From: the human T2T-CHM13v2.0 reference genome, Homo sapiens
Assembly (NCBI RefSeq): GCF_009914755.1
Contig: NC_060935.1
Length of the DNA: 64,000 bases
Reading direction: 5' to 3' (one strand)
Shown piece after piece: positions 1 through 64,000 of the stretch (positions within the stretch are counted from its first letter, which is position 1; each line of letters opens with the position of its first letter). Made by a program: the position numbers and the translations under genes. The notes beneath the pieces are model-generated. The model saw nothing but the letters and a program-made list of their open reading frames with translations, did no database searches and was not told where the DNA came from.

Positions 1-66
1 CGAATGATTTGCCATGCCAGGGTGGGGGAGGGGGAGAAAGGGGCCAGAGCAAAGTTGGAGACACCA

Positions 67-205
67 GAGCACACCACGTCAGCCCACTCACCTGAACTGG
101 GACAGAGGGGCTGGGGGACCTGCCTGTGCTGGGGGGAGCACACCACGTCAGCCCACTCACCTGAACTGGGACAGAGGGGCTGGGGGACCTGCCTGTGCTG
201 GGGGG
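67..205. repeat. Two-copy 69-bp perfect tandem duplication
   Basis: gagcacaccacgtcagcccactcacctgaactgggacagaggggctgggggacctgcctgtgctggggg begins at 67 and again at 136. Confidence 0.95.
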
Positions 206-2364
206 CAGGGCCGGGGGACCCTCGGGAGGGTGGCCACTGAGGCATTTGGAAGGGGTCCCTTGAAGAGGGCACGGAGACAGGGACAGAGTGGGGTCCTGTC
301 ACCTGGGTAGAACGTGCCAGGCAACATCTCCAGCGCCTCAGCTTCAGCAGGTGGGAAGGAGCACACCTGGAGGACAGGCCCCTCAGCCGCCTGGCAGCCT
401 TAGGCTTTTTGGGTAAATGGACAAGAGCAGGGCAGGATCCTTCCCAGGTGGCCCCTTTCAGTAACTGGAACCCCTGTAGCTACGCAGGGCACTCAGGGGT
501 TGAGATCACCCGGAAACCCAGACAGCAGGGCGTGGCTTGTGTGGCCAGTGTGGGCTGCGCTCACCTTCCTGAGGCAGCACTGTCCAGCGCCCACCCAGTG
601 GACAGTTTTGTTGCAGAAGGAGCTGGGGTACCCTGTGTTATTTTTAGCCCCTTTCATGTGAGAGGCTCACTGGTAGGACACACGGGCCTTACTGAAAAGC
701 AGAACGCGTGAGGAGCCCTGTCTTCCCCAGGGTGGCCATGGGCGTCCCCGAGGGTCCCCTGTGCCTTGCCGCTCTGGCTGGGCAGGCAAAGCCCTCAGAG
801 CTCAAGTCAGGGAGGACGACCCTTCTAGCTCCAACCTTTACTGGCCCCAGGGTGGTGGCCAGATGACTCCCACAGGCAGGAGGTCCCATCTCAGTGCCAG
901 AGAAGTCCAAGTCCTCACGCTTACCCACGTGGAGGTGGCCTTTCACACACCACTCCCTCACGGGCTCTGGCCAAGGCCTGTGGCAGGCACTCTCCACACC
1001 AAGAGAACTGCCACTCTGGGCCCTAGTGCATGTTTTGCTGTCCCCACACTGAAAGCCCATTCATCCTATTGTCCCTAGGAAAGCCACAGCCACTGGGGAG
1101 GGGAGGAGAGGTGTGGGTCTCTTGCCTTTTGGGCCCATTCACGTGGATATGAACGGCCCACCCACCGCTTCTGAAAAGATCCATCCTACCACGGCTCTCT
1201 CTTCAAGACCTGGACTTGAGAGATGTCTGCTGGAGCCCTGGCTCTGTCAGATGCCAGCTTGGGTGCACTTTTCTCCTGTCTCCACATCTTCCCACATGAA
1301 GTGGGCTCCTCTCCCTCCTATGTGGTGGGTTACCCTGGGTGGAGGGGCTCTGGAGAGCATGAGGAGTGCACTGGTGTGACATCGTGACCGTGAATGGTGG
1401 TGGGCTGCAGTGTCTCAGTGAAAGGGTCATGGGCAAGAGGGGGAGAGCTGCAAACAGTAGAGATGCTGCCGTGTGGGGAGACTCCCTGGAGGGCAAGACT
1501 GAAGCCCCTGCCCGTCTGCTGGGGGCCAGTTCATCGACTTGCACTGGGGCTGTCTTTGGAGCTCAATGGCTGACCAGTTAGAGCAGCACTTCCCAAAGAG
1601 GAGCCCACAGACCCTTCATAGAAACCACCTGGGACACTGGTGGGCCGTGAGGACTCCTGAGCTCGTCTCAAACCTGTGGAAGCAGGAGTGCTGTGCATGG
1701 GGACCAGGTGTCTGCAATTAACAAACTCCCCAGACACTGAGAGACCCTGAACCTTAGAGGCCATTTGGTTGGGCCTTGGTTTTCATTCCAGGGTATGCAC
1801 AAAGCTAATGGCCCAGAACCCTCCAGGAGCTAAAAGCAAAGGGAGTGACCTGGAGACGGGCCCCGCTGCTGGTCTAGTCTGTCTCTCTCCGTTTTTTTCT
1901 TTTCTCTTTCTTTACCATGGATGTATATTTGGGTGAAACCACCCATCAGTTACCTAGGTTCCCCTAAGCTGTGGGTCAGTTTCCTACTTGATGTTAGTCA
2001 CTGTTGCTTAAAGTGTGGACTAGTCCATAGTGAGAAAGGAGGGGCAAATCTGAAAGGGGCCTGTGCTGTGGACTGAGGCTTCAATCCTACTGTGAGAAGT
2101 GTTTGCAGGGGCTGGTGGGTGCACTGCTGGGCCAGGGACCCCATCCACCCATAGGGTGTTCACGTGCTATTTTCCAGAGGGCTGGGTGCCCCTGAGTGGG
2201 AGATGTTACAAACCAGGCATCCCCATCTAGAACCTGCCCCCACCCTCAATGGTGGCTTGCTGGTCATTGGTTATACTGCTCACACCAACAGGCACAAGGC
2301 AGGTGAGACTCTGAGGATTCCTCCACTGTTTCTGGGCCCAGTTACTCACAATCAAGAAATCAGA

Positions 2365-2750
<386 letters not shown>

Positions 2751-3576
2751 CTAGTATCTCAGTTTATACTCTCAAGAGAGAGGTGGCCTATGGACATAGG
2801 ATACACGAAAAAACCTGCAACCCCCCCTTCTCTGGTACTCAAAGAAGGTCGAAAGACCAGCTCCAGTTCCAACTTAAAACTGGGGGTGCTGTGGCCTGTT
2901 CTTCTGTGTTTATTCCAGAGTCACAAGAGCACAGTTTTGGGGAAGGCTTATTTGTCCACGTTGATAAAACAATTAAGCCAAGATGATTGAAATCAAATAA
3001 TGGGTAAGTTGAAAGCCACTGCATTCAGAGGTGATTTGGGGTGTTAATTAGGGCCAAGGACCTTGGGGCACAGGGAATGTTTCCTATAAAATGGGAAAAC
3101 ATCTTACAAGAAGACATATGCCCACAGAGGACTAGAGGAGGAGGGGTAGCTGGGGTAAAGTTCTGGTCTCCATGTGCTTTTGCTAAAGCTGACTACATGG
3201 TGACTGTGCCTGCAGCCCTGACTCTGGGCAGCTCCACCGTGGCAGCATGACTGGTGCCTGGCCTTGGTGCTCACCAGGCCTGTGAAGCAGAGGCAAGTAA
3301 AGCCCCAGAGTGAGAGCACCTACCTCACGCCTGGGCAGTATTCACCACGGGTATCTCTGGCCCAGAGGGTTGCCCCAGTGCTGCCCTCACTGGGAAAATA
3401 CCCAGCTGTTCCCAGGTAGTTGGGATTGATTTTGGTTTTTGTAAGGAAAGGCTCTGCAGGCAGCTGTGTGTGTGGTTAGGAAGCGAAGAGGAGGCTCTGC
3501 AAACACCTCGGTGGGCAGCGGGAGCGCGAGAGTGGCACACACGGGGTCACGCAGCAGCACAGCAGGTGGCACTTAC

Positions 3577-3598
3577 TTCTGTTCAGCACGACCCTCTT
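3577..3598 (-). CDS. SHANK2: Candidate SHANK2 22-nt stop-containing microexon (R|RGSC*) in the last intron
   Basis: gttaacag|AAGAGGGTCGTGCTGAACAGAA|gtaagt with long pyrimidine/YCAY tract upstream; in frame with the phase-2 end of the giant exon gives TGA. Confidence 0.6.
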
Positions 3599-4603
3599 CT
3601 GTTAACACCGGTCATGGGAGCAAATGAAAATGACAAATGGAATGACTTGAGACAACACTGCAAAAATTAATGAACAAGAAAGGAAGAAACAGAAAAAAGC
3701 TGCTTTTCGACAGATGAAATGAAGGCAGTGGGGCAGACCCTGGCTGAAAGCCCATCCGTGGTGGTCCCTTCGGCCTGCCACAGCCTGCCCAGAGCTGAAA
3801 CATCAATATGGCATCACTTTCATAGGGAGCGTGGGAAACTCACAAGCTTGTCTTCTCCTTCTTTGGCTTGGGATAATGTAACCACTTGTAAAGAAGAAAA
3901 ATAACCAGGAAAAAAGAAAGAAAATAGTAGCATTGGAGTGAAGTTCGCCTCTGCCTGAAGCCCACTGAGAAGCAGCTTATTGCCAATTTCCTACCTCAGG
4001 TGCCTGAACTGTCTTTCCTGTGGCTTAGGGAGGATAAACGAACATTCCTGGTGGGGGAGGGCACCCCAACAGGACAAGTGCTTTGCTTCAAGTCTACATC
4101 ATGAGATGACAGCCCAGCCGTTAATCACATGGGCGTCAAGTGCTTGGGGCCTGCCAGTGTCCTGCCCCACATTGCTATAGAAAGTAACCGCCTGTGAGTG
4201 TGAGACGCAGGGTGAAGGCCACCCTGGGCTGCCCGCCCTGCCCTCCTCAGCAGCTTGACTCTCTTGGTTAATCACATTGATGATATTCACTGGATCTTCC
4301 CGGTTGCACAGATGGTTACGTTGCTAAGCAACCGCTGGGTTCCCAGTCGGAACACACAGGAATCTGCTGCCCTGATTTAGAACACAGACACATATACACA
4401 CTCACACCCAACTCCCCACCAGGTCACCACTGTCTACCCTGCCTTTTAAATCACATTCATGTAGAAATGTGAGAATTAAAAAAAATCAAGGTAATTGAGA
4501 CACTCAGAGAGGTGCTCTTATTTCATCAGTCAGTACAAGTTAATTGGGGTGAGGTAAGTAAAGAAGCAAGTGGCTTTTTTACTGTTTACAAATTCAATTT
4601 GGC

Positions 4604-4697
4604 TTTTTTTTTTTTGGAGACGGGGTCATGCAGCAATCATAGCTCACTGCAGCCTCAACCTCCTCAAGTGATCCTCCTGCATCAGCCTCTGGCATAG
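4604..4697 (-). mobile_element. Degraded Alu fragment
   Basis: polyT-ggagacggggtc...agctcactgcagcctcaacctcc. Confidence 0.75.
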
Positions 4698-6959
4698 CTA
4701 GAGTAATCTGCTCTTTAACTGTAGCTGAACATGGGCCAGGGGCTGGTCAGTGATGCTGATTAGGCATGCTGGTTCTGTCCCTCCCATGAGCCGCCTGTCA
4801 AGGGCCTGCTGGGCCTGGCCAGCACTGAGGCTGGACTTGGAGCCTGTCAACATATGTTCTCTCCAGCACACCGCACGCCTCTGCATTTTAGTGATGAGCC
4901 CCCATCTTGCATGAAAATAGCACTTATTTCCAAACTGCTTTCTTATTTTTTCCATCTTTACAGCCTCCTGATAAGCAGGGCATTGAAAAGATAGAACCGG
5001 AGGCAGCAAGTCCTTACCTAGCTTCCCCGAGGCCTGGATGTGGGGACTGGAGCCCATATTGCCCAGCTGTGCCATGTGTTATGTTGTGTCTCAGCAGCTG
5101 CCAGGCCTCCGCCTCACCCCCAGCTCTGAGTGCCATGAGGGGGTCCTGGTCTAGTTTTAGTCCTTGAGGTCTGGCCCAGAACAGGGGTGCGATAAATAAT
5201 TGTTGACTGAAGTGTTGATGGATAATATATCCTTTTCCCAGATCAGAAAGTTAAGTGACTTGACCGAGTTACAGAGCCAGACCTGGGAGTGGGGCAGGCA
5301 GCCTGAGGCTCCGCGGCAGTTCCACCAGGAATCCAGGTCTTCAGGCCAGGAGGTTCGCAGCTAAGATCAAGAAGGTGCCCACCTCTTGGGAAGAGAGATT
5401 AACCCTGTGATATGCTTTTGCCAAAAGGGCCTCATGTCCAAAATGGGGAGGAAGATTCTGACTTGAGATTTGCCTGTTGATGGGCAAGGACGAGGCACTC
5501 CCATTCATCCTTGCCCAACGCCCGCAAGTACCAGCCCCGATGGACGCACATCCTGACTAGTGCTCCCAGCCACCCACAGTCGCATTCACTGATGTCACAT
5601 TCACTTTTCCATCAGGGCCTGGAAACCCTCAAACCACCTAGTGGTCCTGAGATGCTGAAAACACCGTGAGGCAGCTTCTAGTACCAAGTCAGTTTTGAAG
5701 CAGTCTGTGCTCTGGGACCAGCTGGGCAGAGATAACTTTTTAACAACCCAAAGTTATTTGAAAATCAAGAGGCTGTCAGGATAATACTGCAGAGAGCCCA
5801 GTAGGGACTGGAGGCCTTGGGAAGGGGAGGCAGGTACCGTGAGGCAGCAGGCGCAGGGGCCTCGGGAGGAAAACTCGCCTGAGCTCACATCCCAGGTAGC
5901 CTGAACTCCCTCAGGGGCCTCTGGGACCTGGAGTTTCACAGGACAAATCTCCCTGAAGCCCATCCATCCCATGGGGAAGCGAAGGCCAATCTCGAGGTCC
6001 CTTCTGGACCCCACCCACTGCAAAGGGCTGGCGACCTAGAGGGGACTCTGGGGAACTCTTATAGGCCATGCACCCTAACAGAAGCCATGGGGGACCCCCA
6101 CAAGCACACACTCACTGCTCTGTTGCCCCCACATACAGAGCAAATGTGAAGCTGACCTCTGCCATGGAAGCGATGGTAAAGAACATCAGATTTATCTGGC
6201 TTTACTATCGGCGCCTGGTATGTGTCAGTATCTCTCAATAAAGCTGGAGGGCACATGACACCTGGGGCTCCTGGGTCATAGCAAGTTTGTTTTGGGTCAA
6301 AGCATATAAGTCAGGCAAGCTGCTGTGTTCTCCTGGGTTCCTTAGGCACTTAGCCCTTGAGTCTCCCTGCTTGTCTCCAGAATGCAGGCCCTACACTCCC
6401 ACAGCAGCCTCCCTGTGCCACCAGTGCATTCACCTGATCACACAGCTGCCTGGGCCATCTTCAGGAAACAAAGTCTGGTCATGCCAAGACTTTGCTGAAG
6501 CCCTCTGAAGGCAGCCATATCTGGAACTCCATTCAGCTCATGCCCATTACCTGCAAGCCTCTTGTGACCTGGCCCTGCCCAGCCCTCCTCATCTGGCCAT
6601 GGTTTCATGAGCACAGAAGGCACTTTCTGGCCTCAGGGCCTTGTACTCTCTGTCCCGTGCCTGGGATGCTCCACTCCTGGTTTTCTGCAAGGTTGGCTCC
6701 TTTTTAAATTTCTGGTCATTCAAATGTCATTTCCTTGCAGAGTGTCAGTCCCTTTCTGCACATGCTCACTGTAACCTGCTAGGGCATCCTAGTCCGCCCT
6801 TTCTGCATGTGGTCAGGGTTAACCTGCTGGTGTCCCGTGGCTCTCTTCTGCACGTGGTTATTTTTACCTGCTGGTGCATCACAGCCCCTTTCTGCACTGG
6901 TCACTAACCTATTAGCATGTTGTGGCTCCTTTGTGGCATTTGTCACAGTTTGGGTTTGT

Positions 6960-7110
6960 CTTATTATTTGTTGTCCATTTCTCCCCTCGAGAATTTGAGC
7001 TCCCCAAAGGGAGGGGCATCTGGAATGTTTTCTTGTTCAGTGATAAATCCTGGGCACAGCATGGCACCTGGCACATAAAGGCAATCCCTAACTTTGTTGA
7101 GTGAATGATT
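6960..7110. mobile_element. L2 3' end fragment
   Basis: tgagctcc...gcacctggcacata...tttgttgagtgaatga, typical L2 terminus. Confidence 0.6.
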
Positions 7111-9840
7111 AGTGACGGAATTGCTGCCCCATTCTGAGGGTCCAGGCATCCTTGTTGGTGTATTCCTCGTTACTCTCTAGCCTCAGCCTGGCACTAGGCT
7201 TATAGAAAGTAGCTCAGTGAACTCCTGACTGGTGAATTCAGGAGACAGTGGGGCTGGGCCATGATTCCAAGTCTGAGTGTCCAGTCAGTCTCCTAGGCCT
7301 GCACCTGAGGAGCTTCCGGCTCTGAGCTTTTGCAGCCCCAGGCTCCTGTGCTGGGACCCCCAGCGTGCAGCACTGTCAGGCCTCTGGGCTGGCAGCTGTT
7401 GTCTTGGCATTCTGCTGAGGAGGGACCACTGACTCTTCACAGAGACACACTCACTCTTCCTTCCCCAAACCAGTTTCCTTCACTTTGATCCAGTTTGAGA
7501 TCAAAGATGAGACTACCTCCTGGAATAATCAGGCCAGGTGGTCCTGGAACACTTTTCTTAGAACTGACGCCTCCATTCTTGGCAGGGTGTTTTCAGATCA
7601 CCCTGGGAGATGCCTCTAATATGATGTACTTTTTTCTCTTTTAACATTATGTACTAAAGAGAACTACTTCATCATCTTCCTTTCGTCGGCGTATTTGTAA
7701 TTAAGACGCCTGCAAATTCCATGTCATCCTTGATTTCAGGGAAGAGCTTTGAGCATCAGAGACTCATTCACGGCTAAAGTTAAATCAAACATACCCAAGG
7801 AAAACAAGGATCTAGTTGTTTAATCTTCAGCTGCTTCCTTTGATCCCATCCTGGATTCTTGCAAGAAGTGAAAAGAAAGGAAGAATCCAAGGATGAGAGG
7901 AACTTTAAAAGGGTCAAGTTCAGCTGAGGTTTCTGCCCATTTCATGAATGAACATTTGAGGAACAGCTCTAAAAATTGTCCCTTTCTTGGGCAGTCAAAA
8001 CTTGTTTCTATGGAAATGGGATTTTTACACCACTGCTTATCTGTCATTTCAAAAAGCATGGCTGGTTTTCAATTTTCCCTAGAAAAACTCATTTCTTTTT
8101 CCTCGGTAGGAATTCCCTTCATCCAATTTCGTGCCTCATTTTGCCCAGGGCCATTCACAGCTCTTAATTTTTAGATGCATTTAAAGGTGGTGGTGAGTCG
8201 CCCAGGCGGTGAACTCAGGTGAGAGTTCTTAAGGCTCCCTCTGATCCTCAGATGATCAAATGCCCAGGGCCCATCAGTGAAGACCACGCCCAGCAAAGGA
8301 GACATGCTGAGAGATAGGTCTGTGGCTGAGAGGAGACAGCCCTCACGGCAAGGGGGACAGCTCTGGTGCCCTGGCAACTCCGTCCTGGACCCCCCCCAGT
8401 GGTGGTTCTGACTGCCCCCCACTTGTCCTTGTCAGTGTGTCCCGTGGCCGTGGCGCACCTCCATGGGGGCTTTGTCCCAAGTGCTCAGCCTGGTGAGGTT
8501 ATTAGATCCGAGAAGCAAGGGCGAGGGAGAGGATTGAGCCTAGTTTAGTGCCTACAGTGAATGCTCTTCATCTTTGTCCTCTGGCCTCAGGCCATCCTGT
8601 TTCTAGTCCAACTCTGAGTGTAAAGTGTAACCCTTGGCCGGGAGCAAGAAGGGAACAGACATGGCCTCTGGGAGCTTGGCAGTGCCAGTGAACCCCTAGT
8701 GACTAAGCCTGCTGTTATCGGCCGCAGGGTGACCTCCTAGTGACTAAGCCTGCTATTAGCCTCTTGCTGACCAAAGAGCTTGGCCTAAGGACAGTCAGAG
8801 GCCTGAGAGCAGCCCCGCCCGCGGCAGTCTCAGCCTTGCAGGTGTTCGGTTTGCCAGTTGGTCATTCCTTCCAAGGCAGTCCCTGGCTCCCACAAGGTGA
8901 GGAGTCAAACCCTGAGCCAGCTCCATGGGTTGGAGGTCTAGTTCCGCGTCTTCCTGTGAAGTAGCCTCGGCTCAGTAGCTTCACCGCCCTGCCTTCTGCT
9001 TCCTTGTTCACACAGTGGGAAAAATTACAGGCCCTGGCTCAGGGGTGCCGTGGAATGTAGTGCCTGGCGTTTGGTGAATGCTTTGTGTCATAGGTGTGGG
9101 CTCCTGTTCTTACTGTAAGAGAGCCGGGCTATAAATAACAGGACAGCTGGGAGGCGGCCGTTCTTGGCACTCACGCGTGGGTCGGCGGTGGTATGCAGCT
9201 GCTCTCCTTCAGAGTACAGCAGGATTCTGCCCTATGAAGTCTGCTTTGAGCCAGCCCCCTCTCAGGGTCCCCCTGGAGAAATGCAGGGCAGAGAAACCCT
9301 AGAGACGCTGCAAGTTGGGGTCCCACTCCCCTGTGGGCACCCCAGGAGCTGGCCCAGCCTGAAGACGAGTAGAGGGGATGAGCTGTCCAGCTGCCACTCA
9401 GGGAGAGGTCTCCATGGACGGGGTCCCTGGACTCCCCGAGTGGAGTGCTCAGGGGAGCACAGCTTGGTGCAGGATGCCCTGCTGACCTGAACAGTGGATT
9501 CCTTCCTCCAGCCCTAGAGCCATTCCCTTCCAGCTCCTTCCTTACTGCAGACATTGCTTACAAGGGGAAGTGAGAGTCAGGAAACCCCAGCCTGTGTCCC
9601 AGCTCTGCCTCCTGCTGGCTGTGTATGTGGACAAGCCACTTATCCTCTGAAAAATGGGTGTGACTCATACCTGCTCCCCAGTTGTCATAAAAATTACCCA
9701 CCCATGAGAAAGTGTTTTGTAAAAATGTGAAACACTAAGATAAGGCCTCTTTAATTATTGCTTCCACATAGAGTAATGACGGAAGAGCCACATTAGTATG
9801 TAATGGGGAAGGGTTAAACTAGTCAGTTTTTCAGATTTTT

Positions 9841-10149
9841 GGCCCAGTGCAGTGACTCATGCCTGCAATCCCAGCACTTTGGGAGGCTGAGGTGAGTGGT
9901 TCGTTTGAGCCCAGGAGTTCGAGACCAGCCTGGGACACATGGTGAGACCTCATCTCTACCAAAAAAAAAAAAAAAAAAAAAAAAATAGCTGGGTGTGGTG
10001 GCATGCGTCTATTGTCCTAGCTACTCAGGAGGCTAGGTGAGGTGTGAGGATTGCTTAAGCCCAGGAGGTCTAGGCTGCAAGGCTGCAATGAGCCGTGATC
10101 ACGTCACAGCACTCCAGCCTGAGCGGCAAAGCAACACCCTTTCTCAAAA
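9841..10149 (+). mobile_element. Alu (AluJ/S-like) with long central poly(A)
   Basis: gcctgcaatcccagcactttgggaggctgagg...gcactccagcctgagc. Confidence 0.93.
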
Positions 10150-10626
10150 TTCCTGGAGGCTGTTGAGTGTACTTGTAGGTGTATACGTACATAATTCTTA
10201 GACTTTCTCCTTGACTGGAGGCACTGTCTGAATGTCTGCAGTGTAACTGTGCTTCTCTATACCAATGCCAGCCTATCGATACTCCTTTAGAGTAATAGAT
10301 GACATCCAAGTCATTTATTTACATCCACACTGAAAAATAACTGGGAAAATTGGGGCTCTCAGTCTGCATCTTGAGCCCCAGCTGTATGTGATGTCACTGA
10401 TTAATGCACTGAGTGGCTTAAATCAAATGCCTGCCCAGCAGGGGTATGGAGAGAGGCTTCATTAGTCAAAATGATGAAACCCAAGATCAAATATCAGTGG
10501 GAGAGACTGAAGATGCTGCCACCTGGGGAACAGCAAAATGGTGCACACCACAGGGAAGGAGAACCAAGAACCATAAGCCATCACGGGAGCCAATGGGGCT
10601 CCCCAAAGCCACAGACTGCTGAGCCC

Positions 10627-11012
10627 TGATACGGTTTGGATCTGTGTTCCCACCCAAATCTCATATGTGAAATTGTAGTCTCCAGTGTTGGAGGAGGTGC
10701 CTGGTGGGAGGTGATCAGATCATGGTGGGGGAGTTCTCATGAACGGTTTAGCACCATCTTCCCTGGCTACTGTACATAGTGAGCTCTCATGAGATCAGGT
10801 TGTTTAAATAGACTGTGGTACCTCCCCCGACTCCCTCTTGCTCCCCCTTTGGTGATCACTGAAAGTTTCTTGAGGCTTCTCCAGAAGCCAAGCAGAAGCC
10901 AACATCATGCTTCCCATATAGCCTGCAGAACTCGAGCCAATTAAACCTCATTTTTTTATAAATTACCCAGTCTCAGCTATTTCTTTATAGCAGTGCAAGA
11001 ATGATCAAATAT
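10627..11012 (+). mobile_element. MaLR solo LTR (MST-like)
   Basis: tgatacggtttggatctgtgttcccacccaaatctcat...aattacccagtctcag.tatttctttatagcagtg. Confidence 0.88.
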
Positions 11013-11736
11013 AGGCTCCTTCCAGACAGCCTCAGATAGAGCCCTCTGGTTGCGTCTAGAAATGACTCCTGACTTATTCTACGTTCAGTTCCAATGGAAA
11101 TAATGTAAACCCTGCACAATACTGTGAAGGGCTGACATGGACACAGCTAGAGGCTTCTGCCCCTGGGACAGGATGGGCTGGCAGGGAAGAATGTACTGCA
11201 CTTAGAGTTCACCAGTACAGCCATGACCCTGTGCCTCCCAAGCCCGCAAACCTGGTAGTGATGGGAGGGGAAGAAGAACCCACACGTGTATTCAGACACC
11301 TGCACCCACCGCCCACCCACTCGCTGCCCTCTTGGGGCAGCTAGTCTCCTGCAACCAACTCGAAGCTTGGTTTGGGCTTTGGCGAGGCTCTAAATGGCCT
11401 TCTAGGTGGTCCTGGCAGAGATCTGGAGGGCACAGAAGAGAGAGTAGAGCTTCTCTTTGGAAGCCAAGGTGAGGAGGGCTTCCAGCAACCTCATTTCATT
11501 ACAAGTCTTTATGAAGGAGTGCTGTGTCCCACCAGGATGGCTGTGATCATTACTCGGCTATCCCGGAGTCCAGGAGCATGAGAAAAAGAAGTGTTACTGC
11601 ATTAACAGACGTGGCCCACACAGGCTTTACGAATTCCCCTCTTCGTGTCCGCTGGGGCTGCTACCCGAGGGCCTTTCCTGGTCAGCAGGGACAGTGCACG
11701 CAGAGCGGTGTGCATGTGCACCAACCGCGGACTTAC

Positions 11737-14143
11737 CTTGGAGCGAGGCTGGCGGACTTGGCTCCCATTGGTGAATCCAGTCCTTCCCCCGGCTTTGCCA
11801 ATTTCTCTCGGTTCATTTGCTGTAGGATAGAGTTCAATTCACTAATAACGTTTGCCTTTGGGCCTGAGAGAATCGGGCTTTTGATCTCTGTGACGTCGCC
11901 CCACAACTTGGAGGTCCTTGGCTGGAGAACCTTGGCCATCCCAGGCTGGGCACTGCCCGGCGGGGGCGGGGGAGCGGGCGGGGGGATAACAAAGCTATCT
12001 ACATCTTCTTCCACGAGCGCGTCTTGATAAAGTGCATTGCTTTTGTGAATGATGGGCTTCATTTTTGGCTTAGGAGGTACTGGGGGTTTGTCAACCATAA
12101 ATGCTTGCCCATCTGCATAGACTGTGCAGGTGTCCACATTCTCTCCACCTTCGGAAGACAGGGTGGAGATGCTAGACACGGTGGAGATAGTGCTGGTCGT
12201 CTCGAGGTGGTGGTCGCTGCTACTCCGGCTGTCCACCTCCTCGATCCCAGAGTCGGCGACGGCGTCAAAGCTTTCAGGGGGTGGCAGGAATGAGGCAGGC
12301 AGACAGTTTGAAAGACTGGCTGGCTTCTTGCTGTCTGCAGAGTTGGTTGGTTGGCTGGAGTTCAACGAAGGGGACTGAGGGGTGTCGCTTTTCTTCTGCT
12401 TCACTAAGTCTGAGAGAGCCGGGACAGAAGCTGCCCGGTCATCGGGGATATCAAAACTATTTGCAAATTCCAGGGGAGGAGGCAATGGCTCTGTAAAAAT
12501 AAAATCCTCATCCAAGTCCACGGATGCCAGAGGGGGAGGAGGGATGCGGAATGGCAAAATCACCGCCTCTTCCATGGAGCCCACCGCGACGATGGTTCTG
12601 CCGGGCACGGTGGTGGGCTCGGGGGCAGCGGAGATCTGTAAAGCACCTTCGGTTTCGGAAACACCTTCTGGCACCTCGGACGGCGAGCTGTCTGGCTTCA
12701 TCTCCACCTCTGCCTTCTCGTCCTCTTCCTGCAGGGCGTTGTCCAGCTTAGTGGCGTCCACGGTGTGCACCATCAGCAGGCCAGCCGACTTCTGCTGGGA
12801 CGTGTCCATGATGTCGATCAGCATGTTCTTCTTGTCATCGCCTTTCCGGTCTCGGCCCAGGTCGGTCTCGTACTTGTTCTCCGTCTCCTGCCGCCTCAGG
12901 GGTCCCCGGGTGTTCTGCCTGGTGACCGTAGGGAAGCCGGCATCCAGGCTGGGCCGCATTTTGGTATCAATGTAAAGAGGTTTGTTGAGGTCGGCCTTGG
13001 GGGCCTCCCCTTTGGGTCCCTGTTGAGACTCCTTCATGGCTCGGTCCCTTGCGGAGAGTGCCAGGGCCAGCGGGGAGCTGGGATCAAGCAGCCGCCCTGT
13101 GAGTGGGTGGACATAATTCCCGGGGCCGGCTGTGCCGCTGCTCGCGGAGGGCACTGCTGGGCTGCTCTCGGGCCCCTGGGCTTTGGACGTGGAATTCAGC
13201 GGCCTCCCAGCCTCACCCGGAGCACTGGCCTCGGCGCCACCCACGAAATGGTTTTCGGGCTCCCTGGGCGTGGCACTCGGCATGGGGGATGACAGCTGCT
13301 CAGCGCTGTCCTCGTCAGCAAAATCCCCCTCCTCGGGGAACATGGAGGGCCGCGTCCTGGGGGCGGGTGGCCCCAGGCCCACATCCTCATCCCCCAGGTC
13401 TGTGGAGAGGAAGGCCGGGGAGTTCCTCCTGGCTTCCAGCCGCTTCTCACGGTCGCGGACGGCTCCGGCGATGGCGGCGGCAAAGGGGCTGCTGACGGTC
13501 AGGCTTTCGTCAGGCCGCAGCTGGCTCGGTGGCTCCGGGGCCTGGGGGTCGATCTCCATGCTGCTGCCCTGGCTGCTCTTGCCGCTGCTGCTGGTGGACG
13601 GCTCCTTCACGATGATGGTCGGGATAGGGATGGAGCACGTCTTCTCGGGGCTGTCCTCCACGTTGGACTGCTTCACCAGCATCCCCTTCCGCCTGGCGGG
13701 CTTGGCGGGGACGTAGACGGCTTTGCTGGCGATCTTCCCCACCTCTGAGTATGGGTTTTCTGGCATCTGGCCTCTCTTGTTGCGGAAGTTGGCTTGCGGG
13801 CCGGCATTCCGACTGTAGAGGTCTTCAGAGTCCAAGGAGTAGCGGTCCAGCTCTCTCCTGAAGTACATCCCCTTCTCCCTCATCATGGTGGCCACGGTGT
13901 CGGACCTGGTGGCGGGGGACACCTTGGCGGCAGAATTCTGATTGAACGCAGGCTTAATCGTCCCGTAGACTCTTGGAGTTGGGGACTTGGGGCAGTTGTA
14001 AGTGGTTGGGGAAGGTGGTGGTGGGGACGGGGGCACAGACTGCGGTGGAGGGGGGATGTCCTCAGAGGTGTCCGGCATGGACAGGCTTCTGGTGAACTTC
14101 AGCATTGGAGGAGCCAGAAACTGCCGCTCTTCCTCTGTTATTC
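11737..14143 (-). CDS. SHANK2: SHANK2 giant proline-rich exon, 2407 nt (GITEEERQFLAPPMLKFTRSLSM...AKSASLAPR), phase 1->2
   Basis: 790-aa ORF 11733-14105; ttttctgcttgtag| acceptor at 14144-14145 and CCAAG|gtaagt donor at 11731-11736; sequence recognisable as the Shank2 proline-rich region. Confidence 0.99.
12066..12089 (-). other. SHANK2: Cortactin SH3-binding motif KPPVPPKP within SHANK2
   Basis: Translation AAA CCC CCA GTA CCT CCT AAG CCA; established CortBP1/Shank motif. Confidence 0.85.
12465..12482 (-). other. SHANK2: Homer EVH1-binding PPxxF motif (PPPLEF) within SHANK2
   Basis: Translation CCT CCT CCC CTG GAA TTT; established Shank-Homer ligand. Confidence 0.85.
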
Positions 14144-15750
14144 CTACAAGCAGAAAACAGGTTTAGCTTTAAGTCACAATAGCAACAAAGCCTAAGTTCC
14201 TAGGAACGTGCGATACGCTACATCTCCACAAACTCACAAATTCAGATGATGAACCGGATGTTCAGGAAACACAGCACAAGCCACGATGCCGAGTGGTTAG
14301 TCACATGGCCCGTCGTGAGCCAAAGGACAAGAAAGGGAAGAACAGAAAGGCACTGGGGATGCTGTGAGTACGCTGCTGCTGTGGGGCCTCCAGGCACAGG
14401 CTGCAGCAGGGGAGCTGTGTGAGGCCAGGGCAGGAGGGCCCCTGACGCTGAGCCGTGTGCCAGTCTGCAGGCCAAGTGGGCAGCTCGCCTTGGGGCTGCT
14501 TGTGCGTGTGTGTGTGCGCTTACGTGTGCTTGTGCTGGCATTGTGGCATTGTGCTTGGGGCGGGGTTGGCTAGACCAGGAGGTATCCTTCCACCATGCCC
14601 CTTCAGGCATGGTAAGGGCTCCTGGGGGTGTTTTTAGGGCAGGGGTCTAAGGCTGTCACCTGTGCATCTGAAATGAGAGCAAAGGGTTGCAGGTATTGCT
14701 GTGTTTATGTGGCAAGGATGGTGTGCAGTCCACCGTCCAGATGGCACTTGAGCCCCACGGCTGCCCAGATGTACAGGGAGGCCTCTGCCACCCTGAGCGA
14801 AGCCATCTGCCTACGGTTGGCTCTGTGCGTGCTGGGAGGAGGTGCTTTTCTTCCAGGGTCATGTGAATCCTTTCATTGCCTGACTTCACTGGGCCCCACT
14901 AAGGGTTCTATGTGTCCTCGAGCTCTCTGGACCTTCAGAGAGATGGATGGCTGGGGAATTGCAGCTCAGAGGAGGGGCCATGTGGGCTCTAGAGCCTGCC
15001 CCTGAGGGGAGGGAGCCCAGGTTCCTTTAAAGTCCTGGACTGAGCCAGGAATAGGATCCTGAGCCAGGCCTCAGTGAGCCCCTTCTGGGTCCCAGCGGCA
15101 GCCCTGAAAGTGGTCCTGCCAAGACCCTTTGGAGCAGGGGCTGAGAGCCCAGTGGACCACCATAATCGCAACTAACCAGGGTCCAAGTGTGGCTGACCTG
15201 GCACAAAGTATGAGTTGACCTAATGAAAATATGTGGATGTTGAATGTGTGGGGATGCAGCTGAGGTCCTACGACAGCCAGCAGGGTGGCCTGAGGGTTCT
15301 CTGGGTGTGTTGCCTAGGTGTGACTTTACAGACTGTTCAACAGCTGAAGACACAGACACGTCAACAGGAGCACTTGGAGAAGGGAAGCGAGACACGCACA
15401 CACACCGACAGACGCGTGGCACAGGGATTTCATGTTGGGAGCATGCAGGTTTTCAAAGAGGTAGCAAAATAAATTACTTGAAATGAAAAAAAGTCCTAGG
15501 ACAAACTACAATAATTTATTCCAATGAAAACTTCCATTCGATAAGGGTATTCCAAATTTAACATACTCCTTGTGGGAGGACATTTTGGCATTGCAAAGAT
15601 GGCTCGTTCAAAGTGTTCTCCATTGACCAGTCACTCTGAGTTGGCTGTCTGGCAATTCTGTTCCCAAGGAGTACTAATTTAAGAATACACCTTATAAAGT
15701 AAACTGGGTTACATTCAGATTACAGATTCCAAACCGTAAGGTTCACTAAC

Positions 15751-15771
15751 CTGATAGAAAGATTCTGCTGT
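15751..15771 (-). CDS. SHANK2: SHANK2 21-nt microexon ACAGCAGAATCTTTCTATCAG (D-S-R-I-F-L-S), phase 1->1
   Basis: tttcctcctgtcag| acceptor, CAG|gttagt donor; gives RQKSI-DSRIFLS-GITEEERQF. Confidence 0.9.
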
Positions 15772-16699
15772 CTGACAGGAGGAAATCAGTTGTTATTAAC
15801 CAGTAACCGCAAGACAAATACGCAGCTTTCCCTGAGTTTGCTGGTGCAGGGGGAGCTTTAAGCACAGCAGACACCACCTCCACGGCCACTTACTGCCTAG
15901 TGACTGCCTACAGTTATCCACCTGAGACTCACAAGCACGCTGCGCTTTTGCACAGCAGCCCAGAGGCATTTCCAGAACACACAGGACAGTGCCCCTGGGG
16001 TGGGCTGGGCAGACCAGAGTCCCAGGGTTGCCTCCACAACTCTCACAGGGCAAGGGCCTTAGCTTCTACCAGAATTGACACAGTAAAGGCAATGCTGAAT
16101 TATCTCACAAAGGGACTGTCTCAAAGGGTCAAGTGTGACCTTGTCTCAAGGTCAAGTGTACCTTTGCCTGCAACAGGGTCAATAGGAATAATTGTGACAT
16201 TAAGAAGAAAGGAAGGCAGTTTTCTGCAACACACAGTACATTATTTCATTTCGAGACCCTGACCCAACCACCCTTGGAAGTACATCTGCTGAGCTCATAC
16301 TCCAGGCCTGGTGGTGGCTGGGGAATGCAGGGAACCCACTTACCCTTCCCACCCTGAGCAGGGCAGGGTGGGGGAGGGGGGTTGGCTCGCACCACCCCGC
16401 CCACCCTCCCGCTTTACCCTGCTGGAATTATCACAGATAACTGGGCTTCAAGATGACAGAAGCCACCCTAGATTTTGTGTCCTTCAGGGGGGATGAGTTT
16501 CATGCCACTCAGATGTTCCAATGGCTCCCTAGTGGGCAAGGCCAGGTTCCCACCCTCTGGTGGGTGGGCTGGCAGGGCCTTGCTGGGGTGGGACGCCAAG
16601 GCAACTGTGAGAGGCCCAGGGCTCAGAATTCCTGAGGGGCCTAAGGCTGTGTTTGAAAGCCCAGGGGCAACTTCTGTGGGGGAGTGCCACACTTCTTAC

Positions 16700-16811
16700 C
16701 TATTGATTTCTGCCTTCGCATCGTACCTCGAGGGATGCCCAGAAACGGGGCTTTTGGGCTCCCAGGAACAGTGGGCGTCATCACGGCGATTCCTTGGCGT
16801 TCGTACACAGA
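16700..16811 (-). CDS. SHANK2: SHANK2 coding exon, 112 nt (SVYERQGIAVMTPTVPGSPKAPFLGIPRGTMRRQKSI), phase 0->1
   Basis: ctctctggtttgcag| acceptor, ATAG|gtaaga donor; conserved Shank RQKSI motif. Confidence 0.96.
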
Positions 16812-18758
16812 CTGCAAACCAGAGAGCCTAGGGTGAGACGCAGCCCTGGCCAGCCCCCACCCACGGTCACAGGGCCCAGAGACCACAAGGGAACTTCCGT
16901 CACTGTGGCTTCCCCAAGCTGCTTCTGGAGCCACCTAAAGTCTCCAGTGGGGCTGATGAGAACCACAGCATTGAGGACCCAGGAAGGTCCCTCTCTAGGT
17001 GCCTTTCCTATTCGCTGCAGCTGCTATTGGCCTTTGGCCCTGTTAGGATGGCAGCATGCCCTGTTCCATGGAGATGTGGTCTGCTGCAACACCATTTGCC
17101 AGAGCAGCTGGACAGATACGTCTCTCTGAGAGGGGGGCCAGGCTGGATGTCCTGTGGGAAAGGGCACAGAGTGGTGGGCAGTGGGGTCTGGCCTGGGTCC
17201 ATACCCCACTCCCCATGTGCCATGTGACCATCAAGTCCTTACATAGGAGCCACCATCTCCTCTTTCATAAAATGGGCTCCTGACACCAGCCCCACAGTGT
17301 GTGCAAAGGCCAACCAGGTATTGTGGTGGTGTGTGGGTGAGCATGATGTGCCAGCTAGCTTAAGCAAGCCCTGGAGCTGCTCAGGGGCACAGCCTGGAGT
17401 CTGCAGCAGTGAGCTGTCCCCAGCTTCCTCCCTCTTCAGCCTGTCCCAGGAGGAGCCTAGAGCTCCCCTCCTCCCCTCCACCTTGGAAGCAGAGTCCTGG
17501 TGCTGCCAACTCTTTCGCTTCCCCAGGCTGTTGTTTTGTCTGCAAAACTGAGATGGCTCAGGGCCCCAAACCTGTAGTGTTGAAGGCCAACCCGGGAAAA
17601 TATCAGATGCGGACGCTCAATGGAAATATTCGTGTGCAAGCTTTTATTGCTCCAGCTTTGAGATGCAGTTTCCATGTGTCCACAGCCTCTGTTTGTCTCA
17701 CTCTATGGCCCTGAGGCTGAGGAGCAAAGTGGGACCCTTTGGGAGATCAAGGGCACCTTGTCTCAGACACCCCCCCAACTTGGTGGGGCATGTGGGTGCC
17801 ACGAAGGACTGGGAACAAAGTGGGAGGCAAGGACCGGCAGGCAGGGCCTGGAGGGGAAGTCCCCTTGTGGAGTTCAGAGGTGATGGGAGGAGGTGTGAGG
17901 GCAGATATTGTAACTGTAATTATTAACAGTTGTTTAATGCACATTACAGAAAAGCCTTGTGGTAAATTTATAATATTTATAGGTGTTATTGTTCAAGAAA
18001 AGGCTAGACATAGGCAGTTTGATACTGGTTCAAAGAGAATACTAAGGTAAGCAATCAGGACAGGTAGGCAGTGCTAGAATCTGACATCAGGTTCAGATGG
18101 CTGCCTCTGCACAATGGAGAAGCAATCCAAGGGTCCAGGAGGCCACGCCTTGTTCAGGACGTGCCTGGGGGAATCAGCAGCCTCTGCCCCAGGCCCTTTT
18201 CCAGCTGTGTGCCCTCCTGACTGCCTAGGGAAGGTGACCATGGCACGGGCAGCCTGCTCTGAGCCAGGCACCCACTGCGCCCAGCAGCCACTGAAGCCCT
18301 TCATGGCACTTCTGGCTCCGAGGACAAGTGTTGCCCAGGATCTCGGAGAGTGTGGGGGACTGCCACATGGGATGTGGGACAGACGGCCTCTTCCACACCG
18401 GAGCATTTCTGTGCTCTGGGTGGACCAGGAGGCAAGAGCCCCTCTGTCTGAAGAGTGTGTCAAGGCCCCTTACTTCCATGTGCTCACGGGTCCTCAGCCA
18501 AGTATGACAGGACACCTTCGAGGCTCAGGGCACTGAGTGAGCGGTAAGGGCAGGGCTTGGATGCAGCCTGCTCTGTCCCACCACTGTGAGTCTGCACAGA
18601 CCTGGCTCTTTGTCCTGTGGCCACTTAGATTTGGGCCCCACCTCTGGACAGCACGAACCAGACATGAAAGCGTGTGCACCTCAGCTACTGAGACAGCCCA
18701 CCCACTTCCTGGGCACCGTCGGCCCCCGCCCTCGTGGTCCCAAGGTACGGCCACTCAC

Positions 18759-18889
18759 GTTCATGTCTGAGCCCGCCGGGAAGCACCGGCTGCTGGGCCG
18801 CTGCTTGATGGTCGCCACCCTCGGTTCCACAGCCATGTTCTCAGCAGCGCGGGAGGGCTTGGAGGCCGGGACTATCTCCTCGGGTTTAT
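18759..18889 (-). CDS. SHANK2: SHANK2 coding exon, 131 nt (DKPEEIVPASKPSRAAENMAVEPRVATIKQRPSSRCFPAGSDMN), phase 1->0
   Basis: ttctattgcag| acceptor, AAC|gtgagt donor; frame continuous with neighbours. Confidence 0.96.
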
Positions 18890-19171
18890 CTGCAATAGAA
18901 CCGTGAGGATTGGAGCAGCAACACCAGTGGGGGAAGCTGGGTGTAGATAGGAAAGCGCACAGGTGCAGCAGCCACTCCAACATCCAAAACTGTGCAGGGG
19001 GCATTTGTTGCTGCTGTGAGGAGCATGCGTGTGCCTCTGCCACATGCATTCCCACTGGGGCATGGGCTCCTTCCCAGGACCTTGCCCTCGGAGGCATGCA
19101 CGAGGCATGGACATAGAAGACCCTCCACAGCTCGGCCACCTTCTTAAGTGCCCAGCCCCCAAGGGCTCTGA

Positions 19172-19537
<366 letters not shown>

Positions 19538-20736
19538 TAATGGGATTTATTCTTGTGAGGGTTAACTAAACTGACTTTTTGAAGTTTTTTTTTTTGTTTG
19601 TTTTTGTTTTTTTTTTTGAAGAGACTCAGACATATGGTTCCTTTGTAACTGTGATTGCCAAGACATGAGGATCTGCCACCCAAGGCAGCGTGGGTGTTTC
19701 AGAGGCCAGGGTGCTCGTGGCCCCAGGCGTTAGTAAGTGTTGCAGAGGGAAGGTCTCTGTTTATTTTCCCCAATGCAGAACCTTCCCATTTCCTTTAAAA
19801 AAAAAAAAAAAAAAGAAAACCAAAGTTTAGTTATAAGGGATCCTTAGCAATTAACAAAAGTTTTTTAAAGAGGACATTTGCAGCACATTTTTTTTTTTTT
19901 TTTTACTTGAAAACTGAAGCACATCCCAGAGCTCTCCTGACGCCTTAGCTTCATCTCAGGGTGTTTGGGATCAGGCATAAGGGTGTGTCTAAGGCTGTTT
20001 AAATGCAAGGGCCCTGTGCCACTGAGACCTGGAGAGCTGGTCTTCCAGTCGCGATGTGCATTCTGGAAAAGGTGACCCCAGCTGTACTTCTAAGATGTCA
20101 CTGGGTTGGGACAAAGCCAGTGTGGTATCTGGTGGGTGTACCCCATTCTGAGCCTTTGAGACAGCACTGGCCTTACTCCCTGGGGAGAAGCAGGCCATCT
20201 GGAACATTCTGCCTTCTGGCCACCCTAAGCCCACTCTTGGGGTCTGGTGGCTCCCATGAAGTGTATGCTAGGGCCTTGCCCAGACTTTGAGCCATGAGGC
20301 TATTGTGCAAGTTAGAGCTGAGCAGAGTGCAGGGAGGAAGGCCCCCATCTCCAAATTGTTCTTCAAGCTGAGGCGGAAGTTACCTGTCATGGCAGCTTCT
20401 CACGGGGAGCTGACCCACGGGCAAAGCTCCCAGAGCCACGGCACGGATCAGGGTTGTCCAACACAAAGGCATCAGGCTCCTGACAAAGGCAGCCCAGACC
20501 AGAGGTCCCCACAAGAGGAAGTTTGGGGAGAGGAAATGGGGGTGTGCTGGGGACACTGAGCCAGGCGCCCTGTGATGGCCCCTCAACCTTGCAGAGCAGC
20601 TGAGACGTACACAACTCTGACACCTATGGACACTCTCACAGTAGAGTCTGCATGAGGGGCCTGGTTCCAGGCCTGTGTTCCAGACCCTTGGGCCAGTCCT
20701 GCCCCCACCGGGCCAGAACCTCAGGGCAGTCTATAC

Positions 20737-21015
20737 TTTTTTTTCTTTTCTTTAAGATGGACTCTCACTGTCACCTGGGCTGCTTGGCTCACTGCAACCT
20801 CCACCTCCTGGGTTCAAGCAATTCTCGTGCCTCAGCCTCCTGAGTAGCTGGGATTACAGGCGAGCACCACCATGCCCGGCTAATTTTTGTATTTTTAGTA
20901 GAGACGGGGTTTCACCATGTTGGCCAGGCTGGTCTCAGACTCCTGACCTCAAGTGATGTGCCCGCCTTGGCCTCCCAAAGTGCTGGGATTACAGGTGTGA
21001 GCCACCACACCCAGC
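20737..21015 (-). mobile_element. Alu (AluS-like)
   Basis: ctcactgcaacctccacctcctgggttcaagc...gggattacaggtgtgagccacc. Confidence 0.93.
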
Positions 21016-24000
21016 CATACACTTTTAGTCTTCAAACAAGGATGGGGAAGAAAAGGCAGGAGAATGTGCAGCAGAGGCCATATGGCTGTCACGCCCAGCA
21101 CACTTACCATGGGGCCCTTCAGGGAGGTGTTTGCCGACCCCTGGCCTGGACCACGTTTCCAGTTGTCAGCAAAATGCCAAGTGTTCACGCAAAGCAAGAA
21201 AGCCCTTGCCCCATAGTGTCCGGGCAGCCAAATCTCCCCCCACAGCACTCTCTCCCTTCATGACCAAGTCCAGCTGACCAGGCCTGCAGGCTCACTGGGC
21301 CCCAATTCTGCGTCCCTGCTCACGCATTCTCTCCTGTTATTCCTGGACCCACAAGCCCTGCTGGCTCTTCGATGAGCCTGATGCCTCCTTGGGGGCCTTG
21401 TCATTCCCCCAGTGGATGCTAAGCATCTGCTTCTCAGGGAACTGGTCAGGCACGGTAGGAAACACCCGATTCTCATCTCACTTGGCAGTGGGGACATCCT
21501 GGCTGTGACCTGTGACCCCAGTCCAGAGCCGTGCTGTCCTCACCTGCGTTCAAGGCCCTCATCCCAGCTCCTCCGGCTGCAGCAGGTGCTGCATGGCTGC
21601 CTCATCTCACATTCCCTTTGCTGGGGTCCCTGTCAACCTCCCTGGGCTGCACGGGCTGGGTCCACCTGCCATGGTCCCAGCAATTTGCTTCCTCCAAGGA
21701 GCCTTTCCCCTCCCAGGGCTGGGCTGGGACTCCTTGGATGGCTGGGGTCGAATTGGTTTCTGTGCCGGCCTCTCTTCCCTGGCCTCGCCGATCAGCTGGG
21801 CTTCTCCCCCTTGACTTGGGACCAGGTGATGCTTGGGTGATCTCCTCTGGCCGGCTGTGATGTGCAACTCCAGCTTGGTCTATCCCTGGAAATGGGGGCG
21901 CTAGGCAGTGGCTGTTCTTTGCCTCAAGTGAGATGTGGCCGCTGGTGGCCCCCAGAGTATTTTTCTCCAATGAAACGGGGGTTGAGATGTGTCTCCTGCA
22001 CCAGGGAGTTATGTCCCATAGCTGTGGTGAGCCAGGGCACTGCGGGGTGGGGATACCCTGGGACCTGCTTCCTGACAGTGCTGGCCCGGGCCCCTCCTCT
22101 GACCCCAGTGGAGCGTGAGGCCTGAGCGGGGTGCAGCAGCATGTACCTCCATGAACATGACCCAGAAGGGATGCCACCAAGTTAGGGGAAGAGCAGCTGG
22201 AGCCCAACAAAACATCCCACGGGGGCATTCCAGGTGGCGAGCTCTGGGGGCAGCCGCAGAATCCAGCCCACCTGATACTGTACACAGGTGCAGACAGGGA
22301 AGGGTGCCTTCCTGGCTGCCACCTGCCTGTGCTCAGACCTGCACCTGTGGAGATGCAGGAAGGCCCATCCGAGCCAGAAACGCCTGGGCATCCCTCCAGG
22401 CCTGACTTCCAGGCTATGGTAAGCTCAGAGGCTAAGGTGGCAGCTGGGGCTGAATAGCGGAGGTGAGGGAAAGTCATCGGCGTTGAACATTGACAGGTGT
22501 CAGACCCAGAAGATGCAGGACGGCCGAGGCCCTGCAGGGGAAGGCCTGGGCGCAGGTGGGTGTGGGAAGGCTGTGGCCAGGCTCTGCTGTGCTGTTGGCC
22601 ATGTCTGGGCACATCAAGGAAGGTGGGACTCTAGGGCATAACAGCTTTCCTGGGATTACAATTTAAATGAGCCAAATCTTCAAGAAGCTCCCGTTTCCAA
22701 CTGGGCCCTTCCAGAAGCCATGTGTCTGTTTTTTATGTATTAACAAACCCCACAGCTGATGAGGCTGATTCATTTCCATCCACTGCACACTGAGGGTCTG
22801 CTGCCCGGCCTCCCTGGGGCACCGCCTCGACTTCTCACATTCCCAAAATGAACAGGCTGCAGGCTGCGATTTTAGGACCTCAGGGCCTGCGGCAGGCATC
22901 TTGTTAAATACACCTCATGTAACTGTGTGCCCAGGGTGAAGGAAAGGTGTCCTGGTCAATAATGACAGCCGTCCCTGAATCTGGTGGAAGTTCTGGGCCG
23001 ATCATCCTGTTTCTCATCCTAATGAGAAGCTGGCTGTAGTAAAGGGATTGTTCCCATGTCGAAGGGAAAACATTTCAGGTCTGAGATGCGTAAGGCCATA
23101 TGGGGGCAAACCATGGGACCAGGCGGGAGCTGGGGCTGGCGCTGGGGTCCCCCAAGCCTTGTGCCTGCCATGTGATGGGCTGCCCAGCCCTGGGCCCTGG
23201 TGGGCAACGGCTGCAGAAAGTTTGTTTGGAAATGGTTGGGGTCACCATTGGCATGGTTTGCCTCGTCCAGGAGAACCACGAGGCGGGGGTGGGGGCACCC
23301 TACCCATCATCACAGTCGCCACATCAGAGGGTGGGGCTGGTCATGTCATTGAAGGTGCATCCCTGAAACTGTGGCCACCTTGCCTGTGGACATCTGGTCT
23401 CTGTTTTAAACCTTTCCCTTCCTAATAACCCCAAAACAAATGTTCTTTTGAACTAGAGCATGTGAGAGCAGCCGGGCGTGTTGGGGTGGTAGGGTCAGGG
23501 GCTAGCATTCGTTTTTAAGTTAGAGTTAGTGTAATTCAAATGAAAAAGGAAAACCCTGCATTGGCTCCCCACAGGGGTGTGGGTCCCTCCTGGCCCTTGT
23601 CTCTTGGGGACGTGGCCAGTGGGATCATGCTGGCCTGACTTGCTCAGTCCTTATCTTGGAGATCTTGTTTACCAGGATATGGAGACTTTTCAGAAAAGCC
23701 ACAGGACTGAGATTCCTGCTTCTCATTCTAGGCTCCTAAGGATTATGCTTAATTTATAAAAGCTCAGAACTAGGTCTTTATTCAGGGACTCTGGATGAAG
23801 GGGATTAGTGAATCTGGCCCCTGGCAGTCTTAGAATGAATTGTTCGGTGACAGAAAACAAACAAGCCTCAGACAGATTTGAAACTGTCAAATCCCAAAAC
23901 ACTCCAGTGAGGAGCTGATGAAGATGCCCCAGCAGTCACCCGCATTTCAGCCCTCTGAGCAAACGTGTGTTCTCTCTACTAGATACGTGATGCTGACCAG

Positions 24001-25119
24001 GCACAGGGAAAAGGGAGGGGAGGTAGGTTTGTCACCTGCCTGTTACCAGAGCCCCCCAGCCCATGAGCTGACTCTGGACCACGGGCTGACTTCAGTGCAG
24101 GTTCCCCTGATAGGGGGCAGGAAGCAGTGTGCCCTGTGCTAGAGAAATCTTGCCACTGCTCTGCATCCTCAGCAAATCACAAGGGAGTCACCAAATCGAG
24201 GAGTGACACGACCCCAGCGTCCATGCCGAGGCTGGGAGGCCCAGGACCACCCAGGCACCTGGTGGCTGAGTCTCCTGGAAAATAGGCTCTGCACTGAAGT
24301 GACACTAGGTCCACTGTCCAGCGAGTTCCTTTGCCTGTGGCCACACAATAGGCCCAGAGCCTGGGAGCCAGCCCCATTGAGGGGCAGAGTGCCCAGCTGT
24401 TTGCCTGTTGACTCTTCAGAACCTTCTGGGGGAAAGCAGCAGACCAGACCTGTGGAGGGCTGCATGGGGCTGCTCCACCTCTTCAGCTTTCCTGGGACCT
24501 GATTCATGGTCTGCTTCACATCCTCTGGCATGATCCAGGGACCCTGTCAGTTCTCAACCACTGCTCTCTCCCCTTATGTGGGCTTGAAGTGGTCTGTCTA
24601 CTTCTCTGGAGTTGCAGTGCTACTACATCCTGTCTCTGGGTGAGAGAGTACAAATGTCACTCCATTTCCAAAAGGAAAACACACACATCTGCAGCGCCAG
24701 ATGTTAGAGGACAGAAGCCGCGTGTGTTAGAAGCAGCGGCTGTTGCCAGTTGGCCGGCCTCTTGGTTTAATCTTCCAAAGCGGCAGTGCAGGGTGGGAAG
24801 GGTGTGCTTGGACCCTGGTGGACTGGTCCTGGCCTGCAGGCTCTGAGTCACACACCTTCCAAGGGCTAGAGTCTGAAGGTACAGCCATAGGTGCCTGGTA
24901 GGGTGAAGGCCACAGTCCCCTTCATGTGCCCAGGGGCAGAGGCCCCACCCCAAATCCTGCCTGACAGCCGGCTTCTTCCTGAGCCCAGCACAGGGTCTGG
25001 GCACTAGGGCAGGTGCTCAGAGAACACTTAAAGACTAAACAAGGATTTTACAGATGGAGAACTGAAAACCTGGGATCACTAAGCAGGGTAAAGCCAGCGG
25101 GGACAGACCCGGGATTTGA

Positions 25120-25420
25120 GGTGCTTTGCCAGGGATGTTATGATAAATGACCATGCACGGGGGGCTTAAAACAATGGAAACGTATCCCTGCACAGTTCTG
25201 GAGGCTGGAAGTCCAAGGTCAGGCTCCTTCAGGGGTCTGGAGAGGATCAAATCCATGGTGTTTCTTGGCTTGTTCCTTCCTTCTTTACAAGGACACACCA
25301 CTGGATTTAGGGCCCACCCGAGTCCAGCATGACCTCATCTTGATTAGATCTACAAGGATCCTATTTCCAAATAAGGTCCCATTCACAGAACTTTGGGGGT
25401 CACTTTTCAACCCAATACAA
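25120..25420 (-). mobile_element. MLT1-type MaLR LTR fragment
   Basis: cacagttctggaggctggaagtccaagg...ggatttagggcccacc...tatttccaaataaggtc. Confidence 0.75.
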
Positions 25421-26992
25421 CTGTAAAGGCCTGACTTTTGTTCCACATGGCCTTTCTGGAGTGTGACGAGTGCTTTTTCCGAGGCGAGGCCAGTCCTCCC
25501 AGAGACAGGTGGAGGCAGCACGAGGGGCCTGGAGCATTTGCCGTGCATCCACTATGTGCCCCGCACTTCGCATGTGCGCCATGGGATGCCCTCATGGCCC
25601 TAGAGGCAGGGGCTGTCAGCAACGCTCGGTGTCTTCAGTCCCCAGCTGGATCCCCCAGTGTGACCAGGCTGGGCCACGGCTGCTGGTCCCTTTGGGGTCT
25701 TCCTGCCCACACCCTTGCCCCCTGTTATATCTGGGGTTGAGGCTCTGGAAGCTCAAATTTGTAGCCAGTTTCTCTTGCTCAGACGGGAGGTGGATCTTCT
25801 GATGCCACCCTGGGGGAGGAGGGTGGTGTGGATGGGGCCAGGTCCCAGCAGGCCACAGGCGCCCACGGTGGCTCAGCCACCTGAGTCCCGAACTGTTCTC
25901 CCTGACAAGGGACTTCTGTTGTCCCACGCTGTTCTGGCAACTGGGTCCCTGGCAGCCATGGTGGGGCATCTTCCTCAGTTAGGTGATGAATAGAGGGCCA
26001 TTCCCGTGAGCTGGGGTTTGGCCTTGGATTGAAGGGGTGTTCACACACAAACGTAATTGCACGACATAGAAAGAAGGGTATTCTGTACCCCGGGTGTCCA
26101 CCACATCCTCGGCGCAGCAGTGGGGCCTAGAAAGCCCGCTGGGAGTTTTCTGGGCAGCTGTAGGATGCTGGTGCAAGCCCGGGGCTGCTGCAGAGAGGCC
26201 GCTGGGATGACACAGGTCGGGACAGTGGTGGTTCTGTGCCCACCTCACCCAATCTCATCTAACATGATTGGGACAGAGTTAAGATGTGCCTTAGGGCCAG
26301 GTGCTAGGCTCCTCCCAACTCCAAGGGATTAATTAAAAGCTGGGAGTGCTGCTTTTAATTGTTGGGGGAGCTGTGTCCAGCAGCAGGCGAGCAATACCCC
26401 CCGATGTGCTTGCTGCTGTGAAAGGGGGAACCTGAGTCTATCTGGGGCCTGCGGTCCGGCTGCCCACAGCCACAGTGACTGCCAGTCTCCCACTCCACAC
26501 CAGCCCTGGGTGGGGAGGTGTAGCCAAAGGGCTCACACTGCTCCCTTCTCCTTCTAGTGCCCCACAGGGCACAGGGCAGCCTCTTGGGGAATGGGTGATT
26601 TCCGGGCCTTAAAGGGAGGCAGTTCCTGCCCACCACAAAGGGGTCCTGAGGGTCAGGAATGCAGCCAGAGGCTCTGCTCATCTGCAACCCCCCATCCAGG
26701 CAGCCCCAGCTGAGACCAAACAGGGGTCCGGCCAGCTTCACGGTCATGACGATGTGAACACAGGTCAGGGAAGAAACACAGGACACGCTGGGGAATCACA
26801 GACAGAAGCCAAGCAGAAAGAACAGACAGATGAATGTGCTCCAGGGCGGCAGGGCTCCTCGGGCAGGACCCAGCAGGAGAAGCCAACAAGGCTTTGCGAC
26901 ACATTTGAGACTTCACGGCATCACAAAGGATGTTTCTGTTCCACAGGGGGGTGATGGGCAGGGGGCTGAGACAGACACTGGGCCTCCCTTAC

Positions 26993-27013
26993 CCTTCTTC
27001 TTCCGGACCGAGG
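26993..27013 (-). CDS. SHANK2: SHANK2 21-nt microexon CCTCGGTCCGGAAGAAGAAGG (A-S-V-R-K-K-K), phase 1->1
   Basis: cccctttctgtttgcaag| acceptor, AGG|gtaagg donor; yields VDK-ASVRKKK-DKPEE in frame. Confidence 0.9.
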
Positions 27014-28345
27014 CTTGCAAACAGAAAGGGGACCGCCATGAGCCACCAGGATGCAGCGCCCGCCCGCAGCCTACACTCGGGCCTTGTCAGCTCAGGGCGC
27101 CTCAGGAGCAGGCTGGGCCGGCAATGGGGCGGCAGGCAGGGGCTGTCTGGAACGCTGCGAACGCAGGCTGCGCTATCCATGGAGTGGCTTTCCCCAAACC
27201 TTGGCTGCCCGCACAACTCTGTCCTGTCTGCCCTGCTCGTTAACCTACTGCCTGGCAGTGGAAAGGGGCTTTCCTTCTTCCTCAGCACCCCTTGTCCCAC
27301 CAGCACCCTGCCAAAGTAGGGAGGAGTTCTCAGAGCAGACATGAGCAGAGGTGGCGGGGCCAGCCTTTAGAGTGCACCTGTGGCCTTTCCTGCCTCATTC
27401 TGTTGTTTCTTGACTGAGCTGAGCTCTCAGGAGCACCCCTTGCAAAGATGAGAGCTGCTAGGCTTGTCCCTCTGGGGAGCCCCAGGACAGGCCTCTGTGG
27501 AGAGGGCCTGGAGGCTGGTCACCTCCTCCGTCGCCTGTGAGGCTGGGGCACGCGGGGCACTACTGGTTCTGGGTGGGTGGGGCAGCGCCACTGCAGGGCT
27601 GCTGTTTTGGACTGAGGCCTCATGCCCATCCTCAGACTCTAGCCCCAGAACCTCGTGAGAAGCGGCCTGGCCGGCCTCAGCGCCCTGGGCCGAGGAAGGA
27701 TGACATCACTGCTGTGGCAGCACTTAGCACTTGCTAGACTCCTCTCGGGAAAGCTGCCTGTGCCAGAGTGCAGGGAGGACGGGGCCTGTGAGTGAGAGCA
27801 CCAGCCAGGGCTTGGCTCTCAACCCCCCAGGCCAGCTGGACTGGACCGTGGGCCTTGGGCGGGGGCTCGTTTCTGCGCCCATGTAAGCTGCCTTCACCAG
27901 CTCCAATTTGTGCTCCAGTGGAGCAAGCGTTTCCACCTACATGCCATCTCTGTGTGTTTCAGAGCCACCCTCTTTCCAAAGGTGTCCCTGGCTCCATGGT
28001 GACTCCCCGGAACAAACAGGATCCTGCATGGCCAGCATGGCCCACGTGGCTGCTAGTCGCCCTTCCCCTGCCTACAAGATGGAGTCAGAGGGCCAGAGCC
28101 TCTCTCTGTTGCTTGCAGACCTTACACAAAGGTGCCGGGCGTTCCCTAAGCCTGCTGTGCAGACCAGACTGCTCTGCCAAGCCCACGCTATCTACACACA
28201 GATCCCCGGAGGATGGAGCCTTCTGGTCTGAGCCACGTGGGGAGCAGCTCACACAGGCCTCCGAGGCCTGGGCTGAGGTGGATGTCAGTGGGGGTGCCCT
28301 AGACAGCAGGGGGAGCTGCTTTGGGGACCCAGTGGGGCTGCTTAC

Positions 28346-28354
28346 CTTTATCCA
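28346..28354 (-). CDS. SHANK2: SHANK2 9-nt microexon TGGATAAAG (V-D-K), phase 1->1
   Basis: Branch-like ctaac at 28390-28394, U-rich tract, ctcactag| acceptor, AAG|gtaagc donor; gives ELEEL-VDK as in the SHANK2 protein I recognise. Confidence 0.9.
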
Positions 28355-28628
28355 CTAGTGAGAGGCCCAAAAATTCAAAACAAAACAATGTTAGATAAAC
28401 AGAAAAGAGGAAAGGCAGGACTAGCAACAACGCCCCGCGAGGCTCCGAGGGAGGTGCACACATGGGGCTGCGGGGCATGCAGGGGCATTTCCTGATGCAC
28501 GTCTGGGTACAGGGGCAGGAGGGGGGTAGCGAGCAAGCGTGGGGTCATGCACAGCCTGGTGCTTTGCAAAGGGCAGCTCAGGGACCGGCATGGTGACTGT
28601 ACAGGGCTGGGCCGGGTGTGCGACTTAC

Positions 28629-28709
28629 CGAGCTCCTCCAGCTCCGAGGTCATGGACTTGGAGCGCAGGGTGAGGGCTGTGGTCGGTGCCCGCTTTGGAG
28701 GCGGGGGAG
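28629..28709 (-). CDS. SHANK2: SHANK2 coding exon, 81 nt (APPPPKRAPTTALTLRSKSMTSELEEL), phase 1->1
   Basis: ctctgccctccag| acceptor, CTCG|gtaagt donor; conserved Shank post-PDZ motif RSKSMT.ELEEL. Confidence 0.97.
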
Positions 28710-29220
28710 CTGGAGGGCAGAGGAGAGATGGGTGTGAGACCCCAGCCCATGTTTCCAGATATGGGAATAAGGCTAGCAGTGGCCCTGTGGCTGGCAGGTG
28801 GGTCTCAGGCTGTTTGGCTGCGGTGGTCAGGGATTGTGCAGGTGTGCTTATGATGGGAAAGGACAGGTGCTCAGGAGGATCTTGCCATATCCCTGAACTG
28901 CAGTGCAGGCCCTCATGGGTGGGCCTGGGCAGGGGGAGGGAGGGGACAGGGCACTGAGTGGGAAGCCTGCGGAAGGGACGCCTGCTAGTGACTAAAAGGG
29001 CACTCCTGGTGGGACATGGATGATTCCGGCAGCGTGTGAGCCCCAAGTCATTGTCGTGGGCTCTGGCGGTAAATTCCAGCCTCACCCCTGTGCCTGGGCT
29101 CTCAGAAGTGTGGGATCAGCTGGAGAGAGGGCCCACTGCCCCCCAGCTGTCCTGCCCGCCCCCACCCCCCCCCCCCCCAGTAGGGCCCCAGGCTGGAGCT
29201 GGGCGATGTGGGGCATGTAC

Positions 29221-29356
29221 CTTTCTTCCTGGCGGTGTCGTCGGGGTCCAGATTCCTGGTCACCGTGACCACCTTAAGGACCAGGTGATTCCCTCCCTGC
29301 CGGATCATGTTCACCACCTGCCTGTGGCCGACTTTGACAACATTCTCATTGTTAAC
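29221..29356 (-). CDS. SHANK2: SHANK2 coding exon, C-terminal half of PDZ domain (VNNENVVKVGHRQVVNMIRQGGNHLVLKVVTVTRNLDPDDTARKK), 136 nt, phase 0->1
   Basis: Minus strand ccttcccacag|GTTAAC acceptor and AAAG|gtacat donor; translation is the Shank PDZ C-terminus; 45 codons +1 nt joins in frame to the next exon. Confidence 0.97.
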
Positions 29357-32300
29357 CTGTGGGAAGGCGGAGAGGATGGCGTCAGTGAGAGCCAGCGGAG
29401 AGGAAGACAGTTGGCACCCACCCAAGGCAGAGACATGTGGGCTCCTAAAAAGGGGGCAAATGCAGGGAAGCAAAGGGAGTGAGACCGTCATCTTTTTGGA
29501 AGCAAAGGTGCTTTTGGGGAAACCAGAATGAATGCTGCTGTGACTGTGGAGGTCACTTAACTGTGGCTCAGGAGGTTGGGGGAGGCCTTCCTCTGACACT
29601 GCAGCTCTCTGCTGAGTCCTCCACAGCTGCTGCAGAGGAAGGGCTGATTTCTATTTAACCTGAGCATCCTTAGGTGCTTACTTTTACAGGCCTGGGGCAA
29701 TTTTCAGGGCCACCAAGAGACTGCATGTGAAGAGCCTGACAGGCGAGTTCCAGGGCTGGGCTGCAGTGCCAGGCTTTGCATCCTCACAGGAGGAGGAAAC
29801 GTGGCGCTTAATTGCTTCTCATGTATTCTGGGAATGCACATCACACTGAAGCAGCCCCTTTCCTCCCACTCCCTCCCTCCCTGCTCTCCCGCTCCAGAGG
29901 CCTGGGAAGGCAGAAAAGCCTGGCCCAGCAGGGTGCTTACAAGAGTGGGGGCCCTGTCCCTGTGCTGGTCTGTACAACTAGCTGCCCCAGTGCTCCTGGG
30001 ACGGTGAGTGGCAGGCTGGGGACCCCCAAGGCTGCCATGCTATGGCCACTGCCCTGCAGTTGAGGAACTCTTAGGAGCCGGTTACCTCCTGCCCTATTTG
30101 TCCTCACCATGGCAAATGCACCTGACACGGAAGTAGGAACGGACTCAGGGTGCCATCCCCCTGGCCCCTCTGCTATTCTCACCTCCCTGAGCAATGCTCA
30201 GCAGCAGATGGCCTTGGCCTCTGCCTCCCAGCCCCACGCTACTCCCAGAGGAAAACCCGAGTGATGGAGACTGGAACTGGGTGGGCGTCTGGGCTGACAC
30301 TGCCCACCCTGGCTACTGCAGGAGTAACACTTAGTGGTTTTCAAATGTTGCTGTGAAAAGGCCCCGGCCTCACCCCTGCCCATGGAACTGAGCTCCACAG
30401 GGGGCCTCTGGCACCTTCATCCCAGCAGCTCCTGAATGGGAGCGCAGCCCAGAGGCAGCTGTCTCTAGGTGGCAGCAGGGAGGGGGAAGCCCCAGAAGGT
30501 GAAGTTTACAGCTGCTTCACACGCCACCTTCGAACAAAGAAAAGCACCCTGATCGTAAACAACAGCCAAGACGTCATGCCCCTCACCAGCCACACTGTGC
30601 TGTACGCATATCCTCCTGCTATAGATTCTTCAAAAACTAAACATCTGGTATACCCACAAACAGAAAACTTAAAGCCTGTGTGCTGCTTGGTGGATTTTCA
30701 CAAATCCAACATCCCTGTAAGAGCTGGATAGAAGCAGGTACTGCCTGGCTCACCATACTGTTGACAGGCCCAGTGCCTGGCTCCCCATACTGTTGACAGG
30801 CCCAGGATGTGCCAGTTTTGGTCACCTACGAGACGGCTGCAGAGGTCCTCCAGGCAGGGCTGCGAGGAGCCCAGGGAGGACTCAGTGGGGCCAGGGCAGT
30901 CCCCGTGCCAGCTGCTCTGCAGTCTCTGCTGTGGGACCGGCTCATTCCCATGTACTCAGACCCACCCGGTTTCAGCAGTGAGTATCCAGTGTCCTGGGTC
31001 CACTGGACAGCTGGTCACCCTGCACTGCCCTGAAGATAGAGTCTTGGGAGCAGGACTATCCTAATGGGGCCTTGGGAGAGAGGCCCACCTACAGCGGCAG
31101 CGGTCTTTGCAAGGTGACTCCTGGGGGCTGTTCCTTTCACTGAGGTTCTCAGAATGTAATTAGGAAAGCAGATGGATTTAGGAAGTAAAGGAGCCGGATC
31201 GAGGAAGACAGCACCGGGAGTTCTCGGAGGGCAGACCTCAGCTTGCAGGACCCTCGCTGCTCTGGTACAGACAGGCAACCGAACACCAGCCACGCGTTAT
31301 CGGGTTCTCTCCCCTCCCATGAGCACACCCGGGTAGTGGCTGTTGCTCATTCATTCATTCATTCACTCATTCCAGTGTTTCTGTTCCCCGTACCACTAAA
31401 AGCCATGAGGCACAGGCAGTTCAGCTGTCTCTGCCTCCATCTGTGGGAAGTTTGCGTCCTCATCAGGGAGTTTTGGCCGACACACAAAGAAGTGAACACA
31501 TAACTTCAGGTGGCTGAGTACCACCTAAGAAGGCAGAACCAAGTAAAAGGAGACTGAACAGAGGCCTGGACCCACCAGGAAAGAGCAGTGTGGGCGGAGT
31601 CATGGAGTGGGAATGGGCAAGGAAGCGGTAGGCAGGGGGGCGCAGAAAAGGCCAAGGCCTGAGAGCAGGGCCTTGGATGCCAGGGTGAGGTTATGGGCCA
31701 GGGAGTGCTGAGGCCCGATGCAGAGATGAGGCATCTGACCCGAGCAGCTGTGAGTATGAGGTGCCAAACACACGTGGGGGGGCACCGAGACACTGGGGTC
31801 TCAAGCTGAGATGGAGGAGGCAGGCTGCCCAGGCTCAGGAGCCGCGAGGCCAATGTGTGAGGCCTTGGTGAGAAGACCTGGCAGTAGGGAGCCCCCAGCT
31901 GCCTGGCCACTAGATCCCCAGGGGTCATCCCTTGCAAGGCTGTGGGGAGCGAGGGGAGGACTCGGCCCCACCTTGAGATGGGCTGGGACCAGCTTTCCTG
32001 CTCTGGGCGGGCCCCCAGTGCCGGGCCTTGAGGGGGCTCCAACCAAGAAAGTGCATATTACTGCCTGCTTGCTCCTGCCACCCGCTGTGGGGCATTCTCT
32101 GGATCTGATGCTTGGGGAGAGTACGAGACTGGCACGGGGATGGGCTGCCAGTCACTGGAGAAGCCAAGCTCAAGTTGCGGCCTCCTGAGGGCTCGTCGGG
32201 CTGATGGGGACTTTAACAGCCTGGCCACTTAGGCAGGGAGGGGCTGGGGATGTGGCCTCTGACTGCAGCCTGCTAACCATCACGGCCTTGGGCTCACTCC

Positions 32301-34879
32301 CTAGAATCCTCATCCTCCAGAATCTCCCGTGGTTCATTTGTGGTGGCTGGATGCTGTCCTTCTGTGATCTTGGCCAGAGCTGGCCCTTGGCCGCTTTGGG
32401 AGAAGCAGTTTGTTCCTGTGCCTTGGAAGGGTCAAGGGGCTGGAGGGCCCTTTTCCTCAGAAGTGTCAGAGACAGACATTACTCTTTTCTGGGCAGGGGA
32501 GGCAAAGGACCAAAGAAAGGCCTCTCGGGGAATGAGCCACTCATGGGGGATTCTCAGGAAGCTTGGCTGCGGGGCCAAGGACCTTGGCGGCCCCAGCACC
32601 TTCCTTGTCTGTAGCCGACAGCCTGGGTGCACGTTCTGGTGGCACCTCCACACACTCATGCTGCCCCAGCCAGAGCTGCTCCTGCACAGGGCCAGGCTGG
32701 CTGCCCAGATTTGATGTCTCATATCTGAGTCTGCAGAAGCTGCTGTTCCCACCCAACTCCTAATCAGGGCTCCCCAGTTCCTGATTCCATCCCCTGTACC
32801 CCTCGTAGACCTGCTGCCCTCAGCAGACTGCAGCAAATGGCAGGACCTGCTCAGGAGAGCTCAGAGGAAATGAGGCTCCCATGGGCCCTGGAAACATCAC
32901 TTGGCCTTCTCTGAAAGCTGATGACAAAGAGGCATACAGGGCTTGCAGGGGTGGAGCTAGGTTTGGAATCAGTTGTTGGGCATCTGATGCCCCTCTGACG
33001 TCCAGAATCTGTCTCGCCCAGGTCTTTCGGGGTCATGAGCCACTTCCAAACAAAGTTGCTTTGGACGAGCTTCCCTGCAGTCCCAGCTCCACTTGGAGGG
33101 CCCTCCCTCCTGCTTCATGGAGGGATGGTATCCGGTGAGCCCTGGTCCTGGTGGGCCTGCACCCCTCCAGAATCAGCATATTATTGGGTCCGGAGCCTGT
33201 GGGGGCCCTGCTGCTTGCTGGGTGCCCGTGGGCAGGACACCTGCCTCTCTAGCGGGGTGTCCTCAGTAAACAGCATGGCTTCCTGCCCTGGCAAGCACTT
33301 GGGGGCAGGGAGGTGGTGCCAACAGGGCCTCAAACCATCCACACACATCCTAGGATGTTCCCTTTGGTCCCCATCCAGCGATTACCAAGGGTCAAATCCC
33401 ACCCACACAGTGCCTCAGTCAGTTTTAACTTAGCTGTCACAATTTAAAGAGTATAAGACCTTTGCATAGAAAGTCTAGAATTTCAGTTTTCATTGAAAAA
33501 TTAGAACCCTCGCACTTGGGGAGTTGGGCCTCCCACTTGCATGCGGCATCCTCCCCTGCTGTTAGCTGAGGCTGTGACTGCTGCTGTGCCCGCCCACCCC
33601 AGCCTCCTGGGCCCTGACGTCACCTTCTCAGCTTGAGGGGGCATTGGATTTGTGGCTCTTGCCAGCCACCAGTGAAACAGAAAACTGCTATCACTGCCTT
33701 TGATGCCATCTGCGTTTAGAATTTTGGGAAGGGACAGATTGAACTCTGCACATTGCTGGTCTCAAAATCAGCCTGGGTGACATTCATGAAACTGATTTCT
33801 ATTTCCTACGGGAGCCACAGGTGACTGGTGAGCCCTGTATCAATATAAGCTTCCCAGGCCAGTCTCCTGTGTCAGAGCTCAGATCTCAAAACACATTGAC
33901 CTTCTGCCCAGAATCTTTCCCCTGCAGAGGGAGAGGGATGTCTGTGAGGGGCCTGCAACAGCCTTTCTGAGCATGAGGAGGAGGCAGAATGGGGGAATGT
34001 CATGTGGGCGCTGGGGCAGAGGCAGGTGGCCATCCCGTCTGTCACCACTCCGCATTACCCTGAACCCTAGATGCAGGCCCAGTGGACAGACACGGACATG
34101 AGGTCTGGAGGGGCCTGTGGGGGACCCCAACTCAAACTTGGGCTTGCAAAAGCCAGGAAAGTGGCCCCGAATCTTGCACTTAATATAGAAACCACATCGT
34201 TTCCATCAATGAAGAGCCAGTTCCAGCACCAAGCATGTGGTCCCAGTGACGCGCGTTTGTAATTAGACCCTAAATACCATCAAGACACTAAAAATGCCGA
34301 CTTCCCCAAAGCAGCTGGGGCTGGGAGGAACCCGCAAGAGCGGGGCTTGTGATTTTTTGGAGTGTTTAGAGGCTCTGCAAATGAACTCAGACCGGTAGTA
34401 ACTCCTGCAACGCACATTTGCTTTGCACCCCTCCAGGGTATGGTTTAGATTCTGCCGAGAGGGCACAGGCCGTGACAGTGTGCCACAGGAACCTCTATCA
34501 TACAGGCCCAGGACAGGAAGACCCCTTGGTGAGAACCTGGCCGCACTGACAGCCTGTGCCCGGCTCTGACCTCAGGCAATGAGAGCCTGCCTACTGGGAA
34601 CGCCACAGGGCACCAGGGCTCATGGGGGTGGATGGTGCCCACGTGCTGCTGGGCACACACCTGCCCTGTCCCCCTCAGCTGAGCACAGAGAACCCATCCC
34701 AACCTTCCGCCCACACTGACCTTTCCCGACAGAATGCTCAGCACCCCTCCCCACATCCCATCCCTCCAGCTTCCCCTAAGGCCACCATCAGGGCTAAGTC
34801 CTGGGGCGGGGCAGAGTCTGCCCCCTGCCCTACTTTGCCTACTGGTGCATCATCTCTGTGTCCCCAGACACTTGTTCTG

Positions 34880-35580
<701 letters not shown>

Positions 35581-36064
35581 GCCTGTGCCTTGCCCGGCCT
35601 TCTTGGTTACCACCCTGAGGACTGTTCTATTGCAGCCCTCAGCCACAGTGCATCTCTGTCTGCTGCCCACTGAGGCTCACCTGCCCCTGCAGCACCAGCT
35701 GTTGCCCATGCAGTGGCACAGGTCTCCAGCGCTGCCCAATGTGAGCAGACACTGATTGGGCCACAGTCTTGGCTCTTGGTCCCACGACCTCCCCCAGGGG
35801 CCCAGTGTGGGGACACTGGCTATTGGTCTCAGAGCAAAAATGGCCTCAAGTCCCATTTATCCCATTGAGGGGGGGCTCCCAGCATGGAGCTCTGCACTCT
35901 TCCTTGCAGGAGCTCAGAGCACGGCCAGCTGGCATGTAGCTCTGAGTCTTCAGCATTGGTGTAGCCTTCGGGTCAGCTTTCCTCAGCTCCCCTGCCCCCT
36001 CACCCTGTCTTTCAGCTCTGACTCAGCCCACCCTGCTGGCCACGACTTGAAGCTGGGGACTTGC

Positions 36065-36385
36065 AGTGGCTGCATGTCTATGTCCCCCCAGTCTATGTGT
36101 TGAAACCCTCACCGCCAGTGTGATGGGGTTGGGAGGCGGGGACTCTGGGAAGTGATTACATCATGAGGCGGAGCCTTCGTGAATGGGATTAGTGCCCTTA
36201 TAAAAGGGACCCTGGAGCAACCCTTTGCCCTTTCTGTCCTGTGAAGAGAAGATGGCTTTCTGCAAACCAGTTTGCCGGCCAGTGCCATGATCTTGGACTT
36301 CTGGTCTCCCGAGCTGGGAGAAATAAGTGCTGTTTAAGCCACCTGATCTGTGTATTCTGTCGCGGCAGCCCAAACGGACTAAGAA
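36065..36385 (+). mobile_element. MLT1A/MST-like MaLR LTR
   Basis: gtgttgaaaccctc...gaatgggattagtgcccttataaaag...tttaagccacc...gcagcccaaacggactaaga. Confidence 0.85.
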
Positions 36386-39300
36386 CTCAAGTGACAAACC
36401 ATAGCTGTGCTTACTTACCCAGGAGCCTGGCCACAGCTGTTTCCGTCTCCCATCCCCTGCAATTACATATATTGTACCAGGCTTGAGATGGGGAGGGAGG
36501 AGGTGTCTTGGCCAGCAGGTGACCCAGGAGTGACTGGTCTTAAAGGGAAGCTGGGAGGCAGGGACTGGAGGAGCAGACCCTGGGGCCGCAGTTCACCCAG
36601 ACCTGCAGAGATGGCAGAGGCAGCTCTGGCATGCAAAGGCCACAGCCCCCAGATGCTGCTGCTGTTAGCAAACCTGGGGCCAAGGTTGGTGGCTGGGGCA
36701 TCTTAAAGGTCCTGGGGGAAGGGGTGTTGTGAGTGGGAACTCAGAGGCACTGTCATTGGAAAATGACTGCCGCAGCCCTGGGAGGGAGTGGGCAGTGCAG
36801 GCTGGAGGCCACAGCCCTCCCGCGCTCATGCTTGTAGCAGAGCTTTTGCCCTTCCCCACCCCACAGAGGTCCTATTGAAACTGTCCCCTTTAGCAGGGCT
36901 AACTGGGGCATGTAATGTGGGTCCCTGAGAAGAGATTGTCTTTCCTGCCTCTGCCAGCGCCACCACCCCCAAGTTTCTGCCACTGGACCCAGCTGTCTGT
37001 GAGGCCTCTGGATACAGATCCTGTCCCTCCTTTCCCTGCTCCTCCTCTGTCCAGGAGCTGGGGGAACCTGTCTGCAGGAAGAGGGTGTCCTCCAGGATGG
37101 GCCCATGTCACTGTCTTCTACCTTTAGAGGAAGTGTCTCTGCCTTGTGCGAGTCATAGCACAGGGAGTCCTAGGGGTTCCTGGAGTCCTCCCTAGGCTGG
37201 GCACACAAAGGGTGGAGCCCATGCTCCCAGCTGCCTTCCCCTTTCCTGGTGAAGAGGAAGTGTGACTCCATTTTCCGGACAGAAGCTGCGCAGCCACATG
37301 AAGTGGCAGCACCTACTCCTTGCTGCCTCAGAGCCAGCCCCAACCAAAGAGGCTGCGCCAACCTCCCGTCGACCATGCTGGTCTTAAGTTCTCATCCTAT
37401 TCTGCAAAATAAACAAGCTTTGGATGAAGTCCTTCCCCAAAAGTAAGAAACATACCAAGGACAAAGCTGTGCGTCGTGTGGCTTTGGGTTTTTGTGCACC
37501 TGCTCCCCGTGTGAAGGTGAGCACTTTGACAACAAGGCTCAAGGATGCCAACGGAGTGTGCCCCAGCGCCCATCAACACTTCTATGGGAAGAGTGGGGCA
37601 AAGGCACATGGCTGGCAACTCAACTCAACGTGAAATTAATTGACAAGACCAGCACGCAACAAGGCAGGACTGGATACTTCAGTTACATTTCCCTACCCAG
37701 TTCAGCAGGGACAGAGGAAAAAAAGCTTTAGGATCTTTAGAATTTCCCAGCCTTTAAACAAACCTAAAATCAGTTTAACCTGCAATGAGACTTTGGAACC
37801 AGCTACAGTCCTTAAAACAGATGCCAGAAATTGCTCATGTGGTGACAGAAACTGCAGAATAGGTGAAATGCTTGCTGTTTCCTCATATGCTCAGGTTGGC
37901 ATCTTGAGCTTCCATGGGGTTTCGGTGCCCCTCAAAAAACCTGGACCTGCAATTCTGGAATGCTGCCACCAGGGGAAGGTATGGCTTGATCACTTGCCAG
38001 ATTTATAGAAGGCTCAGGTAAGTACTGCAGCTCCTGGGGATAACTGCCTTGGAGTAGAGAGAAACTGTTGAGAAATCATGGATCCAGATAACTCCAAAAA
38101 AAGAGTAATGTGCCTGTCCATGCATCACCCTTACATACAGACATGGAGACATTTACAGAGTGAGTGAATCACAGCCACATCCAGGTAGATGGCAAGAACC
38201 CAAGCCTATCATCAGCCACAGTCCAGGGAATTTCTGTGAAGAATGGGCATACCTGCCTTCCTTTGTAAATAATTCTCTTCTTCCACTTAAATCGTTATTT
38301 AAAATATCAAAAGTTGTACATACACATACACAGAGTTTACAGAAACAAAGAGTTCCACAAGGATTGTCATGATGAAACCCCACCAACCCAGCCTTACTTC
38401 TCACTCTGAGCCTTCAGCTATTTAATTTTATATCTATCACTCAATCTCTGAACACCTATTTTTGCTACTTGATATTTACATTTTCGATATTATCCGCTGA
38501 CACACTGTGATGGAAAAGGATGACTTGGCTCAGAGTTTGTGAAATGTGGCACTATGGTGATTTTGGACCAATTAATTCTTTGTTGTGGGTGTGCACTGTA
38601 GGATGTTTAGCAGTGTCCCTGAATTCTACCTGCCAGCTGCCAGCAATAATCTCCACCCCCAAGCGTGAAAATCAAGAATGTTTCCAGATACTGCCAAATG
38701 TCCTATGGAAGGTCAAGACACCATCAGTTGAGAACCACTAATTTGGCTCTTTTTAAAAAATCCTCCCTCCCCACTGTTTTCCCAGTACCACCATCCTCTA
38801 GATGTATTGATATCAAAATTTTAACTAGATCACCATTCAGGATTTACATCATGACTATGTAAAATCTATTCATAGCTTAAACTCTATAGTATACTATGGT
38901 TACTTCATCTTTTCCTGTACATTTTGTTCTCCCTAGAGCAAAATAATTTTGTTTGTTGGTCGGTTTTTCTATGTACTTAACAGTAATTCAAATCCAAATG
39001 CTTCCCTAATTATGTAAATCTCTTTTCAGAGTCTTCAAATACATTATCCATTTTAAGTTTGTCTTCCTGAAGAAATATTTCCTGAAGACTTTTGATCTGC
39101 ACTGAACAACCAGGATTAAGTGTTTTCTAGCAGCTGTCCCCATTACTCTAATCCTCAGGATTCCTTTGACTGATTCTTTCCTGTGTTGGATCTCCTGAAT
39201 CCCTGTATTTGTTTATTTGGTTCAAAAACCTCATTTTTTGTAAAGGACATCCTCCAGTATCTTCTCCCCAAATAGAGTTAGGACATAATTTTTTTGAGAC

Positions 39301-41411
39301 ATTGACTATTTGAAAATGGCTTTATCTGTACACTTAATTGGTAGTTTGGCTGGGTATAAAATTTGAGGTTGGGGAATAAGGTAAAGTAAATTCCTAAGAC
39401 TAACTCTTCTGCAGGTAATAGCTATAAAATCTAGACAGAGTACAATCCCCACCCCCAAACCAACAAATAAATTCTCTGAAGGTTCTGAAGAGTGAACAAA
39501 GACAGGCAGATTTTAGATGAGAGTTGAAAATTAGAAGCTTTGTGCAATGGATGCATTATGGTATGAGTCACCTGCAGTTTTTTGTTTTTTTTTTTTAAAT
39601 CCAGATCCTGCACAAACCTGCAGTTCTGATAGAAATCAGAGGATACAGCCCACAGTGGCCATAGCAGCCAAAGTGAGGGGAGAACTCCAGAAAAGAGAGA
39701 GCCAGAGAAGGGTAGTTTCATATTCTGTGTGTAAACTTCTCATAGGTCTTTGGTTGATGTCTGAGCTGAGCTGTGTGTGTAAGGAAGACTCAAATAGGCT
39801 TGCTGTGATAAGGCTGAAATTTGAGCTGCTGCCACTGCAGGGCAGACAAAGGTTGCAATTTGAGTTTAACCAAACTCATTATCAGCTAAAACAAAAACAT
39901 TAACACCCATCAAAGGAATGTAATATAATCCAGAGTTGCCAAAGCATAACATTCACGAAATTTGGGATACAACTCAAACTTATTTAGCAAACCCAGAGAT
40001 GACCCAGATGTTGGAATTATCAGAGAAGGACTTTAAAAAACAGCTACTGTAACAATACCCAACTAGGTAAAGGAAAATAGGCTTATAATGAATAAAAGAC
40101 AGGAAATCCCAAGGAAATTTTAAAAAGAATTATATGGAATTGTTAGAAATGCATCAGCTGGGCTTAACATCAGCATGGATATGACAGAGCTAATTATTAG
40201 TGAATTTGAAGACATGCCAAGAGAACATATCCAATCCAAAGAAGAGAGAAAAAAAGATTTTAAAAAGTAGAACAGAGAGTATTAAGGATCAAAAGGTCTA
40301 ACATAACGTGAACGAGAGTCTCAGAAGGGGGGAAAATTAGAGTCAAAGAAGACAGAGAAAATGAGTCATAAAAAATACTTGAAAAAATGGTACCCAAGGA
40401 ATTCCCCAATTAGGTGAAGGACATAAATTTATAGATTCAAGAAGCCTGTGAATCCCCAAAAAGATAAGTATTTAAAAAATTATATAGGGACATTATAGTC
40501 AATTCTGCTCAAAGCCAAAGACAAGGTGAGAATCTTAAAGCAGCCAGAGAAATTATTTACATTATTCACACTCTAAATAAAAATGACTGAATGATTGCAG
40601 ACTTTGCATCAGAAACCATGGAGAAGAACCTCTTGTAGAAGACGGCGGAACAACATCTTTAACAGGTGAAAGTAAAAAAAACACAACTAGAATTCCATTT
40701 CTGGTGAAAATTCTTTAAAGAATACAGGCAAAATAAAGAACTTTATAAAAAAATGAAAACCAGGTTATTTGTTGCCAGAAAGCCTGCACTAAAGAACGTT
40801 CTTCAAGCTGAAGTGAAGCGGGACTGGATCTATGGATGGCACAAAGGGTGCCACAAATGGTGAACACCTGGATACAAAATAAAAGATGATTCTCCCTCTT
40901 AATTTTAAAAGCAGATATCACTGTTTTAGGCAAAAATAATACTGATTTTGGGGTTTACAAGTGTGTAGATGTAACACACATGACAATTATAGAATAAAGT
41001 GAGGCAGGAGTGAAGAAGATGCATCTATATGGTTGCTGGGTTTTTATATTTTACATGGAGTGTACAATTTGAACTCTAAGTAGACTATGGAAAGCTAAGA
41101 ATGTATACTGTAATCCTTGATCCACTGCTAAAAGAATGTGAAGAGCTACAGTGTAACGCCAATGGAAAAATTAAAATAAGGTTCTAAGAATAGTTAAATA
41201 ATCTAAAATAAGGCAGAAAAAGGGAAAAATAAAAACTGAGGAGATAAACAGAAGACAAACTTGTAAACCTAGATGGAACCACATGAACAATTCTATTAAA
41301 TGTTAAATAGAATAAAACTCCAACTAAACATCAGGCCTTATAAAATGGTTTAAAAAGAAGACCTAATTATGCTGTCCGTACACTTTCAATACAAAGACAC
41401 TGAGAGGCTGA

Positions 41412-41844
<433 letters not shown>

Positions 41845-41937
41845 TAATTTTATTATCTTCTTCGAAGGCCATATCTTTTTCTTTTCTGAGAAATTCTTTT
41901 CAAGTTTATCTTTCAATCTATCTTTCAAATTTTTAAT

Positions 41938-42238
41938 GCCAGCCCGGAGCGGTGGCTCATGTCTATAATCCCAGCACTCTGGGAAGCTGGGGTGGGACGA
42001 TTGCTTGAAGCCAGGAGTTTGAGACCTGCTGGGCAGCATAGTGAGACCTCGTTCCTTGAAAAAAAAAAAAAAAAAAAAAAACATTTAAAAGTTAGCCAAG
42101 TATGGCAGCACGTGGCTGTGGTTCCAGCTATTCAGGAGGCTGAGGTGGGAGGATCCCTTGAGGCTGAGGCTGCAGCAAGTCCTGATCACACCACTGCACT
42201 CCAGCCTGGGCAACAGAGCGAGACCTGTCTCAAAAAAA
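41938..42238 (+). mobile_element. Alu (AluJ-like)
   Basis: gcggtggctcatgtctataatcccagcac...ctccagcctgggcaacagagcgagacc. Confidence 0.93.
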
Positions 42239-43206
42239 TTTTTTTTATACCTGCTATATAATATTTTTAATTTTCAGGAACTCTTATTTTGTTCTCTGAT
42301 CATTTCAGAAAGAACATTTTACTTTTTTTTTCTTTGATCTCACTGAGCATATTAATAATACATTTCTTAATCTTACTCTTCCTGCATACTGGTTTCTTCA
42401 GTTGTTTTCAGTGTGTTTGTTTTGGGCCGTATTTCATATTAGTTCATCAAATGTCTGATGTTCCTTGGAAGGCAGCTCATATTTCAGAGTAGCTCCTAAA
42501 AGACTAAGTTCGATCACAGCCAGTTATTTTGTGAATACTGACAAATGGATCCTAAAGTTTATATGGAAAGCTAAGAGGCCCAAAATAGCCAACACAATAT
42601 CGAAGGAGGACAAAGTCACAGGGCTGACACTCCCCAACTTCAAGAGTTACTATACAGCTACAGTAATCAAGGCAGCTGGGTACTGGTGAAAGAACAGACA
42701 AATAGACCAATGATCAGAATAGAAAGCCCAGAAATAGACCCACACAAATAGAGTCAACTGATCTTTGACAAAGGAGCAAAGGCAGTTCCATGGAGAAAGG
42801 ACAGTCTTTTCAACAAGCCATGCTGGACATCCACATGCAAAAATGAATGTAGAGACAGACCTGAAATCTTTCACAAAAATTAACCCCCAGTGGATCACGG
42901 ACTTAAATGTAAAAAGCAAAACTATGACACTTCTAGAAGATAAGAGAAGATCTAGATGACCTTGAGTTTGGTGATGATTTCTTAGATACAACACCAAAAG
43001 CATAATCTATAAAAGTCAAAATTGATGTTGGACTTCCTTAAATTAACTCTGCAAAATGCACTCTGAAGAGAATAAAAAGATAAACCACAGACTGGGGGAA
43101 AATCTTTGCAAAACAAACACTTATCAGATAAAGGACTGGTATTTGAAATACAAAAAGAAAGAACTCTTACATCTCAACAGTAAGAAAACAACTGAATATA
43201 AAAATG

Positions 43207-43672
<466 letters not shown>

Positions 43673-45329
43673 TTATCGTTGCTGGTGGGAACCCAAAATA
43701 ACACAGGCACTTTGGAAGACAGTTTGGCAGTTTCTTACAAAACAACACACTTTTACCCTATGATCCAGCAATTGTGCTCCTTTGTATTTACCCAAATGAG
43801 TTGAGAACAGGTTCATACAAAAACCTGTATGCCGAGGTTTAGAGCAGCTTTATTAATAATTGCCAAACTTGGAAGCAACCCAGATGTCTTTTGAGAGGTG
43901 AGTGGACAAACACACTGGTCCATCTAGAAAACGGAATATTAGTTAGCACTAAAAAGAAATGAGCTACCAAGCCATGGGAAGGCCTGCAGGAAGCTTACAA
44001 GCATGTTGCTAAGTGAAAGAAGCCAATCTGAAAAGGCTGCACACTGTATGATTCCAACTACATGACATTCTAGAAAAGGCAAACTATGGAGAAGGTAAAA
44101 AGATCAGTGGTTGCCAAGGGCTCAGGGGGAGGGAAGGAAGGTGGAACAGAAGCACAGAGAATTTTTGAGGCAGTGAGGCTGTTCTGTTTGATACTATAAT
44201 GGTAGGTACAGGATATTATACATTTGGCAAAACCCACAGAATGTACACCAAGAGTGAACCCTCATGTAGACTACGGGCTTTAGTTAATAATGGTGTATCA
44301 ATATTGGCTTCTCAACTGTGTGGGACATTTGCTACAATTGACAAGCCAATTGAAAAATAGGGAAAACAGGGAGAGATATAAGGGGGTATGTGGCAAGTCG
44401 GTACTTTTCACTCATTTTTCCCCATCAACTCCTCAAAATATAAAGTCTACTAATTAAAAAGAGGCTCATTTCTACAAGTTTTTATTATGGAAGAAGCCCA
44501 ATGTTACATGACAGTAGAGAGATGAGTACCCTGAGCCAGTGCCGTCCCTTCAGCCAGCGTCAGCCACTGCTGGCTCCGAGAGCACCCACCCAGCCCCTGG
44601 GGCGATCATATCCCTCTGCGTTCCCTGGAAATGGCTCAGCATGCTTTCTATGAAAAGACAGAGACTCTTATTAAGAAGAAACACAACTGAAGTGGGAGGA
44701 TTGCTCGAGCCTGGGAGATTAGCTGCAGTTAGCTGGGATCACACCACTGTACTCCAGCCTGAGCAACAGAGAACCTGTCTCAAACAAAACAAAAACCAAA
44801 AACCACAATGCCATTCTCATGCCTAAAAAGCGACTGCATTCCTGGTATCATGAGGCACCGCGTCATGGCTCAGGCTCCCTGAGTGTACAGCTGGTTTACT
44901 TGACTCATGAGCAAGATGCACACGTCACATCTGGCTGGCACGTCTCTGAAGCCTTTTTACATCTCTAGGCTTTCCCCATTCCTCTTTTATCCCTTTGCAG
45001 TTCATTTGCTGAAGAAACCGAGTCAATTGCATCCTGCGGCATTGCTTCTATTAGTGGTGGTCAGAGGCGGGATTGCATCCAGGAGCCCTTTGCAGGCGGT
45101 GCCGGGCATACCCACGCCAGGAGCCCCGGCACAGCTGCTTGGGTCTTTCTGCGACGAGACAGCACCGGTGGGTCAAGCACCCTCAGCCTGTCCCACTCCC
45201 CGTCAGCTTGCCACTTAGTGTTTTTAGCAGCCACTGGTAAATGCCATGCCCAGATCCTTCACCTCCTGGGAGCTGCAGAACGCTGATGTTCAACTTCTGT
45301 TGCTCCTTCTCCACTTACTAGTTGGAATA

Positions 45330-45626
45330 ATTTTTATTTTAACTTCTTGAGACAGGGTCTTGCTCTGTCACCCAGGCTGGAGTGCAGCGGCATGATCTTA
45401 GCTCACTGCAGCCTTGACCTCCTGGGCTCAAGCGATCCTCCCACCTCAGCCTCTTGAGCAGCTGAAACCACAGGTGTGTGCCACCACACTGGGCTAATTT
45501 TTGTATTTTTTTGTAGAGATGGGGTCTTCCTGTGTTGGCCAGGCTGGTCTTGAACTCCTGGGCTCAAGTGATACACCTGGGCCTCCCAAAGTGCTAGGAT
45601 CATAGGCATGAGCACTGCACCCAGCC
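45330..45626 (-). mobile_element. Alu (AluJ-like)
   Basis: gagacagggtcttgctctgtcacccaggctggagtgcag...cactgcacccagcc. Confidence 0.93.
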
Positions 45627-45791
45627 ACACTAATTTTTAAGAAGAAACTTTCCCTTTTCAACACTTGGATGACTCTGAGGCACAGTGTATGTGAGAAGGC
45701 CCAGATACGGGCCGGATACTCGCCTTTCATCAGTTTTCATGTGAATGAGTCACTTCTTTCAAGTGACCAGTTCTTTAAAAAGTGTCATTAT

Positions 45792-46083
<292 letters not shown>

Positions 46084-46136
46084 GTGCCATTATGAACTCA
46101 AGAATGTTTATAAGAACATAGCTGATAAAAGTTTGA

Positions 46137-46469
<333 letters not shown>

Positions 46470-46489
46470 TAGTCTTTGTTTTTAAACAA

Positions 46490-47300
46490 ATCTTTTATTT
46501 TAGAATAGTTTTAGATTTACAAAAAACATTGTGAACTCAGTATCTGGAGTTCCCATACACTCCACACTGTTTCCCCTATTATTAGCATCTCACACTGGTA
46601 TGGGACATTTGTCACAATTAATAAACCAGTATTGATATATTTCATTAACTAAAGCCCACATTTTATTCGGATTTCTCTAATTTTTACCTGACGTCCCTTG
46701 TCTGTCCCAGGATCTGTCCAGAGCACCACATTACGTTTAGTTGCTGCTCTAGGCTCTGCCTGCTGGGATGGTTTCTTAGACTTTGTTTTGTTGACCTTGA
46801 CAGTTTTGGCTGCTGGTCAGGTCTTTTGTTCTACCCCTGAATTAAGATTTTTTTTCCTCATTATTAGACTGAGGTATATATGGGTGTTCAGGAGGTAAAG
46901 AGCCATTCCTGTCACATAGTATCGAGGGCACACACTGTCACCAAGACTTTTCGCTGTTGGTGCTGGCCCTGCTCGCCTGGCCAAGGGAGGGCTCACTGGG
47001 CTCCCCCGCTGTGAAGTTACTCTCCTTTCCCTACTTTCCACACAGTGCTCTCGAAAGCAAGTCACTGCATACTGCCCACACCTAAGGGGTGGGGAGTTAC
47101 ACACCACCTCCTTGAGGACAGAGTATCTTTGCACATGTTAGGGAAGATTTGTCTATTCCTCCCTTTATCTTTCAGTTGTTTATTTATCAGTGTGGACCCA
47201 TGAATACTCATGTTGTACTTTGAATGATAACCAAATGTGACTTTATTTTCTAGCTCAAATTGTCCCGGCCGTGGTCTTTGGGAGCTCCTTGGCCTCTGGG
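46490..47300 (-). mobile_element. Old L1M 3' fragment
   Basis: ttttagaatagttttagatttaca...gagttcccata...tatgggacatttgtcacaattaataaacca. Confidence 0.7.
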
Positions 47301-48044
47301 AGCTCCCTGGGATTTGCTCCAGCCTTTTGTTTTTTGACCACTTCCTTCCTTTCCGGTTCTACAGGATGCTCTAGGCTGCTACCTTTTGCCGTGCTTTCGA
47401 ATCCTCCACTGTGCTGTATGAGCAGCCCTTCCTCACACTGGCTCCTGAGCCCATCACATGTGACTTTGTGTCTTCAATACCTTCCTTGCTTTTGGATGTG
47501 ACAAAATATTCTACCCTCTTCATGATTATACTGATAGCTTCAACAGAAATTTAGGATGATGCTGTTTTTACTTATTTTCTTTTATATTGGTGTCTCTTTC
47601 TCTTTGCTGAAAATCTAGGTTCCTAATGACTGCCATTAAGGTCATGATCTATTTGCTCTATCATTTATTAATCATCTATCCATCTATCATTACTTTCAGA
47701 CTAACACCACCAATGTCATTACTCATAACAGGATTACCGAAAAGAGGTTATGATTTCTTTCCAGTTTGCAATGACATGCAAATTGCCACTTGACATAATT
47801 TGTTAATGCCATTAATTTAATTAGCAGTTATGTTCATTTCTATTATTTTGTTTTGGATTTTGAGATTTTTGAAATTTTGACTGTTTTACAATTACGTGAA
47901 ATATTTACTCAATTCCAAAATTGAACCTGCTACTCTCTCTCTTCTACTTCCTCTTCTTGTATTCTCCCCCTTGAGGCAATGCTAAATTAAAACAAGTTAT
48001 TTTGGTGGATTATCCTTCCATTAAAAAGGAGAAATGAGCAGATA

Positions 48045-48140
48045 CCTGTGTGTTTCTGTATGTGTATGTGTGTGTGCACGTGAGCATGTGTGTGGGTGAG
48101 TGTGAGCATGTGTGTGGGTGAGTGTGCACGTGTGTGTGCA
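48045..48140. repeat. Imperfect (TG)n simple repeat
   Basis: tgtgtatgtgtgtgtgcacgtgagcatgtgtgtgggtgagtgtgagcatgtgtgtgggtgag. Confidence 0.85.
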
Positions 48141-50439
48141 CATTCCCTCCCCACCTTCCTTGGGTAAACAGCAGCACGCTGGTCACATTCTTCTCGCCTT
48201 GCCTTTCCCACGTAACAACACCCCCTGGAGACGGTGCCACGGCAGCTCCCAGAGACGCTCCCTGCACCTGACTGCAGCCACATGTCCTCGCTGCAAGGCT
48301 GTTACGCGGCACACACTGCAGGCTCCTACTGGTGGGTCTGGTGCTTAGTGTTCTGCTCTCCAAACAGAGCTGAAAACAGCCACGTGAGTCCTTGTTCTAA
48401 TTTTCCGAGTGCACCTTTGGGCTATGTTCACATCTGTGGGGTTGCTGGCTCTAACGGTTTCTTATCCAAACTACCCATCAGCCCTTAGCCCAGGCTACCT
48501 CCACCTCCTAGGCAGAGGCCACAGCCTCTTGCAGTTCCGCCACGTGATTCTGACTGTACCAGCTTTCCCCACCACAGCCCCGCTCCAGCTTTCTGAGGCC
48601 TTTGAGTCCACTTGCTGTGCAGCCGCCATCGCCGTTTCTGCTCTGTCCTTGTTGGTCTCTGCCTCTTTAAGGATGGCTTATCCTGCTGCGTGCATGGCTG
48701 AATGCACGGCTTAACCTCTATCTAGATTTGATTGATTGGCAGTGTCCCTCTTTTGCTGGACGTTGCCAATCAAACCTCTAAAAATTCATTTATTCTTGAA
48801 AAAGATACAAGAAAGTACCAAAGGGGTGGCCACAGCATGGCTGTCCAGGCACGGGCGCCCTCCCAGGGCAGCCACACTTCTGCACGTGCAGGGTTCTCAT
48901 TAATTCTTAGCTTGTCTCCAGCCATGGCTTATTCAAACCCCGATCTTATTTCCTCCTTTGACTAGAAAGCTCTCTGGTGGTACCCCCTCTATCGTCTCTC
49001 ATCCTACCCAGGGGCTCCGAGTCCCTGCTGGCTCAGGCTTTGAAAGCCCAGGCCCCTTACCCGGCTCCAGCTCCGCGGGCTGGCCGGCCACCTGCTCACA
49101 CTGTCTAAGCTTTTTCAAGGCTGTCCTTGGCATCCATTCGGACCGTGTCCCAGTCCCTCAGTTATTGCAGCCATCAGAGGGGGAGAGGAAAGAAGGAAGA
49201 GAAGGGCACTGCCCCCACCTCCAACCAGGCGGCATCATTTGAGACTCGTGCAGAAGGGAAGCCGCCCCAAGCCAGCCAGGCATTTGGGCCCCTAAATGCC
49301 ACAGCTCCTCTCTTAGCGGCCACAGTTGCCCCGGCAACGTGCGGCCGCGGGCAGGCTACCTTCACTGAGGCCTCCCTCCAGACCCACAGCTCCAATCCAC
49401 ACCCTCTTTGAAAAATGTTTACACACAGTGCCACGAGGTCTCCGGCAGAGGGCTTGCGGGTGCAAGGAAACCCACAGGCCCACACCTGCAATGCTGGTGT
49501 GGGTGTGGAGGGGCAGCTGCTTGTCTCCTGCTCCTCCCCGAGCATCAAAGCACGCGGGTGGCACAGCAGGGTGTGCTTCTGCATCTGCCCGGGCCAGCTG
49601 GCTGCTGTGTGCACACCGGGAGGCCTCTCTGTCCAGAGCACCAGGAGGAGGCTGGCCTCACACCTCAATGCGACTGGTTACAAATACAGATTCCCAGCCC
49701 TCACAGCAGCAGGTGCTCTATAAATACTATTGAGCAGTTCTCTTTGGGACTGTGGTAAAACACAGCAGGGTAGGAATGCCTGGGTTCAAGTCTCAGCTGC
49801 CCCACTGTCAGGTGAGTTTGTGACCTCAGAGCAGGGCTCTGGCCCTCATCAGCTCTATCTGCAGCAGGGGAGCAGCAGTTCTGGCAGTCTATCCATGAGA
49901 ATGCCTGAGGACGGGTGTGTGACTGGAAGGGGGGATGCAGAGGCCCTGCTCTGCTGGGGAGGATCCCCGGTGCTGCCCCGAAGCCCTGTACTGCAGCCCG
50001 GCTTTCCCACCTAAGCAGGCTTTGTCTATGGTCCTGCCCCCTCCCTGGCTGTCCTTCCCATGTACCCTGTGCAGCAGCCGGTCCTGGTGGGCAGTGTTCA
50101 CCGCTTCCTGTGTCAGGAGGCGCTCGCTGCTGGGGCTGGGCTGTGCACGAATCAGGGGCTGTACGGGATTCTCAGTCCACTATCTTGTTCTCAACAAGAA
50201 TATCCATAATTTCAGTTCAAAGCAGTGGAAGAGCATCATATGGAGGCAGAGTCGGAGAGCTGGGGTAGCTTCCTCTGACAGCACCCTTCATCCTGCTGTG
50301 TCCTTCAGCTGTCCTCCCTCCCCTGTGCTGCTCCGCACGGCCACTGCATGCTGGCTTCAAGGCCCCTGTCAGGGGTCAGGGCCCAGGCTGAATACCTGGC
50401 ACATGAGGGGGCCTGGCCATATTTGCAGCGTGACTAGCA

Positions 50440-50600
50440 AGGGAATATTAACAGCCAGTGTCAACTGAGCACTGACGACATGGCTGCCCCTGGGCTAAGG
50501 ACTTTACATAGTTACACCATTCAGTCCTCACTAGCACCCTATGGACCAGGTGGCGACGGGATCCCATTTTACAGATGAGGGACAGAAGCTACAGCGGAGC
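50440..50600. mobile_element. MIR fragment
   Basis: cattcagtcctcactagcaccctatg...cccattttacagatgagg. Confidence 0.75.
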
Positions 50601-52469
50601 CCTGGGTCCTCCCCTCTCTACCAGGAGAGTAACCAAGAGCAGTCCCACCCCCTGGGGGGCAGTGCAGCTGTGAATGCCACCATCGGAGATGGGAAAGCAC
50701 CAGGGGCAGCTGTGTCGCTCACATCCATGCTCGCCTTACCAGCGTGGATGCACAGAGTCCCAGGGAGCCTGGAGAAAGGTATGGACTATCTTCAACTTAA
50801 TCTGGTGGTGACACCCACTGAGGTTGCTGTTCCCAATGTGCTATCTTTACCGGAGCAAATCGGTACAACCCCAGACACTCGGATGCAGCTAAGACCTTGT
50901 GAATTCCTTTGCTCCACATTGATCTGCAAGGAGTACTAGTAGGAGTCTGCTTTCACCTGACAACACCAGTGGTCCACATGCACAGCCCGTCCTCAGGCTA
51001 CCCCGAGCCTCCTGCTCTCTGCCATGCCGGGGCCCTCAGAGATCCCATCAGCTCAGCTTTCCAGAAAACATCATGCTGTCCACGATACTGATGACATTAC
51101 GGTAACTAGATCATGAGCAGGAAGTAGCAAATGCTTCGGATGCCTTCTATGCAAAGAAGGGTGGGGGAAGCCCACAGAGATGCAGGGGCCTGCCAGTTCA
51201 GTGAGGGTTCTGCGTCCTCAGTGCTCTGGAACATGTTGAGATAGCCCCTCCAAGGGGGGAACATTCCGCTGCCTCTCACCATCTCATGCACACATGGACA
51301 CATACATGCTCACACGCACACAGGCACGAGGCTTGGCAGGTCTTTGTGGAGTGTGGAGGCAACACAGGCCACATTTGAACATTTTCTCCAGCCCATCTAC
51401 AAAGTCCTCTGCAAGCCTGCCCGCTTCTAGTGGGGACCAGAGTAAGATAAGGCTCTGTGCAGGTCCCAGCTGCAGCAGCACAGGCCTTGCTGCCAATCGG
51501 CTTGACAGCCCGGCAGCTGCAGCGACACTTACAGTACCCATGGCAAACAGGGACGCGTGTGGAGGCTCTGGCCAGCACCAGCAACAGAATCCCAGTGCAG
51601 GCCTCGAGGACTTGGGAGCGCATCCAGGCCCTTCTCCGCAGGTAACTCTTCTTCTGGGAAACACCTCTCTGGCTTGCTCCTGGGCCACGGTGTATACCTT
51701 GCCCAGGCTTGCCCAGCTAGGTCACTTCTGTTAGCTTTGTGTACCAGTCCCCAGGCTCACCCAAGGAACAGACTCTGTGGGTGGCAGCCCCTCTCCAAGA
51801 GTTAAGGACAGCAGCCCCTAACACCCAGGACAGCTCATCCCGGGTCTGTGAACCCCAGCCAGCAGGCCCAGGGATGGGCAGGGGATGGTGGATTTTTTTT
51901 TTTCTGCCTTCTGCTAGGAGCATGAGACAGACTAAGAGAGAGGTGAGAGAAAAGGGCATTTGGAAACGAGCTTCGAGGTAGGGGAGAAAACAGGCTCTTT
52001 CTTTTGAAATGCCAGGGTTGGCAGCATCAGAACAGGAGCGAACAGGGTCCTGGTACTGTGCAGCCCCACCTCCCAACGCCAGGGGAACGGAGCCCTGGCA
52101 CCCCCGTAAACACACACACCAGGTCCTGGATGGGACCAAGCCACCACTTTGCCCCCTGAACAGCACACTCAGAAGGGGATCTCTGCTCTCCAGCTAACCC
52201 CCCTCCTAGCCCCCAGGGATGTGGCTCCTTTAGTTTTGTGGAGGTGATGGCGGGAAAGTCCTGTTCTCAGAAGCTTCCTTCCCCCTCCCTGCTCTGTGAC
52301 TCCTGTCTCCTCTGCTGGACTTCTCCACCTTAGTCTTGGTGGCCTGGGGGGCAACTGCCCATCATTCTCAGCCAGCAGGCCTCTCTCAGGAGGACAGGCC
52401 CTGGCATACTCTGCCCCCACCCCCCACCCACCTTTTCAATTCAGACACAACTGGCCAGCACTCACATTA

Positions 52470-53177
52470 AAACAGAGATCCGGAGAGTAATGGAATGAAC
52501 TCCTGGTAGCAATAAGACACCAAACTATAAACAAGACCTGAGGCCATGCCAGGCAAGGTGATCCTGCACCCTAAACCTAAGAATAAGGTGGATTCTGGCC
52601 GCCACAAGGCTTTTCTGATTCTCTAGCAGCTAAGCAAGCGCTGGCCTTGGGATAAGCAACATTAATATAATTGTAGCTCATCCACCTCCAGACACTGACA
52701 GCTGGCCTGTGTTCCACCAGCCATAACCACAGCTGTGACTGGACAAGAGACTGATTTCAGTGACTTTCTCCTGACAAGAGACCACTGGCCGTGGGCTGGC
52801 TCTCGCTGGGTCACAGAGGCTGCACTGAGCCCCTTTGAGTCCCTGCTTCACCTTTCCACATGCAGGGCCTGATTGCCATGCCTTTCAATGTTAAGTCTCT
52901 ACCCCGAGGTGAACATGGGAGGCGTGTACCATGCATGTGTGCTCAGCGCACACGCGTCAGGGCCCCTGTGTGAATACTCATGGCTTCTATAACCTGCTGA
53001 GTGTGCTTAGCCAGCGTATCCTCATTCCAGCCCCACTCCCCTGAAGTGCCTGCTTCCGGCTTTGGCCAGAGGCTATGCTTCCCAGCTGGTCACAATGCCA
53101 CCTCGCAGGCGTAACCCTTTACAAAATAAAGTCTCCTTTCGAAATTTTATGATTTTGTGATTTCTTTTCAGTTGACA
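52470..53177 (+). mobile_element. ERV1-class solo LTR (MER39/MER34-like)
   Basis: ggacaagagactgatttcagtgactttctcctgacaagagaccact; aataaagtctcc poly(A) signal; ends gttgaca; family assignment from memory. Confidence 0.7.
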
Positions 53178-55969
53178 CCACTCCTCCCCCTCCCCTACTC
53201 TCAGGCAAGGACCCCCTCCCTCCCTCCTGAACACCCCCTATCATGTGCTGCCGACCTCTGCAGGCCTGGCCCCCTTGGAATCACATCCTGGGGGAGCCCC
53301 TCTGAGCCCACTCTCCTCCCTGTACTGGCCCCATCTGGCCACCACCCTGGGAGCATCCCTGTCCTCGTCTCAGAGGTATGCCAACCGCCCAGGTCACCTT
53401 GGCTGCTGACCAGACGCTCCCAGTCCTCAACGCTTCCTACACGACCACATCCCAGACCCTCCTCACACCGTCCCCTTCCCTGATCCTGGCCTCCAGGCCT
53501 CCTCCACATCGTGCTGGTGTTCTGACCCACAAACGGCTCTGATTCCACAGCTGTGGTCTGGGCGGGCCCTGTGTGGGGAGGGAGAGCCCAGAGACCTGGT
53601 CCTTTATTGACCAGATGCTCCTGAACATTCTGCCTGGGTCCTGTCCCTGTCCCCACCCCCAGGACTCCTGTAGTTAAAGCCTCCTGGGGAGGGTGTGGTG
53701 CCGGCCTGGCTGTGGACTTGTGCTGACCCCTTCTGGGGCCGGGCTGGACTCACCCTGACCTTGTTCCTCTTGAGCAGAGCTTGCAGTCACCTGCAGCTCA
53801 TTCTAGAACGACCCCCATGGTCCCCGCTTCCCAGTGGGCCCTGAGGAATGGTGTGGGCTCAGGTGGGGCCTGATTCAAGTTGGGGAATCCTAAAGTGGCA
53901 TGGCTTCCTGGTGTGTTTAAAATACTCATTTGCTCCTCACTCAGAAGGGCAGTTGCTATAAATGGCCTCCAGCAGCCTGGAGATGGCACTGATGGTGTCA
54001 TCAGCCAGCTCGGGTCTGAGAGGCGCCTCCTCCCTGGAGCCCCCGTGGTGGTGAAAGGAGCAGGGGCCCTGAGGCCGGGCCCCCAAATCTCGCTGGCCAT
54101 TCATGTGGCCTCTCAGGGGATGTGGTGCTGACTCAGACTCCGAGGTCATGGAGAAGGCCCCTCTGATAAGCTGAGCTACGAATGTGCCTGACTCTCCTTC
54201 AGGAGGCTAGGACAGAGGACAGAGGACACCCAGGGACAATGGCAGACCAGGGCAAAGGGCAGAGAGGAGGCTGCGGAGGCAGCCAGGCAGCCAGACTCCC
54301 GCCCATGCTCCTTCACCGGGCGACCCAGACCTTGCCAGGGACTCAGGTGTCTCAGCCACAAAATGGGATGGTGGTGAGAGGGAGGGGCCTGAGTGCATGT
54401 TAAGGACCTGGAGAGCTGCCAGGAGCATCTGCAGCAAATGGGCAGGCCACACTCTCATGACCGTCCTCCCATCCCTGCAGATGATCTGGACCCAGACGAC
54501 AAGGCAGAAGGTAGGAACCAGGATGGCGGCGCAGAAACCAACCGAGCATCAGGTGCACCTCGGCGTGATGCTGCCAGCCCCAGCTGAGGATCTGGCAGGC
54601 CGAGAGGCCGAGACCCCGTCCCCAGGCGTCCCTGAGGTCTGAGGGTCAGGTTGTCCATGTGTGGGACGAACGTGGCTCTCGGGCTGCTGTGGTGCCCTAG
54701 TATCCGGTGGAAGCAGGAAGGTTTGGCAGGTCCTCAGCAGGGGTGCAGCCTCCTGGGCTGACGCGAGGCTCCTTGCCAGTGCCTCGACGCGCAATGCAGG
54801 TGCCACCTGGTGGCCATGGGACCCTGGAAAGGGGCTCCAGGTCCCACAAGAACACCCCAGTTCATGGCCCTTTATGGCACCCATGGGAGGGGCTGGATGG
54901 GGCTCTTTCCCGTTTACTGCGCAGTGTTCAAGTTGCCCAGAGCTCCATTAGCCTGCCCCGGTCAGCCAGCGTGGGGGCAGCAGAGCTCCATGGGGAGGGG
55001 GGCTCCTGCATCTTGATGAAGGCCCAGGCAGAAGCAGGCCCGGCAGAGCCTGAGGCTGAGGGCAGAAGGGGGTCTCTCCTGGGCGATTCTTTACTATGCC
55101 CTGACAAGCGGGTCAGCTCGCCGGCTCCCCAGGGGCATGGAAGGAAGGAAGCGTCCTCAGCATCCGTGGGGGAGATCACCTACGCCAAGTGGGGGAGGGT
55201 GAAAGGTGAAGGGGGGTCCGTGGCAGCCGGCGAGCTGGGAGAAGCACAGCACCCAGAGGAACCCAGGTGGCGACTCCTGCTCCAGGGTCCCCACACCCGC
55301 CTCTCAGGAGGGGCTCCCCTGTTTGAAGAAATAAAAGGTCCTGGGGAGGCCCCCGTGACGATTTCCCCCCACTGGTGGCCTTGTGGGAGCCTTAGGGGAG
55401 GAGACGGGATCTCCTCAATGTGATGATGGGGGCAGATCATGGGGCATCCTGGAGCCTGGCTTGGGGCGGAACTCAGTGGGGTTCAGACACCCTGGTCACT
55501 TACTCCCCTTTGGGACCAGGGAGTAAGAAACGGGTGCCTGGGGAGCCAGTGGCACACCAGGCCAGGACCAGTGTCTCATGTGGCACCAGCTCAGGACCCA
55601 TGTCATGCTAGGAAACCATCATGGCACCCACTACTTGCAACAGCAGGGTCTGTACCCACTGCAGAATCTCACCCAGTCCTCCCAGCAGCCCTGTCAGCAG
55701 CCACTACTGCATCCCCATCTTCCAGATGGGAGGCTGGGCCCAGAGAAGGCGGGTGACTTGGCCAAGGCCACACAGCTGGTAATGGTGGCTGGTGCAGTGG
55801 AACCGGGCAGTTGGGGTTCAACACACGGGTTCCCCATTACCACCCAAAACCCCCCACAAGGTGCCGTGGGATGCAGGCTGCAGTGCGGCGGATGCAGATT
55901 CTGGGTTATTTTAGAACAGCCTAGAAGGTCCTCCTCTCCTGACAGGGATTCCAAGATCTATACACCTTC

Positions 55970-57650
<1,681 letters not shown>

Positions 57651-59059
57651 AACTTTTTAAAAGGGAGAGGCATGGCCCAGGCCCAGGCGCCTCACCTGCC
57701 AGCCCCATGAGTGCCTCTCTGGGCCTTTGCATCCATCTGTGCTGGGGGCTGGTGGTGGGGCCACTCTTTGGGGTCTTGGAGGATCAAATGCAAATGCACC
57801 CACGCGCCCGGGGGCCTGAGCCTGGGGTGCATGCTTGGCAGAGGTGAGCTGGGGTTTTCTTTGTCCCACACTAGACTGACTGCCTCGCGGGTGGACGACT
57901 GTTCCCAGGTCACGGTTGAGGGTGAGGCCCCAGGGAGGCCTGGGATCATGCCAGGGCAGGCAGGGTGACTGTGGCATGCAGCAGGGCTGTGAGGACAAGT
58001 CTAGGGCTAAGGTCCCATCTCAGTGTCCCCAGGCCTTGCTGTGTGGCCACAGGCATTTTGCTGCGCCTCTGCGTCCTAGGAGTGGGGATAAGCAGCACCT
58101 CGGGGCTGGCATGGGGACTGGGTAGGAGCGCAGAGACACTGAGCGCCTTGGGAAGTCCTGGGCCTGCATGTCACTCGGGGCTGGAAGTGGCTTCTCCACA
58201 CCTGGTCACTTGCTGGCTGGCCCCCCACTGATGAGACGGGGTCCTTGCAGCTCCACTTCTCCCCATACATTTCTTTCCTGCCTCGCAGCTCTGGGTGCTG
58301 GGGCTTGTCTCTGCCAAACCTTCCCGGAGCTGACAGTAGGGACCAGATCTCTCCTTGTCTGCCTGGACCGTGGTGTGTAGTGACAGTTCTGGGATATATG
58401 CCCCTCTCTAGGACAGAGGCTGGGTACGGAGCTCTGAGCATTTTCCTCCAACCTGGGCTTCTTCCCTCTGGATCACTGCACCTGGGCAGAGAGGCCCAAG
58501 GAAACAAATCTCCTTGATTCTTTTGCTTGTCATTGAGAAACTCAATGCTGAGCATGAGTTGAAATTTCAGGCATGCTGAGCTGAAATTCCTGTGGCAGCA
58601 GCTGTTCTCAGGAACGTGTCAGTTCCATAAGGCAGGTGCCCCCATACTGTGCAAGATAAATGTGTTTCCGGGTGTCAGCAGGCAGGACTGCCCTGGACAA
58701 CTGTGTAGGTTGTTCACTCCACAAGGGGGTCTGCTGGGGGTGGTGTTCAAGTCCACTCTGTGCTCTGCCCCCCATGCTGTGCACAGCTGCTGGCATGCCT
58801 GCCTAGAGTGGGGGGCCTTCTCACATTTGCACAAAGGTATTGTGGGCTCACAGAGGTGGCCCATCAGCAAACGCCTCAAGTCTATGGGCAGAATTGTGGG
58901 TCTGTGTGCGTGCATTTTCCTAGAGGGAGGGCCCCTGGTCCTCGCCAGACTCTAAAATGGAGTCACAACCCAGAAAGAGGCCCAGAGCCCCTCTTCCAGG
59001 GAAGCAGGCACAGCACAGTGAAGCCAGCTCCCAATACAGTCCATTGTCCATGGAAAAAA

Positions 59060-60390
59060 AAAAAAAAGCATTTAGTGGGAATGCAGAATGGTGCAGCTGC
59101 AGTGAAAGAGTTTGAAGGTTCCTCAAAGAGTTAAACACAGAATTACCCAATGACCCAGCAATTCCATGCCTACTTATAACCCCAGAATAATTCAGAGCAG
59201 GGTCTTAGACCGACACGTGCGCATCAGTGTCCACAGCAGCACCATTCAGTAGCCAAAAGATGGACGCAACCCAGTGTCTACAGACAGAGGGATGAATAAC
59301 ACTCTGTGGTCGAGCCATACAGTGCGACACTCACAGGAATGAAATGCTGACACGTGTTCCAACAAGGAGAGCCTCAGAGACATGATGCTGAATGAAAGAA
59401 GCCACGAAGCACCCCACTTTGCATGATTGCATTTCTGTGTAATGTCCAGAGTAGCCAAATTCACAGCGGCGGAAAGCAGACGTTGCCGGAGGCTGGGGGG
59501 AGGGGCAATGGGAGGGACGGCCCTTGGGGACGGGGTTTCCTTCTGGGGTGATGGAAATGTCCAGGAACCGGAAGAAGGTGATGGTTGCACACCCTGTGAT
59601 TGTGTCGAATATCACTGTACACTTTTGAATGGTGAATTTTATGTGTATTTTTACATTTTACATTTTTAGACTTTTATTTTTGTAGAGATGGGGTCTTGCT
59701 GTGTTGTCTAGGCTGGTCTCAAACTCCCGGGCTAAACCGATCCTCCTGCCTTGGCCTCCCAAAGTGTTGGGATTACAGGTGTGAGCCACTGTGCCTGGAC
59801 TTCTTTTTAAAAAGACAATCGATTCAAGGTCTCAAATACAGAGACTCCTAGGTGCAAATTCTACATCCTTATTCCAGTGTCAGAACTGCTGAGAATGTCC
59901 AACCTAGCTCCAATCACAACCCGGGGGCCCATGTCATCTGGCCCCTCCCCCTGCTTGCCTGGCGTTCCCTCTGCCGCAGCCATGCTGGGTGCCCCTCTGT
60001 TCCCCAATGACTGGCTCCCATCAGCTTTTTGGGGGACATGCATATTTTTTTAATTGAGATGAGCTTATATAATGTAAAATTCACACTTTTAAAGTGTGCG
60101 ACTCCATGGCATTTAGTACATTCACAGTGTTGTGCAAGCACCACCTCTAGTTCATCCCCCTACAAGGAAACCCCCTACCCATTAGCAGTCAGTCCTCACT
60201 CTCCCCTTCCCCAGCCATAGGCAAGCACCAATCGGCCTGTCCTGGACATTTCATGAAAATGGAACTGTGCACCATGTCTCCTTTTGTGTCTGCTTCTTTT
60301 ACTCAGTGTCACCCCTTCCATGCTCACCCACAAGGTGGCACGTCTCATCACTTTCTTCCTTTTTATGGCCAAGTAGTGTTCCACTGCGTG
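59060..60390. mobile_element. L1MB 3' fragments (plus ~59060-59660, minus ~60045-60390) with a FLAM/Alu monomer (59670-59800, minus)
   Basis: gttaaacacagaattacccaatgacccagcaattcc; atggcatttagtacattcacagtgttgtgcaa. Confidence 0.8.
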
Positions 60391-60508
60391 GGTGCCCATT
60401 CTCCAAGAGCTGTGGTACATGGCTGGTCTGAGCTCATCCCAGCCCAGTGTCTCTTGGTGAAGGAGGAGTAAAGGCCAGTATCTGCTAGGCGCTGCCCTAG
60501 AGGGGCAG

Positions 60509-60884
60509 TGTATTAGTCTGTTTTCCTGCTGCTATTAAGGACATACCCAAGACTGGGTAATTTATAAAGGAAAGAGGTTTAATTGACTCACAGTTCTGCA
60601 TGGCTGGGGAGGCCTCAGGAAACTTACAATCATGGCAGAAGGGGAAGCAAACACGTCCTTCCTCACATGGCGGCAGGAGAGAGAAATGCTGAGTAAAAGG
60701 GGGAAAAGCCCCTTATAAAACCATCAGATCTTGTGAAAATTCACTCACTATCATGAGAACAGCATGAAGGTAACCGCCCCCATGATTCAATTACTTCCCA
60801 CTCGTTCCCTCCCACAACACATGGGGATTATGGGAACTACAATTCAAGATGAGATTTGGGTGGAGATGCAGCCAAACCATATCA
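60509..60884 (-). mobile_element. THE1-type MaLR solo LTR with perfect 5-bp TSD GGCAG
   Basis: tgtattagtc...gactgggtaatttataaaggaaagagg...ccaaaccatatca; ggcag at 60504-60508 and 60885-60889. Confidence 0.93.
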
Positions 60885-61589
60885 GGCAGTAACTCACTAA
60901 GTCCTTGCTCAGCCCTGGGAGGCAGGTGCTGTCCCCATTCACAGACAGAAGCCACCATGGAGGGCCCAGGGCAGGACACAGGGCTGGGACAAGGCCCCAG
61001 GTGTCCTGGTCTGCAGTCTGTGGTCTTGCCCCTGAGCCAGGCTGGCTTCAACAAATGCCAGCTGGATGAAAGAATGACAGTGTCCTAAGACTGCTGGGGA
61101 GTCCAAACTGGTGGCTTCACTCTAGCATGTCACTTCTTCCCATAAATGACAGTGACACAGTTCATCAGTTCAGGTGACGCTTCAGACACTACTGCACAGA
61201 CCGAGGGATGTAGAGGACAATGGCGAGGTGGGGACTCACGATCTGCATGACGGTCTTTCCCTTGACTGTCTGCCTCACCGAGAGTGCAGTCAGGCCATGA
61301 AGCTGCTTCGGCCCAACAGAGATGAGGATAGTCAAGTTCGTTAGCTATGCAGGGGCAGGAGATGTGGATAGTGCCTCTGGCTGGGGAAACACTGACAAAG
61401 GAGCCATGGCTCCAGGACCCTGGTCAGGGTGGTCCTCAGCTCTCACACTCTGCTTCCCACCCATGTTGAACAGGGCAGAGCTGACCTGGAGGGAAGACTG
61501 GCTTTGGGGCAGGTGAGGCAGGCACATGAAGTAGTGCTCATGACCAGGGATGGTTCCCACGAACACCTTCCTCCCTCCCACCCTCTATT

Positions 61590-61975
61590 ATCCATTTTCC
61601 ATCCATCTGCTCACCTAATCCATCTTCCCACATGAGTCAGTCCATCCATCGCTCTATCCATCCATTACTCCATCCATCCATCTGTCCTTCCATCCATCCT
61701 CTATCCTCCATCATTCAGTCCATCCATCACTCTATCCCTCTGTTCTTCCATTCATCCATTCATTATCTACCATCATCCATCTGCCATCATCCATCAGTCT
61801 AACCAGTCCATCCATTTATCCATCATCCATCCATCCATCCATCTGCCATCATCCATCAGTCCAACCATTAGTCCGTCCGTCCATCCATCCATCCATCCGT
61901 CCATCCGTCCGTCCGTCCATCTATTCATCCATTCACCATCATCCATCAGTCTATTCATCTGTCTGTTCGTCCATC
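61590..61975. repeat. Degenerate (CCAT)n/(CCGT)n microsatellite
   Basis: ccatccatccatccatccgtccatccgtccgtcc. Confidence 0.9.
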
Positions 61976-63689
61976 TCCCCGTCCTTCTGTCTGCTGGTGC
62001 ATCTCATGTCTGTCAGGTTGCCTCTGTGAGGTCAAGTGTTGTGCTAGACGCTGGGGAATGAATAACTCCTGGCCCCGCCTTTAAGGGCTGCACAGTTGGG
62101 CAGGAGGATGGCCACCCAGGGGGACCGAGGCCAGCCCTGCAGCAGGGCCACCCAGCAGCACTGTGGGAAGTCCCTGTGCTCCACGGGGCAGGAGAGGTTC
62201 GGGTGGGCCATCCGCTGGCAGGGAGCTGGGCCCAGGCACTTGGGAAGCTTGGGAGCCTGAGAAGAAGGTGTCAGGGCCTGGTAAGCTGTGGGGGAAGCAG
62301 TGACTGGCCGGAGACCCCAGGAAAGGCACATAGCCCAGAATGGACATGTGGCTCACCCGAGGCTGGTTGACTGAGGGGGCTGCGTGGGGGCTGGGCCTGA
62401 AGCCAGACCAGCCCTACAGGGCCCAACTCTCTGCAGGTGCACACACTGTCGCCAAGGCACGTGGACACACCTGCACCCCCAGGCCCCAGCCACCGACAGC
62501 ACCATGCCTGCCCCCTGGGGGCCCTCACCCTGGGCTGAAGCCCACCCAGGTCTGCTGGAGGCACCGACCCAGGAGACCTCCTTACCCTGGCCTCACTGCC
62601 CGGCTCTGTGCTGAGCCTGCCCTGTGTGGTCTGAGCGGAGCTCACAGTGCCAGGGGCTGGGCCAGCTGTAAGTGGCGGGGTGTGGCGGGCTCATCACGCT
62701 TGTTGTTTGTTAAAGTTCAACTCCGTTGGACCAAGCTGAGATGAGGCTTGGTCTAAAATAAAACCGGAGCTGCGTCAGTGTGTGGGCCGGCTCTGTAGGC
62801 TGGAGGCCACTCCACAGCCAGCAAAGTGTGGCTGTGCACCCCAGGGCTGTCCCCACCCAGGCTGGCGAGCTGTCCCCATGAGGCCCAGCTGTGGCCTCTG
62901 GTGAACCCGAGAGGCAGAATGGCCGGCCGATCCTGAGGCTGTGTCTGCACCCACATGGCTGCGGTGGGCACAGGGCCCACTCCCAGGGACCCGATTCCCA
63001 CACTCAGTGTCTCCCATGAGCTCCTGGGCTTCAGGCTTGTGGCTCCCCTTCAGCTGGGGTCAGACACCTCAGGCTTGGCTCTCACTTCTTGAGCCAATGT
63101 CTTGGACATTTCGTGAAAATGGAACCGTGCACCGTGCCACCTTTTGTATCTGCTTCTTTCACTCAGTGTCACCCCTTCCATGCTCACCCACAAGGTGGCA
63201 TGTCTCATCACTTTCTTCCTTTTTATGGCCAAGTAGTGTTCCACTGCATGGGTGCCCATTCTCCAAGAGCTGTGGTACATGGCTGGTCTGAGCTCATCCC
63301 AGCCCAGTGTCTCTTGGTGAAGGAGAGAACCATGGGGTGAGGACAGAGCAGAGGACCCTTCTTACTCCAGGAAATAAACAGCATTTTCTGAGCCGTGTTG
63401 AGTGTTGGGCTTTGTGTCGTACGTCAGCTAGAAGAGGGTTCCCCAGATGAGGCTGGGGAGGGGTGGGGGCACGGTCTGCCCATGCTCCTTTTGCTCCCTC
63501 AGGGCCTCCCAAACACTGAGATCCTAGTTTGAAAGGATCTGCCAAGTTCCCTGAGCGCCCCCCTCTCAGAGTCCCCTGCAGGGGTGTCCCCAACAGCCCC
63601 TCCAGAATTTAGGCCTGAGAAGCGGAGGAGGGAAACCTCCCCCCAGGATGCTCATTAGGAAAGAAGCCCCCAGGGCCAGCATGGCAGCC

Positions 63690-64000
63690 CCCAAAAGATA
63701 TGTCCTAGTCCCCGGAACCTGTGAATATGACTTTATTTGGAAAAAGTCTTTGCAAATGTAATTATGTTTCTCAACAGAATATGACCCGGGATTTATGGTG
63801 GTTTAAAATCCAATGACACGTGTTCTCGTAAGAGACAGAAGAGGAGGAGACACACAGCTGGGAGAGGGCATGTGGAGATGAAGTCAGAGACAGGATGCAG
63901 CCAAGCCAAGGAACGCTGGGAGCCCCCAGAAGCTAGAAGTGGCAGGAGGCCTCCTCCCCGGAGTCTTGGGATGGCACGGGGCCCTGCCACACCTGGCTGC
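63690..64000 (+). mobile_element. MLT1-type LTR (runs off right edge)
   Basis: ccccaaaagatatgtcc...ggaacctgtgaatatgac...gccaagccaaggaacgc...ccagaagctagaag. Confidence 0.8.

What the first reader, a model, noticed from the sequence alone, without database searches (positions are those of the whole stretch)
3571..3601. Hidden 22-nt stop microexon in the last SHANK2 intron: an NMD-escaping switch that deletes the SAM domain
Seen: the minus strand reads ...ccggtgttaacag|AAGAGGGTCGTGCTGAACAGAA|gtaagt, a CAG acceptor and consensus GTAAGT donor 22 nt apart, in unique (non-repeat) sequence. The giant exon ends in phase 2 (CCA AG|), so inclusion gives AG+A AGA GGG TCG TGC TGA = ...LAPR-RGSC-stop. Knowledge: the next exon carries the SAM domain, needed for Shank multimerisation and synaptic targeting, and is terminal. 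Inference: the stop lies 6 nt before the final junction, so it should escape the 50-55-nt NMD rule and give a stable SAM-less scaffold that keeps PDZ, Homer and cortactin sites. It is too short for the ORF track. SAM-truncating Shank splice variants may already be reported in rodents, so novelty needs checking.
Basis: partly seen in the sequence, partly recalled or inferred. Interest (0 to 1): 0.85.

Follow-up and report, generated by a model that had tools for sequence, protein, structure and literature searches.

The report
Conserved stop microexon in SHANK2
The 22 bases are the end of an already annotated SHANK2 exon, and they also match a tiny stop-carrying exon used in cat and turtle gene models, which would give a SHANK2 scaffold protein without its SAM self-assembly domain.

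Summary

It is not hidden. RefSeq NM_001441039.1 already has an 81-nt exon at 3577-3657 with the same GTAAGT donor. Its acceptor is 59 nt upstream and its stop is at 3612-3614, giving the tail S-VVSSHSICHFHLLP. The next exon is the last exon in 32 of 32 SHANK2 transcripts and holds the SAM domain. The stops lie 35 nt (81-nt form) or 6 nt (22-nt form) before the last junction, so NMD escape is predicted for both.

However, two SAM-less SHANK2 gene models, from a clouded leopard and a softshell turtle, end in exactly ...R-RGSC. Chance would give this about 3e-4 times per intron. The 22-nt exon is therefore deeply conserved.

Use of the 22-nt form in humans could not be tested here. A dense YGCY cluster just after the donor suggests MBNL control. 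A published mouse Shank3 microexon at the homologous junction is the closest analogue.

The parts
3577..3598 (-). With the AG left by the giant exon it encodes R-RGSC-stop.
   Evidence: The same tail ends P0209 (Neofelis nebulosa) and P0224 (Pelodiscus sinensis). It is not annotated as a separate exon in human RefSeq.
3599..3601 (-). CAG acceptor of the 22-nt form.
   Evidence: Matrix score 1.34 bits, the 2.5th percentile of 277 chr11 acceptors. The only UGC upstream is at -24.
3571..3576 (-). GTAAGT donor, shared by the 22-nt form and the 81-nt form.
   Evidence: This is the annotated donor of the NM_001441039.1 exon. GAAgtaagt scores 8.07 bits, the 60th percentile of 189 chr11 donors.
3583..3585 (-). 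TGA stop of the 22-nt form, 6 nt before the last exon junction.
3577..3657 (-). RefSeq 81-nt alternative exon (NM_001441039.1), coding at 3612-3657. It encodes S-VVSSHSICHFHLLP-stop.
   Evidence: It is present in 1 of 32 SHANK2 transcripts.
3612..3614 (-). TGA stop of the 81-nt form, 35 nt before the last exon junction.
   Evidence: Coding end in the annotation and translation.
3658..3701 (-). AG acceptor and long U-rich pyrimidine tract of the 81-nt exon (cttttttctgtttcttcctttcttgttcattaatttttgcag).
   Evidence: The pyrimidine fraction over -50..-3 is 0.73 with a longest run of 14, against 0.65 and 5 for the 22-nt acceptor. Matrix score 2.93 bits, the 6.5th percentile.
3534..3571 (-). Cluster of YGCY / TGCT motifs in the intron directly after the shared donor (gtaagTGCCacCTGCTgTGCTGCTGCGtg...). 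This is a candidate MBNL-binding site.
   Evidence: There are 5 YGCY in the first 40 nt, against 0.64 expected. Only 59 of 63,961 40-nt windows on this strand have 5 or more, and the other 8 annotated donors have 0-2. The function is inferred, not tested.
11737..14143 (-). Giant proline-rich exon. It ends in phase 2 (CCA AG|), so the first base of the next exon completes an Arg or Ser codon.

Best explanation
The site is one alternative stop exon in the last SHANK2 intron, with one donor (3577) and two acceptors.

The two forms:
- The upstream acceptor (3657) gives the 81-nt exon that RefSeq already annotates in humans.
This is the evolutionarily conserved form, because cat and turtle SHANK2 gene models end in exactly its predicted peptide.

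Consequence (inferred from the annotation and the translations). Either form puts a stop codon less than 50 nt before the final exon junction. The mRNA should therefore escape EJC-dependent NMD. It would encode SHANK2 with its N-terminal domains, PDZ domain and proline-rich region. The last 190 residues, including the SAM domain, are replaced by 5 residues (R-RGSC) or 15 residues (S-VVSSHSICHFHLLP).

Function (inferred from papers). The SAM domain is needed for SHANK2 multimerisation and synaptic targeting, so the product should be a non-polymerising, largely extrasynaptic scaffold.

Regulation (a weaker inference). The YGCY/TGCT cluster just after the donor suggests that MBNL proteins promote inclusion. 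This has been published for the microexon at the homologous junction of mouse Shank3.
For: Shown here:
- Sequence, phase and stops.
- The RefSeq exon with the same donor is in 1 of 32 transcripts, and the terminal exon is shared by 32 of 32.
- The SAM domain is at residues 1742-1805 of the 1808-aa human isoform 7, downstream of the junction.
- P0209 (Neofelis nebulosa isoform X8, 1711 aa, cluster of 4) ends ...SLAPRRGSC. P0224 (Pelodiscus sinensis isoform X4, 1642 aa, cluster of 14) ends ...SLSTRRGSC. Neither has a SAM domain in Pfam. These are 2 of the 251 proteins fetched.
- The chance expectation of AG + R-RGSC-stop is 2.6e-8 per position, or 3e-4 per intron.
- The YGCY cluster is rare.

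From papers:
- The SAM domain is essential for postsynaptic localisation (PMC8760046, passages).
- A mouse Shank3 microexon after ...AAAR gives a short new C-terminus and is mis-spliced without MBNL. MBNL binding downstream of an exon promotes its inclusion. A 'SHANK2 miE' is mis-spliced in DM1 cortex (PMC12148930, passages).
Against: - No human transcript evidence for the 22-nt acceptor could be examined. RefSeq has only the 81-nt form.
- The 22-nt acceptor is weak: 2.5th percentile, with a longest pyrimidine run of 5.
- The two supporting proteins are automated gene models, and I could not see their RNA support.
- SAM-less isoforms are usually hidden inside 90% clusters. The human 1657-aa isoform itself never appeared as a separate hit. 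The searches therefore say nothing about rodents or primates.
- None of the 251 proteins carries the 81-nt tail, so the conservation of that form is unknown.
- The exon is in only 1 of 32 annotated transcripts, so abundance may be low.
- The SRRM4-type UGC within 2-20 nt upstream is absent.
- The MBNL idea rests on motifs found after the fact. The text I could read does not say which SHANK2 microexon the DM1 paper means.
- No protein-level evidence was seen.
Confidence: 0.55

Rival explanations
1. In humans only the annotated 81-nt exon is used. The internal CAG at 3599-3601 is a silent AG inside that exon. Its match to the cat and turtle tail reflects ancestry, not present human use.
For: - RefSeq (curated and Gnomon models, 32 transcripts) holds only the 3657 acceptor.
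- The upstream acceptor has the longer pyrimidine tract (0.73 against 0.65; longest run 14 against 5) and the higher matrix score (2.93 against 1.34 bits).
- It comes first, ahead of two further AGs.
Against: - All 16 coding bases, the AG and the GT of the ancestral microexon are intact in humans. This is easier to explain by continued use.
- The matrix barely separates the two acceptors, which fall at the 6.5th and 2.5th percentiles.
- My recollection, not tested here, is that microexons typically have weak acceptors.
Confidence: 0.27
2. The exon is spliced in at a low level in several species but makes no stable or functional protein. On this view it is splicing noise, or a way of lowering the output of full-length SHANK2, and the conservation reflects an intronic regulatory element.
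For: - It is in only 1 of 32 human transcripts.
- None of the SHANK2 isoform descriptions in the passages I read mention it.
- No protein evidence was seen.
Against: - An element under non-coding constraint would not be expected to keep the peptide and the stop identical from mammals to a turtle.
- Both stops sit where NMD is not expected, so the mRNA should be translated.
Confidence: 0.13
3. The reader's pairing of a CAG with a GTAAGT 22 nt away is a chance cryptic pair with no biology.
For: - 5 of 11 GTAAGT sites on this strand have a YAG 3-30 nt upstream, and a stop within 7 codons occurs at 21.7% of random positions.
- 26% of all minus-strand AGs score as well as this acceptor.
Against: - The donor is annotated.
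- The exact tail is found in two distant gene models, against an expectation of 3e-4 per intron.
Confidence: 0.03

Closest known systems
Human RefSeq exon 3577-3657 of NM_001441039.1 (SHANK2 isoform of 1657 aa)
   Same: Same intron, same donor, an in-frame stop less than 50 nt from the last junction, and a SAM-less product. It contains the 22 nt.
   Different: The acceptor is 59 nt upstream. The stop is at 3612-3614 rather than 3583-3585. The tail is S-VVSSHSICHFHLLP rather than R-RGSC. No homologue of that tail was found among the 251 proteins fetched.
SHANK2 isoform X8 of Neofelis nebulosa (P0209) and isoform X4 of Pelodiscus sinensis (P0224), public automated gene models
   Same: They end in ...R-RGSC, exactly the human 22-nt reading. 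They have FERM_f0, Ank, SH3 and PDZ domains but no SAM domain.
   Different: They are from other species. Only the proteins were seen, not the exon coordinates or the RNA support.
Mouse Shank3 microexon between the giant exon and the SAM exon (Sznajder et al. 2025, PMC12148930)
   Same: The junction is homologous: the peptide changes right after ...KKSPIAAAR. The human SHANK1, SHANK2 and SHANK3 last introns all split an Arg codon as AG|R. The result is a short new C-terminus without the SAM domain. The microexon is MBNL-dependent, and the SHANK2 exon has a YGCY cluster downstream.
   Different: By my own back-calculation the Shank3 microexon shifts the frame, about 28 nt from the printed peptide, rather than carrying its own stop. 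No sequence similarity was found: there is no R-RGSC-stop pattern in the SHANK1 intron or in the 3' 7.5 kb of the SHANK3 intron.
Short SHANK2 isoform AF141901, called SHANK2C in one review (exon 22b alternative 3' end; Leblond et al. 2012, PMC3276563; Eltokhi et al. 2018, PMC6060255)
   Same: It is a natural SHANK2 isoform that ends before the SAM domain.
   Different: It ends in an extension of exon 22, upstream of the giant exon, so it also lacks the proline-rich region. It sits at a different place in the gene. It is reported as not detectable in mouse or rat.
Mouse Shank3 novel exons 21a-c and the E21-22S III/IV variants (PMC11328446; PMC4113141)
   Same: These are alternative exons or splice variants that give early stops and SAM-less isoforms.
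   Different: They are in a different gene. They were described from long reads and RT-PCR in mouse. Any relation to the SHANK2 exon was not tested.
SRRM4-dependent neuronal microexons, such as the 9-nt Shank2 microexon (PMC11283458)
   Same: Same gene and same size class.
   Different: Those are frame-preserving internal microexons. The UGC expected 2-20 nt upstream (criterion) is absent here, where the only UGC is at -24.

Membership tests
Annotated RefSeq exon 3577-3657 (NM_001441039.1) | Same 5' splice site (donor after 3577) | tested here: met
   The annotation gives an exon end at 3577. The sequence there is GAA|gtaagt.
Annotated RefSeq exon 3577-3657 (NM_001441039.1) | Same 3' splice site and same stop codon | tested here: not met
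The annotated acceptor is at 3657 and the stop at 3612-3614.
Conserved cassette microexon (about 3-30 nt) | A length of 30 nt or less, flanked by AG and GT | tested here: met
   22 nt, cag|...|gtaagt.
Conserved cassette microexon (about 3-30 nt) | Conservation of the exon and its use in other species | tested here: met
   2 of 251 fetched SHANK2 proteins (a felid and a turtle) end in R-RGSC. Chance expectation is 3e-4 per intron. The DNA of those species was not seen.
Conserved cassette microexon (about 3-30 nt) | Junction reads or transcripts in humans | not testable with these tools
RefSeq has no such transcript.
SRRM4-dependent neuronal microexon | Intronic UGC motif 2-20 nt upstream of the exon (criterion as stated in PMC12148930) | tested here: not met
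   The only UGC in the 62 nt upstream is at -24.
MBNL-activated exon | YGCY/TGCT cluster in the downstream intron | tested here: met
   There are 5 YGCY in +1..+40 against 0.64 expected. Only 59 of 63,961 windows reach 5, and the other 8 annotated donors have 0-2. This is a motif-only test made after the fact.
MBNL-activated exon | MBNL binding, and a change of inclusion on MBNL loss | not testable with these tools
   A 'SHANK2 miE' is mis-spliced in DM1 cortex, but the text does not say which one, and the supplements are closed.
Premature stop that escapes NMD (50-55-nt rule) | The stop lies less than 50-55 nt upstream of the last exon-exon junction | tested here: met
   The distance is 6 nt for the 22-nt form and 35 nt for the 81-nt form. 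The downstream exon is last in 32 of 32 transcripts.
Premature stop that escapes NMD (50-55-nt rule) | The mRNA is actually stable and insensitive to UPF1 | not testable with these tools
   This needs an experiment. The 3'UTR would be about 5.6 kb, against 5.0 kb in the canonical mRNA (arithmetic).
Poison exon (NMD-inducing cassette) | The stop lies more than 50-55 nt upstream of the last junction | tested here: not met
   See the distances above. RefSeq also files the 81-nt form as coding (NM_).
SHANK C-terminal switch microexon at the giant-exon/SAM-exon junction (published for mouse Shank3) | Same intron and same phase | tested here: met
   SHANK2 has CCA AG|gtaagt. SHANK1 has CAG AG|gtaagc ... 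ttccag|A. SHANK3 has ...ccgcag|G. The Shank3 peptide diverges after ...AAAR.
SHANK C-terminal switch microexon at the giant-exon/SAM-exon junction (published for mouse Shank3) | Sequence homology between the paralogous microexons | tested here: not met
   There is no AG+R-RGSC-stop pattern in the SHANK1 last intron (3.5 kb) or in the 3' 7.5 kb of the SHANK3 last intron. A whole-genome search with 181 nt found only the query itself.
SHANK2 AF141901 / exon 22b isoform | Ends in an alternative 3' end of exon 22 | tested here: not met
   Exon 22 lies upstream of the giant exon. The present exon lies downstream of it.

The most novel reading that the evidence does not exclude
The 22-nt exon may be an ancient microexon, at least as old as amniotes, that acts as a 'SAM-off' switch. 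It may have counterparts at the same split Arg codon in SHANK3 (published for mouse) and perhaps in SHANK1, and be driven by MBNL proteins through the TGCT cluster after its donor. It may also be the unnamed 'SHANK2 miE' that is mis-spliced in myotonic dystrophy cortex. If so, the ratio of polymerising to non-polymerising SHANK scaffolds would be set by one developmental splicing programme that is disturbed in an autism-linked disease.
Probability: 0.2. Interest if true: 0.65.

Novelty: new member of a known kind. Interest (0 to 1): 0.42.

Why it matters
SHANK2 is a high-confidence autism gene. Its SAM domain is what lets it polymerise and reach the synapse (passages). A natural, conserved exon that removes the SAM domain but keeps the PDZ domain and the proline-rich region would make an endogenous non-polymerising SHANK2.

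This bears on four practical matters:
- How truncating and deep-intronic variants near 3570-3660 are read.
- What C-terminal antibodies and exon-24/25 knock-outs actually remove.
- Splice-switching therapy.
- The link between MBNL loss and autism-like traits.

The human exon is already annotated in an 81-nt form. What is new is that the shorter 22-nt form, not in human RefSeq, is the one conserved from mammals to a turtle.

Tried and rejected
1. Splice-site matrix. I built it from 277 AG acceptors (of 278 sites) and 189 GT donors (of 194 sites) in 20 gene-dense 10-kb pieces of chr11. It hardly separates the two acceptors (2.93 against 1.34 bits, both in the weak tail), and it favours C-rich tracts. 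It is reported but is not decisive.

2. Protein search with the human giant exon. It gave 288 hits at E<=1e-20 among 1,937 candidates, with 120 listed; 4,424 sample-only candidates had been left out before scoring. No listed protein had either tail. The SAM-less hits were models that stop at the exon edge or read into the intron. No human, ape or rodent entry was in range.

3. Search for the 81-nt tail. It was found in 0 of 251 proteins, allowing up to 5 errors.

4. Rfam over 2500-4700 found nothing at the exon. Folding 3520-3680 gave z = +1.51, with 191 of 200 shuffles folding at least as well, so there is no special structure.

5. Paralogue scan. There is no R-RGSC-stop in the SHANK1 or SHANK3 last introns. 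The end of SHANK3 exon 21 lay outside the piece I fetched. The candidate stop microexons found there are unverified.

6. Literature. Nine searches were run. I read passages only, in 13 papers: PMC3276563, PMC6060255, PMC11328446, PMC5731535, PMC4113141, PMC9579136, PMC11283458, PMC12953806, PMC11449796, PMC8760046, PMC12148930, PMC10462192 and PMC11447829. None of the passages describes an exon between the giant exon and the SAM exon of SHANK2.
   - Not held, and possibly relevant: Lim et al. 1999, Jiang and Ehlers 2013 and Irimia et al. 2014. I recall that Lim et al. reported Shank splice variants affecting the SAM region, but I could not check this.
   - Supplementary tables, for example those of PMC12148930, are closed. 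They may name the SHANK2 microexon.
Full report
**The observation**

On the minus strand the window reads ...ccggtgttaacag|AAGAGGGTCGTGCTGAACAGAA|gtaagt. The exon is 3598-3577, the CAG is 3601-3599 and the GTAAGT is 3576-3571. The giant exon ends ...GCT CCA AG|gtaagt at 11737, which is phase 2. The 22-nt reading is therefore AG|A = R, then RGSC, then TGA at 3585-3583, 6 nt before the donor. The stretch is unique in the reference: a 181-nt query found only itself. No masked repeat of 100 nt or more lies between 2696 and 9822.

**What the annotation says**

Of 32 SHANK2 transcripts on this assembly, one includes an 81-nt exon at 3577-3657, coding at 3612-3657. It is the curated NM_001441039.1, with 24 exons and 1657 aa.
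- Its acceptor lies 59 nt upstream (ttaatttttgcag|TGTTGTC) and follows a long U-rich tract.
- Its reading is AG|T = S, then VVSSHSICHFHLLP, then TGA at 3614-3612, 35 nt before the donor.
- All 32 transcripts end in the same terminal exon, at window coordinates -5721 to -136.

In human isoform 7 (P0127, 1808 aa) Pfam places the SAM domain at residues 1742-1805, inside the 190 residues that the terminal exon encodes. The length arithmetic agrees: 1832 - 190 + 15 = 1657.

That idea is a stop exon in the last intron, a stop too close to the last junction for the 50-55-nt NMD rule, and a SAM-less product that keeps the PDZ domain and the proline-rich exon. The 22 nt are the 3' end of that annotated exon.

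Judged from the human sequence alone, it is not.
- There are 11 GTAAGT sites on this strand. Three are annotated donors, and 5 have a YAG 3-30 nt upstream.
- A stop within 7 in-frame codons occurs at 21.7% of random positions.
Of 5,069 minus-strand AGs, 1,321 do as well or better.
- The annotated acceptor scores 2.93 bits, the 6.5th percentile; 882 AGs do as well or better.
- The shared donor scores 8.07 bits, the 60th percentile of 189 donors.
- The upstream acceptor has the better pyrimidine tract: 0.73 against 0.65 over -50..-3, with a longest run of 14 against 5.
- The matrix does not separate the two acceptors well.

**The turn**

I searched public proteins for SHANK2 forms that stop after the giant exon, using three queries.
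- The human exon as query could only reach proteins of up to 1402 aa and found neither tail.
- With a tarsier SHANK2 (P0002) as query, 470 proteins passed E<=1e-60 and 120 were listed. One lacked the SAM domain: P0209, 'SHANK2 isoform X8 [Neofelis nebulosa]', 1711 aa, a cluster of 4. It ends ...TKPASLAPRRGSC.
- With the last 40 residues of P0209 as query, 344 proteins passed and 120 were listed. The only other full-coverage hit without a SAM domain was P0224, 'SHANK2 isoform X4 [Pelodiscus sinensis]', 1642 aa, a cluster of 14. It ends ...TKTASLSTRRGSC.

A fresh Pfam scan shows FERM_f0, Ank, SH3 and PDZ domains in both, and no SAM domain. So 2 of 251 fetched proteins, from a cat and a turtle, end in exactly the peptide that the human 22-nt reading predicts. 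None carries the 81-nt tail.

The pattern AG + R-RGSC-stop is expected 2.6e-8 times per position, or 3e-4 times per 12-kb intron. It occurred in 3 of 2,000 shuffles, and once in the window, at this site.

Limits of this evidence:
- These are automated gene models, and I saw neither their DNA nor their RNA support.
- SAM-less isoforms are mostly hidden inside 90% clusters. The human 1657-aa isoform never surfaced as a hit. Silence for primates and rodents therefore means nothing.

**How it most likely works**

- Shown: one donor, two acceptors, and two different in-frame stops, both less than 50 nt from the last junction.
- Inferred: the mRNAs escape EJC-dependent NMD. RefSeq files the 81-nt form as coding, which fits.
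- Inferred: they encode SHANK2 whose last 190 residues are replaced by 5 or 15 residues.
- The giant exon's translation still contains LPPPLEF and KPPVPPKPK. I recall these as the Homer and cortactin sites, but did not test this.
[quoted passage not shown] The SAM domain is essential for postsynaptic localisation (PMC8760046).
- The product should therefore be a non-polymerising, largely extrasynaptic scaffold.

**Regulation**

The first 40 intron bases after the donor hold 5 YGCY motifs (gtaagTGCCacCTGCTgTGCTGCTGCGtg), against 0.64 expected. Only 59 of 63,961 40-nt windows on this strand reach 5, and the other 8 annotated donors have 0-2.

PMC12148930 (passages) states the following:
- MBNL binding downstream of an exon promotes its inclusion.
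- A mouse Shank3 microexon changes the C-terminus right after ...KKSPIAAAR to a short peptide, and it is mis-spliced without MBNL.
- A 'SHANK2 miE' is mis-spliced in DM1 prefrontal cortex. The text, and the preprint, do not say which microexon, and the supplements are closed.

The SRRM4-type UGC 2-20 nt upstream is absent here; the only UGC is at -24. MBNL control is a lead drawn from motifs noticed after the fact, not a result.

**Paralogues**

The last introns of SHANK1 and SHANK3 split the same Arg codon in the same phase. The three junctions are therefore homologous. I found no R-RGSC-stop there and no DNA similarity. Unverified candidates are listed under 'noticed in passing'.

**Comparison with what is known**

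- Closest in the database is the 81-nt RefSeq exon.
- Closest in print is the Shank3 microexon above.
- Also related are the mouse Shank3 exons 21a-c and variants E21-22S III/IV.
- The known short SHANK2 isoform AF141901 ends in exon 22b, upstream of the giant exon, and is a different thing.
- Nine literature searches and the passages I read in 13 papers gave no description of this SHANK2 exon. Lim et al. 1999, Jiang and Ehlers 2013 and Irimia et al. 2014 were not held.

**Verdict**

- What is new is modest: an unannotated human alternative-acceptor form that is the conserved one.
- Use of the 22-nt form in humans, its abundance, its regulation and the existence of the protein all remain to be shown.

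Noticed in passing
window 3534-3571 (-): There is a dense YGCY/TGCT cluster directly after the shared donor: 5 in 40 nt against 0.64 expected. It is the only such cluster among the 9 annotated SHANK2 donors in the window. This suggests an MBNL site.
   Followed up: partly
window 28346-28354 (-): This is an annotated 9-nt SHANK2 microexon. A 9-nt Shank2 microexon is used as an SRRM4-responsive reporter in PMC11283458. I infer they are the same exon from length alone.
   Followed up: no
window 15751-15771 and 26993-27013 (-): These are two annotated 21-nt SHANK2 microexons with weak acceptors, at the 18th and 7th percentiles. They probably belong to the 'brain-specific exons 19, 20 and 23' of PMC3276563. 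The mapping was not checked.
   Followed up: no
window 16700-16811 (-): Some transcripts use 16727 instead of 16700 as the exon end, an alternative donor 27 nt apart. [quoted passage not shown]
   Followed up: no
L023 (SHANK1, chr19, minus strand), last intron: This is the only candidate stop microexon in the 3.5-kb SHANK1 last intron under my filter: ctgccacttctttctgacag|TCCCTGAAATCT|gtgagt. It would give S-P-stop in the shared phase, and it has a good pyrimidine tract. It is unverified.
   Followed up: no
L022 (SHANK3, chr22, plus strand), about 1390-1450: There are two adjacent candidates in the SHANK3 last intron: cag|GTGCTGAGA|gtgagg (R-C-stop) and tccag|TGCTGTCCCTTGA|gtaagt (S-AVP-stop). 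The second resembles the AVVPS of the published mouse Shank3 microexon peptide. In all, 19 candidates passed the filter, so chance is not excluded.
   Followed up: partly
window 11737; L022; L023: The last intron of SHANK1, SHANK2 and SHANK3 splits an Arg codon in the same phase (AG|R). The intron position is therefore shared by all three paralogues.
   Followed up: yes
window 2508-2654 (+): Rfam gives a match below the gathering score to signal recognition particle RNA (55.3 bits against a threshold of 70), inside the masked repeat 2368-2695. It is most likely an Alu element.
   Followed up: no
window 3585-3616 (-): In the predicted fold, CAUGACC (which overlaps the 81-nt form's stop) pairs with GGUCGUG inside the microexon. 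This encloses the 22-nt form's 3' splice site in a 16-nt loop. The whole fold is no more stable than shuffles, z = +1.51.
   Followed up: no
SHANK2 transcript NR_110766.2 (window exons): One RefSeq non-coding transcript skips the giant exon 11737-14143 altogether.
   Followed up: no
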